NCBI GenBank assembly: GCA_017502165.1
Contig: JAFVVO010000005.1
Coordinates: 10,705 to 74,704 of the forward strand
Source of the DNA: Clostridia bacterium
Lineage (GTDB): Bacteria; Bacillota; Clostridia; Christensenellales; QALW01
Direction: 5' to 3'
Length of the DNA stretch: 64,000 bases
Numbering within the stretch: the stretch's first letter is position 1; every line of letters starts with the position of its first letter. Shown here in pieces: positions 1 through 64,000 of this stretch. A program made the position numbers and the translations under genes. The notes under the pieces were generated by a model. It worked only from the letters and a program-made list of their open reading frames with translations. It was not told the origin of the DNA and did not search any database.

Positions 1-1260
1 ATCCTTACCAAGTGCAACGGCAACGGGAGATTTATGCTCCTTGAATGCGGGGCTTTCGATAACCTCGCGCAGTGAAACCATTGCAACGCTTTCATTGGGG
101 ATTTCAATGCCGATTGCTGATTTGCCGGGAATGGGCGCCTCAATACGCACGTTGGTTGCCGCCATTGAAAGTGCAATATCGTCAGCTAAGTTAAGAACTC
201 TGCTTACTCTTGTTCCGCGCTCAAGAGAAAGCTCGTATCTTGTAATGGCAGGGCCTACGGTGATATTTTCTACCCAGGCGGTTATGCCGAAGCTCTGAAG
301 GGTTGCTTCCATCATTTCGATTTTCTTTGATTGGTCGGCAACGGTGGTTTTGCGGCCGCTGGGAGGCAAATTAAGTAAATTGGTAGGCGGAGTCTGATAA
401 ACTGCATCGGGTACACGGTTAATTTCCAGTTCTTCATCAACCTCGGGCTCCGTCTTCTTAACCTCTAAAGCCTCTTCACCGCCAAAGTCGTCTTCATCGA
501 CAGGTGTTACCTTACGCTTGGCAGGAGCTTTGCGGGCGGTGGTGACTTCAAATTCATTTACATTTGGTACGTTTTCTTCTTCCTCTTCTGCCCCGAGGTC
601 GTGGTCATAGGTTTTCTTTTTATCTCTTTTTCTGTTAACTGCAGCAAGAGCCATGCTTTCTTTCAGGCGCACACTTTTTTCCTTTACGGTTTGACCGATT
701 ATTTCGCCCGTATCCTTAAGAGAAAGGTTGAAAAGCACGATTAAAGAAATAATTACGATTGCAAGGAATACGAAAAATGCGCCTAAGTCACTTACGAGCA
801 TTGCTACGGGGTAAACGTAAACCGACGCAAAGGCGCCGAAGCCCATATTGGTTTTACCTGCTTCGTATGCCATGGCTACGCCTTCGGAATACGTTGCGGC
901 GCTTTCGGTGGTGCCAACGGGAGTAAACCATGAAAAGCACACGTGGCCGATACCGATAACGGAAAGCACCATAAGAACGGTCATAACCAACTTTCCTGCG
1001 TGAAGCTTGGGCTTTTTAAGAATAATGTTGATGATTCCAAGGGCAATAAGCATTAAGGGAACCACGTATGCGCCCACACCGAAGGTGCCGCGCATTAAGC
1101 CGTCGGCAACGTACGTTTTGAGTACGCTTCCCGATGGAACGAAAAGCGAAATAAACAGAAGTACGCCTATCAAAATCAAAACTACTCCCGTTATTTCGTT
1201 CTGTCTGTTGCTGTTATTCTTTTTAGTCTCTTTTTTTGTATTCTTTTTTCCTTTTGGCAT
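1..1260 (-). CDS. ftsK: DNA translocase FtsK/SpoIIIE, N-terminal part (partial; C-terminus lies beyond the window start)
   Basis: Not in the ORF track because there is no stop in the window. Manual translation from the ATG at 1260-1258 gives MPKGKKNTKKETKK..., several TM helices, an acidic linker, then YQTPPTNLLNLP...LQSFGITAWVENITVGPAITRYELSLERGTRVSRVLNLADDIALSMAA...PIPGKSAIGIEIPN, typical of the FtsK alpha/beta domain start. The frame is open to position 1. Confidence 0.85.
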   Translation of the reverse strand, partial: MPKGKKNTKKETKKNNSNRQNEITGVVLILIGVLLFISLFVPSGSVLKTYVADGLMRGTFGVGAYVVPLMLIALGIINIILKKPKLHAGKLVMTVLMVLSVIGIGHVCFSWFTPVGTTESAATYSEGVAMAYEAGKTNMGFGAFASVYVYPVAMLVSDLGAFFVFLAIVIISLIVLFNLSLKDTGEIIGQTVKEKSVRLKESMALAAVNRKRDKKKTYDHDLGAEEEEENVPNVNEFEVTTARKAPAKRKVTPVDEDDFGGEEALEVKKTEPEVDEELEINRVPDAVYQTPPTNLLNLPPSGRKTTVADQSKKIEMMEATLQSFGITAWVENITVGPAITRYELSLERGTRVSRVLNLADDIALSMAATNVRIEAPIPGKSAIGIEIPNESVAMVSLREVIESPAFKEHKSPVAVALGKD

Positions 1261-1345
1261 TTATAAAACTCTCCGTTTCTTTGCCTTAGTTAATTGCATA
1301 TAGTTATTATATTATTATAACATACTTATTGGGGAAAATAAAGAG

Positions 1346-2611
1346 TTATTTTGTCCTTTTAAGCATTTTTACCAGTTCATCGTCATTTGCCAGCTTGCCT
1401 ACTGCAGAGGCGCACACGTTTTCGTGGGCAAACATTGAATTGATGTTGCGAGTAATATCTTCCTTTGTAACGGAATTTATTTTCTCAAGCACCTGATCAA
1501 CGGTCAATACGTTACCGTTAAGAATAAGCACCTTGCCGTTACGGTGCATTCTTGTTGTGGCGCTTTCGAGACCTAAAACAAAGCTGCCCTTTAGTTGTTC
1601 CCTTGCTTCTGAAAATTCTTTCTCGGTAATGCCTTCTTTAACAAGTTTATCTATTTCGTCTAAAATAAGCTCGTACACCTTAGGCGCCTGAGAGGGATTC
1701 ATTCCTGCATAAATAGTTACCATACCGCTGTTGACGCTTGAAGAAAGATAAGCGTATATGGCGTAGGTCATTCCGTTTTGCTCCCGCACTCTTTGAAACA
1801 GACGGCTGCTCATTCCCCCGCCTAAAATATTGCATATCATATTTTGGGCAAAGTAATCGTCACTTGTCTGCGCCGCGCCCGGATACGCAAGGCAGAGGTT
1901 TACCTGCTCGATATCGCGGTTAATTAAAATCACCTCGTTGGCAGGCTCTTGAAGAGGTGGGCATTTTTCCGGTGCCTTTCTTCCTGCAAGCTTTGAGCCT
2001 ACCTTTTCTTCAAGCATTGCTAAAATTTCCTGCTCATCAAAGTTCCCTGCAACGGAAATTACTATATTTTCAGGCACGTAGGTTTTTGCCATATATTTTT
2101 TAATATCTTCCTTGCTGATGGCATTTACCGAAGGAATTGAGCCTAAAATAGTTGAGCCTAAGGGGTGATTGCCAAAGTAGGCTTTTGCAAGAGCTTCGTG
2201 CGCAACCTCGTCGGGAGTGTCTTCAACCATTGAAATCTCCTCACAAACTACGCCCTTTTCGCGCTGAATATCATTTTCGTCCAATTTAGCATTAAGCAGC
2301 ATATCACTTAAAAGGTCGATGGCTATACCGTAATGCTCGGACAGAATATTAACGTAATAGCAGGTACATTCCTTTGCGGTAAAGGCGTTAAGCTGACCGC
2401 CTAAAGCGTCAATACAGCTTGCTATTTCCTTGGCGGAGCGGTTAAGCGTTCCCTTAAAGAGCATATGCTCAATAAAATGGGAAATGCCGTTGTTGGTTTC
2501 GTCTTCAGCGTAGCAGCCTGCTCCTACCCAGAAGCCTACCGATATTGACCGAAGATGCTCCAGCTTTTCCATGCTCACACGAACACCGTTTGAAAGAGTA
2601 AAAACGTTCAT
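1346..2611 (-). CDS. M16 (pitrilysin/insulinase) family zinc peptidase
   Basis: 421 aa with the inverted zinc motif HFIEHMLFKGT (HxxEH) near the N-terminus. An M16 peptidase downstream of ftsK is a common Firmicutes arrangement. Confidence 0.85.
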   Translation of the reverse strand: MNVFTLSNGVRVSMEKLEHLRSISVGFWVGAGCYAEDETNNGISHFIEHMLFKGTLNRSAKEIASCIDALGGQLNAFTAKECTCYYVNILSEHYGIAIDLLSDMLLNAKLDENDIQREKGVVCEEISMVEDTPDEVAHEALAKAYFGNHPLGSTILGSIPSVNAISKEDIKKYMAKTYVPENIVISVAGNFDEQEILAMLEEKVGSKLAGRKAPEKCPPLQEPANEVILINRDIEQVNLCLAYPGAAQTSDDYFAQNMICNILGGGMSSRLFQRVREQNGMTYAIYAYLSSSVNSGMVTIYAGMNPSQAPKVYELILDEIDKLVKEGITEKEFSEAREQLKGSFVLGLESATTRMHRNGKVLILNGNVLTVDQVLEKINSVTKEDITRNINSMFAHENVCASAVGKLANDDELVKMLKRTK

Positions 2612-2769
2612 TACAAATTCTCCTAATAAATATATTTATATTATATATTATTACCCGAATAAACGCAAATATAATTTACTTAATTCCCCCGTTGTTTCGT
2701 TATTTTCGTGATTTTTTCACAAAGAAAAGGGCAGGTAGAATACCTGCCGAAATAATGCATTATTTTATT

Positions 2770-3468
2770 CTAAATTTTAAGCGCCTGAGAGACGGTTGTA
2801 AAGGTGTAGCCCTGAGCCCGAGCAAGTAAAATTACGTCGGGCAACGCCTCTAACGTAGCTTTTGTAGGGTGCATTAATACAAACACACCGGGCTGAAGAT
2901 TTCTCTCGACGCGCGAGTAGATTTTTTTCGCGTCCTGATCCCGCCAGTCGATAGTGTCTGCCGACCACATAATCGTTATACAACCACACTCAGTCGCATC
3001 GTTTACCACCGATTCGTTGACGTCTCCTGAGGGCGGAGCAAAAAGCGTGGGTGTTTTGCCCGTAATTTCCTTAAGAAGAGAATTGGTGCGCAAAATTTCG
3101 TTTTTGCTTTGCTCCCGAGTCAATTTCGTGTGCAGCTTGTGGTTATAGCCGTGGTTGCCTATTTCGTGACCTGCATTGTAAATTTCCCGAACGCAATCCT
3201 TGCTTTTTGCCGCCCAGCATCCACCTAAAAAGAAGGTGGCTTTTATGTTTTCTTTCTCAAAAAGCTCAAGATATTCTTTTATTATTTCGTCACCCTGATA
3301 GACGTTTATCATCAGAGAAATTGTCTTTTCTTCACCTGCCGCCTTGTACACGGGTCCGTTCCCTGCAAATGCGCTTACGGAAACGTTTTGTTTCAGTGAA
3401 TATCCCCATAAAACACAAAGCATTAAAATAATGATTAAGTTGACCGCGACCGTTTCCTTGAATTTCAT
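2770..3468 (-). CDS. polysaccharide deacetylase (NodB homology domain), secreted or membrane-anchored
   Basis: 232 aa with an N-terminal hydrophobic anchor and NodB-type motifs (TFFLGG, HEIGNHGYNH, LFAPPSG). The terminator hairpin GGCAGGT-attct-ACCTGCC follows at about 2730-2750. Confidence 0.8.
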   Translation of the reverse strand: MKFKETVAVNLIIILMLCVLWGYSLKQNVSVSAFAGNGPVYKAAGEEKTISLMINVYQGDEIIKEYLELFEKENIKATFFLGGCWAAKSKDCVREIYNAGHEIGNHGYNHKLHTKLTREQSKNEILRTNSLLKEITGKTPTLFAPPSGDVNESVVNDATECGCITIMWSADTIDWRDQDAKKIYSRVERNLQPGVFVLMHPTKATLEALPDVILLARAQGYTFTTVSQALKI

Positions 3469-3555
3469 ATTCCGTCCCCCAGTTTGTTTATTTAAGTATA
3501 TTTATCTTACTTCAAGAATATGAAAAAGCACCTGAAAATTTCAAGTGCTTTATTT

Positions 3556-4224
3556 TTAATTTAATTGCCAGGAAATCGGCTCTCTGTCGTTTTTAACTAA
3601 AAATTCATTAGCTTTAGAGAAGTGCTTGCACCCGAAAAAGCCGTTATATGCCGAAAGGGGACTTGGGTGCGCGCAGGAAAGAACAAGGTGCTTTTTGTTG
3701 GTTATAAGTGCTTCTTTTGCCCTTGCGTTAGCGCCCCAAAGCAAAAACACGCAAGGCGGTGCATTGTCGTTAACAAGCTGAATAACTCTATCGGTAAAGG
3801 TTTCCCAGCCCATTCCCTTATGGCTGTTCGCCTGTCCCTGCCTAACGGTTAAAACTGCGTTGAGCATGAGCACTCCGTTTTGCGCCCACGAGGTAAGCTC
3901 ACCGTGATTTGGCTGAATTATGCCTAAATCCGTTTGCATTTCTTTATAAATATTTTTTAATGACGGAGGAATTTCCACGCCCTTTTTAACGGAGAAGCAC
4001 AGTCCGTGTGCCTGGTTTGGTCCGTGGTAGGGGTCCTGTCCTATTATGACTGCTTTTACGCTTTCTAACGGGGTATATTTAAGGGCATTGAAAATATCAT
4101 ACATATTGGGATAAATTACTCTTTGAGAATATTCTTTTTTGAGAAATTCTCTCAGGCGCAGATAATATTCCTTATCAAACTCACCGCAAAGATATTCGTC
4201 CCAGTCGTTACCGATATGAACCAT
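3556..4224 (-). CDS. ung: uracil-DNA glycosylase (family 1)
   Basis: Contains GQDPYHGPNQAHGLCFSV and HPSPLSA, the classic UNG motifs. The start was moved to the ATG at 4224 (MVHIGNDW), which has AAGGA 6 nt upstream; the track start at 4239 is a TTG. Confidence 0.93.
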   Translation of the reverse strand: MVHIGNDWDEYLCGEFDKEYYLRLREFLKKEYSQRVIYPNMYDIFNALKYTPLESVKAVIIGQDPYHGPNQAHGLCFSVKKGVEIPPSLKNIYKEMQTDLGIIQPNHGELTSWAQNGVLMLNAVLTVRQGQANSHKGMGWETFTDRVIQLVNDNAPPCVFLLWGANARAKEALITNKKHLVLSCAHPSPLSAYNGFFGCKHFSKANEFLVKNDREPISWQLN

Positions 4225-4256
4225 AACTTGTCCTTTCAAAAGATGTATTTTTAGTG

Positions 4257-4285
4257 ATTATAGCATATTTTTGATAACGTTTCAA
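4257..4285 (-). promoter_or_regulatory. sigma-A type promoter of ung (TTGAAA-17 bp-TATAAT)
   Basis: On the minus strand, TTGAAA (4285-4280), a 17-bp spacer and TATAAT (4262-4257) sit about 30 nt upstream of the ung ATG. The -35 box directly abuts the last CTTTAC linker of repeat copy C. Confidence 0.6.
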
Positions 4286-4482
4286 TAGTAAAGTTGCGGT
4301 AAGGATCAGTGAAGTTTGGGCTTGCCAAGTGAAGCAGCGGCGATGTCACTGCAAAGCTTTGTGCTTCGCGCAATGTGAAGTTAAGTGTACCATAGGCGCA
4401 CCGCAGGCACTTCACGATGCGAAGCATCACTTCTCTCACCGAAGGTGTGCTTATCGTGCTGTACGGCACACTTAGTTGAAAA
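4286..4482 (-). repeat. structured intergenic module, GTGAAG/CTTCAC family, copy C (minus orientation)
   Basis: The reverse complement begins ttttcAACTAAGTGTGCC and ends AACTTTACtaTTGAAA. It has GAGAAGT/GTGAAGT linkers in the first half and CTTCAC x3 plus CTTTAC in the second, with short GC-rich hairpins between them (CACCttcGGTG, ATGCttcGCAT, TTGGcaagcCCAA and others). It shares ends, centre (ACACTTAACTTCAC) and linkers with copies at 9627-9809 and 9904-10038. Confidence 0.75.
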
Positions 4483-4587
4483 GGTGTCTAAACAGGGGTA
4501 AAAACGAAGAAAAGGTGTCTGTTTTGGCTCCGTGCATATGTTCGACAAATTGTCATTTGTTTAACTGTTAAATAACCAAACTATATT

Positions 4588-5019
4588 TTATTGCCAACGC
4601 CATTTGGAATAGTACCCATTTATAGAATACCAAACGTACTCTGTTTCTTCACCATTTGTAAAAACTCGTATTGCTCCCATTTGTTCCTCTTCAATCTCTG
4701 TAAAACCTCGTGATTCCATATATTCTACAAAAACCTCACCATTTGGCTGAGCAAGTACCACTTTGGGCGATGCTTGAATTTCAACATACTCCTTGTCTAA
4801 AACAGATATTTGAAAATAACCACTTACAACAGAAAATGGATTTCCTGTATTAAATGTAGCATATGATATAAAACAACTTCCCAAAAGAATAATAATTAGA
4901 ACTGCGGAAACAAGTGTAGTAATTATAATTCTACGACTTCTTTTCTTGCTTTTTTTGATTTCATTATTGGCATACTCGATTGTATCTTTAATAACAGATT
5001 CCGCATCATTCCTGTTCAT
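4588..5019 (-). CDS. hypothetical single-pass membrane protein (partner of the upstream XRE regulator)
   Basis: The ATG at 5019 (MNRNDAES) has GGAGGTG 7 nt upstream. There is one TM helix (IIITTLVSAVLIIILLGSCFI) followed by a ~85-aa extracytoplasmic domain. It overlaps the upstream HTH gene by 14 nt. The region is AT-rich. Confidence 0.6.
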   Translation of the reverse strand: MNRNDAESVIKDTIEYANNEIKKSKKRSRRIIITTLVSAVLIIILLGSCFISYATFNTGNPFSVVSGYFQISVLDKEYVEIQASPKVVLAQPNGEVFVEYMESRGFTEIEEEQMGAIRVFTNGEETEYVWYSINGYYSKWRWQ

Positions 5020-5230
5020 TATCTTCACCTCCAGTTAATAAATCATATAAACTAATTTCCAACACTTTTGAAATGGGAATCAGCATTGATATATCGGGAA
5101 AAGATATGCCACGCTCCCATTTGCTGATAGCTTTATCGGTAATGTTTAATTTATCTGACAGCTCTTTTTGCGACATGCCTTGTTTTTTTCGATTCTCACA
5201 AATGAATTTGCCAGTTTTCTTAGCATCCAT
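5006..5230 (-). CDS. XRE-family helix-turn-helix transcriptional regulator
   Basis: MSQKELSDKLNITDKAISKWERGISFPDISMLIPISKVLEISLYDLL is a canonical Cro/C1 HTH. The start was set at the ATG at 5230 (MDAKKTGKF), which follows GAGAGGAGGG. Confidence 0.8.
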   Translation of the reverse strand: MDAKKTGKFICENRKKQGMSQKELSDKLNITDKAISKWERGISFPDISMLIPISKVLEISLYDLLTGGEDNEQE

Positions 5231-5336
5231 CTTTTCCCTCCTCTCTAACATGATTATATTACAGTTATAAAAGGGAGTAAACCGACTGTTGGTTTACTTC
5301 TTTCATATCAAAGACAAATTCTTATTTATCGGTTAG

Positions 5337-5365
5337 ATTATACCATACAACCACAAACAAATCAA
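5337..5365 (-). promoter_or_regulatory. sigma-A type promoter (TTGATT-17 bp-TGgTATAAT) for the XRE/membrane gene pair
   Basis: On the minus strand, TTGATT (5365-5360), a 17-bp spacer and TATAAT (5342-5337) with an extended -10 TG. The -35 box overlaps the 3' arm of the last hairpin of the module at 5363-5540. Confidence 0.55.
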
Positions 5366-5540
5366 GGCGTAGCCTTGTATTTCATCCGCAACTTGTTGCG
5401 GTATATCATCAGCCCGCAGGGCTGTATATCATCAAGCCGCGAAAAATGCACGCTATCGCGTGATGAGATGCAAGGGCGGTAAGCCGCCCTTGATGATATA
5501 CACGACTGCGTCGTGATGATATGCCAAGCCTGCGGCTTGG
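5363..5540 (-). repeat. structured intergenic module, ATATCATCA/TGATGATAT family
   Basis: Plus-strand layout: CAAGGC-gta-GCCTTG, CCGCAA-cttg-TTGCGG, TATATCATCA, GCCC-gca-GGGC, TATATCATCA, central CGCGA-13nt-TCGCG, TGATGAGAT, CAAGGGCGG-taag-CCGCCCTTG, TGATGATAT, ACGAC-tgc-GTCGT, TGATGATAT, CCAAGCC-tgc-GGCTTGG. The linker orientation flips at the centre. Confidence 0.75.
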
Positions 5541-5549
5541 ATAAACAAA

Positions 5550-5583
5550 AACAGAACATTTGTCGGTAGACAAATGTTCTGTT
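5550..5583 (-). terminator. intrinsic terminator downstream of tRNA-Trp
   Basis: Minus-strand hairpin AACAGAACATTTGTC-tacc-GACAAATGTTCTGTT followed by TTTTGTTT. A-runs on the other side make it potentially bidirectional. Confidence 0.8.
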
Positions 5584-5588
5584 TTTGT

Positions 5589-5663
5589 TGGCAGGGGAGA
5601 CGCGATTCGAACACGCAACCTACGGTTTTGGAGACCGCTACTCTACCGTTGAGCCACTCCCCT
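5589..5663 (-). tRNA. tRNA-Trp (anticodon CCA)
   Basis: The reverse complement is AGGGGAGTGGCTCAACGGTAGAGTAGCGGTCTCCAAAACCGTAGGTTGCGTGTTCGAATCGCGTCTCCCCTGCCA. It has a 7-bp acceptor stem, anticodon stem GCGGT/ACCGT with loop CTCCAAA, T-loop TTCGAAT and an encoded CCA end. Confidence 0.93.
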
Positions 5664-5675
5664 ATTACTTGGACA

Positions 5676-5704
5676 ATTATACAACAAAGTTTATTTTGAG
5701 TCAA
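5676..5704 (-). promoter_or_regulatory. sigma-A type promoter of tRNA-Trp (TTGACT-17 bp-TATAAT)
   Basis: On the minus strand, TTGACT (5704-5699), a 17-bp spacer and TATAAT (5681-5676), 12 nt upstream of the mature tRNA 5' end. Confidence 0.65.
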
Positions 5705-5723
5705 GTATTATTTTGCGTTTTGC

Positions 5724-5761
5724 AAAAAATTGCATTGAACTGCTTTTCGGCAGTTCAATGC
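5724..5761 (-). terminator. intrinsic terminator of the membrane-protein operon
   Basis: Minus-strand hairpin GCATTGAACTGC-cgaaaa-GCAGTTCAATGC followed by AATTTTTT, immediately after the stop at 5768. Confidence 0.8.
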
Positions 5762-5767
5762 TTAATT

Positions 5768-6550
5768 TTACCGTGAGATTTCTTTCTTTTTACGCAATGC
5801 TTTTATGCCGTTAACAAGTGTAAACAGAAGAATAACCGTGGCATAAAGTGAGCAGAATATGATCTCTTGAGCAAAGTTCTTATCCCAGGATTCCAAAACG
5901 AATGCAACGACGCACAAGGATGCCGCTGAGCATGCGAACAGAAAAATACTTTTATTTATTTTAGTTCTTGTGCTTATTAAATAAATTCCTGCAATGGCGC
6001 CTACGTTCAGAAGCACGTATAAAACCAGCATAGTGGTATTATTGGTATTCATTCCATCATAAATAAGAAAGTAGTTAAATAGCCAAAGCAGAGCAATTAT
6101 AAGACCAAACAGACAGGAAATTCCCAGGCTTTTTGCGAGGCTTTTAGCCGATTTATAATTGGGCAAGGATTCACGCTCAATTTCAAGAGAGCAAAATGCC
6201 TTATGCACAATGCAGATGGCAAGCATTGAAAGGGCGCAGTAAACGTATAATACCAATGGATAGGTAATAATATAAAATTCACGCATCACGAATATTGAGT
6301 ATGCAAGCTTAAAAGAGACGTCAACCATAATAGCGTAAAAGCCTATCATCACGTCTTTCTCTTTTGATTCAATAATGAATATGGCGATGATAATTGCTAC
6401 CGCAAGTGATATTAAAAATGCCGTCAGCTCATAATCCGCATACCTATCCTGAATTTGTGATAGCAGCATTACTATCACGTCATCAAAAAACATTATCAGT
6501 CCCAGAACGATGGGAAGTCCGACCGTTTTTAATAGCTTTTTCGTATCCAT
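5768..6550 (-). CDS. hypothetical polytopic membrane protein
   Basis: 260 aa with about 7-8 predicted hydrophobic helices and no recognisable motif. It is the last gene of the DUF2975/HTH operon. Confidence 0.55.
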   Translation of the reverse strand: MDTKKLLKTVGLPIVLGLIMFFDDVIVMLLSQIQDRYADYELTAFLISLAVAIIIAIFIIESKEKDVMIGFYAIMVDVSFKLAYSIFVMREFYIITYPLVLYVYCALSMLAICIVHKAFCSLEIERESLPNYKSAKSLAKSLGISCLFGLIIALLWLFNYFLIYDGMNTNNTTMLVLYVLLNVGAIAGIYLISTRTKINKSIFLFACSAASLCVVAFVLESWDKNFAQEIIFCSLYATVILLFTLVNGIKALRKKKEISR

Positions 6551-6562
6551 AATTCTTCTCTG

Positions 6563-8266
6563 TTAATCTAAGTATTTTCCTAAAAACATATCTTCTAAAA
6601 TTCCAATTGCTTCCGCTTTAGTGTAGTTCCAGTCGCCTAATTCTCGTTTTGTTTTAACATACCATTCTAATCTGCCTGTTTGCCCAATAGCACTTTCGGA
6701 ATCCAAATTTAATTTTGCCTGATATTCGAGCTTTTCCTTGGCTGCGGAGCGGTATTCCTTCTCGTTATCGTAAATCTTCTTTAAGGTGGGAACACCGCTT
6801 AAGCCTAACTCATTGATGGTGTCAACGTCGATATTTTCAAGGTAGCCCTGCTTATAGGCGTTGTAATTATATTCTGCAATAAAGGTGTCAACGTTGCCGA
6901 AGCCTAAAACAAGCATAGCGCAGGTGCTGACGATAAGAGCAATACGCATTACGGGTACCTTTTTAGAAAGACAACGGATAAACAGACAAATAAATACTAC
7001 GGCAAGCACGAGCATAAACACGCTGGTTAAAATGCGCAGTCTGGTCATACCGAATTCGCCGATATAGAGTACCATTTTCGCCATAGCGGTGGAAATTAAA
7101 AGCAGGGTAAAAATTATAATGAAGCAGCAGATAGCCTTTACACCAAAGCTGCTTTTCGCTTCCTTTTTGTGTACTGCCAAGGCGGCATAAACTAAGCCGA
7201 AATTTATAAACGCGATGGTGCACATTTCAGAGAAGCCGCGGCGAGCATATTCGGCAGGTGTAAAGTGGTAGCCTGCAGGCAAAATTCCGCTGAAGGCAGA
7301 GAAGAAATATGCCGTTTGTGAAAACAGATATGCCACGTAAACTGCAGAAATTATGCCTAAGAAGGAAATAATATAAGCGTTATCTAATTTTTTGCTGTTT
7401 TCTTGCTTGGTTACGGTTAATTCGTCATTTTTGATTGAAAAGCCGTAAGCAAGCACCGGGAAGGTTAAGCCGATTCCCAATATAATTTGCAAAATGCGTT
7501 TGCCGAAATCTTCACCAACGTTGTTTATAAGGCCTGCAAAAGCGTCGTCGGCACTGGTAAGCAGAGGAATAATCAACAAAAGCACGGGAACGGCACAAGC
7601 AAAGCCTATAAGAACCTTGCCGACGCCCGAAAGCTTTTTGCCTGCGCTGAACACGCTTGAGGCGGCAACGTCTATCTTGGTTAATGCCCTACCTAAGCCA
7701 CGCATTATAAAGCCACCAAGGGCACCGTCGGAAAAAGGAATTTCCTTGCCCGACAAGCTATGAAGCCATACAGTTGTTAAAAATGCAATAAGCGCAAGCA
7801 GTAAAAGGTTGACCGTTGCATTGATTGAAATAGAGAAAACTCCTGCCGAAAGCACTGCAAGGATTCCGCAGGCAACTCCCAATGCATTGATTTTTGTTCC
7901 CTTTTTATAGCAGAACCAGCTTAAAAGTGCAAACAAAGCGTAAAAGCTTAAGGTAAAGCCCGAATTGAAGCCTCCCCAAAAAGCAAGTATAACAAAGAGG
8001 ATTGATGCCGCAAGTGATACAAAGGTAAAGACAATTTCCCGTGTTTCTATAGGATATTTCTTCTTTACCGAGTTATTTGTATTGCTTTCGGAATTCTGCT
8101 TCAAGGCATTATAATAACTTGAAACACTTACATCCTGCGTTTGTTCTTTTTTGGATTCTTCGTTTTTATGTACTGTTTCATTTTCGCCTGCGGTCTGCCC
8201 GCAAGTGTTTTCTTCGTTGCATACTGCTTCGGTTTCTTTAGTAAGCTTTAAGTCTTTTTCTTCCAT
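6563..8266 (-). CDS. large polytopic membrane protein (DUF4153/DUF4173-like)
   Basis: About 567 aa from the ATG at 8266 (MEEKDLK), which has AAGGAG 8 nt upstream. It has an acidic/polar N-terminal region, then more than 10 TM helices and a soluble C-terminal tail. The family assignment is from memory of typical neighbours of the YozG-type regulator, not from a search. Confidence 0.55.
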   Translation of the reverse strand: MEEKDLKLTKETEAVCNEENTCGQTAGENETVHKNEESKKEQTQDVSVSSYYNALKQNSESNTNNSVKKKYPIETREIVFTFVSLAASILFVILAFWGGFNSGFTLSFYALFALLSWFCYKKGTKINALGVACGILAVLSAGVFSISINATVNLLLLALIAFLTTVWLHSLSGKEIPFSDGALGGFIMRGLGRALTKIDVAASSVFSAGKKLSGVGKVLIGFACAVPVLLLIIPLLTSADDAFAGLINNVGEDFGKRILQIILGIGLTFPVLAYGFSIKNDELTVTKQENSKKLDNAYIISFLGIISAVYVAYLFSQTAYFFSAFSGILPAGYHFTPAEYARRGFSEMCTIAFINFGLVYAALAVHKKEAKSSFGVKAICCFIIIFTLLLISTAMAKMVLYIGEFGMTRLRILTSVFMLVLAVVFICLFIRCLSKKVPVMRIALIVSTCAMLVLGFGNVDTFIAEYNYNAYKQGYLENIDVDTINELGLSGVPTLKKIYDNEKEYRSAAKEKLEYQAKLNLDSESAIGQTGRLEWYVKTKRELGDWNYTKAEAIGILEDMFLGKYLD

Positions 8267-8291
8267 AAAAATCACTCCTTTAATCAGGTTA

Positions 8292-8495
8292 TTAGTCTTC
8301 CACGAACTCTAATATATCTCCCGGCTGACAGTCAAGCACCGAACAGATGCTTTCAAGAGTCGAAAACCTTATGGCTTTAGCTTTTCCCGTTTTGAGAATG
8401 GACACGTTTGCCTGAGTTAAGCCTATTTTTTCGCACAATTCAAGGGAAGACATTTTGCGTTTGGCAAGCATAACGTCAAGATTTACTACTATCAC
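8292..8495 (-). CDS. small XRE-family HTH regulator (YozG-like)
   Basis: 67 aa: NLDVMLAKRKMSSLELCEKIGLTQANVSILKTGKAKAIRFSTLESICSVLDCQPGDILEF, the characteristic YozG-type sequence. GTG start with AGGAGG upstream. Confidence 0.85.
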   Translation of the reverse strand: MIVVNLDVMLAKRKMSSLELCEKIGLTQANVSILKTGKAKAIRFSTLESICSVLDCQPGDILEFVED

Positions 8496-8506
8496 TTTTC
8501 TTCCTC

Positions 8507-8962
8507 CTAAATTGTAAGATCGTTTTCTTCGCGCATTTCCACGGCGGTTTGCATTACGTTTTTAACAACACGCAAAATCAAGCCTACAAACAGCGCGGCG
8601 GAGGCAACGAAGAAAAAGGGTCGGTAGCTGAAGCTACCTAAGAAAGTTATTAAGCCAACGGTGAAGCAACAAACGGATATAACTCTGAGAGCTTCAACGT
8701 TTTCTTTGCAAAAAGGATTATCCTTTTCAATTCTGCTAAGCATTTTTAATAAGGTTACGTCTGCCAAAATCCCAAATGCTGCGCAGGGATAATAGCAGCC
8801 TAATATTACGTAATCAAGATGGTCGCTCGGTATTCTTCCGCCGAAAAGCATATAGAAGTCCTTTAAGAAAAACGGCGCCAGTATTGCGATTAAAATTAAC
8901 GCCGCCAGTATAAACCAGCATACTGCGATTGAAACGTAAATTGATTTCTTTCTATTCCACAT
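8507..8962 (-). CDS. DUF2975-like membrane protein (usual partner of YozG-type regulators)
   Basis: About 151 aa from the ATG at 8962 (MWNRKKSIY), which has GAGGTG upstream, with 4 TM helices. The gene order membrane protein then YozG-like HTH is a conserved Firmicutes pair. Confidence 0.6.
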   Translation of the reverse strand: MWNRKKSIYVSIAVCWFILAALILIAILAPFFLKDFYMLFGGRIPSDHLDYVILGCYYPCAAFGILADVTLLKMLSRIEKDNPFCKENVEALRVISVCCFTVGLITFLGSFSYRPFFFVASAALFVGLILRVVKNVMQTAVEMREENDLTI

Positions 8963-8993
8963 AAAATGCACCTCATTTCCATTTTATGCTTCC

Positions 8994-9022
8994 ATAATAG
9001 CACCTGAATTATCGTTTGTCAA
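8994..9022 (-). promoter_or_regulatory. sigma-A type promoter (TTGACA-17 bp-TATTAT) of the DUF2975 operon
   Basis: On the minus strand, TTGACA (9022-9017), a 17-bp spacer and TATTAT (8999-8994). Confidence 0.55.
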
Positions 9023-9052
9023 TAATTATTTTTCGATTTTTAATATTTTTTA

Positions 9053-9096
9053 TGTAAAAAAATTGCCCAACATCTTAAACGCAAAAGATGTTGGGC
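9053..9096 (-). terminator. intrinsic terminator of the DUF1540 gene
   Basis: Minus-strand hairpin GCCCAACATCTT-ttgcgttt-AAGATGTTGGGC followed by AATTTTTTT. Confidence 0.75.
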
Positions 9097-9114
9097 TTAA
9101 GTTTTTTCGAAAAC

Positions 9115-9279
9115 TTATTTGCAGCAGTACTCGAATGACTGACAGTCGGTGCACTCTTTAACGGTGGGATTCATTTCGTGAGTTCCTACGTTAATATGGG
9201 CAAGACTGCAATAATCTGCATTTTTACAATGGTGCTTACAATTCTGAATTGTACAAGAAATAGCTTCGTTTCTCTGCAT
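9115..9279 (-). CDS. small Cys-rich protein, DUF1540-like (54 aa)
   Basis: Below the ORF-track size cutoff; found by manual translation: MQRNEAISCTIQNCKHHCKNADYCSLAHINVGTHEMNPTVKECTDCQSFEYCCK. A strong SD (AAGGAGGAA) lies 8 nt upstream and the gene has its own terminator. The C-x-x-x-N-C-x-H pattern resembles DUF1540. Confidence 0.7.
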   Translation of the reverse strand: MQRNEAISCTIQNCKHHCKNADYCSLAHINVGTHEMNPTVKECTDCQSFEYCCK

Positions 9280-9381
9280 AATAATATTCCTCCTTTATTG
9301 ATGCAATATTATTGTTTGCTTCTGTTTTATTTTTATTCTTGGCAAAACGAAAATTTTTTTACTGTTTTTTGAAAAAAGTGC

Positions 9382-9410
9382 TTTACAAATTTTTAATGGT
9401 GTGATATTAT
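9382..9410 (+). promoter_or_regulatory. sigma-A type promoter of the tRNA-Gly/tRNA-Lys pair (TTTACA-17 bp-TGaTATTAT)
   Basis: TTTACA at 9382-9387, a 17-bp spacer and an extended -10 TGATATTAT ending at 9410. A/T-rich UP-like tracts lie upstream (9345-9378). The tRNA 5' end is 20 nt downstream. Confidence 0.65.
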
Positions 9411-9429
9411 AACACCGTTGTCAAAAGAT

Positions 9430-9505
9430 GCGGTAGTAACTCAGCTGGTAGAGTGCCACCTTGCCAAGGTGGATGTCGCGAGTTCGAATCTCGTCTATCG
9501 CTCCA
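9430..9505 (+). tRNA. tRNA-Gly (anticodon GCC)
   Basis: GCGGTAGTAACTCAGCTGGTAGAGTGCCACCTTGCCAAGGTGGATGTCGCGAGTTCGAATCTCGTCTATCGCTCCA. Anticodon stem CCACC/GGTGG with loop TTGCCAA, T-loop TTCGAAT and an encoded CCA end. Confidence 0.92.
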
Positions 9506-9507
9506 TC

Positions 9508-9583
9508 GGGTTATTAGCTCAGCTGGCAGAGCACCTGACTCTTAATCAGGGTGTCCGGGGTTCGAACCCCCGATGACCCACCA
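9508..9583 (+). tRNA. tRNA-Lys (anticodon CTT)
   Basis: GGGTTATTAGCTCAGCTGGCAGAGCACCTGACTCTTAATCAGGGTGTCCGGGGTTCGAACCCCCGATGACCCACCA. Anticodon stem CCTGA/TCAGG with loop CTCTTAA and an encoded CCA end. It starts 2 nt after tRNA-Gly. Confidence 0.92.
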
Positions 9584-9590
9584 ACAAAAA

Positions 9591-9626
9591 AGCCTAATTT
9601 GTCTACCAGACAAATTAGGCTTTTTT
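9591..9626 (+). terminator. intrinsic terminator of the tRNA pair
   Basis: AGCCTAATTTGTCT-acc-AGACAAATTAGGCT followed by TTTTTT. Confidence 0.85.
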
Positions 9627-9809
9627 GAACTAAGTGTTCCGCTTGCGCGAAACGTGAAGTTTGCTTCGCAAGTGAAGCGAGGCTACGCCTCGTGAAGTGT
9701 GCCTTAGGCACGATGTGCGGAATACTTAACTTCACTTTGCGCCCTCGGCGCAATACTTCACTTGGGCGCAAGCACCAAACTTCACTGCGGCACAGCCGCA
9801 ACTTCACTA
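9627..9809 (+). repeat. structured intergenic module, GTGAAG/CTTCAC family, copy A
   Basis: GTGAAG at 9654, 9672 and 9692; CTTCAC at 9730, 9756, 9780 and 9802. Hairpins between linkers: TTGCttcGCAA, CGAGGCtacGCCTCG, TGCCttaGGCA, TTGCGCCctcGGCGCAA, TTGGGCgcaaGCaCCAA, TGCGGCacaGCCGCA. A long-range pair AAGTGTTCCGC (9632-9642) / GCGGAATACTT (9717-9727) brackets the first half. Confidence 0.8.
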
Positions 9810-9838
9810 TTGAAATATTTGCAAGTATGTGCTACAAT
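9810..9838 (+). promoter_or_regulatory. consensus sigma-A type promoter (TTGAAA-17 bp-TACAAT) with no conventional gene downstream
   Basis: TTGAAA at 9810-9815, a 17-bp spacer and TACAAT at 9833-9838. It occupies the same position relative to the repeat as the ung promoter does at copy C. Confidence 0.55.
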
Positions 9839-9869
9839 ATTGGTGTAGGTGAGGTGCATATAATGTCCA

Positions 9870-9903
9870 GAACTTTGTCTGTGTAGACAAAGGTTCTTTT
9901 TTT
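9870..9903 (+). terminator. intrinsic terminator
   Basis: GAACTTTGTCT-gtgt-AGACAAAGGTTC (one bulged G) followed by TTTTTTT. Confidence 0.75.
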
Positions 9904-10038
9904 GAACTAAGTGTTCCGCAAGCGGAACGTGAAGTTTGCTTCGCAAGTGAAGCGAGGCTACTCCTCGTGAAGTGCGCTTCGCGCGATAAGATGCGGAACA
10001 CTTAACTTCACTTTGCGCCCTCGGCGCAATACTTCACT
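9904..10038 (+). repeat. structured intergenic module, GTGAAG/CTTCAC family, copy B (shorter, no promoter end)
   Basis: Nearly identical to copy A over GAACTAAGTGTTCCGC...GTGAAGTTTGCTTCGCAAGTGAAGCGAGGCTAC and over CTTAACTTCACTTTGCGCCCTCGGCGCAATACTTCACTT. AAGTGTTCCGC (9909-9919) pairs perfectly with GCGGAACACTT (9993-10003), and alternatively with the local GCGGAAC at 9922-9928. Confidence 0.8.
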
Positions 10039-10081
10039 TTCTGATATTGATATACAACAAAGACGTAATTTTACAAAAAAA

Positions 10082-10102
10082 ATGCAGACGCAACGTCTGC
10101 AT
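10082..10102. terminator. bidirectional intrinsic terminator (serves the lipoprotein gene on the minus strand)
   Basis: ATGCAGACG-caa-CGTCTGCAT flanked by AAAAAAAA upstream and TTTTTGTTTTT downstream. Confidence 0.8.
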
Positions 10103-10120
10103 TTTTGTTTTTGTTTTTAA

Positions 10121-10768
10121 TTATTTCTTGGGAACGGGAGTTGCTACTCTTGCTGCATAGTCAAGGAAGTCTTCTTCAGTAACTTCACCGAAGGTAAGCT
10201 CTTTAACTTCTGCGCTGAACTTTGCATAGCCCCAGTCTTCAAACTTAAGGGTTAAGTCAAAGTCGTTTGCTACCCACATATGTACCTTGTAGAGACCGTT
10301 CTCATAGTAGTAATGAGTGGTTTCAAAGCCTGCAACAGTTTCGGTGCCCTTGTTTTCAAGCTCGTCGAGCTTATAACGGTTGTGAGCGCTGAAGAAGCTG
10401 TTACGGTTTGTGGTTTCGGTAATAAGGAAGCTGGAGTTGCCGTTATCATCATATTTGAAGCTTACAGCGTTATCGGTGCTCTTAACGGTTGCGCCGTCAA
10501 GACCTGCTTCTACGCACTTTAATACATCGTCGTGCTCGCCCCAAACACCGTTCTTATCCTGCTCGGTTACCTTGGTTGTAATTTCGTAAGTAACGTAGTA
10601 GTTGTTAAGCTGCTCTTCTGTGATTTTTGCTGCAAGGGATACGGGGGTGGGCTTAATTGTGGGAAGGGGTGTGGGATTTCCGCCCTTGCCGTTGCCATCG
10701 CATGCTACCATTGCAAAAGCAATAACTGCAATAAGCATAACGCCAATGAGTTTCTTAAAATTTTTCAT
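10121..10768 (-). CDS. hypothetical lipoprotein
   Basis: Signal peptide with the lipobox AFAMVAC, a Pro/Thr-rich linker and a ~170-aa domain with no recognisable motif. A consensus promoter TTGACA-17-TATAAT lies at 10841-10813. Confidence 0.65.
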   Translation of the reverse strand: MKNFKKLIGVMLIAVIAFAMVACDGNGKGGNPTPLPTIKPTPVSLAAKITEEQLNNYYVTYEITTKVTEQDKNGVWGEHDDVLKCVEAGLDGATVKSTDNAVSFKYDDNGNSSFLITETTNRNSFFSAHNRYKLDELENKGTETVAGFETTHYYYENGLYKVHMWVANDFDLTLKFEDWGYAKFSAEVKELTFGEVTEEDFLDYAARVATPVPKK

Positions 10769-10912
10769 TTCTATTCCTCCTAATATTCGTAAAAATATTA
10801 TTTACATTATGAATTATATAGTGTTTTTCGTTCTTTGTCAATAATTCTTTTTTATGTTGTAAAAAATTAAGAAAGTGTTGATTATTTGTTCATAATTGCC
10901 GCGTGTTTAACG

Positions 10913-11680
10913 TTATAACCGCTGAAAGCTCTTGATTGTGGCTTCTCCGCAGTTGAGCTTTTGAGTTTTACCGTTAACGGAAACTAACAGTCCGCAATCA
11001 GCGTCAATGCCCAAAACACGCCCCGAAAGCTCTTCGCCGTCCTTTATAAAGACGATGTCCTTCCCCGTTAAAATTGAACGGGAAGCGTATTCTTCGACAT
11101 ATTCGCCGAGAGAGTAAATTTCGTTAAAGGCGTTTATCAGCTCGATAATAAATTCCTGCCTGATCCCTGCGGATTTGGAGAAAATCGCGCCTGCTATATC
11201 CTTTAGCTCTTCGGGAAAGCCTTGCTCGGATTCATACAAGTTAATGCCGATGCCAAGCACGGCGTAATCGAGCCTATCCTTACTGCTTGCGCTTGCTTCG
11301 GTTAAAATTCCGCAGACCTTTTTTCCGTGAAAGAAAACGTCGTTAACCCATTTTATATATGCCTTTTCCTGCGTGAATTTCTCAACGGTTTTTGCCACCG
11401 CCACTGCCGCCATAGTGGTAATGGATAAGGCTTTATCGGGCGCAAGCTGAGGCTTTAGAAGTATGCTTAAGTATATTCCGTTATTTTCAGGCGAATGAAA
11501 GCTTCTGCCCATTCTGCCCCTGCCTGCAGTTTGCTTGTTTGCTATCGTTACGGTAAAATCGGGATTTTCATTTGCTACGCTTTTAAGAAAAGTATTTGTA
11601 GAATCAATTTCATCAAACAAAAACACCTTTTGCGCCCTTGTAGAGCTTAAAATCTCTTGGGCTTCTACCCTATCGCTCAC
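10913..11680 (-). CDS. birA: biotin--[acetyl-CoA-carboxylase] ligase (class I, no N-terminal HTH)
   Basis: 255 aa with GRGRMGRSFHSP (the GRGRxGRxW/F signature) and KWVNDV. GTG start overlapping the mrp stop (GTGA). Confidence 0.85.
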   Translation of the reverse strand: MSDRVEAQEILSSTRAQKVFLFDEIDSTNTFLKSVANENPDFTVTIANKQTAGRGRMGRSFHSPENNGIYLSILLKPQLAPDKALSITTMAAVAVAKTVEKFTQEKAYIKWVNDVFFHGKKVCGILTEASASSKDRLDYAVLGIGINLYESEQGFPEELKDIAGAIFSKSAGIRQEFIIELINAFNEIYSLGEYVEEYASRSILTGKDIVFIKDGEELSGRVLGIDADCGLLVSVNGKTQKLNCGEATIKSFQRL

Positions 11681-12495
11681 AGACTTGCAAGCTTGTCTGC
11701 CACGTTCTTAAGCACAGACGAATCAGCTTCCTCTACCTTACCTGCGTCAACAAGCTTTGCAACGGAAGGGTTGATCGGCATTTCTGCCCAGGCGGAAATA
11801 TTGAACTTCTTGGCGATATCTTCTGCCTTGGTGTCACCAAAAATATAATGCTTTTTGTTGCAGGAATCGCAAACGAAATAAGCCATATTTTCAACGATGC
11901 CGAGAATGGGTACGTTCATTGCTTCAGCCATTTTTACTGCCTTTTCTACTATCATGGAAACAAGCTCCTGAGGTGAGGCAACGATAACTATGCCGTCAAC
12001 GGGAAGTGACTGAAATACCGTAAGAGGTACGTCACCGGTTCCCGGAGGCATATCAACGAACATAAAATCAACGTTGTCCCAGATAACGTCGGTCCAGAAT
12101 TGCTTAACTGCCCCTGCGATAACAGGGCCGCGCCAAACGACCGGATCGGTTTCATTCTGAAGCATAAGGTTGATAGACATAATATCAATACCTAAATCGG
12201 TTCTTGCAGGCAAAATACCGTCTTCACTTGCCATTGCCTTTTCGGTGATGCCGAAGCCCTTAGGAATGGAGGGGCCGGTAATATCGGCGTCTAAAACTGC
12301 ACTGTGGAAGCCGCGTTTTTGCATTTCGCAGGCTAAAAGTGAAGTAACGAGGGATTTACCTACTCCCCCCTTACCGCTTACAACGCCGATTACTTTTTTA
12401 ATACTGCTTAATTTGTTTGCTTCTTCAATAAAGCTTTCCTTGCTTTTGCTGGAGCAATTTGAAGAGCAGCTTGAACAATTATGTGTGCATCCCAT
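11677..12495 (-). CDS. mrp: Mrp/NBP35 (ApbC-like) Fe-S cluster carrier ATPase
   Basis: Deviant Walker A GKGGVGKS, a Cys-rich N-terminus CTHNCSSCSSNCS and a C-terminal FVCDSC. The start was set at the ATG at 12495 (MGCTHN), which has GAGGT upstream. Confidence 0.85.
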   Translation of the reverse strand: MGCTHNCSSCSSNCSSKSKESFIEEANKLSSIKKVIGVVSGKGGVGKSLVTSLLACEMQKRGFHSAVLDADITGPSIPKGFGITEKAMASEDGILPARTDLGIDIMSINLMLQNETDPVVWRGPVIAGAVKQFWTDVIWDNVDFMFVDMPPGTGDVPLTVFQSLPVDGIVIVASPQELVSMIVEKAVKMAEAMNVPILGIVENMAYFVCDSCNKKHYIFGDTKAEDIAKKFNISAWAEMPINPSVAKLVDAGKVEEADSSVLKNVADKLASL

Positions 12496-12625
12496 ACTGT
12501 TTACCTCTGAATAATTATTGTCATTATAGTATAACACCGATTAAAAAGTTTATCAACCATTTTAACCGATTACTTGGAAAAATTTAACGCCCTGAATAAA
12601 ATTCAAGGCGTTGATTTTGTGTTGA

Positions 12626-13483
12626 TTAAAGTAAATTTGCTTCTTTAAGCTGAAGCACGTATCTCTCAAGCGCATCTTGCCAGGAGGGCAATCTATCAAA
12701 GCCATTACTATCAAGTGCTTCTTTGCTCATACGTGAATTTAACGGTCTTTTTGCTTTTTGAGGATATTCCGAGGACAAAATATAGTTGATTTTGCAATCT
12801 AAATTTGCCTGTTTCATAATCTCTTTTGCAAAGTCTGCCCAGGAGCAGATGCCTTCGTTTGTAGCGTGATAAATTCCGTATTTTTCACTTTGAACCATAT
12901 CGCACAAAAGGCGCGCAAGGTCAAAGGTATAGGTTGGCGAGCCTATCTGGTCGGAAACCACGTTAAGCTCTGCCCTCTCTTTACCGAGGCGAATCATAGT
13001 TTTAACGAAGTTGTTTCCATTGATGCCAAACACCCAGGAAATGCGAACGATGAAATATTTTTGGATATATCTAAGAACTTCATCTTCTCCTAAAGATTTT
13101 GTTTCACCGTAATAGCCTTGAGGTGCTTTTTTGTCTTCAGGCTTAAAATAATTTTCACCTTCACCGTCAAAAACGTAGTCGGTGCTTATATAGATAAGTT
13201 TTGCATCGATTTTCTTGCAAGCAAGGACAACGTTTTTAGTGCCTAAAACGTTTACTCTGTAGCAAAGCTCTCTATCGTCCTCTGCCCTATCTACTGCGGT
13301 AAATGCGGCGCAATGAACTACGGCGTCGGGCGAATAAGCGCAGATGTTTTCTTCTACCGCCTTTTCGTCGGTTAAGTCAAAATCGTCAATATCAACGCCC
13401 TTGCACTCAATGCCAAGCTCATTAAGACGCAAAACCACGTCATAGCCAAGCTGACCTTTAACTCCGGTAACGAGAACCTTCAT
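12626..13483 (-). CDS. rfbD: dTDP-4-dehydrorhamnose reductase
   Basis: 285 aa with the Rossmann motif MKVLVTGVKGQLG and typical RmlD length and layout. It is adjacent to rfbB and rfbC. Confidence 0.85.
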   Translation of the reverse strand: MKVLVTGVKGQLGYDVVLRLNELGIECKGVDIDDFDLTDEKAVEENICAYSPDAVVHCAAFTAVDRAEDDRELCYRVNVLGTKNVVLACKKIDAKLIYISTDYVFDGEGENYFKPEDKKAPQGYYGETKSLGEDEVLRYIQKYFIVRISWVFGINGNNFVKTMIRLGKERAELNVVSDQIGSPTYTFDLARLLCDMVQSEKYGIYHATNEGICSWADFAKEIMKQANLDCKINYILSSEYPQKAKRPLNSRMSKEALDSNGFDRLPSWQDALERYVLQLKEANLL

Positions 13484-13487
13484 GATT

Positions 13488-14507
13488 TTACCTCTTGCCG
13501 TACATTCTTTCGTAGTAGTTCTGATAATCGCCCTTTAAGATATTCTCCCACCAAGAACGGTTTTCAAGATACCAGGCAACTGTTTTTTTGATGCCGTCAT
13601 CAAACTTGGTTGCGGGAAGCCAACCTAATTCGCCATGAATCTTTGTGGGGTCAATAGCGTAACGCATATCGTGGCCGGGACGGTCGGTTACGTAGGTAAT
13701 AAGACTTTCGGGCTTATTAAGCTCCTTAAGAATGGTTTTAACAACTTCAAGGTTAGTTCTTTCGTTGTGTCCGCCGATGTTATAAACCTCGCCCTCTCTG
13801 CCCTTTCTGATAACAAGGTCAATAGCGGAGCAATGGTCTTCTACGTAGAGCCAGTCGCGAACGTTCTCGCCCTTGCCGTAAACGGGAAGCTTCTCGTCAG
13901 CCAAGGCGCGTGAAATAATTAAGGGAATAAGCTTCTCGGGGAAATGATAGGGTCCGTAGTTGTTGGAGCAACGGGTAATTGATACGGGAAGCTTGAAGGT
14001 GCGGTGATATGCAAGCACCAAAAGGTCAGCAGAAGCTTTACTTGCTGAATAAGGACTTGAAGTGTGGATAGGCGTGTCCTCTGTAAAGAACAGCTCAGGT
14101 CTGTCAAGAGGAAGGTCACCGTAAACCTCGTCGGTTGAAACCTGATGGTAACGCTTGATACCGTATTTACGGCAAGCGTCCATAAGCACCTGGGTACCTA
14201 AAATGTTAGTGCGGAGGAAAACCTCGGGATTTTCGATAGAACGGTCAACGTGGCTTTCTGCCGCAAAGTTAACGATGATATCGGGTTTTTCTTCCTCAAA
14301 AAGCTTGTTAACACATTCGCGGTCGGCAATGTCGCCCTTTACGAAGCGGAAGTTAGGATTCTTCATAGCCTCGTCAAGTGTGGCAAGGTTGCCTGCGTAG
14401 GTTAATGCGTCAAGACAAACGATTCTGTCTTCGGGATGATTCTTTAACTGAAAATATACGAAGTTGCTTCCGATAAAGCCTGCTCCGCCTGTTACGATAA
14501 TAGTCAT
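13488..14507 (-). CDS. rfbB: dTDP-glucose 4,6-dehydratase
   Basis: VTGGAGFIGSNF, the catalytic YSASKA (YxxxK) and STDEVYG. The start was set at the ATG at 14507 (MTIIVTGG), which has AAGGAG upstream. Confidence 0.9.
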   Translation of the reverse strand: MTIIVTGGAGFIGSNFVYFQLKNHPEDRIVCLDALTYAGNLATLDEAMKNPNFRFVKGDIADRECVNKLFEEEKPDIIVNFAAESHVDRSIENPEVFLRTNILGTQVLMDACRKYGIKRYHQVSTDEVYGDLPLDRPELFFTEDTPIHTSSPYSASKASADLLVLAYHRTFKLPVSITRCSNNYGPYHFPEKLIPLIISRALADEKLPVYGKGENVRDWLYVEDHCSAIDLVIRKGREGEVYNIGGHNERTNLEVVKTILKELNKPESLITYVTDRPGHDMRYAIDPTKIHGELGWLPATKFDDGIKKTVAWYLENRSWWENILKGDYQNYYERMYGKR

Positions 14508-14508
14508 A

Positions 14509-15069
14509 TTATTTCTCCTTATATTCAAAATTGCAATCGCTGTCCTTAAGTAAGGGTGCGTTTGCGTCTTTTTCTGACACGATGGGGTTTTCTATATTCC
14601 ATTCTACGTTAATGTCGGGATCGTCAAACTTAATTGAGCGGTCACATTCCTTACTGTAGTAGTTATCGCATTTATAAACAAATTCAACGTTATCCGTAAG
14701 GGCTACGAAGCCGTGGGCAAAGCCGCGGGGAATAAAGAACTGACGCTTATTTTCCGCAGAAAGCTCAACGCTTACCCATTTACGATAAGTAGGTGAATTT
14801 TTGCGGATATCAACTGCCACGTCAAGCACGGCGCCTGATACCACGCGAACAAGCTTGGACTGCGCCATAGGGTCCATCTGGAAATGCAAACCTCGAAGGG
14901 TACCTTTTTTAGCAGTAAAGCTTTGGTTATCCTGAACAAAGTCAACGTCAATGCCTAAGTCTTCAAGCTTCTTTTTTGACCAGGTTTCCATAAACCAGCC
15001 TCTATGGTCACCAAACACGTCAGGCTCAATAATTACAACGCCCGGTAAATCCGTTTTTATTGCTTTCAT
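14509..15069 (-). CDS. rfbC: dTDP-4-dehydrorhamnose 3,5-epimerase
   Basis: Cupin fold with DHRGWFMETW and LRGLHFQ motifs. The start was set at the ATG at 15069 (MKAIKTDL), which has AGGAGG upstream. Confidence 0.9.
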   Translation of the reverse strand: MKAIKTDLPGVVIIEPDVFGDHRGWFMETWSKKKLEDLGIDVDFVQDNQSFTAKKGTLRGLHFQMDPMAQSKLVRVVSGAVLDVAVDIRKNSPTYRKWVSVELSAENKRQFFIPRGFAHGFVALTDNVEFVYKCDNYYSKECDRSIKFDDPDINVEWNIENPIVSEKDANAPLLKDSDCNFEYKEK

Positions 15070-15214
15070 TTCTTGCCTCCTAAAAGAGCATTTTATCATT
15101 AGTGCAAAAGCACTCAACTTATATTATTTTACTACATTTGTGCTGATTTTGCAAGTATAAATATTTAACCGAGGCTTTGGGCAGTGTTTTGCCGTAAAAT
15201 GCCTCGGTTATTGG

Positions 15215-17185
15215 TTAAATTCCTGATTCCTTAATACTTCCCTGCTCGTATTCTTCAAGCAAAAGCTTAAGGTCTTTAATTTTTTCTGTAATATTTCTGC
15301 CTACGTCAGTTTCACTAACGAGTATTTTATCTGCCGCAACCTCGAAAATCATTGTATCGGAAACAACGTCAACATTATTCTTGATTGCGTTTTCAACGCT
15401 GGTAAAGGGTTCGTGGGCGGAAATACGTATGCCTGCCGCATTGTAAATAAGCGTGTAGCCTGCAATTCCCGTAGCCCGCTGATATGCCTTACAGAAGCCG
15501 CCGTCGATTACAATGACCTTTCCCCCTGCCTTAATGGGCTCTTCCCCTTTAGAGACGGGAATGTGGCCGTTTATAATATGGGCGGTTTCAGGGTTAAGGG
15601 AAAATTCGTTGAAAATTCTTTCTGCAGTTGCCTTATCGTTCCAGCATTTATAATATGCATTTTTAGGCTCTTCCCACAAGGAGCTGTCAGCAACGAGCAG
15701 ACGCTCAAAGGTGGTCATCTTCTTTCTTGCGCAAAGAGGTGAATCCTTACCGCACCAGAGGAACCACAAGGCGTCCTTACCTTTTTGGCGAAGCTCGGAT
15801 TTTTCCTTGGCAAAATAGCCTTGACGGGCAAGCTTATCGAAATAATCCATAAGCTCTCTGCCGCTTTTACCTTCGGCGCAGTCTAAAGCCATAAAGCTTC
15901 CGTCATCGTTCATGGGAATACATCCATGGAACAGAAGGTTGTTATTGAATATTGTATATAATTCGCCCTTTTCAAGCAAAAATCTTGCGTGGCGCTGAAG
16001 CTTCTCAGAGCGCATAAAGGCGTTTTTAAGGTATTGCATTATCTCCTTTTCGCGAGGAGTAAGCATATAGGGATTTGACGAATCTATTGTGGGGAAATCC
16101 TTATCCTTTAAGGCGTATTCCTTTCCTTCAATTAAAACGGTGCCCTTTTCAAAATCCACCTTTTCAAGCAATAATCTTTCCTGCATATTGAAATTGGGAT
16201 TGCGCAAAACGGTCTGCCCCTCAAGCTTGAACTGAATTACGCTTATTGCCTTGTGCATTCGGGCAATTAAAGCGTCGTCCTCACTGTTAAGAGCGTCGCC
16301 GTGGCTATCGCCCTTGGGCATATAATTTGATACGTCGGATTTTTCGTAAACCTCACCTGCAAACAGGGCAAGAGGGCGCAAGGAAATGCCGTAGCCTATT
16401 TCTATCACGTCAAGATTCTTATACGTTATGGAGTTGTTAAGCACCGTTGCAATGCACGTTCTTGAGCCTGCGGCGGCGGCAATCCAAAGCACGTCGTGAT
16501 TGCCCCACTGAATATCGAGTGACTGCTCCTTCATAAGCTCGTCAACAATTATATCGGCTCTGGGGCCTCTGTCGAAAATATCGCCTACAATGTGCAGATG
16601 GTCGATTACAAGGCTTTTGATTGCAGAGCAAACGGACGCAATAAACTTGTTTGCCGCGCCGATTTCAATGATAGTGTTAAGGATATTATCATAATAACGG
16701 TCTTTGTTGAGAGTATCGTAATCGTTGTTCAGCAATTCGTCAATAATATAATCAAAGCCCTTGGCGGTTTTTGCCAGATGCTTACGAACCTTTGAACGAG
16801 TGTATTTACTGCTTACAAGACGGCAGATTTCAAGCAAGCGCACAAGGGTTACCTTGTACCAATCGTCCATATCATCAATCTGCTGAGAAATTTCCGCCAG
16901 CTTTTCCTCGGGATAGTAGATTAAGGTTGCCAAGGCGGCACGCTCGGCGGCGGTGACGGTTTTAGAAAATAAATCGTCAACCTTTTTTCTGATAACGCCC
17001 GAAGCATTGCGGCGGATATGCAAAAATGCCTCGTGTTCACCGTGCAGGTCGCTCATAAAATGCTCGGTACCCTTTGGCAAGTTCAGAATTGCATTAAGGT
17101 TTATAATCTCACTTAAAACTGCGTTTCTGTTGGGATATTTTTTTGAAAGCTCAATCAAATATTTATTCTGATGATCGTTTTTCAT
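15215..17185 (-). CDS. fbp: fructose-1,6-bisphosphatase, class 3
   Basis: About 656 aa. YLIELSKKYPN...LNLPKGTEHFMSDLHGEHEAF and GDIFDRGP/WGNHD metallophosphatase motifs are typical of Firmicutes class III FBPase. Confidence 0.9.
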   Translation of the reverse strand: MKNDHQNKYLIELSKKYPNRNAVLSEIINLNAILNLPKGTEHFMSDLHGEHEAFLHIRRNASGVIRKKVDDLFSKTVTAAERAALATLIYYPEEKLAEISQQIDDMDDWYKVTLVRLLEICRLVSSKYTRSKVRKHLAKTAKGFDYIIDELLNNDYDTLNKDRYYDNILNTIIEIGAANKFIASVCSAIKSLVIDHLHIVGDIFDRGPRADIIVDELMKEQSLDIQWGNHDVLWIAAAAGSRTCIATVLNNSITYKNLDVIEIGYGISLRPLALFAGEVYEKSDVSNYMPKGDSHGDALNSEDDALIARMHKAISVIQFKLEGQTVLRNPNFNMQERLLLEKVDFEKGTVLIEGKEYALKDKDFPTIDSSNPYMLTPREKEIMQYLKNAFMRSEKLQRHARFLLEKGELYTIFNNNLLFHGCIPMNDDGSFMALDCAEGKSGRELMDYFDKLARQGYFAKEKSELRQKGKDALWFLWCGKDSPLCARKKMTTFERLLVADSSLWEEPKNAYYKCWNDKATAERIFNEFSLNPETAHIINGHIPVSKGEEPIKAGGKVIVIDGGFCKAYQRATGIAGYTLIYNAAGIRISAHEPFTSVENAIKNNVDVVSDTMIFEVAADKILVSETDVGRNITEKIKDLKLLLEEYEQGSIKESGI

Positions 17186-17315
17186 ATTAAACTTCCCTTC
17201 AAATGATTTATTATATTTTAACATTTTGGCGGACATTTGTCTATACACTATTATTTACACCAAAAATAAAAAGTTCCCGTTTACCCTCTTTTTTGGTAAA
17301 CGGGACTTTGCATTT

Positions 17316-18992
17316 TTAGAATAGACCGGTTATCTTTCCTGATTCATCAACGTCGATTTTCTCGGCTGCGGGAACCTTGGGCAAGCCGGGCATAGTAAGA
17401 ATATCTCCGGTAAGCACCACAAGGAAGCCTGCACCTGCGGAAACCTTAACGTTTTTAATGGTTACGGTAAAGTTTTCGGGTGCGCCCAATTTCGTGGGAT
17501 CGTCTGAGAAGCTGTACTGAGTTTTTGCAATGCAAACGGGAAGCTTATCAAAGCCAAGTGCGGTAAGCTGTTCAATCTGCTTTTTGGCGTTAGGCTGAAC
17601 GATTATACCGTCACCGCCGTAAACCTTTTTAACAACTGCTTCGATTTTGTCCTCAATGGTGCCCTCAAGCTCATAGGAGAAGGTAAAATCGCCCTGCTCT
17701 TCTTCACAAAGACGAACAACCTCTTTTGCAAGCTCTTCACCGCCTGCACCGCCTTTTGCCCAAACGTCAGACAACACAGTATTTACCCCAAGCTCGCGGC
17801 ATTTTGCGATAATAAATTCGATTTCCTTATCCGTATCCGTGGGGAATTTATTAACCGCAACAACGCAGGGAAGCTTATAAACGTTTTTGATATTGGAAAC
17901 GTGACGGAGAAGGTTGGGAATACCCTTTTCAAGCGCAACTAAATCTTCGGTAGCAAGCTCTTTCTTGTTAAGACCGCCGTGCATCTTAAGAGCGCGTACA
18001 GTTGCAACGATTACTACTGCATCAGGCACGAGATTTGCCATACGGCATTTAATATCAAGGAACTTTTCTGCACCTAAATCAGCGCCGAAGCCTGCTTCCG
18101 TTACGGTATAATCACCCATTTTAAGAGCAAGCTTTGTTGCCATAACGGAGTTACAGCCGTGTGCAATATTTGCAAAGGGTCCGCCGTGAACAAATGCGGG
18201 AGTGCCTTCAAGCGTCTGAACCAGGTTAGGCTTAAGCGCATCCTTAAGCAGTGCACACATGGCGCCTGCCGCCTTAAGCTCACCGCAGGTTACGGGCTTA
18301 TCGTCATAGGTGTAGCCTACTATAATTCTTGAAAGTCTTTCCTTTAAGTCGGAAATGGAGTCTGAAAGGCAAAGAACTGCCATAATTTCACTTGCAACGG
18401 TAATATCGAAGCCGTCTTCTCTCGGAACACCGTTTGCTTTTCCGCCTAAACCGTCAACAACGAAGCGAAGCTGACGGTCGTTCATATCAACACAACGCTT
18501 CCAGGTAATTTTGCGAACGTCAATATTAAGCGCATTGCCCTGCTGAATATGGTTATCAAGCATAGCCGCAAGCAAGTTGTTTGCCGCGCCTATTGCGTGG
18601 AAGTCACCCGTAAAGTGCAGGTTAATGTCTTCCATAGGTACAACCTGAGCGTATCCGCCGCCTGCCGCGCCGCCTTTAACACCGAACACGGGGCCTAAAG
18701 AAGGCTCGCGAAGGGCTACGGTAACGTCCTTACCGATTCGGGAAAGTCCGTCTGCCAAGCCGATGGTTGTGGTGGTTTTGCCTTCGCCTGCAGGTGTGGG
18801 AGTAATGGCGGTAACTAAAATAAGCTTACCGTTTTTTCTGTCAGTTTCGTCTAAGAGAGAAAGGTCGATTTTGGCTTTGTATCTGCCGTACTGCTCAATG
18901 TATTTTTCATCTACGTGTGCCCTTGCGGCAATTTCGCCAATAGGCTTCATTTGGCACGCTTGTGCAATTTCTATATCGGATTTATATTCCAT
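17316..18992 (-). CDS. fhs: formate--tetrahydrofolate ligase
   Basis: 558 aa with [22 protein letters not shown] and [15 protein letters not shown]. It starts only 13 nt after the purL stop, so it is probably cotranscribed. Confidence 0.95.
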
Positions 18993-19004
18993 TTTTTCTA
19001 CCCC

Positions 19005-22000
19005 TTATTTCTTAAAATATTTAACCGCTGAAGCAAACATCTTAATATCGTAATCGCCGGGAACGTTTTTGTATAAGCCTGAGCCGATACGCTCACTGTG
19101 GCCCATTTTACCGAATACTCTGCCATCGGGTGAGGTAATACCTTCAATAGCGTACATTGAATCGTTGGGATTAAAGTGAACGTCGCTTGTGGCGTTGCCA
19201 TCAAGGTCAACGTACTGTGTTGCAATCTGACCGTTTGCGGCAAGCTGTTTGATTAACGCTTCATCACAAAGGAATCTGCCTTCGCCGTGAGAAATCGGAA
19301 CGTTGTAAATTTCACCAACGTTAGTAAGGGCAAGCCAAGGAGATTTGTTAGATGCAATTCTTGTTCTAACGATTCTCGACTGGTGACGTGCGATGGTGTT
19401 AAAGGTAAGTGTGGGACAGTTTTCGTCAGTATCAATAATCTTGCCGTAAGGTACTAAACCAAGCTTAATAAGTGCCTGGAAGCCGTTACAGATACCGCAC
19501 ATAAGACCGTCACGATTGTCAAGTAAATCGGTTACGCCTTCTTTAATTGCGGCATTTCTAAAGAATGCAGTAATAAATTTACCGCTTCCGTCAGGCTCGT
19601 CACCACCGGAGAAGCCGCCGGGAATAAATACCATCTGAGCATCTTTAAGTGCTGAAGCAAACTTGTCAACGCTTCTCTGGATACCTTCTGCGTTAAGGTT
19701 GTTAATAACGATAATTTCTGCCTTTGCGCCCGCATCACGAACTGCCTTTGCTGAATCAAATTCGCAGTTTGTGCCGGGGAAAGCAGGAATAAGAACCTTA
19801 GGCTCAGCCACCTTAATTGCAGGAGAGGGATAGCTGCTTGCCTTGAATTCAAAGTTCTCCATAGGAGTTTTTCTATCTTCAATATTACAGCTGTAAACGC
19901 TTTCGAGCTTATCTTCGTAAGCGGAAAGAATTTCATCAACTGAAATTTCTTCGTTCTTGAAGGTAATTTTGCCGTTATCGGTTACAGTACCTACAAGCTT
20001 GGCATTTTCAACGTCTTCAGTAACTTCAAGCAAGAAGGATCCGTAGCAATAATCAAAAATGCACTTGTTGCACATATTATCGCTATAGGCAAAGCCTAAG
20101 GAGTTGCCGAAGCACATTTTCATAATAGCTTCCGCAACACCGCCCATTCCGGGAGTGTAGCAGGAAACTGCCTTGCCTGAACGCATAAGCTCTGTTACGC
20201 GGGCAAAGGTTGAAATTAAGGAATCGGTTTTGGGAAGTCCGTTTTCATCAAATTCAGCACGGATAAGCACCACCTTATTGCCTGCCTTCTTAAATTCAGG
20301 AGAAATCACCTCCTGCACCTTGCCCGTTGTAACTGCAAAGGAAACAAGTGTGGGCGGAACGTCAAGATCCTCGAAAGAGCCTGACATAGAGTCTTTACCG
20401 CCGATTGAGCCAATACCAAGTTCCTTTTGTGCCTTGAATGCACCTAAAAGAGCTGATAAAGGTTTGCCCCAACGCTTGCCATCTTTACCGGGATGCTCAA
20501 AGTATTCCTGGAAAGTAAGGTAAACGTCCTCGAAGGAGGCGCCCGTTGCAATAAGCTTTGAAATAGATTCAACTACTGCAAGGTATGCTCCGTGATAGGG
20601 ACTTTGCTCAGTAATAAAGGGGTTGTAGCCCCAAGCCATAAAGGAGCAATCGTCCGTGTGCTTTTTCTCAACGGAAATTTTCTGCACCATTGCCTGAATG
20701 GGTGTAAGCTGATTTTTACCGCCAAAGGGCATTAAAACTGTACCTGCACCTATGGTAGAGTCAAAACGCTCGGAAAGACCGCGCTTTGAGCATATATTAA
20801 GGTCACGGGCAATAGACATATAATTTTCTTCAAAGGTGCCCGTAATTTCTTTATCTTTAAGATCGGGTGCCGCGGGAGTAATATCAATATGCTTATCTGC
20901 ACCGTTGGAGTTAAGGAATTCACGGCTGATGTCAACAATTTTGTTGCCGTTCCAGTTCATTACAAGACGCTTTTCTTCTTTAACTACTGCAACGGGGAAA
21001 GCCTGAAGGTTTTCTTCGTTTGCAAGAGCAAGGAATGCGTCAACGTTTTCCTTTTCAACAACAACTGCCATACGCTCCTGAGATTCGCTTATGGCAAGCT
21101 CAGTTCCGTCAAGACCGTCGTATTTCTTAGGTACTGCGTTAAGGTCGATTTCAAGGCCGTCGGCAAGCTCACCGATAGCAACTGAAACACCGCCTGCGCC
21201 AAAGTCGTTACAACGCTTAATCATACGGGTAGCAGTCTTGTTGCGGAACAGTCTCTGAAGCTTTCTTTCTTCGGGAGCGTTACCCTTTTGAACCTCTGCG
21301 CCGCAGGTTTCAAGAGATTTTGAGGTGTGGGATTTACTTGAGCCAGTTGCACCTCCGCAACCGTCACGTCCCGTGCTTCCGCCTAAAAGAATTACCACGT
21401 CACCGGGTGCGGGAACCTCGCGGCGAACGTTCTCTTCGGGAGCGGCGGCAATAACTGCACCGATTTCCATACGCTTTGCCGCATAGCCGGGATGATAAAT
21501 TTCGTCAACAATACCCGTTGCAAGACCGATCTGGTTACCGTAAGAAGAATAACCTGCCGCAGCGGTGGTAACGATTTTTCTTTGAGGTAATTTGCCCTTG
21601 ATGGTTTCGTTAACGGGCTTTAAGGGGTCAGCCGCACCCGTTACTCGCATTGCGCCGTAAACGTATGCTCTGCCCGAAAGGGGATCTCGGATGGCGCCGC
21701 CGATACAGGTTGCCGCGCCGCCGAAGGGCTCGATTTCTGTAGGATGGTTATGGGTTTCGTTCTTGAAAAGAAGAAGCCAAGGTTCTTCTTCACCATCGAC
21801 CTCAACGTTGATTTTAACTGTACAAGCGTTGATTTCTTCTGACTCATCAAGCTTATCAAGCTTGCCCTGAGTTTTGAGATATTTAACCGCAACTGTTGCA
21901 AGGTCCATTAAGCAGATAGGCTTTGTTCTGCCTAATTCCTTGCGAACTGCAATGTATTCGTCATATGCCGACTGCAAAAGCTCGTCCTCAAACTTAACGG

Positions 22001-22697
22001 AATCAATAACCGTTAAGAAAGTAGTGTGTCTGCAATGGTCGGACCAATAGGTGTCAATCATTCTGATTTCGGTAATGGTGGGGTTACGCTTTTCACTCTT
22101 AAAATAATTCTGACAGAAGGCAATATCGTCAGCATCCATAGCAAGACCGTAATCTTCTACGAACTTTTCAAGCCCTGCCCTATCCAAATCAATGAAACCA
22201 TCAAGAGTGCGAACGGTGGTGGGAATATCGTAATTAACCTTTAAGGTTTCGGGTTTTTCCATTGTAGCTTCTCTTGCTTCAACGGGGTTAATAACGTATT
22301 TTTTAATTTCTGCAATTTCGCTTTCGGTAATATCTCCCTCTAAAACGTAAACCTTGGCGGTACGAACCGTAGGTCTGTCGCCCTGAGAAATAATCTGAAT
22401 ACACTGAGCGGCGGAGTCTGCTCTCTGGTCAAACTGACCGGGCAAAAACTCAACTGCAAAGGCATAAGCATCACCGATAACAACGTCGTCACTTACTTTA
22501 TCAAGCTGAGGCTCGGAAAATACGGTTTTCTTCGCGTACTCAAATAATTCCTCGGAAATGTTTTCCGCATCGTAACGGTTAATAACGCGTACCTTTTTAA
22601 GATTAGTTATTCCCAAAAGATTGCGCGCATCTGATAAAAGTGCTTTTGCTTCATTGGCAAGCTCTTCTTTTTTCTCAACAAAAACTCTGTAAACCAT
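19005..22697 (-). CDS. purL: phosphoribosylformylglycinamidine (FGAM) synthase, single-chain large form
   Basis: 1230 aa with synthetase domains and a C-terminal glutaminase domain that keeps the intact GICNGFQ Cys and HGEGR. Confidence 0.93.
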   Translation of the reverse strand: MVYRVFVEKKEELANEAKALLSDARNLLGITNLKKVRVINRYDAENISEELFEYAKKTVFSEPQLDKVSDDVVIGDAYAFAVEFLPGQFDQRADSAAQCIQIISQGDRPTVRTAKVYVLEGDITESEIAEIKKYVINPVEAREATMEKPETLKVNYDIPTTVRTLDGFIDLDRAGLEKFVEDYGLAMDADDIAFCQNYFKSEKRNPTITEIRMIDTYWSDHCRHTTFLTVIDSVKFEDELLQSAYDEYIAVRKELGRTKPICLMDLATVAVKYLKTQGKLDKLDESEEINACTVKINVEVDGEEEPWLLLFKNETHNHPTEIEPFGGAATCIGGAIRDPLSGRAYVYGAMRVTGAADPLKPVNETIKGKLPQRKIVTTAAAGYSSYGNQIGLATGIVDEIYHPGYAAKRMEIGAVIAAAPEENVRREVPAPGDVVILLGGSTGRDGCGGATGSSKSHTSKSLETCGAEVQKGNAPEERKLQRLFRNKTATRMIKRCNDFGAGGVSVAIGELADGLEIDLNAVPKKYDGLDGTELAISESQERMAVVVEKENVDAFLALANEENLQAFPVAVVKEEKRLVMNWNGNKIVDISREFLNSNGADKHIDITPAAPDLKDKEITGTFEENYMSIARDLNICSKRGLSERFDSTIGAGTVLMPFGGKNQLTPIQAMVQKISVEKKHTDDCSFMAWGYNPFITEQSPYHGAYLAVVESISKLIATGASFEDVYLTFQEYFEHPGKDGKRWGKPLSALLGAFKAQKELGIGSIGGKDSMSGSFEDLDVPPTLVSFAVTTGKVQEVISPEFKKAGNKVVLIRAEFDENGLPKTDSLISTFARVTELMRSGKAVSCYTPGMGGVAEAIMKMCFGNSLGFAYSDNMCNKCIFDYCYGSFLLEVTEDVENAKLVGTVTDNGKITFKNEEISVDEILSAYEDKLESVYSCNIEDRKTPMENFEFKASSYPSPAIKVAEPKVLIPAFPGTNCEFDSAKAVRDAGAKAEIIVINNLNAEGIQRSVDKFASALKDAQMVFIPGGFSGGDEPDGSGKFITAFFRNAAIKEGVTDLLDNRDGLMCGICNGFQALIKLGLVPYGKIIDTDENCPTLTFNTIARHQSRIVRTRIASNKSPWLALTNVGEIYNVPISHGEGRFLCDEALIKQLAANGQIATQYVDLDGNATSDVHFNPNDSMYAIEGITSPDGRVFGKMGHSERIGSGLYKNVPGDYDIKMFASAVKYFKK

Positions 22698-23968
22698 TAT
22701 TTATTCTCCTTTGCCTTTAATGCTCTTGCGCCGATATCCTTGCGGTAGAACGCATTGTCAAAATGTATTTGCTCAACCTTGTTATAAGAAGCTTCAATAG
22801 CATCTTCCAAGGTTGCGCCGATTGCGGTCACACCTAAAACTCTTCCGCCTGCAGTTACTAATTTGCCGTCCTTTTCGGCGGCGCCTGCAACGAAGATGCT
22901 GTCTGCCAGCTCTTCGGGATAAGTAATTTCGAAGCCCTTATCGTACTTTTCGGGATAGCCCTTTGACGCCATAATTACACAGCAGGCGTTCTCGTCCTTA
23001 AAGCGCACCTTGCAGGAGCCTAATTCACCCTTTGTAACTGCCTGCATAACGGTTAAAAGGTCTGTTTCAAGTAAGGGAAGCACAACCTGGGTTTCAGGAT
23101 CACCGAAACGGCAGTTGTATTCAATAACCTTGGGGCCTTTTTCCGTAAGCATTAAGCCGAAATATAAGCAGCCGGAAAAGGTTCTTCCCTCTTTGTTCAT
23201 TGCTTCCATGGTAGGAATAAAGATTTCCTTCATACATCTGTCGGCAACGTCCTTTGTGTAATAGGGGTTGGGTGCGATTGTTCCCATTCCGCCCGTATTA
23301 AGCCCCGTATCGTTATCTCCTGCGCGCTTATGGTCCATTGAAGAAACCATAGGTACTAAGGAAACACCGTCGGTAAATGCTAAAACCGAAACCTCGGGGC
23401 CGGTTAAAAACTCTTCAATTACGATATTATCTCCGCTTGCTCCAAAGACCTTATCTTCCATCATTGATCTAACGGCTGACTTTGCTTCTTCTCGGGTTTG
23501 CGCGATAATAACGCCTTTGCCCAGAGCAAGACCGTCTGCCTTGATAACCGTAGGAATAGGCGCACTTTCAAGATAGTTAAGTGCCGCTTCCATATCACAA
23601 AATACTGCATATTCTGCAGTGGGAATATTGTATTTTTTCATAAGATTTTTTGAGAAAACCTTACTGCCTTCGATAATTGCCGCTTTTGCGTTAGGACCGA
23701 AGCAGGGAATTCCCTCTGCCTCGAGAGCATCTACCGCGCCTAAAACCAGCGGATCATCAGGGGCAACTACTGCATAGTCAATACGGTTTTTTACTGCAAA
23801 ATCAACTATTTTATCGATTTCCTTTGCGCCGATTGGAACTATTGTTGCGTCCTTTGCCATACCGCCGTTGCCGGGAAGAGCAAAAATCTCGGTGATACTG
23901 TTATTTTCTTTAAGCTTTTTAATGATAGCGTGTTCTCTGCCACCGCCACCAACTACCATTACCTTCAT
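22697..23968 (-). CDS. purD: phosphoribosylamine--glycine ligase
   Basis: 423 aa beginning MKVMVVGGGGREHA, with an ATP-grasp architecture. Confidence 0.93.
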   Translation of the reverse strand: MKVMVVGGGGREHAIIKKLKENNSITEIFALPGNGGMAKDATIVPIGAKEIDKIVDFAVKNRIDYAVVAPDDPLVLGAVDALEAEGIPCFGPNAKAAIIEGSKVFSKNLMKKYNIPTAEYAVFCDMEAALNYLESAPIPTVIKADGLALGKGVIIAQTREEAKSAVRSMMEDKVFGASGDNIVIEEFLTGPEVSVLAFTDGVSLVPMVSSMDHKRAGDNDTGLNTGGMGTIAPNPYYTKDVADRCMKEIFIPTMEAMNKEGRTFSGCLYFGLMLTEKGPKVIEYNCRFGDPETQVVLPLLETDLLTVMQAVTKGELGSCKVRFKDENACCVIMASKGYPEKYDKGFEITYPEELADSIFVAGAAEKDGKLVTAGGRVLGVTAIGATLEDAIEASYNKVEQIHFDNAFYRKDIGARALKAKENK

Positions 23969-24072
23969 TAAGTTTCTCCTAAAATTAAATGTTTTTGAGC
24001 AAATTTATTTCTGTTAAATAAACGACAGAATCAGCTAAGGGCTTTCTGCCCTTAACTGACCGCCTTTTTATT

Positions 24073-25257
24073 TTAATGATGGAATAAACGCATTCCTGTA
24101 AATGCCATGGCCATACCGTATTTATCTGCACATTCAATAACTAAATCGTCTCTGATGGAGCCGCCGGGCTCAGCAATGTATTTTACACCGCTTCTCTTTG
24201 CTCTTTCAATGTTATCTGCAAAGGGGAAGAATGCGTCGGAGCCAAGTGCAACAGAATCAATTTTAGCAAGATATTCCTTTGCTTCTGCATCGGTTAAAGG
24301 CTCGGGACGGGTTGTAAAATACTTCTGCCAGTTACCTTCTGCGCAAACGTCTTCTTCGTTTTTATTGATGTAGCCGTCGATAACGTTGTCACGGTCGGGT
24401 CGGCTGATGCCTTCCTTAAAGGGAAGGTTGAGCACCTTATCGTGCTGACGAAGGAACCAGGTGTCTGCCTTGCCGCCTGCAAGACGGGTGCAGTGAATAC
24501 GGGACTGCTGACCTGCGCCTACACCGATTGCCTGACCGTCAACCGCAAAGCAAACGGAGTTGGACTGAGTATATTTTAAGGTGATAAGCGCAATTATAAG
24601 GTCACGAACTGCGCTTTCAGGTAATTCCTTATTAGCGGTTACCAGGTTTGCAAGCAATTCGCGATTGATTTTGAAGTTATTTCTTCCCTGCTCGAAGGTG
24701 ATGCCGTAAACCTGCTTGTGCTCTACCTCATCGGGAACGAAATTAGGGTCAATCTGAATAATATTATAGTTGCCGTTTCTCTTGGTTTTAAGAATCTCAA
24801 GAGCTTCGGGCTCGTAGCCGGGGGCAATAATGCCGTCGGAAATTTCACGCTTGATCATCTTAGCGGTTGTAACGTCGCAAACGTCGGAAAGGGCAACGAA
24901 ATCACCGAAGGAGCACATTCTGTCGGCACCGCGGGCGCGGGCATAAGCGCAGGCTAAGGGAGAATCGTCCAAGCCCTCGATATCGTCAACGAAGCAAGCC
25001 TTTTTGAGCTTTTCACTAAGAGGTACGCCTACTGCCGCTGAGGTGGGGCTTACGTGCTTAAAGGAAGTTACTGCAGGCATTCCCAGAGCTTCTTTAAGCT
25101 CCTTAACAAGCTGCCAGCTGTTAAAAGCGTCTAAAAAGTTGATGTAGCCGGGTCTTACGCTTAAAATTTTAATTTGAGGGTCACTGCCGTCGAGCATATA
25201 AATTTTAGCGGGCTTTTGATTGGGGTAACAACCGGAATTTAATTCAAACTCTTTCAT
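24073..25257 (-). CDS. purH: AICAR formyltransferase (PurH transformylase domain only, no MGS-type IMP cyclohydrolase domain)
   Basis: 394 aa matching the C-terminal AICARFT half of PurH (SFKHVSPTSAAVG, VGAGQQSR, GSIRD). The N-terminal IMPCH/MGS domain is absent, consistent with the PurO-like gene upstream. Confidence 0.88.
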   Translation of the reverse strand: MKEFELNSGCYPNQKPAKIYMLDGSDPQIKILSVRPGYINFLDAFNSWQLVKELKEALGMPAVTSFKHVSPTSAAVGVPLSEKLKKACFVDDIEGLDDSPLACAYARARGADRMCSFGDFVALSDVCDVTTAKMIKREISDGIIAPGYEPEALEILKTKRNGNYNIIQIDPNFVPDEVEHKQVYGITFEQGRNNFKINRELLANLVTANKELPESAVRDLIIALITLKYTQSNSVCFAVDGQAIGVGAGQQSRIHCTRLAGGKADTWFLRQHDKVLNLPFKEGISRPDRDNVIDGYINKNEEDVCAEGNWQKYFTTRPEPLTDAEAKEYLAKIDSVALGSDAFFPFADNIERAKRSGVKYIAEPGGSIRDDLVIECADKYGMAMAFTGMRLFHH

Positions 25258-25270
25258 TTTTTTATCTTCC

Positions 25271-25555
25271 TTACTTATTTTTATTGATTATAACGTCTTC
25301 ATATTCGCCAGAAGCAATATCGGTATAGCGAACGTAAAGAGATATTTTGTTGTCCTTATCAAGTGCTTCCCAAAGTGAAGAAGCAAAAGCGTTAATATCG
25401 TTATCAATTGCAACGCGCTCAGGCTCACCCTGGAAAGTGGGAATGGGATTACCGTCACAAACGTAGGTGTGAATGAAATGACCTAAGCCCTTAAGCGCAG
25501 GATAGCTGAAGGTGTATCTGTTGCAAGCGGTACCTTCCGCGTCGGCACTTTTCAT
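25271..25555 (-). CDS. IMP cyclohydrolase (PurO-like), C-terminal fragment
   Basis: 94 aa. Its ATG overlaps the stop of the upstream fragment (ATATGA). Together the two ORFs total about 239 aa, which from memory is about the length of single-chain PurO-like proteins in Clostridia. Confidence 0.6.
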   Translation of the reverse strand: MKSADAEGTACNRYTFSYPALKGLGHFIHTYVCDGNPIPTFQGEPERVAIDNDINAFASSLWEALDKDNKISLYVRYTDIASGEYEDVIINKNK

Positions 25556-25989
25556 ATACTCATTTCGTATGAAAATTCATTTTCTCCAAAAGTAATCATA
25601 CCGCTGATACGGGGAGTGAGGTTTGGAGCATCAGGCTCAAACTCACGGCAAACTAATGCTTCGGAAAAGCTTTTGCCTGCCTTAATACCATCGTAAATCG
25701 TATCGGTCTGGTCACCGTTAGTTACAATAAGCTTATTTGCATATTTGCGCACTGCTGCATAAATTATTAAGCTGGGGTCTTCTACCTTTGATGCATCAAA
25801 GGGCTCGGTAAAAATCTCACCGTTCTTTTCGGTGAAGACACGGTTGCGGCTGTTAGCGCTTCTGCCCATAATAAAGTATGCGCTGCAAGCCTTTTTACCG
25901 TCAGGCGTTGCGCCAAGCACGATGCCTCTTCCAACATAGGAGTTATCTTTAATAAGCTCTGCAATATCGTTTATCTTATAAATATCCAT
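25552..25989 (-). CDS. IMP cyclohydrolase (PurO-like), N-terminal fragment
   Basis: YVGRGIVLGATPDGKKACSAYFIMGRSANSRNRVF matches the archaeal-type PurO signature (GR..G....G.....Y...SRS..NR). The start was set at the ATG at 25989 (MDIYKIND), 11 nt after the purN stop. Confidence 0.7.
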   Translation of the reverse strand: MDIYKINDIAELIKDNSYVGRGIVLGATPDGKKACSAYFIMGRSANSRNRVFTEKNGEIFTEPFDASKVEDPSLIIYAAVRKYANKLIVTNGDQTDTIYDGIKAGKSFSEALVCREFEPDAPNLTPRISGMITFGENEFSYEMSI

Positions 25990-26000
25990 TTTATTCACCT

Positions 26001-26594
26001 TTATTTTATAATTTTTGAACAAACCTTTTCTACTGCCAAGGGAAGAATTTTCCACTCGGCAAGACGCATAACGCGTTTTTGCAGGGTTTCGGGAGTATCG
26101 TTTTCTCTGATTGAAACTGCCTTTTGCATAATGATTTCTCCCCCATCGGGAATTTCATTAACAAAGTGGACTGTTGCGCCCGTAACCTTTACACCCTTTT
26201 CAAGTGCCGCCTCGTGCACGCGCAGACCGTAAAAGCCTTTTCCACAGAACGAGGGTATAAGGGACGGATGCACATTGATTATCTTTTTAGGAAATGCTTT
26301 AGTGAAGCTTTCGCTTAAAATTGACATAAAGCCTGCAAGAACGATAATATCAATTTTGTTTTCGGCTAAAAGCTCCTTGATGCGCTCTTCAAAGCCTTCG
26401 CCAAGCTCCTTTTTAAGCACAACTGCAGTTTTTATATCGGCGTTTTTTGCTCTTTCAAGGGCATAAGCGTTGGCGTTATTGGATATAACAAGAGTAATTT
26501 TTCCGCTTGTTATAATTCCTGCCTTCTGAGCATCAATAAGCGCCTGAAGGTTAGTTCCGCCGCCTGAAACAAGCACCGCTATATTCGCCGTCAT
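26001..26594 (-). CDS. purN: phosphoribosylglycinamide formyltransferase
   Basis: 197 aa with [15 protein letters not shown] and INVHPSLIP. Confidence 0.92.
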
Positions 26595-27631
26595 AAAATC
26601 ACCTTTTGCTCGCCTGCAACGATTTCACCGATAACGTAGGCATCCTCACCGCAAGCACGAAGAACTTTAACTGCTTTATCGGCGTTTTCCTTGCTAACGA
26701 CGATACTCATACCAACGCCCATATTGAAGGTGTTGAACATATCGTGCTCATCAATGTTGCCGGTTTTAGCAAGAAGATCAAAAATGGGAAGAATCTTAAC
26801 TGCTTTTTTGTCGATTTTTGCACCGAAGCCGTCGGGAATACTTCTTGGAATGTTCTCATAGAAACCGCCACCGGTAATGTGAGAAATTCCCTTAACCTCT
26901 ACCTGCTCTAAAAGTGCAAGCACGGATTTAACGTAAATCTTGGTGGGAGTTAAAAGGGTTTCACCGATACTCTTTCCGCCTAATGCTTCAAGAGGAGTTT
27001 TGATATCCTTGTTTTCAACGTCAAACACCTTGCGGACAAGGGAGAAACCGTTGGAGTGTACACCGCTTGATGCAAGGGCAATAACTACGTCGCCTGCGGT
27101 GATTTTCTTATTGTCGATAATTCTGTCCTTATCAACGATACCGGTTGAATAACCTGCTAAATCGTATTCGTCAACGGGATAGAAGCCGGGCATTTCAGCA
27201 GTTTCACCGCCGATGAGCGCGGCACCTGCCTGAACGCAGCCCTCGCTTACGCCCTTAACGATATCGGCAATTCTCTCGGGAACGTTCTTGCCGCAGGCAA
27301 TGTAATCAAGGAAGAACAGAGGCTTTGCGCCGCTGCAGATAATATCGTTAACGCACATAGCAACGCAGTCGATACCAACCGTATCGTGCTTGTCCATCAA
27401 AAATGCTATTTTAAGCTTTGTTCCAACGCCGTCGGTACCGCTTACAAGCACGGGACGCTTAATTCCCGTAAGGTCAAGTTCGAATAAACCGCCGAAGCCG
27501 CCAACGTCAGAGCAAACTCCGCTGGTGATTGTTCTTGCAATATGCTTTTTCATAAGCTCTACTGCTTTGTAGCCTGCGGTAATATCTACGCCTGCTGCTG
27601 CATAACTGTCTGATTTTGACTGTGTAATCAT
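26591..27631 (-). CDS. purM: phosphoribosylformylglycinamidine cyclo-ligase (AIR synthetase)
   Basis: [16 protein letters not shown] and GGETAEMPG. The start was set at the ATG at 27631 (MITQSKSD), 5 nt after the purF stop. Confidence 0.92.
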
Positions 27632-27636
27632 ATCTT

Positions 27637-29058
27637 TTATTCCTTTCCGTTCCAGCAATAAGTGCAAAGCTTGCAAGGCTCAAGCCCTATTGCCTTAATA
27701 ATTCCCTCAAGGGACTGAAATTCAAGTGACGTAAAATGCAATTTTTCGCAAATTGCGTTGCGCAGATTCTGTCCGCGTTCAGTAGTGGAATCGCTATACT
27801 CTTCCGTATGCTTAAACCCTTCTTCTCCTTCAAGCTCCATAATAACCTGACGGGCAATTAATTCCATTTCGTTGGTTGCCCTGGAAAAGTTAAGGTATTT
27901 ACATGCGAACATAATGGGCGGACACGCAGAACGCATATGAACTTCCTTGGCGCCGTTTTCATAAAGGAAATCTACCGTTTCCTTCAGCTGTGTGCCGCGG
28001 ACGATTGAATCGTCAACAAACAAAAGCTTTTTATCCTGAATAAGCTCGTGAACGGGTATCTGCTTCATTTTTGCTACCCTGCTTCTGTCCGTCTTCTTCG
28101 CCGTAAAGCTTCGGGGCCAGGTGGGTGTATATTTAATAAAGGGACGCGCAAAGGGTATGTGGCTTTTATTCGCATAGCCTATGGCGTGAGGTGTTCCCGA
28201 ATCAGGTACACCGCCGATATAATCTAAATCAAGGCTTTTGCCGTTTTTTGCGTCGTTTTCAGCCATAATTTCACCGTTACGGTAACGCATTATTTCAACG
28301 TTTTTTCCCTCATAGTTAGAGGTTGAATATCCGTAATAGGACCAAAGGAACGAGCAAATCTTCATTTCCTTTTCGGGTGCGCAGAGCTGATAAAGTCTGT
28401 CGGCAGAAAATTCTACTATTTCGCCCGGTCCAAGCTCACGCTCATCAAAGTATCCCAGCTTTTTATATGCGAAGGATTCAAAGGAAGCGCAATAGCCTTC
28501 ATCGTTTTTGCCGATTAAAACAGGTGTTCTTCCGACTAAATCTCTTGCGGCAATAATGTTTCCGTTCTGACGGAGAATCATCACCGACGCAGAGCCTTTG
28601 ATGACGGTTTGTGCAAATCTGATACCTTCTGCAAAGGTGTTCTTTTGATTTATTAGCGCCGCCAACAGCTCGGTGCTGTTTATTTTTCCGCCTGTGCGGG
28701 TGCTGAAATGTCCGCCGCTTTTAATGATATATTCATCAATAAGCTCTTCATCATTATTGATGGCGCCTATCATAATTATGGCGTAAATTCCTAATTTAGA
28801 GCGGATAAGCAACGGCTGAGGATCGGTTGAGCTGATACAGCCTATTGCCGAATTGCCGTGCATCTCCTGAAAAACGTCTTCAAATTTTGTTCTGAACGGT
28901 GAGTTTTCGATATTGTGAATTTCGCGCTGAAAGCCCGTTTCATCATTTATTGCCGCCATACCTGCACGGCGGGTGCCTAAATGAGAGTGGTAGTCAGTTC
29001 CGAAAAACACGTCCGAAATAGCGTCGTGCTTACTTGCTACGCCAAAAAATCCACCCAT
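27637..29058 (-). CDS. purF: amidophosphoribosyltransferase-like protein with a degenerate glutaminase domain (no N-terminal Cys)
   Basis: 473 aa with the PRPP-binding motif [13 protein letters not shown], located between purE and purM. The N-terminus is MGGFFGV instead of MCG(I/V)xG. AAGGAG lies upstream of the ATG, and the track shows no upstream in-frame start. Confidence 0.8.
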
Positions 29059-29122
29059 AGCTATCTCCTTAATTCTGTATTGGTAAACTGTTGGCTATTG
29101 CAAACAGTTGTGAGTTTCTTAA

Positions 29123-29611
29123 TTAAATTCTTGCCTCGATTTCGGCATCCTTTTTAAGAACGTTTGCGGCATCGCCGGCACGCTTTGCGTCAAGCTTTGC
29201 CGCCAAGGAAGCGTCCTCTACAGCTAAAATCTGTGCGCAAAGAAGCGCCGCATTTGCTCCGCCGTTAATTGCAACAGTTGCAACGGGAATACCGGTGGGC
29301 ATTTGTACGGTTGATAAAAGTGCGTCAAGCCCATCCAGGTTAGAGGACTTGCAGGGAATACCGATAACGGGAAGCGTTGTGTTTGCCGCAATAGCACCTG
29401 CTAAGTGCGCCGCCATACCTGCCGCCGCAATTATTGCACCAAAGCCGTTTTCACGGGCAGAAAGGGCAAAATCTCTTGCTTCAACGGGTGTTCTGTGAGC
29501 AGAATAAACGTGCACCTCAAAGGGAATATCAAGTGCTTTAAGCATATCCGTTGCTTTTGTAATGATAGGAAGGTCGCTGTCGCTTCCCATAACTATTCCA
29601 ACTTTTTTCAT
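29123..29611 (-). CDS. purE: 5-(carboxyamino)imidazole ribonucleotide mutase / AIR carboxylase
   Basis: 162 aa with VGIVMGSDSDLP and AGMAAHLAG. No purK is adjacent. The class (I or II) cannot be decided by eye. Confidence 0.9.
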   Translation of the reverse strand: MKKVGIVMGSDSDLPIITKATDMLKALDIPFEVHVYSAHRTPVEARDFALSARENGFGAIIAAAGMAAHLAGAIAANTTLPVIGIPCKSSNLDGLDALLSTVQMPTGIPVATVAINGGANAALLCAQILAVEDASLAAKLDAKRAGDAANVLKKDAEIEARI

Positions 29612-29629
29612 TTCTTTTCTCCTTAAAAA

Positions 29630-29750
29630 TTAAAAAAGGGCACAGTTACTCTTTTACGAGTAATTGTGCCCAGACGGTCGGCTGAATAAAGGTTCTTTGT
29701 TTCTTTGTGGTGCTCCACGTTTATCCGTCAGTAGCAAAGAACTTACAATA
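29630..29750 (-). ncRNA. ZTP (pfl-motif) riboswitch with expression-platform terminator, upstream of purE
   Basis: The minus strand reads ...ACUGACGGAUAAACGUGGAGCACCAC...(linker)...CAGCCGACCGUCUGGGCAC. Compare the pfl consensus ACUGGCG...CGGGGAGC...CCGCCUGGGCA; the pseudoknot GACGG/CCGUC covaries with it. The terminator GGGCACAaTTACTC-gtaaaa-GAGTAAcTGTGCCC plus UUUUUU overlaps the conserved GGGCA. Confidence 0.8.
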
Positions 29751-29763
29751 AAAATACGAATAA

Positions 29764-29792
29764 ATTATATTATATTTCGCATTTTTTGTCAA
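29764..29792 (-). promoter_or_regulatory. sigma-A consensus promoter of the pur operon (TTGACA-17 bp-TATAAT)
   Basis: On the minus strand, TTGACA (29792-29787), a 17-bp spacer and TATAAT (29769-29764). Confidence 0.7.
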
Positions 29793-29810
29793 GGCACATC
29801 TACGATTATT

Positions 29811-30236
29811 TTATTCTTTATCTTTCGCTTTCGTTTCGCAATAAATGCAACGGTAAATACCGTTTTCGCGGTCTGCAAGCTTGAAAATATGCTTTATTTC
29901 CTGCTCGGTTGACGTGATGCAACGAGGGTTTTTACATTTTATTACGTCTTCTAAGATAAGGGGCATATCGATAGTCTTTTTTTCTATCAATTTGCCGTCC
30001 TTGATTACGTTTACAGTTACGTCCGGGTCAACGTAGCCGATAACGTCAAGATTAACGTCAATATCAGCGTCGATTTTAATAATATCCTTTTTGCCCATCT
30101 TTTTACTGTTAACGTTCTTTATGATAGCAATGGAGCAATCAATTTTATCTAAGCCCAGCATTTTATAAAGCAACATTCCTCTGCCTGAGGTAATGTGGTC
30201 GATTACAAATCCGTTTGTGATAGAATCTATATTCAC
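29811..30236 (-). CDS. pyrI: aspartate carbamoyltransferase regulatory subunit
   Basis: 141 aa with a C-terminal zinc domain (CKNPRCIT...YRCIYCE). It overlaps the pyrB stop. Confidence 0.9.
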
Positions 30237-31153
30237 TTCTGTGCCTCCTTAAGCAATTTAAGAATCAGTGCCATACGCATATATTTGCCGTTAAGCACCT
30301 GCTTGAAATAGCAGGCACGCTTATCAGAGTCAATAGAAACGCTGATTTCGTTAACTCTGGGAAGGGGGTGCATAATACACAAATCCTCTTTAGCGTTTTT
30401 AAGCTTATTGGGCTCCAGCACGTAGCTATCCTTAAGACGAAGATAATCTTCCTCGTTAAAGAAGCGTTCTCTCTGAACTCGTGTCATATAAAGAATATCA
30501 AGCTTAGGCATAGCTTCTTCTAAACTTGTGGTCTGCTCATAAGGTATTCCATTCTTTTTAAGAACGTCTTTCTTAATGTAGCTTGGAAGCTTCAATTCTT
30601 CAGGCGAAATAAGCACAAACTTAACGTTGGAGTAACGGGAAAGTGCGCTGATTAAGGAATGCACCGTTCTGCCGAACTTCAAATCTCCGCAGAAGCCAAC
30701 GGTTAAATTATCAAAGCCGCCCTTTTCTCTGTAAATCGTAAGTAAGTCTGCAAGAGTCTGGGTGGGATGGTTGTGTCCCCCATCACCTGCGTTAATTACG
30801 GGTATAGTGGCATTTTGCGATGCTACTAACGGCGCGCCCTCTTTAGGATGACGCATTGCGATAATATCAGCATAGCAGCTTATGGTTTTTGCCGTATCTG
30901 CAACGCTTTCGCCCTTTGCGGCAGAAGAGCTGGTAGCCTCAGAAAATCCGATTACGTTTCCGCCAAGCTCATACATTGCCGCCTCAAAGCTGAGACGCGT
31001 TCTTGTTGAAGGCTCAAAAAACAGTGTTGCAAGCTTCTTGCCTCGGCAAGTTTCTGCGTATTTTGCAGGATTTTCAATAATATCGCAGGCAACTGCAATA
31101 AGCTCTTCTATTTCTTTAACAGAAAGGTCAAGAATGTCTATAAGACTTCTCAT
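30233..31153 (-). CDS. pyrB: aspartate carbamoyltransferase catalytic subunit
   Basis: [17 protein letters not shown] and HPLPR. The start was set at the ATG at 31153 (MRSLIDIL), overlapping the pyrE stop (TAATG). Confidence 0.93.
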
Positions 31154-31794
31154 TATTTTGCCTCCGCTTTTATCCAACTTTCGTCGGAAGGATTGTTTCT
31201 GAATGCGATTAAACGTTCAACGTCAGCAGGCTTAATGTAGCCTTCCTCGGCGGCAACTGCCGCAATAACGTCAAAGTTTGTAAGTGAAACGTTTTTAACG
31301 TTTGCTTCTTCTAAGCGAACAATGCCTTTCTTCATTCCGTAGGTGAAGATGCTTACAATACCAAGAACTTCTGCACCTGCTTCACGAAGCACGTTAACAA
31401 CTTCGATAACGCTTCCGCCGGTGGAAATAAGGTCTTCAACAACTACTACTTTCTGTCCCTTCTCAAGCTTGCCCTCAATCTGATTCTGTCTGCCGTGGTC
31501 CTTTGCTCCTGAGCGAACGTAGCCCATAGGCATATCAAGAAGATGCGCGGTAATTGCGGCGTGGGCAATACCTGCGGTAGAAGTGCCCATAAGCACCTGA
31601 GCTTCGGGGTAGTTTTCCTTAATAAGCTGAGCAAGTCCTTCTTCAACGTCCAAACGAACGTCAGGCGCGGTTAAGGTAAGACGGTTATCGCAATAAACGG
31701 GGCTTTTAATTCCGCTTGCCCAAGTAAAAGGCTCTTCGGGACGGAAGAACACTGCTTTAATTGAAAGTAAATCCTTTGCAATCTTTTTTTCCAT
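31153..31794 (-). CDS. pyrE: orotate phosphoribosyltransferase
   Basis: 213 aa with the PRPP motif [13 protein letters not shown]. Confidence 0.92.
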
Positions 31795-31812
31795 TTTATA
31801 TTCTCCTTAAAC

Positions 31813-32511
31813 TTAATCAACAAATTCTTTAACGCATCTTTCGTATGCGGCAACGGGATCCTCTGCGGCAGTAATAGGTCTGCCTACTACGATGTAATCA
31901 GAGCCGATTTTCTTAGCTTCGGCAGGAGTCATAACTCTCTTCTGATCCCCCATATCACCGTCAGCAAAACGAACGCCGGGGGTAACGGTTAAGAATGTTT
32001 CACCGCAAACCGCGTGTACCTTTTCAGCCTCCAAGGGTGAGCAAACAACGCCGTCAAGCCCTGCAAAAGCTGCATTTTTTGCATAGTGCATAACTACCTG
32101 ATCAATAGGCTCCTTAATTAAAAGGTCTGCTTCCATACTTTCCTGATCGGTTGAAGTAAGCTGAGTAACGGCAATCAGCAAAGGACGGGTGCCGTCTTCT
32201 CTTGTTAAGCCAACAAGTGCTTCCTTCATCATTTTAGTTGTGCCTGCGGCGTGAAGATTGCACATATCCACGTCTAAACGGGAAAGCACTGCCATTGCCT
32301 TTTTAACCGTATTGGGAATATCGTGCAATTTAAGGTCAAGGAAAATTTTATGACCGCGAGCCTTGATTTCTCTTACGATTCCGGGGCCTTCTGCATAAAA
32401 AAGCTCCATACCGATTTTTACAAAGGGCTTTTTGTCCTTAAACCGATCTAAAAACTCAAAAGTCTTTTCTGCGCTTGCAAAGTCGCAAGCAATAATAACG
32501 TCCTTACCCAT
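31813..32511 (-). CDS. pyrF: orotidine 5'-phosphate decarboxylase
   Basis: 232 aa with DLKLHDIPNT and VVGRPI. Confidence 0.92.
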   Translation of the reverse strand: MGKDVIIACDFASAEKTFEFLDRFKDKKPFVKIGMELFYAEGPGIVREIKARGHKIFLDLKLHDIPNTVKKAMAVLSRLDVDMCNLHAAGTTKMMKEALVGLTREDGTRPLLIAVTQLTSTDQESMEADLLIKEPIDQVVMHYAKNAAFAGLDGVVCSPLEAEKVHAVCGETFLTVTPGVRFADGDMGDQKRVMTPAEAKKIGSDYIVVGRPITAAEDPVAAYERCVKEFVD

Positions 32512-33422
32512 TACTGTACACCTCCGATGATATCTTTTAATGAATCTATTTTATATTCTTTCATCTTTTTGGGAAGCTCTGCAATAATATCTCTGCAAGC
32601 AAAGGGGTCAATAAGATTTGCGGCACCAACTTCTACTGCCGTTGCGCCTGCAAGCATCATTTCGATTACGTCCTCTGCGCTTGCAACTCCGCCCATACCC
32701 ACAACGGGAATTTTTACTGCGTTTGCCACCTGGTAAACCATTCTGACGGCTACGGGGAAAATTGCGCTACCTGAAAAACCGCCCATTTTATTTTTTATAA
32801 CGGGCTTTCTTGATTTTAAGTCGATACGCATACCTAAAAGGGTATTTATCAAACTTATGCCGTCTGCCCCTGCGTCTTCGCAGGCCTTTGCTATTGAAAC
32901 AATGTCCGTAACGTTTGGCGAAAGCTTTAATATTACGGGCTTTGTGGTTACCTTTTTAACTGCTTTTGTAACTTCTGCCGCCGCTTCGGGTGAAGTGCCG
33001 AAGCTCAGTCCTCCGCCGTGAACGTTGGGACAGCTCACGTTAACCTCAAGCCAGCCTACCTGCTGGCAAGCGTCAAGTTTTTGGCAGGTGTAGGCGTAAT
33101 CTTCAACGGAAAATCCGCTTACGTTTGCCATAACCTTTTTGTTAAAGCATTTTTTAAGCTTGGGTAATTCTTCACTTATAACCTTTTCAACTCCCGGGTT
33201 TTGCAGTCCTACTGCATTTATCATTCCCATTGAGCATTCGGCAATTCTCGGTGTGGGATTACCGAAGCGAGCGTCCTTTGTTGTGCCCTTAAAGGAGAAG
33301 GTGCCTAAAACGTTAATATCGTAAAGTTCTGCAAATTCATATCCGTATCCAAAGGTTCCGCTTGCGGGAATTACGGGGTTATCAAGCTCTATTCCGCACA
33401 GATTAACACTTAATTTTCCCAT
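32511..33422 (-). CDS. pyrD: dihydroorotate dehydrogenase, class 1B catalytic subunit
   Basis: 303 aa with ASGTFGYG and NVSCPN. It is paired with pyrK. Confidence 0.92.
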   Translation of the reverse strand: MGKLSVNLCGIELDNPVIPASGTFGYGYEFAELYDINVLGTFSFKGTTKDARFGNPTPRIAECSMGMINAVGLQNPGVEKVISEELPKLKKCFNKKVMANVSGFSVEDYAYTCQKLDACQQVGWLEVNVSCPNVHGGGLSFGTSPEAAAEVTKAVKKVTTKPVILKLSPNVTDIVSIAKACEDAGADGISLINTLLGMRIDLKSRKPVIKNKMGGFSGSAIFPVAVRMVYQVANAVKIPVVGMGGVASAEDVIEMMLAGATAVEVGAANLIDPFACRDIIAELPKKMKEYKIDSLKDIIGGVQ

Positions 33423-34144
33423 AAAATTTCCTCCTTAAACAAAACGGGACCGTCTTTGCAAATGCGCTTATAGCCCGTTACGGTTTTGCAGGAGCAGCCC
33501 ATACAAGCGCCGAAGCCGCAGCCCATACGCTCTTCAAAGCTGAACTGACCGCTTGTAGTACTTGCAGAATATATTGCCTTAAGCATCGGCTCGGGACCGC
33601 AAACGTAGAAATGAGAGTATTCTTTATTCTTCATTGCATCAGTCACGAAGCCCTTAATGCCGTAAGAGCCGTCAACTGTGGTAACTGTTACACAAGCCCC
33701 AAGTGCCTTAAATTCTTCCTCGTAAAAAACCTCGTTCTTTGTGTTAAAGCCTAAAATAACTGAAACCTTTTTGCCCTGCGCAATAAGATTTTTGGCAAGC
33801 TTATACATAGGAGGCACGCCTACTCCCCCGCCTAAAAGCAAGGGGGTTTCGCCTGAAACGGTTTCGTCGTAGCCGTTACCGAGACCTGTAAGCACGTCTA
33901 AAACACCTTCTTGCATTTGGCTCATTGCCTTTGTGCCTTTGCCTACTACCTTGTATAAAATCGTAAGAGTATTTTCGTCATAATCGCAAACGGAAATGGG
34001 TCTGCGGAGAAAGAAGCCGTCAAGCTTAATATTAACAAACTGACCTGATGAGGTTATGTCCTCCGTGTTCCCGCGGAGCACCATCTTATAGACGGACTCC
34101 GTTAAGGGAACGTTTTGACAAATTTCAAATAATCCTTGTTTCAT
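33410..34144 (-). CDS. pyrK: dihydroorotate dehydrogenase electron-transfer subunit
   Basis: FAD/NAD-binding fold plus a C-terminal 2Fe-2S Cys cluster (CGFGACMGCSC). The start was set at the ATG at 34144 (MKQGLFEI), which has AAGGTG upstream. Confidence 0.88.
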   Translation of the reverse strand: MKQGLFEICQNVPLTESVYKMVLRGNTEDITSSGQFVNIKLDGFFLRRPISVCDYDENTLTILYKVVGKGTKAMSQMQEGVLDVLTGLGNGYDETVSGETPLLLGGGVGVPPMYKLAKNLIAQGKKVSVILGFNTKNEVFYEEEFKALGACVTVTTVDGSYGIKGFVTDAMKNKEYSHFYVCGPEPMLKAIYSASTTSGQFSFEERMGCGFGACMGCSCKTVTGYKRICKDGPVLFKEEILWEN

Positions 34145-34214
34145 TTTACACCTTAATGGACGGTAACCGCCGCCTGATTCAGCCGTTTTTGGCTGATTCA
34201 AGCCATGCTTACGA

Positions 34215-37200
34215 TTAAGCGTCAATAGTTGAAATAGTAAGAGTGGTTTCCTCTAAAACGTCAAGCAAAACACGTACTGTGTCAAGTGCCGTAAACATTG
34301 TAACGTTGTTTTCAGTTGCTAAGCGGCGGATTTCGTGACCGTCGTTATACTGACCGGCTGAACTGATATCCTTGGTATTGATAACGTAGGCAATATGTCC
34401 CTGACGAAGTGCTTCCGGAATTTCTTCGGGATCTTCGTGAATCTTTTTAAGCACGTGAGTTCTGATTCCGTTTGCCTTTAAGAATTGAGCCGTACCTGAT
34501 GTTGCCTGAACATTAAAGCCAAGATTATAAAAACGGCGGATTAAGGGAAGTGCCTCTTCCTTATCCTTATCGGCAATGGTTGCGAAAACCGTACCGTAAT
34601 TCTGAAGATGCATTCCCGACGCCTGAAGTGCCTTATAAAGCGCACGGTTAAGCTTATCGTCATATCCGATGGCTTCACCGGTGGATTTCATTTCAGGTGA
34701 AAGGTAAGCGTCAAGACCGCGAATCTTGTTAAATGAGAATACGGGAACTTTTACGTACCAGCGTTTCTTCTCCTGCGGATAAATATCGAAGATTCCCTGC
34801 TCCTTAAGGGATTTGCCCATAATAACCTCGGTGGCAATATCGGCTAAGCTGTAGCCCGTTGCCTTTGATAAAAAAGGAACTGTTCTTGATGAACGGGGGT
34901 TAACCTCAATAATAAATACGTTGTCGTTTTCGTCAACGATAAACTGAATATTGTAAAGACCTATAATTCCGATACCAAGACCTAACTGCTTGGCGTACTG
35001 CAAAATTATGCCGCGTACTCTGTCGGAAATACTGAAGGTGGGATAAATGCTGATGGAGTCGCCGCTATGAATACCTGTTCTTTCAACAAGCTCCATAATG
35101 CCGGGAACGAATACGTCGCGTCCGTCACAGATAGCGTCAACCTCAACTTCTTTACCCTGAATGTATTTATCAACAAGAACGGGCTTGTCCTCATCGATTT
35201 CAACGGCGGTTTTAAGATAATGACGGAGCTGCTCCTCATTTGCTACAATTTGCATTGCTCTGCCGCCTAAAACGAAGCTGGGACGAACAAGAACGGGATA
35301 ACCGATTTCCTTTGCGGCGGAAATGCCGTCTTCAATCTTGGTTACGGCTCTGCCCTGAGGCTGAGGAATGTTCAGCTCTTCAAGAACCTTCTCGAAGCTA
35401 TCTCTGTTTTCTGCTCTTTCGATAGCGTCACAGTCAGTACCGATAATCTTAACTCCGCGTGCCATCAAAGGCTCTGCAAGGTTGATAGCAGTCTGTCCGC
35501 CTAAGGATGCGATTACGCCTTCGGGCTTTTCAAACTCAATAATATTCATAACGTCTTCAGGAGTTAAGGGTTCGAAATAGAGCTTGTCTGCCGTAGTGTA
35601 GTCGGTTGAAACTGTTTCGGGGTTATTATTGATGATAATAGCTTCATAGCCTGACTTTTTAATGGTTGTTACTGCGTGTACGGTTGAATAGTCAAACTCT
35701 ACGCCCTGACCGATACGAATAGGGCCTGCGCCAAGCACTACAATTTTCTTTTTGTCGGTTACTATTGAGGCGTTTTCACCGGTATATGAGGAGTAGAAGT
35801 AAGGAATATATGCGTTGGTGTGGCAAGTATCTACCATTCTGTAAATGGGGAAAATATTGTTTTCTTTTCTTAAATTGAAAACGTCAATTTCGGGACATTC
35901 CCACAGCTTTGCAATAAACTTATCGGAAAAGCCCATTGTTTTTGCTTCCTTAAGTGTTGCTAAATCTCCCTTATTTGCCTTAACCTTTGCTTCCATTTTA
36001 ACAATGCGCTCAACGGCTTCAAGGAAGTATGCGGTGATTTTAGTTATTTCGTGAAGCTCCTCAACGGTTGAGCCGAGACGCATAAGCTGAGCAATGGCAA
36101 AAATGTTGTCGTCCTTAAACTCTTCGATATAATTTTTTAATTCTTCCTTAGTCATTGAGTCGAACTTGGGAAGATGGAAATGGCACGCGCCGATTTCAAG
36201 GGAACGAACGGATTTAAGCAGGCATTCTTCAAGTGATGAGCCAATGCCCATTACCTCGCCCGTTGCTTTCATTTGGGTACCGAGGGTGTTCTTTGCAGTT
36301 GCAAACTTATCAAAGGGGAATCTGGGAAGCTTTGCAATTACGTAGTCAAGGCTGGGCTCAAACGCCGCGTTGGTGTTAGCAATAGAAATATCCTCAAGAG
36401 CCATACCTACTGCAATTTTTGCAGTAACTCTTGCAATGGGATATCCGCTTGCCTTGGAAGCAAGAGCAGACGAACGGGAAACGCGGGGGTTAACCTCAAT
36501 TAAGTAATATTCACTCGTTTCGGGGTTAAGTGCAAACTGAACGTTGCAGCCGCCTGAAATCTTAAGCTCGCGGATAATCTTGATAGCGCTGTCGTTGAGC
36601 ATTTTTTCGTCTTTTTTGCTTAAAGTCATAATAGGTGCTACAACGAGAGAGTCGCCCGTGTGAACGCCTACGGGGTCGATATTTTCCATACCGCAGATGG
36701 TGATTGCGTGATCATTGGAGTCACGCATAACCTCAAACTCGATTTCCTTATAGCCTTTAACGCTCTTTTCGATAAGCACCTGATGAACGGGTGAAAGCTT
36801 GAAGGCGTTAAGACCGATTTCAATAAGCTCTTCTTCGTTATTGGCAAAGCCGCCGCCGGTTCCGCCTAAGGTAAAGGCAGGACGAAGAACTACGGGATAG
36901 CCGATTTTCTTTGCGGCTTTTTTTGCTTCTTCTATGCTATAGGTAATTTCGGAGGGGATTGTAGGCTCACCGATTGACTGACAAAGCTCCTTAAAAAGCT
37001 CACGGTCCTCGGCACGCTCAATACTTTCACTGCTTGTGCCTAAAAGCTCTACTCCGCATTCCTTAAGCACGCCCTTTTTCTCTAATTGCATTGCAAGGTT
37101 AAGGCCCGTCTGTCCGCCGATACCGGGAACGATAGCATCAGGTCGCTCGAAGCGCAAAATCTTTGCTATGTACTCTAAGGTAAGAGGCTCCATATAGACC

Positions 37201-37388
37201 TTATCCGCAATGGAGGTGTCGGTCATAATGGTTGCAGGGTTTGAGTTACAAAGAACTACCTCATAGCCCTCTTCCTTTAAGGCGAGACAAGCCTGGGTGC
37301 CTGCATAGTCAAATTCAGCCGCCTGACCGATTACGATAGGTCCGGAGCCGATAATAAGAATTTTTTTGATGTCTGTTCTCTTTGCCAT
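34215..37388 (-). CDS. carB: carbamoyl-phosphate synthase large subunit
   Basis: About 1057 aa from MAKRTDIKKILIIGSGPIVIGQAAEFDYAGTQA, with a duplicated ATP-grasp and a C-terminal MGS-like domain. The start was set at the ATG at 37388. No carA lies on either side. Confidence 0.95.
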   Translation of the reverse strand: MAKRTDIKKILIIGSGPIVIGQAAEFDYAGTQACLALKEEGYEVVLCNSNPATIMTDTSIADKVYMEPLTLEYIAKILRFERPDAIVPGIGGQTGLNLAMQLEKKGVLKECGVELLGTSSESIERAEDRELFKELCQSIGEPTIPSEITYSIEEAKKAAKKIGYPVVLRPAFTLGGTGGGFANNEEELIEIGLNAFKLSPVHQVLIEKSVKGYKEIEFEVMRDSNDHAITICGMENIDPVGVHTGDSLVVAPIMTLSKKDEKMLNDSAIKIIRELKISGGCNVQFALNPETSEYYLIEVNPRVSRSSALASKASGYPIARVTAKIAVGMALEDISIANTNAAFEPSLDYVIAKLPRFPFDKFATAKNTLGTQMKATGEVMGIGSSLEECLLKSVRSLEIGACHFHLPKFDSMTKEELKNYIEEFKDDNIFAIAQLMRLGSTVEELHEITKITAYFLEAVERIVKMEAKVKANKGDLATLKEAKTMGFSDKFIAKLWECPEIDVFNLRKENNIFPIYRMVDTCHTNAYIPYFYSSYTGENASIVTDKKKIVVLGAGPIRIGQGVEFDYSTVHAVTTIKKSGYEAIIINNNPETVSTDYTTADKLYFEPLTPEDVMNIIEFEKPEGVIASLGGQTAINLAEPLMARGVKIIGTDCDAIERAENRDSFEKVLEELNIPQPQGRAVTKIEDGISAAKEIGYPVLVRPSFVLGGRAMQIVANEEQLRHYLKTAVEIDEDKPVLVDKYIQGKEVEVDAICDGRDVFVPGIMELVERTGIHSGDSISIYPTFSISDRVRGIILQYAKQLGLGIGIIGLYNIQFIVDENDNVFIIEVNPRSSRTVPFLSKATGYSLADIATEVIMGKSLKEQGIFDIYPQEKKRWYVKVPVFSFNKIRGLDAYLSPEMKSTGEAIGYDDKLNRALYKALQASGMHLQNYGTVFATIADKDKEEALPLIRRFYNLGFNVQATSGTAQFLKANGIRTHVLKKIHEDPEEIPEALRQGHIAYVINTKDISSAGQYNDGHEIRRLATENNVTMFTALDTVRVLLDVLEETTLTISTIDA

Positions 37389-37408
37389 AAAAAGCCTCCA
37401 ATAAATAT

Positions 37409-38614
37409 TTAAGATTGGTAAACGATTTTGCCGTTGCATACCGTAAGGACGCATTTGCCGTTCACTGCGTAGCCCTCAAAGGGCGTTGCCTTACCCATTG
37501 AGAGAAAATCGTTAGTGTCGATTTTGTATTGTGAAGATAAATCCCAGATAGTGAAGCTGTTATCATCCTGAATGTTAAAGCGTGCTTTTGCGTTTAAGCT
37601 CATCAGGTCTATAAGCTTTTCGACAGTTATAATGCCCGTTTTAACAAAGTGGGTGTACATTAAGGGAAATGCCGTCTCTATTCCCACTATACCAAAGGCG
37701 CTCTTTTCAAGTCCCTTTGATTTTTCTTCTGCCGAATGAGGTGCGTGGTCGGTAGCAATCATATCTATAGTACCGTCGCAGATGCCTTCAATTAAGGCAA
37801 GCTTATCCTCTTTGCTTCGAATGGGCGGATTCATTTTGAATCTGCCCTCTTCCTGAAGGTCACTATCGTCTAAAATCAGGTAATGCGGTCCCGTTTCGCA
37901 GGTTACGTTTACTCCGCGCTTTTTTGCCTGGCGGATAAGCTCAACGCTTTCCTTTGTTGAAATGTGGCAAACGTGGTATGGGCAACCCGTTTCCTCAGCA
38001 AGCTGAAGGTCGCGCTCTATCTGCACAAATTCGCTTTCAGAGCAAATACCACGGTGCCCGTGAGTTTTTGCATAGATACCATCGTGAATATAGCCCCCGC
38101 GAAGAAGAGAATTCTCTTCGCAATGAGCTACTATCATTTTGCCCAGGCTTTTTGCCTTTAGCATAGCCTCGCGCATAAGCTCCTTTTGTTGAATACCCTT
38201 TCCGTCATCAGTAAAGGCGATGGCGTAGGGCGCCATGGAAGTAAAATCGGAAAGCTCTTCACCAGCCTGGCGGACGGTTATTGAGCCATAAGGATATACG
38301 TTGATGCAGGCGGTATCGTCTATAATTTGCTTTTGAAGCAGAACGTTCTCTTTACTGTCAGGAACGGGATTCAGGTTGGGCATTGTGCAAACGGAGGTGT
38401 AGCCACCGTGAGCAGACGCTCTTGAGCCGGTTAAAATTGTTTCTTTATAAGAAAAACCCGGTTCTCTGAAGTGCACATGCACATCACAAAAACCGGGAAA
38501 AACAGAAAATTTATCCGTATTGAATTTTGAAAGCTCCTGAGATTCTAAAAGAGAGGATACTACTGCCTTGGCACTTGCTGAAAGCCCTATAGTTTTGCTT
38601 TTTAACAGTTCCAT
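37409..38614 (-). CDS. pyrC: dihydroorotase
   Basis: DVHVHFREPG (HxH metal site) and TDHAPH. The start was tentatively set at the ATG at 38614 (MELLKSK). The N-terminal ~45 aa are atypical. Confidence 0.85.
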   Translation of the reverse strand: MELLKSKTIGLSASAKAVVSSLLESQELSKFNTDKFSVFPGFCDVHVHFREPGFSYKETILTGSRASAHGGYTSVCTMPNLNPVPDSKENVLLQKQIIDDTACINVYPYGSITVRQAGEELSDFTSMAPYAIAFTDDGKGIQQKELMREAMLKAKSLGKMIVAHCEENSLLRGGYIHDGIYAKTHGHRGICSESEFVQIERDLQLAEETGCPYHVCHISTKESVELIRQAKKRGVNVTCETGPHYLILDDSDLQEEGRFKMNPPIRSKEDKLALIEGICDGTIDMIATDHAPHSAEEKSKGLEKSAFGIVGIETAFPLMYTHFVKTGIITVEKLIDLMSLNAKARFNIQDDNSFTIWDLSSQYKIDTNDFLSMGKATPFEGYAVNGKCVLTVCNGKIVYQS

Positions 38615-38630
38615 ATCTGTTCCCTTTCTC

Positions 38631-38658
38631 AAAAAAAGCCTTGCCAAAGACGCAAGAC
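38631..38658 (-). terminator. leader terminator (attenuator) upstream of pyrC
   Basis: Minus-strand hairpin GTCTTGC-gtctttg-GCAAGGC followed by TTTTTTT, 16 nt before the pyrC SD. Confidence 0.65.
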
Positions 38659-38745
38659 CACACTAAAAGAGGATACAGCAATGCTGTACCGAAATTTATG
38701 TAAAATCTTGCCGATATCTCTGTACCGTCTTTTAAAGATTTATTT
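38659..38745 (-). promoter_or_regulatory. pyr operon leader with a PyrR-box-like element and alternative hairpins
   Basis: The minus strand reads CUUUAAAAGACGGUACAGAGAUAUCGGCAAG, which resembles the PyrR binding loop UUUAA-AGUCCAGAGAGGCU. CGGUACAG is duplicated (CGGTACAGAGATATCGG and CGGTACAGCATTGCTGTATCC), suggesting mutually exclusive structures. No pyrR gene is in the window. Confidence 0.45.
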
Positions 38746-38751
38746 TTTATA

Positions 38752-38780
38752 ATTGTATCATTCTGCCGTTTTTTTGTCAA
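38752..38780 (-). promoter_or_regulatory. sigma-A consensus promoter of the pyr operon (TTGACA-17 bp-TACAAT)
   Basis: On the minus strand, TTGACA (38780-38775), a 17-bp spacer and TACAAT (38757-38752). Confidence 0.65.
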
Positions 38781-38950
38781 CAAACTTTTAGGTTTTTGGC
38801 GCGTTTTTTGGTGTATTTTGGACGTGTTTTTTGGACTTAATTTTTTTGTAATTCTTTTGTAAAAATTAGTGGGTATTTTAGCGCTGATTTTTCCGTTTTT
38901 TTACTTTGTTTTTTGCTCGCCGCGCAAAAGATTTTATTTTTGGTTGCTCA

Positions 38951-38983
38951 AAGAAAAAGAGCGCAGATTTTCTCTGCGCTCAA
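38951..38983 (-). terminator. intrinsic terminator of the ispH-S1 gene
   Basis: Minus-strand hairpin GAGCGCAGA-gaaaa-TCTGCGCTC followed by TTTTTCTTT. Confidence 0.8.
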
Positions 38984-38988
38984 AACAA

Positions 38989-40983
38989 TTATTCTTCTGC
39001 TTCGGCAGCTTCTTCTACTGCTTCGGCAGCTTCTTCTACTGCTTCGGCAGCCTCTTTGGCTGCTTCTTCGGTTTCTTCAACCTCTTCGGGAAGAAGTGCC
39101 TTGATTGAAAGGCTGATTCTCTTCTGCTCGGTGTTTACGTCAAGCACCAAGGCTTCGATTTCGTCGCCAACCTTAACCGCTTCCTCAACCTTGGAAACGA
39201 ACTTGTTGGAAACCTCGGAAATATGTACCAAGCCGTCAATTCCGGGCTCAAGAGCAACGAATGCACCAAAGGTGGTGATGCGAACTACGGTACCCTTAAC
39301 AACGGAATCTACTGCGTACTTTTCTTCTGCATTGTCCCAGGGCTTAGGCTGAAGCTGCTTGTAGCCTAAGGAAATACGCTGATTTTCTCTGTCAAGAGAA
39401 AGGATTACAACCTCGATTTCGTCATTAACCTTAAGAACGTCCTCAGGCTTGTTAATGCGATACCATGCGATATCACCGATATGAACAAGACCGTCAACAC
39501 CGCCAAGGTCAACGAATGCGCCGAAGTCGGTAAGTCTGCGAACGATACCCTTTACGGTTTCGCCCTCAGCAAGCTTACTCCAAGCATTTTCGAGAGCCTC
39601 TGCTCTTTCCTGAGCAACGATGGCACCGTGAGTTGCTACTACTCTGCGACGCTTTGCGTCAATATCAATAGCTTTAACGCGAAGAGTCTGACCAACGTAG
39701 CGGTCAACATCCTTGGCAAAGCCGTTTGCTCTGATTTGTGAACGGGGAATAAATACTCTTACGCCCTCATAATCTGCGGTAAGGCCGCCCTTAACTGCTT
39801 CCTTAACGGTTACTTCAAAGATTTCGCCGTTGGAAATGTTTGCAATGGTTTTGTCTGCTTCAGCGCGTGCAAGAACTTTCTTTCTTGAAAGAACTACGTT
39901 ACCGTTACCGTCATTGATCTTTATAACTTCAACTTCGATCTCGTCGCCCTCTGCAAAAGCAACGGTAGGATCTTCCTCACCAAGCTCTTCCTTGGCAATC
40001 AAACCGTCTGCCTTGTAACCGATATCTACGCTTACCTCATCCTTTTTTGCATAGATAACCTTGCCCGTAATAATCTGACCGGGACGAATCTTAACCAAAG
40101 TTTTATTCATTTCTTCTTCAAAACTAAGGTCCTGCGCAAAAACTTCATTTTCGCTCATTTTTTCCACAACCTCCTTTATTAACCAATCCGGCGTGGAAGC
40201 ACCGGCGGTTACCCCTATGATATCGTTTTTATATGTTTTTATGGTCAAAACCTCTTTTGTGTTTTCGACCGCATAGGTTCGTTTGCAATATTCACTGCAT
40301 ATTTTATACAGCTTGGCGGTGTTGGAGCTTTGCCTGCCCCCTATTACCACCATCACGTCTGCCTTTTGAGCTATTTCCTTTGCTTCGCTTTGCCTGTCGC
40401 CCGTAGCATCGCAAATAGTATCAAAAACGTTGATTTTGTTGGTTTCGTATTTTTCCTTCAAAAGAGCAATTATACTGTCGAAAACGTCGCGTCTGGTAGT
40501 GGTCTGTGCTACTACGCAAAGCTCTTTTTCAGTTTCGGGGAGATTTTGCACCTCTTGCCAGGTATCAACAACGAAGCCCGTATTTTCGCAATGGCCGTTG
40601 ATGCCTATGACCTCGGGATGCGTTCTCTCGCCTATTATAACAATAAACTCGTTATTTAGCAAAGCCTTTTGAACAATTTTTTGAATTCTTCGAACAAAAG
40701 GGCAGGTTGCATCAACAATACGTATTCCTTTTTGACTGAATGCGTCTATTTCTGCCTTGGGTGCACCGTGACTGCGGATTATAACGGCACCCTCGGAAAC
40801 CTCGTCAGCACTTTCAACGGGATAAACACCGTTATCCTTAAACTGCTGTACTACCTGGGGATTATGTATTATTTCTCCTAAGGTGTAAAGCTTGGGATAT
40901 ACTCCCATATTATTTTCAACCGTTTCAACGGCTTTCTTTACGCCGAAGCAAAAGCCTGCGCTTTTGGCGATTATGAATTTCAT
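38989..40983 (-). CDS. ispH: bifunctional 4-hydroxy-3-methylbut-2-enyl diphosphate reductase (IspH/LytB) fused to ribosomal protein S1 repeats
   Basis: 664 aa. The N-terminal ~280 aa are LytB-like (AKSAGFCFGVKKAV, ATCPFV, VIGGRQSSNT). Four S1/OB repeats follow (GQIITGKV, GEIFEVTV, GETVKGIV, DSVVKGTV), then an acidic tail. This fusion is common in Clostridia. Confidence 0.9.
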   Translation of the reverse strand: MKFIIAKSAGFCFGVKKAVETVENNMGVYPKLYTLGEIIHNPQVVQQFKDNGVYPVESADEVSEGAVIIRSHGAPKAEIDAFSQKGIRIVDATCPFVRRIQKIVQKALLNNEFIVIIGERTHPEVIGINGHCENTGFVVDTWQEVQNLPETEKELCVVAQTTTRRDVFDSIIALLKEKYETNKINVFDTICDATGDRQSEAKEIAQKADVMVVIGGRQSSNTAKLYKICSEYCKRTYAVENTKEVLTIKTYKNDIIGVTAGASTPDWLIKEVVEKMSENEVFAQDLSFEEEMNKTLVKIRPGQIITGKVIYAKKDEVSVDIGYKADGLIAKEELGEEDPTVAFAEGDEIEVEVIKINDGNGNVVLSRKKVLARAEADKTIANISNGEIFEVTVKEAVKGGLTADYEGVRVFIPRSQIRANGFAKDVDRYVGQTLRVKAIDIDAKRRRVVATHGAIVAQERAEALENAWSKLAEGETVKGIVRRLTDFGAFVDLGGVDGLVHIGDIAWYRINKPEDVLKVNDEIEVVILSLDRENQRISLGYKQLQPKPWDNAEEKYAVDSVVKGTVVRITTFGAFVALEPGIDGLVHISEVSNKFVSKVEEAVKVGDEIEALVLDVNTEQKRISLSIKALLPEEVEETEEAAKEAAEAVEEAAEAVEEAAEAEE
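39000..39062 (-). repeat. 21-bp tandem repeat (2 full units plus 1 partial) encoding the EEAAEAV acidic tail of IspH-S1
   Basis: Plus-strand unit CTTCGGCAGCTTCTTCTACTG at 39000-39020 and 39021-39041, with a diverged third unit at 39042-39062. Confidence 0.85.
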
Positions 40984-41570
40984 TTCTCCACCTCAAGCAA
41001 GTTATTCATTGTTACGGTTATTTTTTCGATAAATTCCTTTTGCACCGCAGAATTTGCTTTTTTACCTTCAAACTCACTTAAATCAAGCTGCTTACCTATG
41101 TAAAGCACGTTTTTCTTGAACATTGCGGGTTTTGAAGTATACATCATAGGCACTACTCTGCTGAAATTTTTCAAAGCAATCATAGCAACGCCTGCGTGCA
41201 TTTGCTTAAGTTTAACTTCAGGGCTATCTGTTCGTGTACCCTGAGGGTAAATGCAGAGATTCTTTTTCTCCTTAAGAATCTGACACGCATACCGCACTGA
41301 TGCAAGATCTATGCTCCGTCTGTCAACGGAGAAAACACCTATTTTTTTGAGTATCCAACCAAGTGGCTTAAAAGAAAACAGCTCTTTTTTTGCCATAAAG
41401 CAGGTTGTTTGAGGTAAAATATAAAAATTTAATATCGCATCAAAAATGCTTTGATGATTACATACGTAAACTACGTTTCCGTCAATAATGTTTTCTCTGC
41501 CGTGGATTTCTATCCTGCAAAACACTTTAATCACGAAACGCGCGAGATAAAAGACAAATTTTTTGAGCAT
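40980..41570 (-). CDS. plsC: 1-acyl-sn-glycerol-3-phosphate acyltransferase
   Basis: 196 aa with the HxxxxD motif NHQSIFD and IYPQGTR. Confidence 0.85.
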   Translation of the reverse strand: MLKKFVFYLARFVIKVFCRIEIHGRENIIDGNVVYVCNHQSIFDAILNFYILPQTTCFMAKKELFSFKPLGWILKKIGVFSVDRRSIDLASVRYACQILKEKKNLCIYPQGTRTDSPEVKLKQMHAGVAMIALKNFSRVVPMMYTSKPAMFKKNVLYIGKQLDLSEFEGKKANSAVQKEFIEKITVTMNNLLEVEK

Positions 41571-42230
41571 TTATTTGCCCGCCTTGATTATGCCTGCTAT
41601 ATAATCCTCAACCTCTTGCGCAGTCATATTTGTGCTGTCAACCAAAATGGCGTCTTCAGCCTGACGCAAAGGTGCAAATTCTCTGTGAGAATCGTTATAA
41701 TCTCTTCGCTCGATTTCTGCTTTAATTTTCTCTAATTCAACGATTTCGCCCTTTTCGGCAAGCTCTTTCACTCTGCGTTTTGCTCGCTCAAGGGAATCTG
41801 CAGTTAAATAGAACTTAAAATCCGCATCGGGCAAAACGTAGGTGCCGATATCTCTGCCGTCTAAGATGCAGTCGTTTTCGTTGGCAGTTTTACGCTGCAT
41901 TTCTACCAGGAATAAACGAATGGGCTTAAGAGCCGAAAAGTCACTTGCGGCGGCAGAAATTCTGTTTTCTCTAATTTTTGCGGAAACGTCTTTGCCTGAA
42001 AGATAAATCTTCTGAACACCGTCCTCATACTTAACGAGGAAATCAATGTTTTCAAGGGCTTTAATAACGCCTTCGGAATCATTAAGAGCAACGTTTTCAT
42101 TTAACATATGAAGTGCTACACCTCGGTACATTGCGCCCGTATCAAGATACATTATATTAAGTTTTTTCGCTAATGCCTTTGCTACTGTGCTTTTGCCTGC
42201 TCCTGCAGGTCCGTCAAGTGCAATTTTCAT
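41571..42230 (-). CDS. cmk: cytidylate kinase
   Basis: IALDGPAGAGKST P-loop. The start was set at the ATG at 42230 (MKIALDG), which has CAGGAG upstream. The cmk-plsC-S1 linkage is typical. Confidence 0.9.
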   Translation of the reverse strand: MKIALDGPAGAGKSTVAKALAKKLNIMYLDTGAMYRGVALHMLNENVALNDSEGVIKALENIDFLVKYEDGVQKIYLSGKDVSAKIRENRISAAASDFSALKPIRLFLVEMQRKTANENDCILDGRDIGTYVLPDADFKFYLTADSLERAKRRVKELAEKGEIVELEKIKAEIERRDYNDSHREFAPLRQAEDAILVDSTNMTAQEVEDYIAGIIKAGK

Positions 42231-42285
42231 ATTTTTCTCCTGACATTTAACATTAAGAAATGTAAATTTTTCGGTTTTATTAGGG

Positions 42286-43512
42286 TTAGCAGGAGCTTCC
42301 TGCCAGGTAGCCCGTGGAAAGCGCAAGCTGAATGTTGAAGCCTCCGGTTAAAGCGTCGATATCAATCATTTCACCTGCAAAGAACAGTCCTTTAATAATT
42401 TTACTTTCCATTGTAGAGGGGTCAATTTCCTTGGTATTTATTCCCCCGCGGGTTACGATAGCCTCGTTAATATCCCGAAGCCCGTCAACCGTAATTTCAA
42501 GATTTTTAAGTGTATGCACGAGCCTTGCCCGTTTTTCCTGCGTGAACTGATTTATTGGCTGATTTTCGTCTAAATCAGCACGATAAAGCACTGCTTCAAG
42601 CAACCTTGAGGGCAACAGCTTTGAGCAGGCGTTTTTAAGCTGTTTGTTGCCGGCGCATGCGAAATCACGCAAAATGCGGTCGTCCAACTGCTGATTTGAT
42701 AATCCGGGCTTTAGGTCAACCGTGACCTTTAATTTTGAAAAGTCATAGGATTTAAGCTTACTGCTTAGGGTAAGCACCAAGGGACCTGAAATGCCAAAGT
42801 GCGTAAAGAGCATTTCGCCTAATTCTTCATAAATTTTTCTGCCTGCATATTCTGCTTTTAGGGTTACGTTTTTAAGGGAAATTCCCTGAAGGGCGCGCAC
42901 CCACTCCTGCTTTGATGTTAAAGGAATAAGGGCAGGAATAAAATCCTCTACCTTATGCCCTGAATCAGTTATCATTTTTCGCCAGGCTCCGTCTGAGCCG
43001 GTGGAAACGTACGAAGCGCCTCCGAGAGCAAGAATTACTCCGTCGCAGTTGTGCGTGTCACCGTTATATTTTATGCCGACTATGCGGTTATTTTCGATAG
43101 TTAAGTCTTCAAGACAGGTGTTAAGCAACACCTTTACCGATGCGTTTTTAAGATTTTTCTCAAGGGCTTTAATTATGTCGCTTGATTTATCGCTTACGGG
43201 AAACACTCTGTTTCCACGCTCGGTTTTAAGCTTTACCCCGTTGTTTTCGATAAGTTCGACAGTGTTATCGGGGGTAAAGGAATATACCGCCGAATAGCAA
43301 AAGTTTGCGTTATGGGCAATGTTTGCAAAAAAATCTTCAATATCGCAGGCATTTGTAACGTTACATCTGCCCTTGCCCGTTATAAAAAGCTTTTTGCCTA
43401 ATTTTTCATTTTTTTCTATAAGGGTGGTGTCATACCCCTGCTGTGCGGCAGTTGCAGCCGCTATCATTCCCGCAGGGCCACCGCCGATAACGAAAATCTT
43501 TTTGGGTTGCAT
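42286..43512 (-). CDS. HI0933/YhiN (BaiN-like) family FAD-dependent oxidoreductase
   Basis: 408 aa with IFVIGGGPAGMIAA (GxGxxG), a C-terminal GLFFAGEMIDIDALTGGFN, and typical family length. Confidence 0.75.
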   Translation of the reverse strand: MQPKKIFVIGGGPAGMIAAATAAQQGYDTTLIEKNEKLGKKLFITGKGRCNVTNACDIEDFFANIAHNANFCYSAVYSFTPDNTVELIENNGVKLKTERGNRVFPVSDKSSDIIKALEKNLKNASVKVLLNTCLEDLTIENNRIVGIKYNGDTHNCDGVILALGGASYVSTGSDGAWRKMITDSGHKVEDFIPALIPLTSKQEWVRALQGISLKNVTLKAEYAGRKIYEELGEMLFTHFGISGPLVLTLSSKLKSYDFSKLKVTVDLKPGLSNQQLDDRILRDFACAGNKQLKNACSKLLPSRLLEAVLYRADLDENQPINQFTQEKRARLVHTLKNLEITVDGLRDINEAIVTRGGINTKEIDPSTMESKIIKGLFFAGEMIDIDALTGGFNIQLALSTGYLAGSSC

Positions 43513-43577
43513 AATGCCTCTCTCAAAAATTGTGCCTCGGAAGCCGATTAAACGGCTTCCAAGGTAATTATTGTTAA

Positions 43578-44972
43578 TTAAAGAATTTCAGAAACGGAAA
43601 CGTCAATATCAAGAGGCGTGCCGCCCTCTGCCGCTTCCTTTCTCTTTTTGAAGAAGTTCATTGCTACCTGAGGGAACAATGCGTATGAAAGCACGTCTTC
43701 TTCCTGAAGCATATAATCCTTGATTTCTTCCTTTAAGGTTTCAAGCTCGGGCTTAAGAGCGTCGGCAGGTCTGCCCGTAATAACGGGAGTATCCCCGATG
43801 CACTTTTTGCGTACTTCGGGATTAACTTCTGCAGGAAGCTGACCGTATTCGCCTGCTAAAAGGCCCTTTGATTCCTTTGTAACCATCTTGTATCTTTCGC
43901 CGCAAAGCACGTTGAGAACTGCCTGAGTGCCTACAATCTGGCTTGTGGGAGTTACAAGGGGAGGATAACCGAAGTCCTTACGAACGTTGGGAACCTCTGC
44001 CAAGCATTCCTGAAGCTTATCTGCCTTACCTGCTTCCTTAAGCTGTGAAAGAAGGTTGGAGAACATTCCGCCGGGTACCTGATACAAAAGGGTGTTAATG
44101 TTTACTGCAAGTACCTTGGGGTCAAGAATCTTATCTGCCTTAAGTCTATCGGCAACGGTTTTGAAGTATTCACTTGCCTGAACAAGCTTATCAAGCTCAA
44201 GGCCCGTATCATACTCGGTGCCTGCCAAGGTTGCTACCAAGGATTCGGTAGCCGGCTGGCTTGTGCCGTTTGCAAGGGGAGAAAGTGCAGTATCAACGAT
44301 ATCTGCGCCTGCTTCGATAGCCTTCAAAATAGTCATATCACCGATACCGCTGGTATTGTGGGTATGAAGGTGGATAGGACATTTAACAGTTTTCTTAAGT
44401 TTGGAAACAAGCTCGTAAGCGTCATAAGGAAGAAGCAAGTTAGCCATATCCTTAATACAGATGTTATCTGCGCCCATTTGCTCCATCTGTTTTGCAAGGT
44501 CAACGAAATAATCTGTTGTATGAACAGGGCTGGTGGTATAGCTCATAGCAAGCTCTAAAATACCGCCGTATTTCTTTACGCTCTTTGCCGCCTGCTCCAT
44601 ATTGCGCAGGTCGTTAAGTGCGTCGAAAATACGAACAACGTCAATTCCGTTTTCGATACTCTTCTGAACGAACTTATCTACAACGTCGTCAGCATAATGA
44701 CGGTAGCCTAAGATGTTCTGTCCGCGAAGGAGCATCTGCAATTTTGTGTTGGGCATAGCCTTGCGCAGTGCGCGAAGTCTATCCCAAGGATCTTCATTCA
44801 GGAAGCGAAGGCAGGAATCGAAAGTTGCTCCGCCCCATGCTTCTAATGAATAATATCCGATACTGTCAAGTATTTCGCAAGCAGGAAGCATCTCCTCTAT
44901 GCGCATACGTGTTGCCGCTTGTGATTGATGAGCGTCACGTAAAATGGTATCTGTAATTAAAACCTTACCCAT
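43578..44972 (-). CDS. oadA: oxaloacetate decarboxylase alpha subunit (carboxyltransferase, no fused biotin domain)
   Basis: 464 aa with the HMGL-like TIM barrel motifs ITDTILRDAHQS and HLHTHNTSG. Confidence 0.85.
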   Translation of the reverse strand: MGKVLITDTILRDAHQSQAATRMRIEEMLPACEILDSIGYYSLEAWGGATFDSCLRFLNEDPWDRLRALRKAMPNTKLQMLLRGQNILGYRHYADDVVDKFVQKSIENGIDVVRIFDALNDLRNMEQAAKSVKKYGGILELAMSYTTSPVHTTDYFVDLAKQMEQMGADNICIKDMANLLLPYDAYELVSKLKKTVKCPIHLHTHNTSGIGDMTILKAIEAGADIVDTALSPLANGTSQPATESLVATLAGTEYDTGLELDKLVQASEYFKTVADRLKADKILDPKVLAVNINTLLYQVPGGMFSNLLSQLKEAGKADKLQECLAEVPNVRKDFGYPPLVTPTSQIVGTQAVLNVLCGERYKMVTKESKGLLAGEYGQLPAEVNPEVRKKCIGDTPVITGRPADALKPELETLKEEIKDYMLQEEDVLSYALFPQVAMNFFKKRKEAAEGGTPLDIDVSVSEIL

Positions 44973-44984
44973 ATTAAACCTCCG

Positions 44985-46232
44985 TTAAGTATAGATAGCA
45001 AGTAACACGCCTGCAGCAACTGCAGAACCGATAACACCTGCTACGTTGGGACCCATTGCGTGCATCAAAAGGAAATTCTTGGGATTTGCTTTCTGTCCTT
45101 CCTTTTGAGAAACACGGGCCGCCATAGGCACTGCAGAAACACCTGCCGAACCGATGAGAGGGTTGATTTTTCCGCCTGTAAGAACGCACATAAGCTTGCC
45201 TAAAAGTATGCCTCCTGCAGTTCCAAGGCAGAATGCCGCCAAGCCCATAATGATAATTAAGCCTGTTTCCATATTTAAGAAGCTTTCGCCCGTTGCAGTT
45301 GCACCAACTGTGATGCCAAGGAAAATGGTAACGATATTGCAAAGCTCGTTCTGAACGGTTTTGCTTAAACGCTCCGTTACGCCGCAAACGCGCAACAAGT
45401 TTCCGAACATAAGGCTACCAATCAAAGGTGCTGTTGAAGGCAAAATAAGAATAATGATTGCCGCAGTTGCAATGGGGAAAATTACAAGTTCACGCTTGGA
45501 AACAGGACGAAGCTGTTCCATAACGATTTCCCTTTCCTTCTTTGTTGTAAGAAGGCGCATAATGGGAGGCTGAATAATAGGAACAAGCGCCATATAGGAA
45601 TATGCGGCAACTGCAATAGCCGCAAGACGATGAGGTGCTAAAATTGAAGTAACTAAGATAGCAGTAGGTCCGTCAGCACCGCCGATAATACCGATACTTG
45701 CCGCTTCTTCGCCCGTAAAGCCCGCAAGACCTGCAACAATGAAAGTTGCAAAAATACCTACCTGAGCTGCAGCGCCTAATAAAAGGCTCTTGGGATTTGC
45801 GATTAAGGGTGCAAAGTCGGTCATAGCGCCAACGCCCATAAAGATAAGGCAGGGATAAATGCCAAGCTTAACGCCTAAGTACAAGTAATCGAACAAGCCT
45901 GCTTTTACAAGCTCTCCGTCAACCATGGCACCGTGGCCGTTAAAGCACGCCCAGTTAACCTCACCGTTAGCAAAGCAGGCGCTGTTGAAAATTTCGCCGC
46001 CGCCGACGTTGGAAAGGAGCATACCCGTTGCAATGGGAACGAGCAAAAGCGGTTCAAAGCCTCTGCCGATTGCAAGGTATAAAAGCACGCAGGCAATAAG
46101 AATCATAACGAGCGTTTGCCAGCCGCCGCCTAAGAAATTGCTGAAAATCTGATATATTCCGCTGTCGGTCCATAAGGTGTTGAGGGTATCAAGCACGTTG
46201 ATAGACCCTGCAGAAAGAGTTACGAAGCCCAT
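44985..46232 (-). CDS. oadB: sodium ion-translocating decarboxylase beta subunit
   Basis: 415 aa polytopic membrane protein with the typical OadB/GcdB/MmdB sequence (GIIGGADGPT, GSAGVSAVPMAARV). Confidence 0.88.
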   Translation of the reverse strand: MGFVTLSAGSINVLDTLNTLWTDSGIYQIFSNFLGGGWQTLVMILIACVLLYLAIGRGFEPLLLVPIATGMLLSNVGGGEIFNSACFANGEVNWACFNGHGAMVDGELVKAGLFDYLYLGVKLGIYPCLIFMGVGAMTDFAPLIANPKSLLLGAAAQVGIFATFIVAGLAGFTGEEAASIGIIGGADGPTAILVTSILAPHRLAAIAVAAYSYMALVPIIQPPIMRLLTTKKEREIVMEQLRPVSKRELVIFPIATAAIIILILPSTAPLIGSLMFGNLLRVCGVTERLSKTVQNELCNIVTIFLGITVGATATGESFLNMETGLIIIMGLAAFCLGTAGGILLGKLMCVLTGGKINPLIGSAGVSAVPMAARVSQKEGQKANPKNFLLMHAMGPNVAGVIGSAVAAGVLLAIYT

Positions 46233-46244
46233 TTTTGCCTCCGA

Positions 46245-46631
46245 TTATTCCATAGCGGCAAGAAGGTCACCGGTGTTAACGGTTGCGCCCTTGGAAACTA
46301 CGCTTGTAATTTTACCGTCCTGAGGAGCTAAGATTTCGTTTTCCATTTTCATAGCTTCAAGCACGCAGATAACGTCGCCTGCTTTAACAGAAGCGCCAAC
46401 TGCAACCTTAACGTCTAAAATAGTGCCGGGCATAGGTGCTTCAATCTTTGCACTGCCGCTTGCAACGGGTGCTGCAGGAGCAGGAGCTGCTGCGGGAGCG
46501 GGTGCAGGTGCTGCGGCAGGTGCGGGTGCTGCTGCAGGTGCGGGTGCTGCTGCAATAGGTGCTGCTTCGCCGGTTTCTTCGATTTCTACTACATATATTT
46601 TTCCGTTAACATTTACATTGAATTTACGCAT
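46245..46631 (-). CDS. biotin carboxyl carrier protein of the decarboxylase
   Basis: 128 aa with the biotinyl-lysine motif EAMKMENEI and an Ala-Pro linker. Confidence 0.88.
46466..46560 (-). repeat. low-complexity Ala/Pro-coding repeat (BCCP flexible linker)
   Basis: Iterated GCTGCnGGTGCGGGT-like units encoding [27 protein letters not shown]. Confidence 0.8.
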
Positions 46632-46648
46632 TTTTCTTTCTCCTTTAA

Positions 46649-46999
46649 TTAAGCTTTTTTAATTGATTTGATTTTGAATGAGCCGTTGGGCTTTCCGGTT
46701 GCAACGGAAATTGCTGTGGAAAGAGCGGCTAAAAATTCGCCGTCGTCCTTTGCATTTTCTGCTTCAGGCACGTCTGCCATAACTCCTGCAGAAATGCGCT
46801 GTTCGGGTTTTTGCTCTGCTACGGGTGCATCTGCAGGCTTTGCCTCTTTATTCTCCTTAAGAGAAAAGTGCAAAAGCTCCACAATAACAACCAACAGAGC
46901 GAGCATTGCAAAAACAACACCTACGCCGATTAACGTTACCATTAAGGAATTGTTAAAGCTAAGTTCTGTTCCTGCAAGCAGTTGAAAATTTTGAGTCAT
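46649..46999 (-). CDS. oadG: OadG-family decarboxylase gamma subunit
   Basis: About 116 aa from the ATG at 46999 (MTQNFQLL), which has AGAGGTG upstream. It has a single N-terminal TM helix ([18 protein letters not shown]) and is the first gene of the operon. Confidence 0.7.
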
Positions 47000-47313
47000 C
47001 AAATTCACCTCTTTGTGCAATAAGTAATCAATATTTTGGTTAAAAAACAAAAGAGCACAACAAACGTAATTGTTTTATTACAATAACGTTTGCCGTGCAT
47101 TTTTTACTGATGAAATTGTTTTTTCGGGAAAAACAGAATGTTCGTAAGCCTTATGCTTTACTGCTTTAATATCCATCGTTGCAACAAATTACCCTTCACA
47201 TACTTTTTATGCAAAAGCAAAATAAATTCCGTTATATATATTAACATAATACGCTTATTTTTGGCAACTGTTTTTTTGCCTGTTTTGGATATTTTTTACC
47301 GTTTGTTAACCGA

Positions 47314-48018
47314 TTATTTCAAATCTTCAAGATATTGTATTTCTTTTTCGGTTAAATATCTCCACTCGCCCGTTTTAAGTGCACCTAAAGTAAGTTTTCC
47401 CTGACGGATTCTCGTTAAGTGAAGCACCTTTTTTCCTACCGCCTCAAACATTTTTCTGACTTGGCGGTTTCTGCCTTCGTGAATTATTACGGAAAGAGTA
47501 GTAGTGTGGTCGGTAATTTCCTGAACCTGAACCTTGGCAGGCGCAGTTTTTTCACCGTCAATAATAACGCCGCTTTGAAATTTCAGCACTTCTTCGCGAG
47601 AAATGTCCTGTGCAATAACCGCCACGTATTCCTTTTCGATTTCAAACTTGGGGTGGGTTAAATGATAGGCAACGTCACCGTCGTTTACCAAAAGAATAAG
47701 TCCTTCTGTATGATAATCCAATCTGCCTACGGGGTAGAGACGCTCCTTGGATTCAACGCAATCAAGCACGGTTTTTCTGCCTTCGGGGTCCGAGGACGTG
47801 CTTACAACCTTATCGGGCTTGTTAAGCATTATGTAGGTGCGCTTGCTCGTTAAGGTGAGCCTTTTACCGTCAAGCTCTACCTTATCCCCCTGCTGCACCT
47901 GAGTTCCTAACTGAGTAACGGTTTCACCATTCACCTTTACCCTGCCCTGAAGAATAATCTCCTCACAAGCTCTGCGTGATGCAACGGAGCATTGTGCCAT
48001 AAACTTTTGTAATCTCAT
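47314..48018 (-). CDS. rluB: rRNA pseudouridine synthase (RsuA/RluB family)
   Basis: N-terminal S4 domain (MRLQKFMAQCSVASRR) and the catalytic motif GRLDYHTEGL. Confidence 0.88.
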   Translation of the reverse strand: MRLQKFMAQCSVASRRACEEIILQGRVKVNGETVTQLGTQVQQGDKVELDGKRLTLTSKRTYIMLNKPDKVVSTSSDPEGRKTVLDCVESKERLYPVGRLDYHTEGLILLVNDGDVAYHLTHPKFEIEKEYVAVIAQDISREEVLKFQSGVIIDGEKTAPAKVQVQEITDHTTTLSVIIHEGRNRQVRKMFEAVGKKVLHLTRIRQGKLTLGALKTGEWRYLTEKEIQYLEDLK

Positions 48019-48021
48019 TTT

Positions 48022-49089
48022 TTACCTCAAAAAATTAAAGAATTTCTTTTTAACACTTTCGGAATAAACTAAATCTGCCTGAGTAATCTTTTCACCGTTA
48101 AGATAATAATACTGGTTTCCTGCAACGTCACCTTTATTTACGGGAGCATTTATTCTTTCAGGCAATAGGGTTTTTCCTATAACGCGTTCACCTTTTTTCA
48201 AGGGGTAAAACACATCCTTTCCGTATATTATATCACATTTTTTCATTTTGCCACCAAAAATATCGCAGGAAGCGCAAATTTTATTTTTTTCGGCTAACTG
48301 CACCATAGAATATTCCTCAAAGCCTTTGTTCAAAAGTGCCTTGGAGTCTTCAAACCAGGCGTAATCGTTAAGAACCACGCAAATCAACTGCATACCGTTT
48401 CTCGTTGCAGAGGAGCAAAGACATCTGCCTGCGGCGGTGGTGTAGCCCGTTTTTATTCCGTTTCCTCCTTGAAGCTCACCTAAAACACGGTTTTTGTTGT
48501 GCAAGTACCTGACTCCGTTTTTGCCCGAAATCTGATAGTTCTGAGTAGATACCACCTGCGCAAAGGTTGGCAAATTCATAGCATACGCGCAAAGTTGTGC
48601 TAAATCAAGGGCGGTGGTATAATGGTTTTTGCTTTTTAGCCCGCAGGGATCCGCAAAGTGTGTGTTCTTCAGCCCCATCAGGTTTGCCTTGGCGTTCATT
48701 TTTTCTATAAACGCTTCAGTGCTTCCTGCGGTTAAGATTGCAAGAGCGTATGCGGCGTCGTTTCCTGACGCAAGCATAAGCCCGTAAAGCAGTTCTCTGC
48801 CCGTAAGCCTTTCGCCTTTTGTTAAATAGATTGATGAGCCTTCTATTCCCACCGCTTCTGAAGGAATTTCGTATTCCTTGTCTAAATCGAGATTTTCTAT
48901 AACCAAAAGAGCCGTCATAACCTTGGTGGTGCTTGCCATGGTCATTTTTTTGTTTTCGTTTTTTCCGTAAAGAAGCCTGCCCGTTGATTGCTCAATAACT
49001 GCGTAAGCCGACGCTGAAATGCCTAAGGCTTTGCTTGGCATAGCAAAAAGCAAAAACGCCGCAAGAAATATTGCCGTTATCCTTTTCAT
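48022..49089 (-). CDS. D-alanyl-D-alanine carboxypeptidase (S11, PBP5-like)
   Basis: Signal peptide plus SxxK (ASTTK), SGN (ASGND) and KTG (IKTGYT) motifs. Confidence 0.88.
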   Translation of the reverse strand: MKRITAIFLAAFLLFAMPSKALGISASAYAVIEQSTGRLLYGKNENKKMTMASTTKVMTALLVIENLDLDKEYEIPSEAVGIEGSSIYLTKGERLTGRELLYGLMLASGNDAAYALAILTAGSTEAFIEKMNAKANLMGLKNTHFADPCGLKSKNHYTTALDLAQLCAYAMNLPTFAQVVSTQNYQISGKNGVRYLHNKNRVLGELQGGNGIKTGYTTAAGRCLCSSATRNGMQLICVVLNDYAWFEDSKALLNKGFEEYSMVQLAEKNKICASCDIFGGKMKKCDIIYGKDVFYPLKKGERVIGKTLLPERINAPVNKGDVAGNQYYYLNGEKITQADLVYSESVKKKFFNFLR

Positions 49090-49237
49090 TATTCCTCCAA
49101 ATATAACGTCGTAACCGTAAAATTGCGTTACGTAAAAAAATAGAATCAGCTTGCCGATTTTGAAGATTAAATCAGCTCTGACTCTATTTTGTGTAGAAAC
49201 GCTTATTATATTTTTCTTTTTGTCGGTAATATTTTAC

Positions 49238-49630
49238 TTATTCGCCTTCGGCAAATTCATCCTCCGACGAGCCCAAGTTTTTTATCTGCTCCATTACCTG
49301 CGGTACAAGGTCGATAAGCTTATCGCAGCTGCTGTTTTTCTGAATGGGTAAAAATCTTATTACGTCATTTTTTATTACCAGAAATCCGCTGGGCTTAACG
49401 GAAACACCTGCACCGCTTCCCCCTGCAAAGGGAAAGCTTTCCTTTTTTGTTTGGGAAAATTCGTATTCTCCCCCGCCGGACGCAAAGCCGAAGGAAACCT
49501 GAGATACGGGTATTATCGTTGAACCGTTGGGAGCTATTACCGCTGAACCGATAACCTTGTTAACGTCAATCATTTTGTTAAGATTTTCCATAGTGTTAGC
49601 CATTATGTTTTCAATAGGATGCTTTTCCAT
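49238..49630 (-). CDS. ytfJ: GerW/YtfJ family sporulation protein
   Basis: IIPVSQVSFGFASGGGEY...GGSGAGVSVKPSGFLV is characteristic of YtfJ. The start was set at the ATG at 49630, which has GGAGGTAAG upstream. Confidence 0.85.
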   Translation of the reverse strand: MEKHPIENIMANTMENLNKMIDVNKVIGSAVIAPNGSTIIPVSQVSFGFASGGGEYEFSQTKKESFPFAGGSGAGVSVKPSGFLVIKNDVIRFLPIQKNSSCDKLIDLVPQVMEQIKNLGSSEDEFAEGE

Positions 49631-50114
49631 TTTTCTTACCTCCAAAGATTTTGTAAAGAATTAAAAGTGCTTTGACTAAATTGGTTGATAAAATACATTC
49701 TGCAAATAAATCAAACTGCTTGCAGTCAAAAACGGGGTTAATGTCAAGATTATAATTATTTTTGCTGACGTTTGCCGCAAGAGGCGCCAAAAGACCGAAT
49801 AGCTGACCGCTTATTATTGCCGTCGATGAAGCGTCGGAGGTGCCGATATTGGATTGAACGTTCAGCCTTTTTATTTTTGTGTGTTTTACGATACTATTGA
49901 AAATCCGTGCTTTATCAGGCTTTTGCTTCTTGGGTGAAAACAGTGACGAAACAACCTTTTTTACAGTTATGCCCGTGCGATACAGCCTGACCTTTATTTT
50001 TCCCACAAGCATAAGTTCTGCCTGCAGAGTTAAAGCGTCGTTTTCGGTTTTTGCCGTTAAACGAAAGTAGATCGGCAACAGCAAAATACCAAGTAAAAGC
50101 AAAAAATAAAGCAC
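49611..50114 (-). CDS. DUF2953-like (YtfI-like) sporulation membrane protein
   Basis: 167 aa with an N-terminal TM helix, positioned immediately upstream of ytfJ as in Bacillus ytfI-ytfJ. GTG start with GAGGTG upstream. Confidence 0.65.
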   Translation of the reverse strand: MLYFLLLLGILLLPIYFRLTAKTENDALTLQAELMLVGKIKVRLYRTGITVKKVVSSLFSPKKQKPDKARIFNSIVKHTKIKRLNVQSNIGTSDASSTAIISGQLFGLLAPLAANVSKNNYNLDINPVFDCKQFDLFAECILSTNLVKALLILYKIFGGKKNGKASY

Positions 50115-50185
50115 AGATTTTCACCTCAGTAAAATTCTGCGCTTTTTTTGTTAAATTATACTTGTTTTGAAATTTTAATTATAAA

Positions 50186-51400
50186 TTAAAACTTTCTGTT
50201 CATCAGTCCCCCGATATTTACCGCGTCAACGCCGTATTTTTGGCGGATTGCATCGAGAGCATCTTCTAATTTTTCCTTTTTTTCGTGTTCTTTCTTGCTT
50301 TTGTTCTGATCCGCAAACAAGGAAAGCTGTTCGATGTGCTGAGTGTCGGAAACAAGGTGGGTGCCTGAAATAGTAATAGCTCGGATTTTTCTTGTGGGAA
50401 CAAAAACCGAATAGAGAAGCTCAAGCGCCACAGACGCCAGATCGTGCATAATATTCGTTGCGTAATCAAGGCTCCGTTGCTTGCTTACGCTTGTAAAATC
50501 ACTGTACTTTACGTTTACCGACAACGTGGTGCATTTTACGTGTGCCTTACGCATTCTTGCGGAAAGCTCCTCTGAAACCATTAAAACGCCTTTTTTGATT
50601 TCATCGGCTTCCTTTAAGTCCTTGGGAAAGGTCATTCCATTGCTTACGGATTTAGGTGTGTGGGTGGCGTAAATGCTTTCAACGGGAGAGTCATCAATAC
50701 CGTTTGCGTAATCGTGAAGCACCGCTCCCATTTTTCCCAAATGCCTTATAACCGTATCCCTATTGCTCTGTGCCAAATCTCCAATGGTGAAGATATACAT
50801 TTTTCTTAAAGTTTCGGTTACGTTTCTCCCTGCGTAGAGAAGGTCGGAAACGGGCATCTTCCAAACTAAATCCTTGAAATTTTCGCGGGAAATAACCGTT
50901 TGAGCGTCGGGCTTTTTATAGTCGCTTCCCAATTTTGCCATAGATTTATTAAAGGAAATACCTACCGAGCAGGTAATATCAAGCTCTTCTCTGAAGCGCT
51001 TTCTTATGGTGCGTGCTATATCCTCACCGCTTCCGAACAACAGCCTGCTTCCCGTTACGTCAAGCCAGGATTCGTCTATACCGAAAGGCTCAACAAGGTC
51101 GGTGTAATCTTTATAAATATCGTTGCAACGGGCAGAAAACTCTGCGTAAACCTCATGATGTGGCGCAACGAGAACAAGCTCAGGGCATTTGCGCTGAGCC
51201 TGATAAATAGTTTCGGCAGTTTTAATATTGAATTTTTTTGCAAGCTCATTCTTTGCCAAAATGATGCCGTGACGGTTTTCGGGATTTCCGCAAACCGCCA
51301 TAGGTACGTTTTTAAGCTTGGGATTGAGCACACATTCGCAGGAAGCGTAAAAGGAATTGCAGTCGCAGTGCAATATTACCCTATCCGTATTATTCTTCAA
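50186..51400 (-). CDS. dinB: DNA polymerase IV (Y family)
   Basis: ILHCDCNSFYASCE, SIDESWLDVT and typical length. Confidence 0.9.
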   Translation of the reverse strand: MKNNTDRVILHCDCNSFYASCECVLNPKLKNVPMAVCGNPENRHGIILAKNELAKKFNIKTAETIYQAQRKCPELVLVAPHHEVYAEFSARCNDIYKDYTDLVEPFGIDESWLDVTGSRLLFGSGEDIARTIRKRFREELDITCSVGISFNKSMAKLGSDYKKPDAQTVISRENFKDLVWKMPVSDLLYAGRNVTETLRKMYIFTIGDLAQSNRDTVIRHLGKMGAVLHDYANGIDDSPVESIYATHTPKSVSNGMTFPKDLKEADEIKKGVLMVSEELSARMRKAHVKCTTLSVNVKYSDFTSVSKQRSLDYATNIMHDLASVALELLYSVFVPTRKIRAITISGTHLVSDTQHIEQLSLFADQNKSKKEHEKKEKLEDALDAIRQKYGVDAVNIGGLMNRKF

Positions 51401-51417
51401 AGCTACACCTTAAAAAA

Positions 51418-51915
51418 TTATTTTCTGTACGCCGCCACGATTTTGGCAAAATACAGTCTGTGCATATCACCGCCGGCGTACCAGCGTTCTGAAACGGACG
51501 CATCTAATTCTTCGCCCTTTAAGTCGGAATATCCTAAAATTTTACATTCATAATAAATGTCACATCCGTCGATAACGGGTGTTTCCATAGTTTTTGCGTC
51601 TTTGGTGCTGATATTGGCTTTCTTAAGCTTATCACCGTCTCTGCCGGAGACGGTACCGCAGATTTTAAGTGCTTCGTCAAGCTGCTTGTTAGTTGGAACA
51701 CTGATAGTAAATTCATCGGTATTTTTAAGCATTTCGAAGGTGTAACGGCTGAAACGAATGGGCGCAATAAAAATTTCCTGTCCCCAATACTGACTGAGTG
51801 AGCCCCAGCCGATAGTCATACTGTTAACCTTGTCACCGTTATTTACGGTAAAAAATACGCCTGAGCCTGAAAGCTGCTCTAAGGTTTCTTGTGAAAGTTC
51901 GCCAAACTGATACAT
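51418..51915 (-). CDS. flavin reductase-like domain protein
   Basis: 165 aa with an FMN-binding split-barrel-like sequence (NSMTIGWGSLSQYWG). The assignment is moderate. Confidence 0.6.
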   Translation of the reverse strand: MYQFGELSQETLEQLSGSGVFFTVNNGDKVNSMTIGWGSLSQYWGQEIFIAPIRFSRYTFEMLKNTDEFTISVPTNKQLDEALKICGTVSGRDGDKLKKANISTKDAKTMETPVIDGCDIYYECKILGYSDLKGEELDASVSERWYAGGDMHRLYFAKIVAAYRK

Positions 51916-52046
51916 TACTATTCTCCTTAAACATAAATTCTGTATATATTATATAAAAAATTCATTCTTTAAGCAAGAAAATTATAGCACATTTTGTTTT
52001 TTTGAATCATATAAATTTAATAGTATGTTTTTTAAGGAGGTTTTTT

Positions 52047-53051
52047 ATGCCCGAAATATTCTTGTCACCATCACTTCAACCCTTTAATCCCTACGTTAAC
52101 GGCGGAAACGAGGCGCAGATTATGGGATACTTAGCTGACGCTCTTGAGCCGTATCTGACAGTCAACAACATTGGATATACCCGCTCCCGTTACCCTAATA
52201 CACTTGCTAATGCAATTTCATCTTCCAATGCAGGAAATTACGATTTACACCTTGCCCTTCATTCTAATGCTTCTCCTGAAGCAAGCTCGGGAAGATTCAG
52301 AGGCGTGCAGGCTTATTACTATCCTACAAGCGCGCAAGGCAAGGCCGCCGCTCAGGATTTGGTTGAAGCCATGAAAACCGTGTACCCTGACCCTGACCTT
52401 GTTTATACGGTGCCTTCAACCGTAATAACGGAGGTGCGGCGCACGAAGGCTCCTGCGGTGCTGATGGAAATCGGTTATCACGATAACCTGCAGGACGCTG
52501 ATTGGATAAAGGCAAACATTCAAAATATTGCACAGGCGCTGGCTCAAGGATTAACCGATTACTTTAACCTGCCCTTCTTCCAGGTGTGCGCAACCCGTGG
52601 TGAAGTTATTGCAAATTCCCCGCAGATAAGTACAAATGCTTATGTGAGCGTTTGTACAAACGATGGTTCGCTGCTCAATATCAGGTCTGAGCCTAACCTT
52701 AATTCGCAAATCCTGGGGCAGATTCCTTCAGGCAACAAGGCTTTGCTTTTAGAGCGGCCGAATAATGCAGGCTGGGCAAAGGTGCGGTATAACGTTATTG
52801 AGGGTTATGCTTCTGCAAATTTTCTGTGCAGATGTATTCCTGACACGCAGGCGACTACGGGAGTAGTTACAACGGACGGCGGAAATCTTAATCTTCGTTC
52901 TGCCCCCACGCTTACCTCGAGCATAATCGGCAGAATACCGAATAAAACTGTCATTACCATTTTGGAAACCCAGGGCGCCTGGTACAAGGTTAACTTTATG
53001 GGCGCAACGGGCTTTGTTTTAAGTGATTTTGTAAAATTACAAAGCAGATAA
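52047..53051 (+). CDS. N-acetylmuramoyl-L-alanine amidase (Amidase_3) with two C-terminal SH3b-like repeats
   Basis: LHLALHSNA, VLMEIGYHDN, then two repeats (SVCTNDGSLLNIRSEPNLNSQILGQIPSG and VVTTDGGNLNLRSAPTLTSSIIGRIPN). The start was set at the ATG at 52047, which has AAGGAGG upstream. There is no signal peptide. Confidence 0.85.
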   Translation: MPEIFLSPSLQPFNPYVNGGNEAQIMGYLADALEPYLTVNNIGYTRSRYPNTLANAISSSNAGNYDLHLALHSNASPEASSGRFRGVQAYYYPTSAQGKAAAQDLVEAMKTVYPDPDLVYTVPSTVITEVRRTKAPAVLMEIGYHDNLQDADWIKANIQNIAQALAQGLTDYFNLPFFQVCATRGEVIANSPQISTNAYVSVCTNDGSLLNIRSEPNLNSQILGQIPSGNKALLLERPNNAGWAKVRYNVIEGYASANFLCRCIPDTQATTGVVTTDGGNLNLRSAPTLTSSIIGRIPNKTVITILETQGAWYKVNFMGATGFVLSDFVKLQSR

Positions 53052-53123
53052 TTCACACCCAAGGCACCGCAAGCATAGAATATACTGTACCAAGGATATA
53101 AATATAAAAGAAGGAGGATTTAT

Positions 53124-53792
53124 ATGTCGTTTTATTCATACAGAAACAGTGAAAATGACGTTTGCCCCGGCAGAATCAACGGCGATTGCACTATCGGTCT
53201 GACGGAAAGAGTTTGTATTCAGACAAAGAAAATATACGACTCTTGTATGCAGCAGGAGCAGTTAGACAATATCAGCGTGCGCCTGACGGATATTTGCCCC
53301 GGCAACACAAAATTTGAAGCACCCGTTACATTTATAAGCTGTCGCAGTACCGCAACAAAAGGCAGAATTCGTGACCTTTGCATTGACAGAATCTGCGACC
53401 GCCCAAACTTTGCAAGAGTTCGTTGCAAGGTGGATATTCCCGTTGAAATACTTTTTGAGGATAACTGCGGAAAAGAAGGCTCGGGCAGAGGTATTATTAC
53501 CGTTCACAAGGACGTTGTTCTTTTTGTTCCCGACGAGTCGATTATTCCTTTCGAAATTGATAACATAGTAAGTGCCATTTGCGTTATGGGATGCTATTTA
53601 GGCGAAAACACCTTCTGCCTTACCGCCTGCGTAACGGTAATATTAAAGGTTGTGGCGGAGGTTGAGCTGATGGTTCCATCCTACGGCTTCTGCCGTATTC
53701 CCCCTTGCGAAGAATTTGCAAGCGAGGTTTGCGACGAGTTTTTCAATCTTCCCTTGTTCCCACCTGCCATAAACGACAGATGCTGTAACTGA
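53124..53792 (+). CDS. hypothetical cysteine-rich protein (possible spore-associated protein)
   Basis: 222 aa with many Cys residues and no signal peptide or TM helix. It has a strong SD (AAGGAGGA) and its own terminator TCCTGCAGTC-ttttcgat-TGCAGGA plus T-run at about 53800-53832. I recognise no family. Confidence 0.55.
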   Translation: MSFYSYRNSENDVCPGRINGDCTIGLTERVCIQTKKIYDSCMQQEQLDNISVRLTDICPGNTKFEAPVTFISCRSTATKGRIRDLCIDRICDRPNFARVRCKVDIPVEILFEDNCGKEGSGRGIITVHKDVVLFVPDESIIPFEIDNIVSAICVMGCYLGENTFCLTACVTVILKVVAEVELMVPSYGFCRIPPCEEFASEVCDEFFNLPLFPPAINDRCCN

Positions 53793-53877
53793 TTTTTAAT
53801 CCTGCAGTCTTTTCGATTGCAGGATTTTTTGTATATTTATTCTGAAACGAACTAATACTTTTTATGAATTTTTAATA

Positions 53878-53906
53878 TTGACATTAAAACGGGAAAAAGT
53901 TAAAAT
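53878..53906 (+). promoter_or_regulatory. sigma-A type promoter (TTGACA-17 bp-TAAAAT) of yitT-like gene
   Basis: TTGACA at 53878-53883, a 17-bp spacer and TAAAAT at 53901-53906. Confidence 0.5.
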
Positions 53907-53939
53907 AAACGTGGATAAATTATCTTTTAAGGAGATTTT

Positions 53940-54926
53940 ATGAAGAAAAAAATAGGAAAAATTCTATTAGAATACCTCTTAATCGCCTTGGGCACGTTTT
54001 TGCTTGCCTTAGGTATAAATATGTTTTTGCTTCCGTTCAAGATTTCGTCCGGAGGCGTAAGCTCCATTGCTACGGTACTTTACTATCTTTTTGGAATTCC
54101 CCTTTCAGTTACCACAATATTATTTAACGCAGTTTTATTTATTTTCAGCTTTAAGTTTTTAGAAAAGTCGTCAATAATTAAAACTGTTGCGGGAATTGTT
54201 TTCTTATCGGGATTTTTAGAGGTGACCTCGCTTTTCCCCGTCTACACCGAGGATTTATTTATCGCAACGGTTATCGGCGGAGTTTTAATCGGCGCAGGCG
54301 TCGGACTTGTTATTCGCCAGGAGGCTTCCACCGGCGGAAGTGATTTTGCCGCGTTAATGCTCAGCAGAATATTCCCCCACATTTCAGTTGCGGTGCTGAT
54401 TATGATTATTGATTGCGCCATAGTTATTTTCTCGGGTTTGGTATTCAAGAGCATTACCATTATGTTTTATTCTGCCATTGCTCTGTTTATTGCTACCAAG
54501 GTTTCAGACGCCATCATCGTTATGGGTGACGTGGCTAAATCGGTTTATATTTTTTCTTCTAAAAACGACGAGATTTCATCAGCCATTATGGAAAAGTTTT
54601 CCCGCGGAGTTACGGGCATTTACAGTAAGGGTATGTATTCGGAAGCGGATTCTACAATGCTGTTATCGGTTGTAAGCCCTAAGGAGCTTCCCTTTTTGAT
54701 TCACCTTGTGCGCAGTATTGATAAAAACGCATTTATTATCGTTTACGATGCGAAAGAGGTTTTAGGCGAAGGCTTTAAGCAGGAAACCTCATACGATTTG
54801 CTTACGGCTAAAAAAGATAAGAAAAAGAAAGAGAAAAAAGTCAGAGAAAAAAAGGTTAAAGAAAAAAAGGTTAAAGAAAAAAAGGTTAAGGCAAAGAAGA
54901 TAAAGAAAAAGTCGATTGAGGAGTAA
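53940..54926 (+). CDS. YitT-family membrane protein (DUF2179 C-terminal domain) with a Lys-rich tail
   Basis: 328 aa with 5 TM helices, GGVSSIATVL and ASTGGSDFAA motifs, and a DUF2179-like domain (VYIFSSKNDEI...IIVYDAKEVLGEGF). The tail is KKDKKKKEKKVREKKVKEKKVKEKKVKAKKIKKK. Confidence 0.8.
   Translation: MKKKIGKILLEYLLIALGTFLLALGINMFLLPFKISSGGVSSIATVLYYLFGIPLSVTTILFNAVLFIFSFKFLEKSSIIKTVAGIVFLSGFLEVTSLFPVYTEDLFIATVIGGVLIGAGVGLVIRQEASTGGSDFAALMLSRIFPHISVAVLIMIIDCAIVIFSGLVFKSITIMFYSAIALFIATKVSDAIIVMGDVAKSVYIFSSKNDEISSAIMEKFSRGVTGIYSKGMYSEADSTMLLSVVSPKELPFLIHLVRSIDKNAFIIVYDAKEVLGEGFKQETSYDLLTAKKDKKKKEKKVREKKVKEKKVKEKKVKAKKIKKKSIEE
54846..54890 (+). repeat. 15-bp tandem repeat x3 (GAAAAAAAGGTTAAA) encoding EKKVK units
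   Basis: Units at 54846-54860, 54861-54875 and 54876-54890 (the last ends in G). Confidence 0.85.
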
Positions 54927-54989
54927 TATTTATTAGCGTCTGTCAAAAACACTTGACAGACGCTTATTGCTATGTTATTATACAGAAAA

Positions 54990-55250
54990 ATTAAACCTAT
55001 GATTAAGAATAGTAACCTTTAATAAAGCTTTCAGCGAATTGCCGACGGTGTGAGGGCAATAGTGGATTTTCAGGCGAATGGACTTATGAGGGCAGTCGAA
55101 AGCGCAAGCAAGTAGTACCTGACGGCTCGTACCCGTTACTGTACGGTTCATATTTTAGTATGATTAAAGTGGATGTTTTCATCAATTTGGGTGGCACCGC
55201 AGGATTCAGTCCTGTCCCTTATTTACGGGATAGGATTTTTTGTTTTTAGC
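54990..55250 (+). ncRNA. T-box leader, Trp-specific (specifier UGG), with terminator
   Basis: Stem I distal hairpin TTGCC-gacGGTGTGAg-GGCAA, specifier context GAA-TGG-A at 55079-55081, AGTAGTAC box, T-box sequence AATTTGGGTGGCACCGCAGG at 55184-55203, and terminator TCCTGTCCC-ttatttac-GGGATAGGA plus TTTTTT. The promoter TTGACA (54953)-17-TATTAT (54976) is upstream. Confidence 0.85.
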
Positions 55251-55380
55251 TGGTAGCCAATTAACCTCGAATTGCTGAATGCTGACATTGTTTCTAAGGA
55301 GTTTTTATGTTAACTAAACGATGGCGTTGATGCTAATTTTCAATTCAAAAATTAAATTCAACTAAATTAGGAGAAATAAA

Positions 55381-56598
55381 ATGAAAGTAAATAATATTGA
55401 TTTTGACACTTATTTGAAGAATTATCCCGATAAGGACGGATTTTTCGGCTCTTACGGCGGTGCTTACGTTTCCGACGAATTAAAGAAGGCTATGGATGAA
55501 ATCACCGAAGCATATTTCACCATCTGCAAATCAAGCAAGTTCATCAGCGAGCTTCGCAGAATACGCAGAGAGTTCCAGGGCAGACCTACCCCTATTTCCC
55601 ACCTTGAACGTCTTTCCGCTAAGCTTGGCAACGTTCAGCTTTACGCAAAACGTGAGGACTTAAACCACACGGGCGCTCACAAGCTTAATCACTGTATGGG
55701 TGAAGCTCTTTTAGCAAAGTATATGGGCAAAAAGAAGGTTATTGCCGAAACGGGCGCAGGTCAGCACGGTGTTGCACTTGCAACCGCCGCGGCATATTTC
55801 GGCCTTGAATGTGATATTTATATGGGCTCTGTTGACATTAAGAAGCAGGCTCCCAACGTTGCAAGAATGAAAATTTTAGGTGCAAACGTTGTTGAAGTAA
55901 CCCACGGCCTTGCAACCTTAAAGGAAGCCGTTGACGCTGCCTTTGAAGCATACACTAAAGAATATAAAGACAGCATCTATTGTATCGGCTCCGTTTTAGG
56001 TCCTCACCCCTTCCCCATGATGGTACGCGATTTCCAGAGCGTTGTGGGTATCGAAGCAAGAGAGCAGTTCCTTTCAATGACCGGCGAGCTTCCCGACGCA
56101 GTTGTTGCTTGCGTTGGCGGCGGCTCTAACTCAATGGGTATGTTCTCAGGCTTTTTGAATGATCCCGTTGAAATTTACGGTGTTGAGCCTTTAGGAAGAG
56201 GTCCCAAGCTTGGTGACCACGCCGCAAGCTTAAAATACGGCACCGAGGGTATTATGCACGGCTTCAACAGCATTATGCTTAAGGACGAAAACGGCGAGCC
56301 TGCTCCCGTTTACTCAGTTGCAAGCGGTCTTGACTATCCATCATCAGGCCCTGAGCACGCTTTCTTGCGTGATGCAGGCAGAGTTAAGTATGACGTTATT
56401 GACGACGAAGAAACTATTGAAGCTTTCTTCACACTTTCAAGATTAGAGGGCATTATCCCCGCTATTGAAAGCGCCCACGCCGTTGCCTACGGTATGAAGC
56501 TTGCCAAGGAAATGGGCAGAGGCTCCATTTTGATTAACCTTTCCGGCAGAGGCGACAAGGATATGGATTACATTATTGAAAAGTACGGTATAAGATAA
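55381..56598 (+). CDS. trpB: tryptophan synthase beta chain (stand-alone, no trpA adjacent)
   Basis: 405 aa with [22 protein letters not shown] (PLP Lys), [10 protein letters not shown] and GGGSNSMG. Confidence 0.88.
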
Positions 56599-56700
56599 TT
56601 TTAAGTACAAAAAAAGCACTCGGAAAATTCCGAGTGCTTAATTTTTAGCTCACAAAAAGTTTGTTAAAGGAGTTAATGTGAACTAAAACTTTTTAGTTAA

Positions 56701-57726
56701 TTATTCTTCTGGCGTGTCAACAGTTTCTTCTTTATCTTTTGCTTTAGCTTTTTTGGAAGTGATTACAACTACTGCTACCACTGCGCCAACAACTACTACG
56801 GCACCAATAGCAATCCAAATCCAAGGTAATCCTGCTTTGTCATCATCGCCCTCATTTTTGTTTGTATTATCATTGATGTTATCGTTAGCAGCAGTTGCTG
56901 TGGGTTTTGTTACAGGAGTTGCGGTTGCTGTAGGCTCAACAGCGTCACCGTCATTATTTTCGGGTTCAGGTGTTGCTGTGGGAATAGGTGTTGCAGTTGC
57001 TTCAGGTTCAGGAGTAGTATTAGCCGCAACATACTCTTCTGTATAATAAATTCCAATATTTTTAATCAATACTTCTTCAAAAAGTATAAGCTTGCCGTCT
57101 TTCGTTTCAGATGACTTAGGTTGATGTGCACCATTCATTTCGTCAAAGCAGAACGTCCAGTTAGAAGTCATAGCACACTCTATTTGAGCCTTTGTTAAAT
57201 AGAGATCTAACGTAAAGAGTGACCATCCTTCATCATTAAGGGCTACTCTTTTTGTTGTAATTCTACCGATAATATTTACACCGTCGGTTGTTTTGAAAAT
57301 TGCATCTGAGCCATCAAGAGCATCTTCATAAGCAGAGTTCCATGCATCTGCATCACCATTTGCAACAGAGCCACCTCTAACTCTCATAATAGGCTTGGCG
57401 CTGGTTCTGCGACCTTCAAATCCTTCTGCCCATTTTGTATGGATTTCAAATGCTAAGGTAACTTCAACTTCTTCCTCGTCACCAAGAGCTGCTTTAATTG
57501 CAGGAAGAATATCAAATCCCAAGGAATAGTATCTGTAAGCAATATTTGCTCCCGAGAATACGGTTTCGCCATCAACAGTTTTTCTTGCAACTTCCGCACC
57601 GATGCCAACGGGATCCATAGTTTCCATATCGTAGAAGTTTTGTATTTCAGCATTTACATTAAAATTGGTTGTTGCCATCGAAAACACAATAGCCACTGCA
57701 AGCAAAAGGGTAATAATTTTTTTCAT
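56701..57726 (-). CDS. hypothetical cell-surface protein (signal peptide, Thr/Pro-rich linker, C-terminal TM anchor)
   Basis: 341 aa with the signal peptide MKKIITLLLAVAIVFSMA, a ~220-aa domain, a TPEPEATATPIPTATPEPE linker, the anchor LPWIWIAIGAVVVVGAVVAVVVI and a KKAKAK tail. Confidence 0.6.
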   Translation of the reverse strand: MKKIITLLLAVAIVFSMATTNFNVNAEIQNFYDMETMDPVGIGAEVARKTVDGETVFSGANIAYRYYSLGFDILPAIKAALGDEEEVEVTLAFEIHTKWAEGFEGRRTSAKPIMRVRGGSVANGDADAWNSAYEDALDGSDAIFKTTDGVNIIGRITTKRVALNDEGWSLFTLDLYLTKAQIECAMTSNWTFCFDEMNGAHQPKSSETKDGKLILFEEVLIKNIGIYYTEEYVAANTTPEPEATATPIPTATPEPENNDGDAVEPTATATPVTKPTATAANDNINDNTNKNEGDDDKAGLPWIWIAIGAVVVVGAVVAVVVITSKKAKAKDKEETVDTPEE

Positions 57727-57946
57727 TACTTTCTCTCCTTAAATTTTATTTGCAAAATTCTTTTGCTAATGCATATTATAATGTACATTAAATAAAAGTC
57801 AATATCTATGGTCACATATGCGAAAAATGTTATATTATTATACGAAATATTTTATATTCACTTCAACATAATAATAAAAGACGACTTAACGCCGTCTTTG
57901 TTTTTAGATGACAAACGATTATATATTGCAAACTAAAAAATATTCG

Positions 57947-57975
57947 TTGACTTCATTCATTTAATTTGTTACTAT
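57947..57975 (+). promoter_or_regulatory. sigma-A type promoter (TTGACT-17 bp-TACTAT) of the MATE leader
   Basis: TTGACT at 57947-57952, a 17-bp spacer and TACTAT at 57970-57975. Confidence 0.55.
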
Positions 57976-57981
57976 ATAAAT

Positions 57982-58132
57982 GTAAATTGCGACTTTAAGC
58001 TACGGGATAAATACCACATGCTTGACAGGTGTGGTACTATCCGGCAAATGCACTTCTGGTCGTGGACTCGTAAACTACGGGATTATTGTCACGTTTTTTA
58101 GGCGTCTGCGATTTTGTGCAGACGTCTTTTTT
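57982..58132 (+). promoter_or_regulatory. structured 5' leader with intrinsic terminator upstream of the MATE gene (unclassified riboswitch or attenuator candidate)
   Basis: Long hairpin GGGATAaaTACCACA-tgcttgacagg-TGTGGTAcTATCC, a duplicated CTACGGGAT (58010 and 58074), and the terminator CGTCTGC-gattttgt-GCAGACG plus TTTTTT (58101-58132), 38 nt before the ATG. Confidence 0.5.
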
Positions 58133-58170
58133 GTCGCCTTTACTAATATTAAGAAAAGGGGGAAAACAAT

Positions 58171-59496
58171 ATGTTTTCCAAAATTAAACTGTCATTAAAA
58201 AACATCAATTACAAACTCTACTTCGCACTCCTCGTTTTAGGACTTGCGCCCACAGTGTACACAACTTTGCGTGTGTTTTTCCTTGGCTCACTTCCCGGCG
58301 AATATTCATTCTCAATAGCAGGGCAATTGTCGTGGGTAAATCTGCTTTATGAAATCATAAACGAGGCAATTATTTTGCCACTTTTCTATTTCATCGGCAA
58401 GGTGGCAACCGATAAAAAAGAGTTCACTAACCGAGTAAAAACAGGAATGTTAATGTCATTAGGTGTTTATCTTGTTTTATCTGCTTTCATTATTTGCTTT
58501 ACAAAACCGCTTTTGTCACTAATGGCAACAGATGCAAGTATTATTGATGCATCGGCTACATATATCCGTATTGAAAGTGTCGCAAACATATTTTTAATAC
58601 TTACACAATTTACGCTCGTTGCACTTGTCACAATAAACAAAAGCAAATATCTTTATATCTTAACCTTTACAAGACTTGTGCTAAGCCTTGTTTGTGATAC
58701 GTTCCTTGTTTCAATGTTGCCCATATCTCTAAACCTTGGTGTAAACGGGATTGGATACTCAAATATTATCGTTAATATTGTTTTGCTCTGCATATCCTTT
58801 TTACTTCTTGATAAAGAAAAGGTTAATGTGTTCGAAAAAACAAGACTAAGTTTTGTTTGGGCGAAAGAATTTATTAAAATAGGTAGTATTTCAGGATTTG
58901 AATCCCTCGTTCGCAATGTTGCTTATATGGTTATGATTTCCCGAATGGTCAATGTTGTGGGCGAGCAAGGCACCTATTGGGTTGCCAATAACTTTATTTG
59001 GGGTTGGCTTCTTCTGCCTGTTCTACAACTTGGAGAACTCATAAAGCAAGAAACCGCCATAGATAAAGATAATATCCGCAAAAACAGTCTTGGATACTTT
59101 GGACTTACTGCGATTATCTCTGCTCTTTGGTTTATAAGCATTCCGCTTTGGAAGCCTTTTATGTCAAATGTCTTACAGTTTACCGACGTGAATAAACTGT
59201 TTGAACTTGTGCTTGTTCTTATCGGATTTTATGTGTTATACGCCTTCCAAAATGTGTTTGACTCTATATTCTATGGACTTGGCAAAACAAACTATATGCT
59301 TTTTGAATCAGTAGTAACTAACACAATTTACTATGGGATTGCGTTCATTTTGTATCTAACGAACGTGTGGACACCGTCGCTTATAGGAATTGCCTTACTT
59401 TTCGGTATCGGCAATGCCTTTGATAGCATTGTTTCACTTGGTGCATTTGCATATATGCTTAAAAAGGAAAAGATAAGTATTCTTAAGATAGAATAA
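58171..59496 (+). CDS. MATE-family efflux transporter
   Basis: 441 aa with 12 predicted TM helices and MATE-like length and topology. SD AAGGGGG. The terminator GGAAGtACGA-agat-TTCGTgCTTCC plus TTTTTT is at about 59582-59612. Confidence 0.7.
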   Translation: MFSKIKLSLKNINYKLYFALLVLGLAPTVYTTLRVFFLGSLPGEYSFSIAGQLSWVNLLYEIINEAIILPLFYFIGKVATDKKEFTNRVKTGMLMSLGVYLVLSAFIICFTKPLLSLMATDASIIDASATYIRIESVANIFLILTQFTLVALVTINKSKYLYILTFTRLVLSLVCDTFLVSMLPISLNLGVNGIGYSNIIVNIVLLCISFLLLDKEKVNVFEKTRLSFVWAKEFIKIGSISGFESLVRNVAYMVMISRMVNVVGEQGTYWVANNFIWGWLLLPVLQLGELIKQETAIDKDNIRKNSLGYFGLTAIISALWFISIPLWKPFMSNVLQFTDVNKLFELVLVLIGFYVLYAFQNVFDSIFYGLGKTNYMLFESVVTNTIYYGIAFILYLTNVWTPSLIGIALLFGIGNAFDSIVSLGAFAYMLKKEKISILKIE

Positions 59497-59653
59497 AATC
59501 CAATGAGTTTTAGAGCCTACTAAAAATCAGAAAATTGCCTTGCCTTTGTTCTGCTTGATTCAGCATAAGACAAAATTAAAGGAAGTACGAAGATTTCGTG
59601 CTTCCTTTTTTCTGTCCTTTATTATATAACTCTTAACTCGTTCCCTTTATTTT

Positions 59654-60571
59654 TTATAACCCTGCGGCTCTGCGCACGCAAGCCTGATGGTCAGAGTCTA
59701 TTTTGTTTGAGCAATGTGTTCTGCTATTCTTAAAGTGAATGCAATAGTGTCCGGTAAGATTGTTGCCCGAAATAGCGTCATATCCGTGGGGATAGCCGTG
59801 ATATGATGCGGCTATTCTGTAGCCGTTAACTAAAACTATGCAGGAGTGACGCTTCCAGTTCTTATAGTATTTGCCAAGTGCCTGCTTGTAAAGGGCGGTA
59901 TCGGATGAGCTTACGGGCTCAACGTCAGCATGCTTGCTTCCGCCGGTGCGCTTAACCTTCCAGGAAACGCCGGTGTCAAAGTCGATAACCGTTGCAACGG
60001 TTTTCTTGGGGAATATGTTTTTAACAGTTGACCAATCAAGATAGTCACCCGTTTTTACTTTGCCTGCATTTGAAGATACGGTGTTACCACCTGTGTTAGA
60101 ATTGCTTGAAGAAGACGAGCTTGGTTTCTTTGTGGGTTTGGGCGTTGGCTTAGGTGTAGCGGTTGGCTTTGGTGTAGGCGACGGAGTATTGCCGAATCTG
60201 TCCGCATCAGCATCGATGGCGTCCATTGGCATTCTTACTGCGCTATTACTGTAAAGCGCCTCTGTGGTCTCGCTTCCTACCTTGCCCGTTTGCTCAATAT
60301 TATTGTATTTCTGGAACAGCTTTACTGCGTATTCCGTCAAGGACCCGAAGTAGCCCGTTACCTTATAATTATAATATCCTAAATCCTGCAATCTGCATTG
60401 AAGATTAACTACCTCAAAGCCGTTATCGTCAAGCTTAATAACCTTTTCCTCAATTGGTGCGGTGGCGGTAGCGGAAATGCCCGTATCAAGCTCTTCGGCA
60501 GAAACGGGGGTTAAAAACGTAGTAAAGGCAAGTATTGCAAGCACAATACCTACTAAATAATGCTTTAACAT
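59654..60571 (-). CDS. secreted peptidoglycan-binding-domain protein
   Basis: The start was set at the ATG at 60571 (MLKHYLVGIVLAILAF...SAEE), which has AAGGAGG upstream. It has a PG_binding_1-like repeat (LQCRLQDLGYYNYKVTGYFGSLTEYAVKLFQ), a PT-rich linker and a C-terminal His/Cys-containing domain of unknown type. The track's 70-aa N-terminal extension is not credible. Confidence 0.7.
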   Translation of the reverse strand: MLKHYLVGIVLAILAFTTFLTPVSAEELDTGISATATAPIEEKVIKLDDNGFEVVNLQCRLQDLGYYNYKVTGYFGSLTEYAVKLFQKYNNIEQTGKVGSETTEALYSNSAVRMPMDAIDADADRFGNTPSPTPKPTATPKPTPKPTKKPSSSSSSNSNTGGNTVSSNAGKVKTGDYLDWSTVKNIFPKKTVATVIDFDTGVSWKVKRTGGSKHADVEPVSSSDTALYKQALGKYYKNWKRHSCIVLVNGYRIAASYHGYPHGYDAISGNNLTGHYCIHFKNSRTHCSNKIDSDHQACVRRAAGL

Positions 60572-60611
60572 TTTCTCGCCTCCTTGCCTAATTGTTACTT
60601 TTCTATTACAA

Positions 60612-60640
60612 ATTGTATCAGTTTTTAGTAAGAAAGTCAA
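60612..60640 (-). promoter_or_regulatory. sigma-A consensus promoter (TTGACT-17 bp-TACAAT) of the PG-binding protein gene
   Basis: On the minus strand, TTGACT (60640-60635), a 17-bp spacer and TACAAT (60617-60612). Confidence 0.6.
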
Positions 60641-60676
60641 TAGTTTTTTATTAAATGCGGTTTGGAGAAAATTGGA

Positions 60677-60711
60677 AAACAAAAGAACGGTCAGATTTGC
60701 TGACCGTTCTT
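60677..60711 (-). terminator. intrinsic terminator after the hypothetical gene 60778-61275
   Basis: Minus-strand hairpin AAGAACGGTCAG-caaat-CTGACCGTTCTT followed by TTGTTTT. Confidence 0.8.
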
Positions 60712-60740
60712 TGTTGTGAATTGTGTAGTTTGGGTTATTT

Positions 60741-60772
60741 ATGTGACAGGAGAACCTTCTCTGTGTCACCTG
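60741..60772. repeat. 32-bp inverted repeat, left copy (partner at 61297-61328)
   Basis: Its reverse complement CAGGTGACACAGAGAAGGTTCTCCTGTCACAT matches the right copy at 27 of 32 positions. It is also an internal hairpin, GTGACA-N15-TGTCAC. Confidence 0.8.
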
Positions 60773-60777
60773 AGATA

Positions 60778-61275
60778 TCATCCTATAAAAAAACTCGTTC
60801 GTCCATCATCTTTTTCCGTAATAAACGACAGCTTATTTCCATAATACTTTTTACAGGATTTTGCAATAACATTAACGATATTCTCACGTTTTGCATATAA
60901 ATCCACATAACAGTCCGCACACAAAAGTGCGATTTCACAACTACTATTACAAAAGCCATCATAATCTATAATTTCTTCAGGATGTAGGCTCATCCCCTCA
61001 GGAACAGCAAGGATTCTCGCATGTATTATGTAATATGGGAACAAATCGATTTGTTCAGAAAAGATTTTACCTTTATATATAGCAGGTTGAAGGAACTCGC
61101 TATCAGCTCGCTTGATTTTTTCGTTAAAATAAATAATTTCACTATTAGTAACATACCAATCGTATTTATCAATGTTAATATCTTCAAAAATCTTGGCAAA
61201 ATGCTTATCATAATCTTCAAACTGAAATCTTATGCCTATTTTTTTATCCAATTCACGCATTCCTTTCATTAACAT
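60778..61275 (-). CDS. hypothetical protein (AT-rich gene, no signal peptide or TM helix)
   Basis: About 165 aa if started at the ATG at 61275 (MLMKGMRELDKK). The start is uncertain because there is no clear SD. The track's longer N-terminus translates the right inverted-repeat hairpin. I recognise no family with confidence. Confidence 0.5.
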   Translation of the reverse strand: MLMKGMRELDKKIGIRFQFEDYDKHFAKIFEDINIDKYDWYVTNSEIIYFNEKIKRADSEFLQPAIYKGKIFSEQIDLFPYYIIHARILAVPEGMSLHPEEIIDYDGFCNSSCEIALLCADCYVDLYAKRENIVNVIAKSCKKYYGNKLSFITEKDDGRTSFFIG

Positions 61276-61296
61276 GTTACCATTTGCACACCCCGC

Positions 61297-61328
61297 CAGG
61301 TGACAAGGGGACGGTTCTCTTGTCACAT
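61297..61328. repeat. 32-bp inverted repeat, right copy
   Basis: CAGGTGACAAGGGGACGGTTCTCTTGTCACAT, with the internal hairpin GTGACAAG-N11-CTTGTCAC. It ends 3 nt from the queH stop codon. Confidence 0.8.
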
Positions 61329-61331
61329 TTT

Positions 61332-61925
61332 TTATTCCCACTTAGAATACACGCATCCGCAGTAGTTCTGGCGGTATAGGTCAAACTGTTTTGAAAGCTC
61401 TATAGAGCGTTTGTAGCCGTTTTTCTTCTTAAAATCGGCAGGCAGAAAGTTTATGCCGTATTTTTCGGCAATTTCGTAGCCTAACTGATTAAGAAGTTCA
61501 GCGTTTTTGTGGGGCGAAACGGTAAGGGTTGTAGTAAAAAACTCAAAGCCACTTTCTTTTGCGATTTGGGCGGTTTTTTCTAATCGTAGGCGGAAACACT
61601 TTTCGCAACGGGCGCCCCCCTCTTTTTCTTCTTCTAACCCGTTTGCTACTTCAAAAAATTCGTTGGGATTATAATCTGTAACAAGCAGTTTTACGGGGTT
61701 TTGGGTTTGCAGGCTTTTAAGCAGTTTTTCCTGATTTTGAAGGCGCAAATTAAACTCCTCGGCAGGCTGAATATTGGGGTTATACCAAAGGACCGTTACT
61801 GAAAAATGCTTTGATAACACCTCAAGACAGTGACTGCTGCAGGGTCCGCAGCAGGAATGCAACAGTAACGTCGGTACGTGGTCTAATTTTGAAATTATAT
61901 TTTCTTGCTCAAGCTGAAAATTCAT
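61332..61925 (-). CDS. queH: epoxyqueuosine reductase QueH (DUF208)
   Basis: 197 aa with LLHSCCGPCS and C-terminal YCGCVYS Cys motifs characteristic of QueH. Confidence 0.85.
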   Translation of the reverse strand: MNFQLEQENIISKLDHVPTLLLHSCCGPCSSHCLEVLSKHFSVTVLWYNPNIQPAEEFNLRLQNQEKLLKSLQTQNPVKLLVTDYNPNEFFEVANGLEEEKEGGARCEKCFRLRLEKTAQIAKESGFEFFTTTLTVSPHKNAELLNQLGYEIAEKYGINFLPADFKKKNGYKRSIELSKQFDLYRQNYCGCVYSKWE

Positions 61926-61971
61926 TTTATCTCCAAACGCAAAAAAGGTGTTTGCACACCTTTTTATTTTT

Positions 61972-62463
61972 TTAGAACTCTATTCCCTTTAATTTACCAA
62001 ATAATTGCATATCGTCAAAATTCTTCTGCCGAAGTGCCTCGTAAAGCACGATGGCTACGCTATTGCAAAGATTAAGGGATCGAGCGCCGTCTACCATAGG
62101 AATACGAATGCAGGTTTCAAGATTTTCCTTTAATAAGTCTTCAGGAAGACCTTTTGTTTCCTTGCCGAAAACTATAAAGCTACCGTCGGGCATAGGCATA
62201 TCGGAATAAACGCGTCCGCCCTTGGTGGTAGCGTAGAAAAACTGCCTGTCTGCAAACTTTTGGCGTACTTCATCAAAGGAATCGTAATAGCTGATGTCGA
62301 GCAAATTCCAGTAATCAAGTCCTGCCCGCTTAAGATTTTTATCGTCAAGTGAAAATCCTAAGGGACGCACAAGGTGAAGCGCAGTTCCGCTTGCGGCGCA
62401 AGTTCTTGCGATGTTGCCCGTGTTATATGGAATTTCAGGCTCTACCAAAACAATATTAAGCAT
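61972..62463 (-). CDS. trmL: tRNA (cytidine/uridine(34)-2'-O)-methyltransferase, SpoU/TrmL type
   Basis: 163 aa beginning MLNIVLVEPEIPYNTGNIARTCAA, with LNLCNSVAIVLYEA (SPOUT knot). Confidence 0.88.
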   Translation of the reverse strand: MLNIVLVEPEIPYNTGNIARTCAASGTALHLVRPLGFSLDDKNLKRAGLDYWNLLDISYYDSFDEVRQKFADRQFFYATTKGGRVYSDMPMPDGSFIVFGKETKGLPEDLLKENLETCIRIPMVDGARSLNLCNSVAIVLYEALRQKNFDDMQLFGKLKGIEF

Positions 62464-63640
62464 TTAAGTTCTCCAGGAATTTCTTTATTCTTGCCATAGC
62501 TTCATTTATATTTTTAAGTGAGGAAGCGTAGCTGCAACGGACAAAGCCTTCACCGCTTGGGCCGAATGCCGTGCCGGGCACAACTGCAACGTGCTGTTCT
62601 TTAAGTAATCTTTGAGCAAATTCCTCGCTTGTCAGCCCCGTGCTTTTAATGCAAGGGAAGATATAGAATGCGCCCTTAGGCTCAAAGCTTGCAAGGCCCA
62701 TATCGTTAAGACTGCGGTATATAACACGGCGACGCATATTATAATCGTCGTGCATATGCTCAATATCGGCATAATTATCCTCAAAGCCCTTGTTTAAGGC
62801 TTCAAGTGCCGCCGCCTGACTCATGGTTGAAGCGCACATAATAACGTACTGATGAATTTTAAGCATTTCCTTGGCAACCTCGTCCGGAGCGCAAACGAAG
62901 CCGAGACGCCAACCCGTCATAGCAAATGCCTTGGAGAAGCCGTTAATAACGATTGTTCTTTCTTTCATACCATCAACAGATGCGATAGAAACGTGCTTTT
63001 GACCGTAGGTAAGCTCGGCGTAGATTTCATCGGAAATAACTACTAAATCGTGCTTGATTATTACTTTTGCAACCTCTTCGAGATGGCTTTTTCCCATTAT
63101 TGCGCCAGTGGGGTTATTGGGGTAAGGCATAATAATTGCCTTGGTTTTAGGCGTTATTGCCTTTTCGATTTCTTCGGCAGTTATTCTGAAATCGTTTTCC
63201 GCTTTTGTTGGCACCGGAACGGATACACCGTTAACAAGGGTAACGTTTGGCATATATGAAACGTAGCTGGGGTCGGGAATAATTACCTCGTCACCCGGCT
63301 CGATAATGGCGCGCAAGGCAAGGTCAATAGCTTCGGATGCACCAACAGTTACGATAATCTGATTTAAGGCGTACTCTAAATCAAATCTTTTTTTCATATA
63401 TTTTGAGATGGCTTCGCGAAGCTTAGGTGCGCCTGCATTTGAGGTGTATGCCGTTTCACCGCTTCGGATTGATTCAATGGCCGATTCGCGAATGTGCCAG
63501 GGCGTAACGAAGTCAGGCTCGCCAACGCCTAAGGATATAGCGTCGGGCATAGTCTGTACGATGTCGAAGAATTTTCTGATTCCCGACGGCGGAATTGCCT
63601 CTACCCTTTTTGAAAGTTTGTTTTCCCAATTAAAGCTCAC
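62456..63640 (-). CDS. class I/II pyridoxal-phosphate aminotransferase (AlaT/AspC-like)
   Basis: 394 aa with PNNPTG and SKAFAMTGWRLG (PLP Lys). It follows an Lrp/AsnC regulator, as in the B. subtilis alaR-alaT pair. Confidence 0.85.
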   Translation of the reverse strand: MSFNWENKLSKRVEAIPPSGIRKFFDIVQTMPDAISLGVGEPDFVTPWHIRESAIESIRSGETAYTSNAGAPKLREAISKYMKKRFDLEYALNQIIVTVGASEAIDLALRAIIEPGDEVIIPDPSYVSYMPNVTLVNGVSVPVPTKAENDFRITAEEIEKAITPKTKAIIMPYPNNPTGAIMGKSHLEEVAKVIIKHDLVVISDEIYAELTYGQKHVSIASVDGMKERTIVINGFSKAFAMTGWRLGFVCAPDEVAKEMLKIHQYVIMCASTMSQAAALEALNKGFEDNYADIEHMHDDYNMRRRVIYRSLNDMGLASFEPKGAFYIFPCIKSTGLTSEEFAQRLLKEQHVAVVPGTAFGPSGEGFVRCSYASSLKNINEAMARIKKFLENLNA

Positions 63641-64000
63641 GGTGACACCGCCTGACGTTTATCCTCATCTTGCGCGGTAAACACGTTACCGTCCTGCTTA
63701 TAGCGTTTAAGAATAAAGTGTGTTGCACAGCTTAAAACGTTATCAAGCACGGAGAGCTTATCAGAAACGAAGGAGCCTACCTGACGGATATTTTCTCCTT
63801 CAACAATAAGCATAAGGTCATAAGCACCGCTCATAAGATAGCAGGATTTTACCTCGGGGAAAGAATAAATCATTCTTGCAATGGCATCAAAGCCTCTGTC
63901 CCTTTGAGGAGTGATTTTTACCTCAATTAAGGCGCTTACCTTATCATCGTTGACTGCTTCGGTGTTAATAACTGCACCGTAGCCCATAATAATGCCGTCA
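63637..64000 (-). CDS. Lrp/AsnC-family transcriptional regulator (partial; N-terminal HTH lies beyond the window end)
   Basis: The frame stays open to position 64000 (..DGIIMGYGAVIN...). The RAM/AsnC_trans_reg domain is present (ALIEVKITPQ...VKSCYLMSGAYDLMLIVEG). It overlaps the aminotransferase start by 4 nt. Confidence 0.8.
   Translation of the reverse strand, partial: DGIIMGYGAVINTEAVNDDKVSALIEVKITPQRDRGFDAIARMIYSFPEVKSCYLMSGAYDLMLIVEGENIRQVGSFVSDKLSVLDNVLSCATHFILKRYKQDGNVFTAQDEDKRQAVSP

Follow-up and report, generated by a model that had tools for sequence, protein, structure and literature searches.

Results

The Array Lies between a tRNA-Trp Gene and an Outward Promoter

The window, that is, the whole stretch of 64,000 nucleotides that we analyzed, contains at 5363-5540 seven perfect GC-rich mini-hairpins. 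The transcription unit ahead of them is a tRNA-Trp (CCA) gene on the minus strand (5589..5663; called by ARAGORN, 63.9 bits with the Rfam tRNA model), with its promoter, TTGACT-17-TATAAT, at 5704..5676. Between this gene and the hairpins is a bidirectional intrinsic terminator, T1 (5544..5589), a perfect 21-bp stem with a 4-nt loop, bordered by an A-run and a T-run at its two ends (inverted repeat I2). Beyond the hairpins there is a predicted outward sigma-A-type promoter on the minus strand (5337..5365), with a -35 box, TTGATT, at 5365..5360, a 17-nt spacer, and a -10 box, TATAAT, at 5342..5337 after TG. The original prediction had described the context as tRNA, terminator, module, and promoter, with the -35 box overlapping the last hairpin arm; both features are found, the box sharing bases with that arm.

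The hairpins form two facing arrays. In the promoter-side array (5363..5432, sense strand plus), the hairpins CAAGGC-GTA-GCCTTG (5363-5377), CCGCAA-CTTG-TTGCGG (5386-5401), and CAGCCC-GCA-GGGCTG (5410-5424) alternate with three words: TATTTCAT at 5378-5385, a degenerate copy, and then TATATCAT twice, at 5402-5409 and 5425-5432, where the sequence reads TATATCATCA from 5402 and from 5425. The centre (5433..5448) consists of CAAGCCGC on the plus strand (5433-5440) and an A/T-rich spacer. The tRNA-side array runs on the minus strand. Its first hairpin, at 5524..5540, is CCAAGCC-GCA-GGCTTGG on that strand (CCAAGCC-TGC-GGCTTGG at 5524-5540 as read on the other), and the remainder (5449..5523, sense strand minus) holds CACGAC-TGC-GTCGTG (5501-5515), CAAGGGCGG-TAAG-CCGCCCTTG (5471-5492), and the central hairpin, CACGC-TATC-GCGTG (5449-5462). 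The tRNA-side words are CATATCAT (5516-5523), TATATCAT (5493-5500), and CATCTCAT (5463-5470) on the minus strand. Seen from the other strand, this side of the centre carries the complement, ATGATATA, within TGATGAGAT at 5461 and TGATGATAT at 5491 and 5514. The two halves are inverted with respect to each other (repeat I1, 37 nt, 81% complementary), and their end hairpins are alike (ATC-CAAGsC...). In addition, CAAGCCGC is a partial inverted copy of the 5' arm and loop of the first hairpin (repeat I9, 5433-5440 versus 5532-5539, 100% complementary). Both the array of perfect mini-hairpins around a central one and the linker word with its reverse complement across the centre had been predicted, and every feature described is present.

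GC-rich perfect hairpins with a stem of 5 bp or longer number 95 across the 64-kb window, which gives an expectation of about 0.26 for the 178 nt of the array; seven are present there. The word TGATGATAT, with at most one mismatch, has 36 matches in place of 10.9 +/- 3.2 in shuffled sequence, and five of the 36 cluster within the array's 120-nt stretch. Folding of both strands, the check proposed with the original prediction, gives -82.2 and -83.4 kcal/mol, far more stable than shuffles (z = -7.2 and -7.1). As an intrinsic terminator, T1 has the U-tract; among the internal hairpins a T-rich tail follows only the last and the central one, and the last hairpin with AUUUGUUU and the central hairpin with CAUUUUU give weak terminator scores. 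The remaining internal hairpins are followed directly by TATATCAT or ATGATATA.

The Array Belongs to a Widespread Intergenic Repeat Family

Two TATATCAT words 10-20 nt apart, which we call class A, occur at more than 120 loci in Acutalibacteraceae, Oscillospiraceae, and other gut Clostridia. In genomes, 127 of 168 such word pairs enclose a perfect hairpin, compared with 0 of 159 in viral contigs. From 120 loci of 8 kb we parsed 114 modules, 88 two-sided and 26 one-sided, several loci carrying two. Copies in other species are 76-90% identical to the window over 150-300 nt, and the only coding DNA of the window that aligns to the same loci is 73-75% identical. T1 accompanies the module in several other species; indeed, BLAST matches extend to 5590/5591 in seven loci (L028, L046, L066, L088, L100, L101, and L102).

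A tRNA gene precedes 30 of 61 full modules, with about 16 tRNA identities represented, and a terminator hairpin against a T-run lies immediately upstream in 48 of 56. At the module end, a -35 box similar to that of the window is found in 23 of 60 modules and a complete -35/-10 pair in 14 of 60; for about a quarter to a third of modules, then, the next promoter takes its -35 from the far end. The commonest layout of words is 3 + 3 (29 of 61 modules); the two sides are unequal in 32 of 61. The number of units per array varies from 2 to 9, and the same hairpin types reappear at different ranks. At the same time, the hairpins found at a given rank are conserved between species, as are entire subfamilies, and arrays on the tRNA side draw on a different hairpin repertoire from those on the promoter side. 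Copies inside one genome are nearly identical, two of them having most hairpins in common in L015, L029, and L101. The orientation of one-sided arrays relative to flanking ORFs is mixed and noisy.

We conclude that the array is one copy of a widespread intergenic repeat family in gut Clostridia. The original prediction named two findings that would have counted against it: a region unique to this genome, and a match to a known mobile-element end or att site. The region is conserved in many relatives, and it matches no phage, no plasmid, and no Rfam family. Class A, and the class B repeats described below, are apparently undescribed so far: a literature search on the word, on hairpin arrays, and on REP sequences in Clostridia found nothing relevant. 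The TAACTGA heptamer repeats are tandem words without hairpins (PMC4679880).

Signs of mobility were sought in several ways. Synteny traced through the 570-aa neighbor led only to 32-41% relatives, which have neither the tRNA nor the module. Strain-level empty sites, sought through the 260-aa and UDG proteins, were not recovered, contigs terminating at repeats; independent assemblies likewise end at module edges. By eye, both flanks are rich in T, and TTGTTT is repeated as a possible target-site duplication in the window, L020, L046, and L102 but not in most other loci, so that no consistent duplication emerged. None of these comparisons yielded a clean empty site, and the module itself is at most a candidate mobile element.

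Hairpins and Centre Covary, and Loops Are Strand Polar

We then compared the parts of the module across the family. Among 380 inter-word segments, 320 form hairpins, 285 of them perfect, with 201 distinct sequences; only 11.6% of shuffled segments pass the same test. The mini-hairpins are GC-rich and closed by CA...TG. The local helix of the first hairpin is 98.3% paired across modules, and both members have changed in four of its seven pairs. At the centre, the 5' half of this hairpin is repeated as an exact inverted copy that covaries with it: the helix between the two is 96.3% paired, and both members have changed in five of eight pairs, including one at a loop position (CG 19, AU 14). All 64 terminator-adjacent modules, counted after removal of 13 regex artefacts, share the orientation of the first array, which led us to reject an invertible switch between first hairpin and centre copy.

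The loops have a strict strand polarity. On the word strand of class A they are C-GNA-G or C-GNNA-G in 180 cases and of the complementary type in 4 (triloops: GNA 122, TNC 4; tetraloops: GNNA 58, TNNC 0). The third tetraloop position shows no purine preference (GNRA 28, GNYA 29). Mismatches on the same strand are likewise skewed, with 24 G.T against 7 A.C (p = 0.003). C-GNA-G is a classic extra-stable DNA mini-hairpin loop. From one half of a module to the other, loops and wobbles reverse their polarity.

The words behave differently from the stems. When the words of 61 modules were paired as nested partners, deviations from the consensus comprised 1 compensated, 28 wobble, and 84 broken pairs. 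Word variants are position specific: the innermost word is TATCTCAT in 32 of the 61 modules, and the matching ATGAGATA was found only once. This pattern of substitution indicates that the words are kept for their sequence and not as a conserved helix. Spacing from word to word ranges from 21 to 31 bp, with no helical phasing.

Other Word Classes Share the Same Grammar

A second class, B (GTGAAG/CTTCAC), occurs at more than 119 loci in the same taxa as class A. In both classes the order is terminator or first hairpin, word-hairpin array, complementary centre, inverted array, and often promoter, and in both the 5' part of the first hairpin has its complement at the centre. Class B arrays point away from the centre, unlike those of class A. 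Polarity on the class B word strand is again extreme (155 to 0 for triloops, 65 to 0 for tetraloops, 21 to 8 for mismatches), and in classes B and C it is reversed relative to terminator and promoter. Further word classes include GTGATAT/ATATCAC, TATGGAAT, and hairpin-less heptamer versions.

The suggestion that the window's array and the GTGAAG repeats are separate classes with one grammar and context, reflecting a general design rather than one repeat family, is borne out by this shared grammar, context, and host range. The further suggestion that their sequences are unrelated may not hold. Class A modules conserve TATATCAT(CA) as the flank and class B modules CTTCAC, and because the word classes have a TCA(C/T) core in common, they may not be entirely unrelated.

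Modules Adjoin a Mobile Cassette and PF05635 Genes

The gene downstream of the module promoter in the window encodes an XRE/HTH_3 protein. Translation probably begins with the ATG at 5230, for a product of 74 aa, since a protein of exactly these 74 aa is on record. Together with a 143-aa membrane protein it makes up a mobile two-gene cassette on the minus strand (4541..5331) with its own promoter at 5281..5253. The cassette is outside the repeat, inserted just downstream of the repeat's promoter; its junctions are palindromic (ACAAATT-NN-AATTTGT), and the identical XRE protein is found in at least eight unrelated contexts. At one locus (L122) the same cassette stands behind a module of a different class. 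A circular form of the cassette would join AAACAAATT to GAATTTGTC.

The modules also have a strong, though purely statistical, link to PF05635 genes: of 38 such genes, 28 come directly after a module. PF05635 is the 23S rRNA intervening-sequence family, related to Avd. To our knowledge its members have long been without a function outside diversity-generating retroelements (DGRs), and the association is a lead on their role.

Discussion

A Proposed Single-Stranded, REP-like Repeat

Starting from the observed family membership, anatomy, covariation of hairpins and centre, polarity, and context, we infer an element that acts at the level of single-stranded DNA, is recognized by a protein, and functions at boundaries. 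Our preferred reading, plausible though short of probable, is a multi-copy mosaic intergenic repeat of gut Oscillospirales, a "word-hairpin array element" resembling REP/BIME sequences, that acts as single-stranded DNA and punctuates transcription units. Its unit is the word TATATCAT, fixed at 8 nt, with a GC-rich mini-hairpin of freely varying stem after it; about three units make an array, and two arrays face each other across a centre that carries an exact inverted copy of the first hairpin's 5' half. The element comes with a bidirectional intrinsic terminator on one side, very often that of a tRNA gene, and on the other its last unit often gives the -35 box of the next promoter. What appears to be preserved is the formation of a single-strand hairpin beside a word read for its sequence. 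The flip of polarity between halves and between classes suggests that units are recognized or propagated as single-stranded DNA, by some protein, much as REP sequences are by their RAYTs (REP-associated tyrosine transposases). For the host, the element may punctuate transcription units through its terminator and promoter, and it may mark recombination-prone junctions where small mobile cassettes sit.

Two features count against a REP-like reading: stems differ from unit to unit, and GTAG is absent. A tblastn search of about 1 Mb of module-bearing loci and the window, using an IS200 TnpA query, found no IS200-like Y1 transposase. It also tells against the preferred reading that the far-end -35/-10 is confined to a quarter to a third of modules. 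Moreover, the conserved ranks, subfamilies, and distinct array repertoires would suit a selfish element no better than a functional one, whether RNA or DNA.

Alternative Explanations

An unlikely, if credible, alternative is that the module is a structured RNA, transcribed by read-through of the tRNA terminator or as a UTR, in which independent hairpins would be joined by single-stranded UAUAUCAU linkers and a long-range helix between first hairpin and centre would close the first array; it might serve as a protein sponge or platform, a stabilizer or insulator, or a second-chance terminator. Covarying stems and centre helix with conserved linkers are the usual signature of structured RNA, G.U-type wobbles are tolerated on the word strand, the weak terminator scores fit, and the bidirectional terminator hints at transcription also from the module side. 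A role in RNA is possible, since some modules are certainly transcribed: in L004 the module sits in the leuS leader, after a T-box terminator and ahead of the leuS start, and some class B modules are found after the stop codon of one gene and ahead of the following ribosome-binding site. There is also a precedent in the sRNAs between dual terminators of stable-RNA operons (PMC8144298). Against this, loops and wobbles in one half have the reverse polarity of those in the other, so that no single transcript has both halves in the favored sense, and in classes B and C it is reversed relative to terminator and promoter. The GNRA/UNCG preference expected in RNA is absent, the other strand has no convincing promoter, Rfam gives no match, and there appear to be many copies per genome.

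The arrays might instead be a neutral by-product, minisatellite-like repeats in dispensable spacer, with intramolecular template switching during replication creating the quasi-palindromes and keeping them perfect, and homologous recombination between copies spreading them. Template switching is known to create and repair hairpins, and it could keep the perfect hairpins and the centre copy in place of selection; the variable unit number (2 to 9), the recurrence of hairpin types at different ranks, the near identity of copies within a genome, and the breaking of contigs at modules are all in keeping with such an origin. We nevertheless consider it improbable, given the extreme loop polarity (180 to 4 in class A, 220 to 0 in class B), a word strictly conserved across genera, position-specific hairpins with different repertoires in the two arrays, and the consistent link with terminators, tRNA genes, and PF05635 genes.

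Distinctly improbable, in our estimate, is a chromosomal "punctuation and docking" element, in which a dedicated protein would read the word beside single-stranded GNA-loop hairpins and organize boundaries at which cassettes are exchanged. The reader might be the PF05635 four-helix-bundle proteins encoded downstream, or a single-strand recombinase, and cassettes such as the XRE pair would be swapped at terminator-promoter boundaries, with an integron-like logic spread over many loci.

We regard as very improbable an array of double-stranded binding sites of the iteron, operator, or centromere kind, where a protein would read the word in either orientation and the GC palindromes would be spacers. 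The words are indeed conserved for sequence in both orientations and not for pairing, are symmetric around the centre, and lie beside promoters; heptamer arrays without hairpins occur; and the TCA(C/T) core is similar to the WATCACW heptads to which the pSM19035 omega repressor binds. Duplex spacers, however, need neither compensatory palindromes nor a strand-polar loop, and the spacing of 21 to 31 bp is without helical phasing.

Finally, the originally predicted ladder of four-way junctions, with opposing linkers paired in RNA or in extruded DNA and the hairpins as side arms, is scarcely credible: minimum-energy folds of both strands do pair the words, I1 is 37 nt long and 81% complementary, 3 + 3 is the commonest layout (29 of 61), and hairpin-less relatives would give a plain long stem. 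Yet helical covariation between the words is lacking (1 compensated change, 84 broken, 28 wobble), ATGAGATA hardly ever stands opposite TATCTCAT, the two sides differ in their number of words in 32 of 61 modules, and one-sided arrays occur (26 of 114). Nested word pairing could coexist topologically with the covarying centre helix only in a pseudoknot, and a stem as short as 5-9 bp does not give a stable cruciform in duplex DNA.

In all, at least two large families (TATATCAT and GTGAAG) and some minor ones are built on one unusual grammar, which occurs in many uncultured Clostridia of gut and rumen. Such repeats influence how tRNA genes and other transcription units end, provide promoters, interrupt metagenome assemblies, and fall at junctions of gene swapping between strains. 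Loop polarity, free stems, and a covarying centre copy together point to a recognition system specific for single strands in this important group of gut bacteria.

Comparison with Known Systems

Several identities were set aside. With Rfam, at gathering and at permissive thresholds, only the tRNA was found, the remainder being at chance level (E 0.3-8). The C/D-box or k-turn RNAs among these (sR14, sR33, snR76) score 12.9-13.7 bits against gathering thresholds of 37-55, a resemblance caused by UGAUGA inside the word, and, where a C box (RUGAUGA) would be matched with a D box (CUGA), the partner of UGAUGAUAU is its full Watson-Crick complement. A CRISPR array was rejected: applying the criterion of identical repeats of at least 23 nt with unique non-palindromic spacers in a single direct orientation, we find a repeat of 8-12 nt, "spacers" that are 13-23-nt palindromes, and an orientation that flips at the centre. 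Phage or plasmid origin was likewise rejected, viral contigs, phages, and plasmids giving no hairpin-bearing match, and DnaA boxes, DnaA-trios, parS half-sites, dif, pac sites, and sigma -10 mimicry were dropped as having no match. As in miniature inverted-repeat transposable elements (MITEs), terminal inverted repeats are present, formed by the inverted array halves.

Like the single-copy, conserved sRNAs between dual terminators of stable-RNA operons (PMC8144298) and the generic "hairpin clusters" proposed as terminators (PMC8355165), the module is structured sequence that sits just past a highly transcribed stable-RNA gene and its first terminator; those systems lack its word-hairpin grammar, its inverted halves, and its multi-copy family. 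Integron attC sites also have conserved boxes flanking a palindrome kept in structure, act strand specifically as single-stranded DNA, and place a promoter by mobile cassettes. Here, in contrast, no ORF separates the hairpins, which measure 13-23 nt and have neither R/L boxes nor extrahelical bases; RYYYAAC...GTTRRRY boxes are absent from the units, no integrase was seen, and the neighboring XRE cassette uses other sites, ACAAATT-NN-AATTTGT.

The DGR target site, as Guo and colleagues reportedly described in 2011, includes a hairpin with a GRNA loop, and DGRs have the accessory protein Avd, of the PF05635 superfamily. The parallel is a GC-rich hairpin with a G..A loop and one working orientation, linked to a four-helix-bundle protein of the PF05635 family; the modules differ in having hairpin arrays and a conserved word, and no reverse transcriptase or template/variable repeats were seen with them. 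Neisserial Correia elements and NIMEs and pneumococcal BOX are mosaic intergenic repeats with variable internal modules that give promoters and terminators and fold into stem-loops. The modules resemble them in being modular and intergenic, in variable module number, in regulatory signals for neighbors, and in stable stem-loops. The modules of those elements are, however, conserved in sequence, without the alternation of fixed word and free hairpin, the GNA polarity, or the centre-complement rule.

The parallel on which our preferred reading draws is with REP/BIME/REPIN sequences, the proteobacterial repetitive extragenic palindromes mobilized by RAYT Y1 transposases. The search described above turned up no RAYT in the roughly 1 Mb of loci and the window. 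Where REP has GTAG or GT(A/G)G at the 5' foot of the palindrome, the present elements have the 8-nt word TATATCAT; stems are unlike each other within an array (201 distinct among 320); direct arrays of 2-9 units precede the flip, with a centre copy of the first hairpin; the terminator, and often the promoter, is part of the element; and the hosts are Clostridia. Both, nevertheless, consist of short GC-rich extragenic palindromes beside a short conserved motif in many copies (here 114 modules and 320 hairpin units), both have strand-polar units in opposed orientation that form mosaic clusters at the ends of transcription units, and REPs, too, are thought to act as single-stranded hairpins.

Results

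The element at 5363-5540 of the window is built around seven perfect, GC-rich mini-hairpins whose stems measure 5-9 bp and whose loops measure 3-4 nt. They are separated on the left by the words TATTTCAT (5378) and TATATCAT (5402, 5425) and on the right by the complements ATGAGATG (5463), ATGATATA (5493) and ATGATATG (5516), and each is closed by CA at the end of one word-flank and TG opening the next. The original prediction, a hairpin array with a linker word on one side and its reverse complement on the other, was therefore correct, with all seven hairpins and the words located. The array is beyond chance by three measures: arithmetic from the window-wide density gives about 0.26 hairpins in 178 nt, as against seven; word matches in the window number 36, five of them inside the element, compared with 10.9 +/- 3.2 in shuffles; and each strand folds about 7 standard deviations better than shuffles. 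On the minus strand, tRNA-Trp (5663-5589, minus) is followed by a bidirectional terminator (5589-5544; a 21-bp perfect hairpin between an A-run and a T-run), the module, a promoter TTGATT-17-TATAAT and the XRE gene; as predicted, the -35 lies within the last hairpin arm. The window copy matches exactly the plan of its family, which we call class A.

A search of single genomes, one per species, for word pairs spaced 10-20 nt retrieved at least 120 loci (given L-numbers here), with about a dozen chance matches expected by our estimate. A perfect hairpin lies between the paired words in 127 of 168 pairs in genome loci, but in none of 159 in the same number of viral-contig matches. Among the loci listed, true modules occur only in Acutalibacteraceae, Oscillospiraceae, Faecousia, Avispirillum, Limivicinus, Fimenecus, Ruminococcus and Clostridia/Eubacteriales MAGs, the last from gut and rumen; among the scan matches listed, word pairs in other phyla lack hairpins. 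Between the window module, often with its terminator, and its copies elsewhere in the family's species, identity is 76-90% (L028, 89.7%; L046, 88.9%), and the sole window coding DNA that aligns to module loci is 73-75% identical. Far from being unique, the module is thus conserved in relatives, and nothing in Rfam, plasmids or phages matches it or marks it as a known mobile end.

We parsed 114 modules, of which 88 are two-sided and 26 one-sided; 61 are complete with a terminator-side T-run. Upstream of 48 of 56 modules, a hairpin abuts a T-run. This terminator belongs to a tRNA gene in 30 of the 61 complete modules, with about 16 tRNA identities, a frequency conditional on the choice of loci by word pattern. 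In the first array, ...TTTTTATC is followed by a first hairpin that is well conserved (CCAAGCC-GCA-GGCTTGG or CCATTGC-GAAA-GCAATGG) and, as a rule, by three word-hairpin units, with TATCTCAT typically as the innermost word. The centre is a short A/T-rich spacer, then 11 nt that match, as an exact reverse complement, the 5' arm and loop of the first hairpin. The second array has 2-5 units in inverted orientation; its last hairpin ends TTGAT(T), a possible -35, in 23 of 60 modules, with TAnnnT 16-18 nt beyond it in 14 of 60. Long arrays reach nine units (L026) and eight (L042). In L004 (4323-4376) a one-sided half-module of three words and four hairpins lies in sense orientation between a T-box leader terminator and the leuS ribosome-binding site/start codon; judged by its position, it must belong to the read-through leuS mRNA leader. 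The terminators adjoining modules are of a few recurring types, GAAC(A/T)TTTGTCTACC..., CGACAAGTTTCGACTTGTCG and CTCGTTCTTCGGAACGAG (window 5544-5589, 9586-9625 and 9868-9900, and many loci), common to unrelated tRNA contexts and species.

The same grammar was expected in the GTGAAG family, as a general design rather than a single repeat family. Indeed, class B (GTGAAG/CTTCAC) and further classes share the layout. A stringent scan for the class B centre with three CTTCAC words (about three chance matches expected, an estimate) gave at least 119 loci, in the same taxa as class A. The order is a first hairpin after AACTAAGT, (GTGAAG-hairpin) x 3, the centre and (CTTCAC-hairpin) x 3-4; the centre, GGGCAAACTTAA, is complementary to, and covaries with, TTAAGTTTGCCC. 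In the window, class B modules lie at 4250-4520 (minus) and 9610-9810 (plus), each ending in TATTGAAA, which supplies the -35 of a TTGAAA-17-TA(T/C)AAT promoter, and a truncated one at 9900-10040 (plus). At 9810-9900, a terminator comes almost at once after the promoter of the 9610-9810 module, with the truncated module next, an arrangement that looks like a geneless "empty slot" between two boundary elements. Words of the form TATGGAAT are present in L001 and L024. Hairpin-less relatives, after tRNA-Gly (L034) and tRNA-Arg (L039), have a terminator and then 4-5 heptamers in direct orientation (TATTCAT or CTTCACT); the terminator's 5' arm is repeated next, exactly and in inverted form, and inverted heptamers followed by a conserved promoter-like TTGGTCAAAAAGCA..TATAT complete the series. 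Separately, a ~47-nt element, GTAGGGGTTCCC...GGGGTTCCCGTAG, REP/REPIN-like in its GTAG ends, is inserted within modules, in the class A first-hairpin loop (L031, L065) and the class B centre (L294); in L001 and L103, short word-hairpin arrays lie between related GTAGGGG repeats.

Hairpins form in 320 of 380 inter-word segments (285 perfect; 201 distinct sequences), compared with 11.6% of shuffled segments passing the same test, and homologous hairpins differ by double changes, as in CAAGGGCGG..CCGCCCTTG versus CAAAGGCGG..CCGCCTTTG. The centre covaries with first-hairpin type (CAAGCCGCAGG with CCTGCGGCTTG, CAAGCCGACAG with CTGTCGGCTTG, CATTGCGAAAG with CTTTCGCAATG, CAAGTCGCAGA with TCTGCGACTTG), and the local first hairpin also covaries. 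In a mini-alignment the centre helix is 96.3% paired, with both sides changed in five of eight pairs, one of them in the first hairpin's loop (CG 19, AU 14); its score was reached by 0 of 500 shuffles, a significance overstated, as in shuffle controls generally, because related sequences share ancestry. Nested pairing of the words gives one compensated deviation, 28 wobble and 84 pair-breaking, and innermost TATCTCAT, present in 32 of 61 modules, stands opposite ATGAGATA once only. The words are kept for sequence, not pairing.

Loops are strongly strand-polar. On the TATATCAT strand, 122 of 193 triloops are G-N-A closed by C-G, versus 4 of the complementary T-N-C; the 119 tetraloops include 58 G-N-N-A and no T-N-N-C; and G.T mismatches exceed A.C by 24 to 7 (p = 0.003). 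C-GNA-G is the classic extra-stable DNA mini-hairpin loop, and RNA-level selection usually enriches GNRA and UNCG. Purines are not favoured at position 3 of the tetraloops (a count of the loop list gives 28 GNRA and 29 GNYA), and the class A loop list holds no UNCG. The polarity is present in both halves, so that the sense strand is the tRNA strand for the tRNA-side array and the opposite strand for the promoter-side one, and the arrays converge on the centre. On the CTTCAC strand of class B, GNA exceeds TNC by 155 to 0, GNNA exceeds TNNC by 65 to 0 and G.T exceeds A.C by 21 to 8; here the arrays diverge from the centre, whereas those of class A converge. A third class, GTGATAT/ATATCAC and variants, diverges too.

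The XRE gene belongs to a cassette of about 790 bp (4541-5331, minus) that pairs it (74 aa) with a 143-aa gene and recurs in L248-L257, L122 and L121. In the collection, 37 blocks carry a record of the exact 74-aa protein, and the ten XRE places read fall into at least eight unrelated contexts; the cassette is evidently very mobile. Its conserved part spans GAATTTGTCTTTGATATG to GTTAAACAAAT(T), with 11-bp inverted repeats, GAATTTGTyTT, at the ends. Each junction is an imperfect palindrome, ACAAATT-NN-AATTTGT in form, with a variable flank half and a constant cassette half (left, ..GACAAAyTT / GAATTTGTC..; right, ..AAACAAATT / CCAATTTGTC..), the pattern that site-specific recombination at such sites, by a putative recombinase, would leave. 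The left junction lies 10-20 nt past a -10 hexamer in seven of nine contexts; in the window the promoter is the module's own. In the L122 MAG, a cassette 99% identical to that of the window accompanies a different module class with no tRNA upstream, and homology to the window stops just past the -10. Elsewhere in the window, a perfect 18-bp palindrome at 61040-61055, GAACAAATCGATTTGTTC, resembles an unoccupied junction site, and the first terminator type holds the cassette-junction 8-mers AATTTGTC and GACAAATT in opposite order.

The commonest downstream neighbour of modules is a PF05635 gene (23S rRNA intervening-sequence protein, a four-helix bundle, Avd-like; Pfam E = 4e-17). In 1.66 Mb of loci, likewise word-selected, 28 of 38 PF05635 ORFs lie at most 300 nt downstream of a module, compared with an estimated 2 or so by chance; they follow class A modules in L016, L020, L035, L056, L088, L091, L105 and L109, and class B modules in L274, L277, L280, L282, L285, L294, L296 and L299. 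Independent metagenome and Logan assemblies of the window locus (L259, L260, L262-L265) stop at module edges, either at the exact tRNA-Trp 3' end or a little upstream of the GTGAAG module that precedes the UDG gene by ~284 nt, implying that modules are assembly-breaking repeats. With L122, the mobile cassette, the PF05635 genes and these breaks, modules appear to sit at recombination-prone junctions. In the window's first 52 kb nearly every gene lies on the minus strand, with the plus-strand tRNA-Gly/Lys pair (9430-9583) as the exception, and for this reason positions 1-52000 look like core chromosome; core-chromosome features in the window are FtsK, UDG, a ZTP riboswitch (29661-29745) and a T-box (54990-55222).

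Discussion

The combination of words constrained in sequence, hairpins constrained in structure and strand-polar stable loops points to a single-stranded nucleic acid that would be recognised. That nucleic acid might be RNA, and some modules are certainly transcribed, both in L004 and where class B separates a stop codon from the next ribosome-binding site. However, because polarity is opposite between the halves and, between classes, reversed relative to terminator and promoter, no one transcript carries a whole module in the favoured sense, and the loop spectrum is of DNA type; we consider an RNA role unlikely. The ladder of four-way junctions that had been proposed from pairing of opposed words is not supported, since the words do not covary (one compensated versus 84 broken), their numbers are unequal on the two sides in 32 of 61 modules, half-modules occur by themselves and nested word pairing could not coexist with the covarying centre helix.

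The role in the host is easier to see than the recognition mechanism. With its predicted bidirectional terminator and, in many copies, outward promoter, the module would act as a boundary between transcription units.

As for recognition, the polarity reversal and DNA-type loop spectrum lead us to favour, tentatively and at somewhat short of even odds, the level of single-stranded DNA, a reading drawn from loop statistics and textbook hairpin stability. It is in this proposed action on single-stranded DNA that the modules would resemble REP sequences, which have their RAYT transposases.

Follow-up and report, generated by a model that had tools for sequence, protein, structure and literature searches.

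The array of short linkers and small hairpins at positions 9627–9809 of the 64-kb stretch of DNA analysed here (the window) is a member, called copy A, of a dispersed, modular family of hairpin-and-linker arrays. The family is real: its elements are two-part, covarying, polar and dispersed, they recur behind tRNA genes and gene ends, and they contain the Rfam motif Gut-1 (RF01706). Judged from its seed sequences, Gut-1 is the first half of a larger two-part, multi-dialect repeat. In other genomes the arrays are physically coupled to genes of the PF05635 family, which encode small four-helix-bundle proteins. Taken together, these associations suggest that copy A is a gene-less copy of a tRNA-trailer cassette and that it acts as a structured RNA; to this reading, in which the function is what we infer, we would give a probability of about 0.55. 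The half-of-repeat status of Gut-1 and its link to S23p/Avd-like genes appear not to have been reported before. A literature search yielded nothing on Gut-1 past its publication by Weinberg et al. in 2010 (PMC2864571); it turned up no mention of GTGAAG hairpin arrays, nor of arrays beside PF05635 genes.

Copy A follows a tRNA-Gly/tRNA-Lys pair and sits between the tRNA-Lys terminator and a promoter. The unit begins with tRNA-Gly (9430–9505) and ends with tRNA-Lys(CTT) (9508–9583, plus strand; called by ARAGORN and by the Rfam tRNA model at 66.3 bits). The terminator (9585–9627, plus strand), consisting of a perfect stem of 20 bp with a 3-nt loop, followed by a T6 run, is at the same time the upstream hairpin, Hx, of the element, and its T-run stops exactly where copy A begins. 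Next, all on the plus strand, come the start box L0 (AACTAAGT, 9628–9635), a linker variant with near-invariant alignment columns that is kept across the GTGAAG family; the hairpin H0 (GTTCCGC-ttgc-GCGAAAC, 9636–9653); the forward half (9654–9715), with GTGAAG at 9654, 9672 and 9692 and the hairpins H1 (9660–9671), H2 (9678–9691) and H3 (9698–9711); the closing arm S0' (GCGGAATACTTA, 9716–9729), the partner of 9631–9642; and the mirror half (9730–9807), with CTTCAC at 9730, 9756, 9780 and 9802 and the hairpins H4 (9736–9755), H5 (9762–9779) and H6 (9786–9801). H5, in the sixth interval, is an imperfect hairpin. A sigma-70-like promoter (TTGAAA-17-TACAAT with an extended TG; 9810–9838, plus strand) abuts the element. 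The preliminary description of this region had reported the seven linkers with their mini-hairpins, wedged between terminator and promoter, and all of these are present; H5 was not among the hairpins that it listed. The long-range closing pair that it gave as 11 nt extends to 12 nt (9631–9642 with 9717–9728, 92% complementary), with the one G-T position that it had noted; the closing arm at 9717–9728 is also an alternative partner of the 5' arm of H0.

The regular grammar noted at the outset is real, and shuffling shows that it does not arise by chance. Across the window 52 linker hexamers are observed, against 23.5 ± 5.1 expected, and the densest cluster per 160 nt contains seven, compared with a maximum of three in 300 dinucleotide shuffles of the window. 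When the GC-rich module was shuffled alone, the mean was 0.13 linkers and the maximum two (3000 trials). Chance or low complexity as the source of copy A is ruled out by these shuffles. The z-score of its fold is –4.6 on either strand. A coding repeat is also ruled out, since the hairpins do not have lengths divisible by three and copies differ by compensatory changes.

Four arrays are found in the 64 kb of the window. Copy B (9904–10040, plus strand), with three GTGAAG and two CTTCAC, is 95–98% identical to copy A and scores 38.0 bits against Gut-1 and 79.8 bits against a family profile. Ahead of it is a second hairpin with a T-run (9873–9903, plus strand), which acts as Hx for copy B and over its 3' half matches the tRNA-Lys terminator at 80% identity. 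The diverged copy C (4309–4478, minus strand; 36.6 bits with Gut-1 and 39 bits with the family profile) lies after a 146-aa gene (5028–4588) and ahead of the promoter (4285–4257) of the next gene, a 227-aa ORF (4239–3556) that, by its position in locus L001, is a PF03167 uracil-DNA glycosylase. The fourth array, type D (5363–5540, minus strand), has the same architecture in another dialect: three linkers of the CATATCAT type (one of them CATCTCAT) are followed by three of the ATGATATA type (one of them ATGAAATA), and the closing arm is CCAAGCCGC/GCGGCTTG. It stands after tRNA-Trp (5663–5589) and a terminator (5588–5545), and a promoter (5365–5337) abuts it. With a profile made from 26 members of the family, the window yields copies A, B and C alone (108, 80 and 39 bits). 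A strong sigma-70-like promoter on the same strand lies 0–30 nt past each of copies A, C and D. The order tRNA, tRNA, terminator, copy A, short unit, copy B parallels that of locus L208, without the genes of that locus; no PF05635 ORF or remnant was found in the window. The preliminary description did not include the type D array that follows tRNA-Trp; nor could it include the link to four-helix-bundle genes, these being absent from the window.

Beyond the window, species-representative genomes were scanned with a pattern of three AGTGAAGT-type linkers, which gave at least 120 matching stretches. The matches listed come nearly all from gut or rumen Clostridia metagenome assemblies (Christensenellaceae, Oscillospiraceae, Acutalibacteraceae, Ca. 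Scatosoma and Ruminococcus); among them the dominant linker string is +++---- or its reverse, and the 47 full elements occupy 42 different gene contexts. Full copies in the scanned genomes number at least 50. The consensus unit consists of a variable strong hairpin Hx, the start box, H0, three GTGAAG-plus-hairpin units, a closing arm (S0', consensus GGCAAACTTAA) and a mirror half of four CTTCAC with three intervening hairpins. Other lineages use other linker dialects (GTGAAAT, GTGATAT, TAATGAAG, TCGATAT and CATATCAT); the two halves are complementary in each, and an RTGAW core is common to all. In a scan of viral sequences the pattern hit mostly unrelated repeats, and the family profile matched only L149, L134, L182 and L183.

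The arrays are modular in that they gain and lose whole units (L053 has at least 14 GTGATAT units), and arrays of different dialects nest side by side; the mixed neighbours in L053, L095 and L099 look like separate, adjoining arrays. Four-unit arrays also occur singly, lacking a partner half, and no orientation bias was seen among them in a small sample. The linkers can be arranged convergently or divergently within one and the same architecture. Two copies from different contigs of a single assembled genome, L110 and L111, have in common not only the element but also its upstream hairpin, a terminator hairpin and a ~130-nt tail, and at orthologous sites elements are kept with compensatory change. 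Copies become homologous either from AACTAAG onward or from the base of the upstream hairpin. No direct repeats or target-site duplication flank the 30 oriented copies compared, unlike in a MITE, which is marked by terminal inverted repeats together with such a duplication, and no recurrent transposase family was found among the ORFs in ~0.9 Mb around the elements. A search for an empty site led to relatives of the neighbouring lipoprotein (42% identity) without tRNAs at that locus, and a metagenome scan with the tRNA-Lys 3' end gave a single relative, which lacks the element and has a different terminator; neither search yielded an insertion polymorphism. The early judgement that the module is not a CRISPR array holds: such an array needs direct repeats of 23–50 nt and unique, non-palindromic spacers that are much alike in length, whereas the repeats here are 6–8 nt, in both orientations, and the spacers are hairpins.

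The preliminary description had recognised no named element, and here it has to be corrected. No match was returned when the element was scanned against Rfam at gathering thresholds. A permissive scan matched Gut-1 to copies A, B and C at 41.6, 38.0 and 36.6 bits, below the 50-bit gathering cut-off; the E-values, from 8e-7 to 4e-5, come from small searches. Other Rfam families gave only chance-level matches to the arrays. The full Gut-1 model (positions 1–77) aligns to 9627–9703, 9904–9978 and 4478–4404, with the hairpins kept and with GUGAAG as the linker. The match in copy A consists of 9627–9653 and the forward half. The 2010 publication of Gut-1 described a non-coding RNA found only in human-gut metagenomes, on which it commented no further, and rated it as certainly RNA on the basis of covariation (Weinberg et al., PMC2864571); Rfam labels it "Gene; sRNA". 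Gut-1 resembles copies A–C in its three mini-hairpins separated by single-stranded (G)UGAAA-type linkers; the differences are that the linker is GUGAAG in these copies and GUGAAAU or GUGAUAU in Gut-1, and that the scores fall under the cut-off. When the Gut-1 seed sequences are viewed with their flanks, many present a tRNA or gene end, a terminator, a closing arm, three GUGAUAU/GUGAAAU units, a closing arm and four AUAUCAC/AUUUCAC units. The seed rows compared with copy A (BAAZ01025322, BAAZ01000095, BAAZ01000322, BAAV01002358 and others) have the same flanking architecture. The seeds carry the full two-part grammar, and the Rfam model therefore describes only the first half of a two-part unit. 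Where Rfam has a half-unit sRNA gene, the array seen here is two-part, multi-copy and present in many gut and rumen metagenome-assembled genomes.

Comparison of copies points to selection on secondary structure. Many double compensatory changes are seen across copies in H0, H1, H2 and H5. The earlier contrast between differing hairpins and conserved linkers is correct within one copy; across copies it fails, as corresponding hairpins share homology and covary. Covariation links the start arm to two different segments, the 3' arm of H0 and the distal closing arm; three-way examples include GTTTGCC/GGCAA/GGCAAAC, GTTCGCC/GGCGA/GGCGAAC and GTGTTCCGC/GCGGAAC/GCGGAACAC; H0 of copy A is part of this covariation. 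Because a single arm has both partners, the two pairings are implied to be mutually exclusive. In L093, a naturally occurring deletion form, only the closing stem and four mirror units are retained. RNAalifold pairs forward with mirror linkers (L1:L4', L2:L3' and L3:L2'), giving a predicted ladder of four-way junctions. Pairing between GTGAAG and CTTCAC had been suggested before, and is a possibility that the evidence allows: every two-part dialect has complementary halves, whereas in the GTGAAG family the linkers are nearly invariant and their rare variants are uncompensated (approximately nine broken pairs and two wobbles), and four-unit arrays occur partnerless. No linker-to-linker covariation was found within the GTGAAG family, in which near-invariance makes the test uninformative or slightly negative. 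Kissing loops between the halves were considered and rejected, the loops of individual copies (e.g. L034 and L110) not being complementary when inspected by eye.

Several observations bear on the strand from which such an RNA would be made. A hairpin with dG <= –10 ends no more than 4 nt from the element start in 80% of 50 copies, and it is followed by a T-run in only 9 of the 50. At the rumA-like methyltransferase locus the upstream hairpin lies inside the last codons of the gene, and the TAA within AACTAAG serves as the gene's stop codon. Upstream ORFs run in the direction of the element in 29 cases against 9, while the downstream ORF is oriented at random (18 against 22). Six of 50 elements lie directly behind a co-oriented tRNA gene, with only 18 tRNA genes in the ~1 Mb of loci. 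G·U pairs in H4–H6 favour the sense strand (14 unique hairpins against 3). A G-T position in the closing pair had been read in the preliminary description as a hint of a plus-strand RNA; this fits both the co-orientation with upstream genes and tRNAs and the sense-favouring G·U pairs. The folding energy of the whole element is equal on both strands; per-half differences in folding energy are a trivial effect of G+U versus C+A content. The loop grammar is reverse-complement symmetric, with TNC triloops in the first half and GNA, ANA or GNNA loops in the second, and matches to the family profile are found on the opposite strand too. Such symmetry is not predicted for a single sense RNA.

The association with a protein family was seen in two ways. 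At several loci an ORF of ~117 aa begins 15–30 nt past the last CTTCAC; it belongs to PF05635 (23S rRNA intervening-sequence protein; 88–97 bits) and TIGR02436 (four helix bundle protein; 102–109 bits). All ten four-helix-bundle ORFs in loci selected by the array adjoin arrays and, conversely, the four contexts picked by the protein alone all have a two-part array directly upstream. In one of these four, a GTGAAG/CTTCAC array stands between a rumA-like methyltransferase gene and the four-helix-bundle gene; in another, such an array follows a serine recombinase gene and a terminator and precedes the four-helix-bundle gene; in a third, rpsT, tRNA-Thr, tRNA-Tyr and a terminator lead to a GTGAAG/CTTCAC array, the gene, an acetyltransferase gene, a second array and a gene fragment; and in the last, tRNA-Val and a terminator are followed by a TAATGAAG/CTTCATTA array, then a promoter and the four-helix-bundle gene. 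A separate scan of viral contigs by the four-helix-bundle protein gave tRNA-Ser, terminator, GTGAAAT/ATTTCAC array and gene (L214), tRNA-Leu, terminator, GTGAAG/CTTCAC array and gene (L218/L219), and two tandem GTGAAAT/ATTTCAC arrays ahead of the gene (L213); the complementary repeats of L215 and L216 lack hairpins. At L079 the ORF has a GTGAAG half on one side and a CTTCAC half on the other and is nested in GTGCAG/CTGCAC arrays; at L040 a TCGATAT/ATATCGA element precedes it. The flanks are the same whether or not the ORF is present. In gut Clostridia and in phage-like contigs, the array and gene usually stand right behind the last tRNA of an operon and its terminator. The gene lies directly downstream in just 5 of 50 full elements, and several of the gene–array cases come from one orthologous locus beside the rumA-like methyltransferase gene, which leaves only ~8–10 independent contexts in all.

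PF05635 takes in the S23p ORF carried by the selfish intervening sequence (IVS) that RNase III excises from 23S rRNA in Coxiella (PMC4990558), and the family resembles Avd, the accessory protein of diversity-generating retroelements (DGRs; PMC10053308). The arrays recall the IVS in the PF05635 protein, the stable-RNA transcription unit, the complementary flanks and the loss-prone ORF, and most closely in L079, where the ORF lies between two complementary array halves. They differ in being located behind tRNA operons or ordinary genes, whereas the IVS is inside 23S rRNA helices, and in having flanks of repeated linker-and-hairpin units in place of a single long stem. The likeness to DGRs is that the four-helix-bundle protein resembles Avd, which works with structured RNA; it ends at the protein fold family, as no reverse transcriptase, template or variable repeats were seen near arrays in the examined loci. 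PF05635 (S23p, Avd-like) is a very large family for which we know of no role outside DGRs.

The four arrays of the window, all without a PF05635 gene, would then be gene-less copies of the tRNA-trailer cassette. Such an array may be transcribed from the same strand as the gene ahead of it, either by read-through or as a 3' trailer; a strong terminator lies ahead of copies A, B and D, and their transcription would thus depend on read-through. The RNA is predicted to fold into a string of stable mini-hairpins, in which the invariant single-stranded linkers would be repeated recognition sites. Purely from adjacency, and from the role of Avd in DGRs, we infer that the linkers could be bound by the four-helix-bundle protein, which would be oligomeric and, for gene-less arrays, would act in trans. 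Alternatively, or in addition, the linkers may pair with the mirror linkers to give a structure that is processed like an rRNA intervening sequence. The net effect in the window would be a stable structured block between one transcription unit and the promoter of the next. A broader proposal, which we make tentatively and regard as possible rather than probable, is that non-DGR S23p/Avd-like proteins have the arrays of the Gut-1 superfamily as their specific nucleic-acid partner. The two would make up a cassette not recognized before, which would colonize the 3' ends of tRNA and other units, the protein would read the linkers, and gene-less arrays would be non-autonomous satellites. Were this so, it would parallel the relation between REPINs and RAYTs, with a non-catalytic protein and probably an RNA-level mechanism. 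Through the physical coupling seen here, Gut-1, an orphan motif since 2010, and PF05635 each gain a concrete and testable partner.

The main rival is that the arrays are selfish DNA repeats of the REP/BIME/REPIN type, active as single-stranded DNA: each unit of linker and hairpin would be recognized by an HUH/Y1 (RAYT-like) or other enzyme, which would copy the inverted doublet to new places in the genome, and any RNA structure would be incidental. It gives the better account of the reverse-complement-symmetric grammar, the GNA loops and the four-unit arrays that occur singly. Triloops of the form C-GNA-G, which are very stable in DNA, are common in the arrays. Like REPs, BIMEs and REPINs (PMC6006769, PMC3116915), the arrays are extragenic, multi-copy and dispersed (four in 64 kb, and 42 contexts among the 47 full elements listed) and lie at gene 3' ends; they carry a short conserved tag at the hairpin foot, occur as inverted doublets (+++----) and as single units, can fall into several classes per genome and form mosaic clusters in which different dialects nest together, and they grow and shrink by whole units. 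The tag recalls the REP hallmark, a GTAG or GTGG tetranucleotide 0–2 nt 5' of the hairpin foot (PMC6006769), but that hallmark itself is absent, the array tags being GTGAAG, GTGAAAT, GTGATAT and others. Moreover, each half of an array carries three or four different hairpins, where REPs have one conserved palindrome. The earlier statement that this is not a REP/BIME element stands to the extent that it is no textbook REP; high copy number, extragenic position and inverted doublets are features of both. No RAYT/Y1 gene, which in REP systems typically has the repeats on its flanks, was seen near the arrays and no transposase recurs in the ~0.9 Mb around them; the only specifically and repeatedly adjacent family is the non-catalytic four-helix-bundle protein. 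Neither a target-site duplication nor an empty site was found, elements are retained at orthologous sites with compensatory change, and the G·U pairs of the second half favour one strand. On balance we consider a REP-type origin unlikely, and prefer the gene-less, RNA-level cassette.

Two further accounts fit less well. According to the Rfam label, Gut-1 would be a free-standing gene for a trans-acting small RNA with its own promoter and terminator, for which the rating as certainly RNA (Weinberg et al. 2010, PMC2864571) and the strong fold (z = –4.6) can be cited. We think this very improbable for the arrays described here: there is no upstream promoter, the element beginning 0–4 nt past a hairpin or terminator; four arrays lie in 64 kb, and several scanned genomes have copies on two or more contigs; many copies occupy the space from a stop codon to the following start codon; and the Rfam model covers half of the conserved unit. 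We would give least credence of all to an iteron- or operator-like array of binding sites in double-stranded DNA, with the TGA/TCA-core linkers as half-sites. Short, invariant linkers in both orientations, the RTGAW core in all dialects and the promoters that abut the arrays of the window would suit such sites. It is hard to see, on the other hand, why the spacers should be constrained as hairpins with compensatory changes, which is sensible only for a single-stranded nucleic acid; the spacing is irregular (18–38 bp), and convergent and divergent linker arrangements share one architecture.

BOX elements of Streptococcus pneumoniae, to which we know of no sequence relationship, are likewise modular repeats between genes, in which the number of internal modules varies and the terminal parts can pair; their modules are conserved blocks of 45–59 bp, in contrast to the 6–8-nt linkers and variable hairpins of the arrays. 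As a practical matter, arrays of this kind break short-read assemblies and may be mistaken in annotation for CRISPR-like arrays or sRNA genes; short-read contigs of the window's organism break within copy B.

The fourth array of the window, type D (5363-5540 on the minus strand), has linkers of CATATCAT-type followed by others of ATGATATA-type, and lies next to a tRNA-Trp (5589-5663) and a promoter (5337-5365). Its linkers constitute a dialect distinct from GTGAAG and, when set against the architecture common to both, have a polarity inverted with respect to the GTGAAG family. No Rfam match was obtained for the type D array. Elsewhere in the window, a T-box leader (54990-55222, plus strand; 104.6 bits) and a ZMP/ZTP riboswitch (29661-29745, minus strand; 57.5 bits) were both matched by Rfam above threshold; these have no relation to the hairpin arrays.

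Dialects can also be found side by side. At about 5200-5650 of L053, in reverse orientation, at least 14 units of GTGATAT plus hairpin form one long array, in which a three-hairpin super-repeat is the building block, and a CTTCAC x4 array directly adjoins it. Thus, arrays can expand and different dialects can be neighbours. An element may, in addition, be part of a larger repeat of composite build, some 400 nt long or longer, as is seen in L110 and L111 (two loci of one assembled genome, JAFVQW01) and in the further loci L114, L123 and L056. The order is a hairpin (AGCGTGATACTC..GAGTATCACGCT), the element, a second hairpin (AAAAAGAGAGAAC..GTTCTCTCTTT) that is a terminator, and then some 130 nt of conserved tail, at the end of which half of the first hairpin is repeated; the gene contexts of the copies differ.

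At loci carrying a rumA-like methyltransferase gene (L030, L034, L107 and L188-L198), the upstream hairpin lies within the final ~12 codons of the gene (…HVESVVCLTRRLDN*), for which the TAA in AACTAAG serves as stop codon. Changes in the 5' arm of this hairpin are tracked by the 3' arm, and it therefore seems that the hairpin dictates the tail of the protein. When L084 and L040 are compared with L034 (at 3096), L107 and L040 (at 1065), the four-helix-bundle ORF proves to be precisely present or absent between the last CTTCAC and a common tail (GGACAAATGT..TTTACAGCAGT), and hence is gained or lost like a discrete insertion or deletion.

Between copies A and B (9810-9903, plus strand), a strong promoter-like site is followed about 35 nt on by a hairpin and T-run. 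This is a possible transcription unit of ~55 nt, perhaps a very small sRNA, perhaps the empty shell of a gene since lost; comparison of the stretch with four-helix-bundle genes showed no similarity. Independent short-read contigs from the organism of the window (L002-L006, Logan and ENA) stop inside copy B, ~110 nt past the 215-aa gene, which fits assembly breaks at a repeat.

Other short repeats, some without intervening hairpins, occur upstream of more distant four-helix-bundle genes in six IMG/VR viral contigs (L215, L216, L217, L220, L226 and L229). They include complementary AATGAAT/ATTCATT blocks, TTGAATTA x5, AGTTAG x4, AGTAATG/AGTTATG x3 and tandem TTCGTAA. In L215 the repeats and gene lie behind tRNAs, and in L216 they follow an apparent tRNA 3' end that is truncated.
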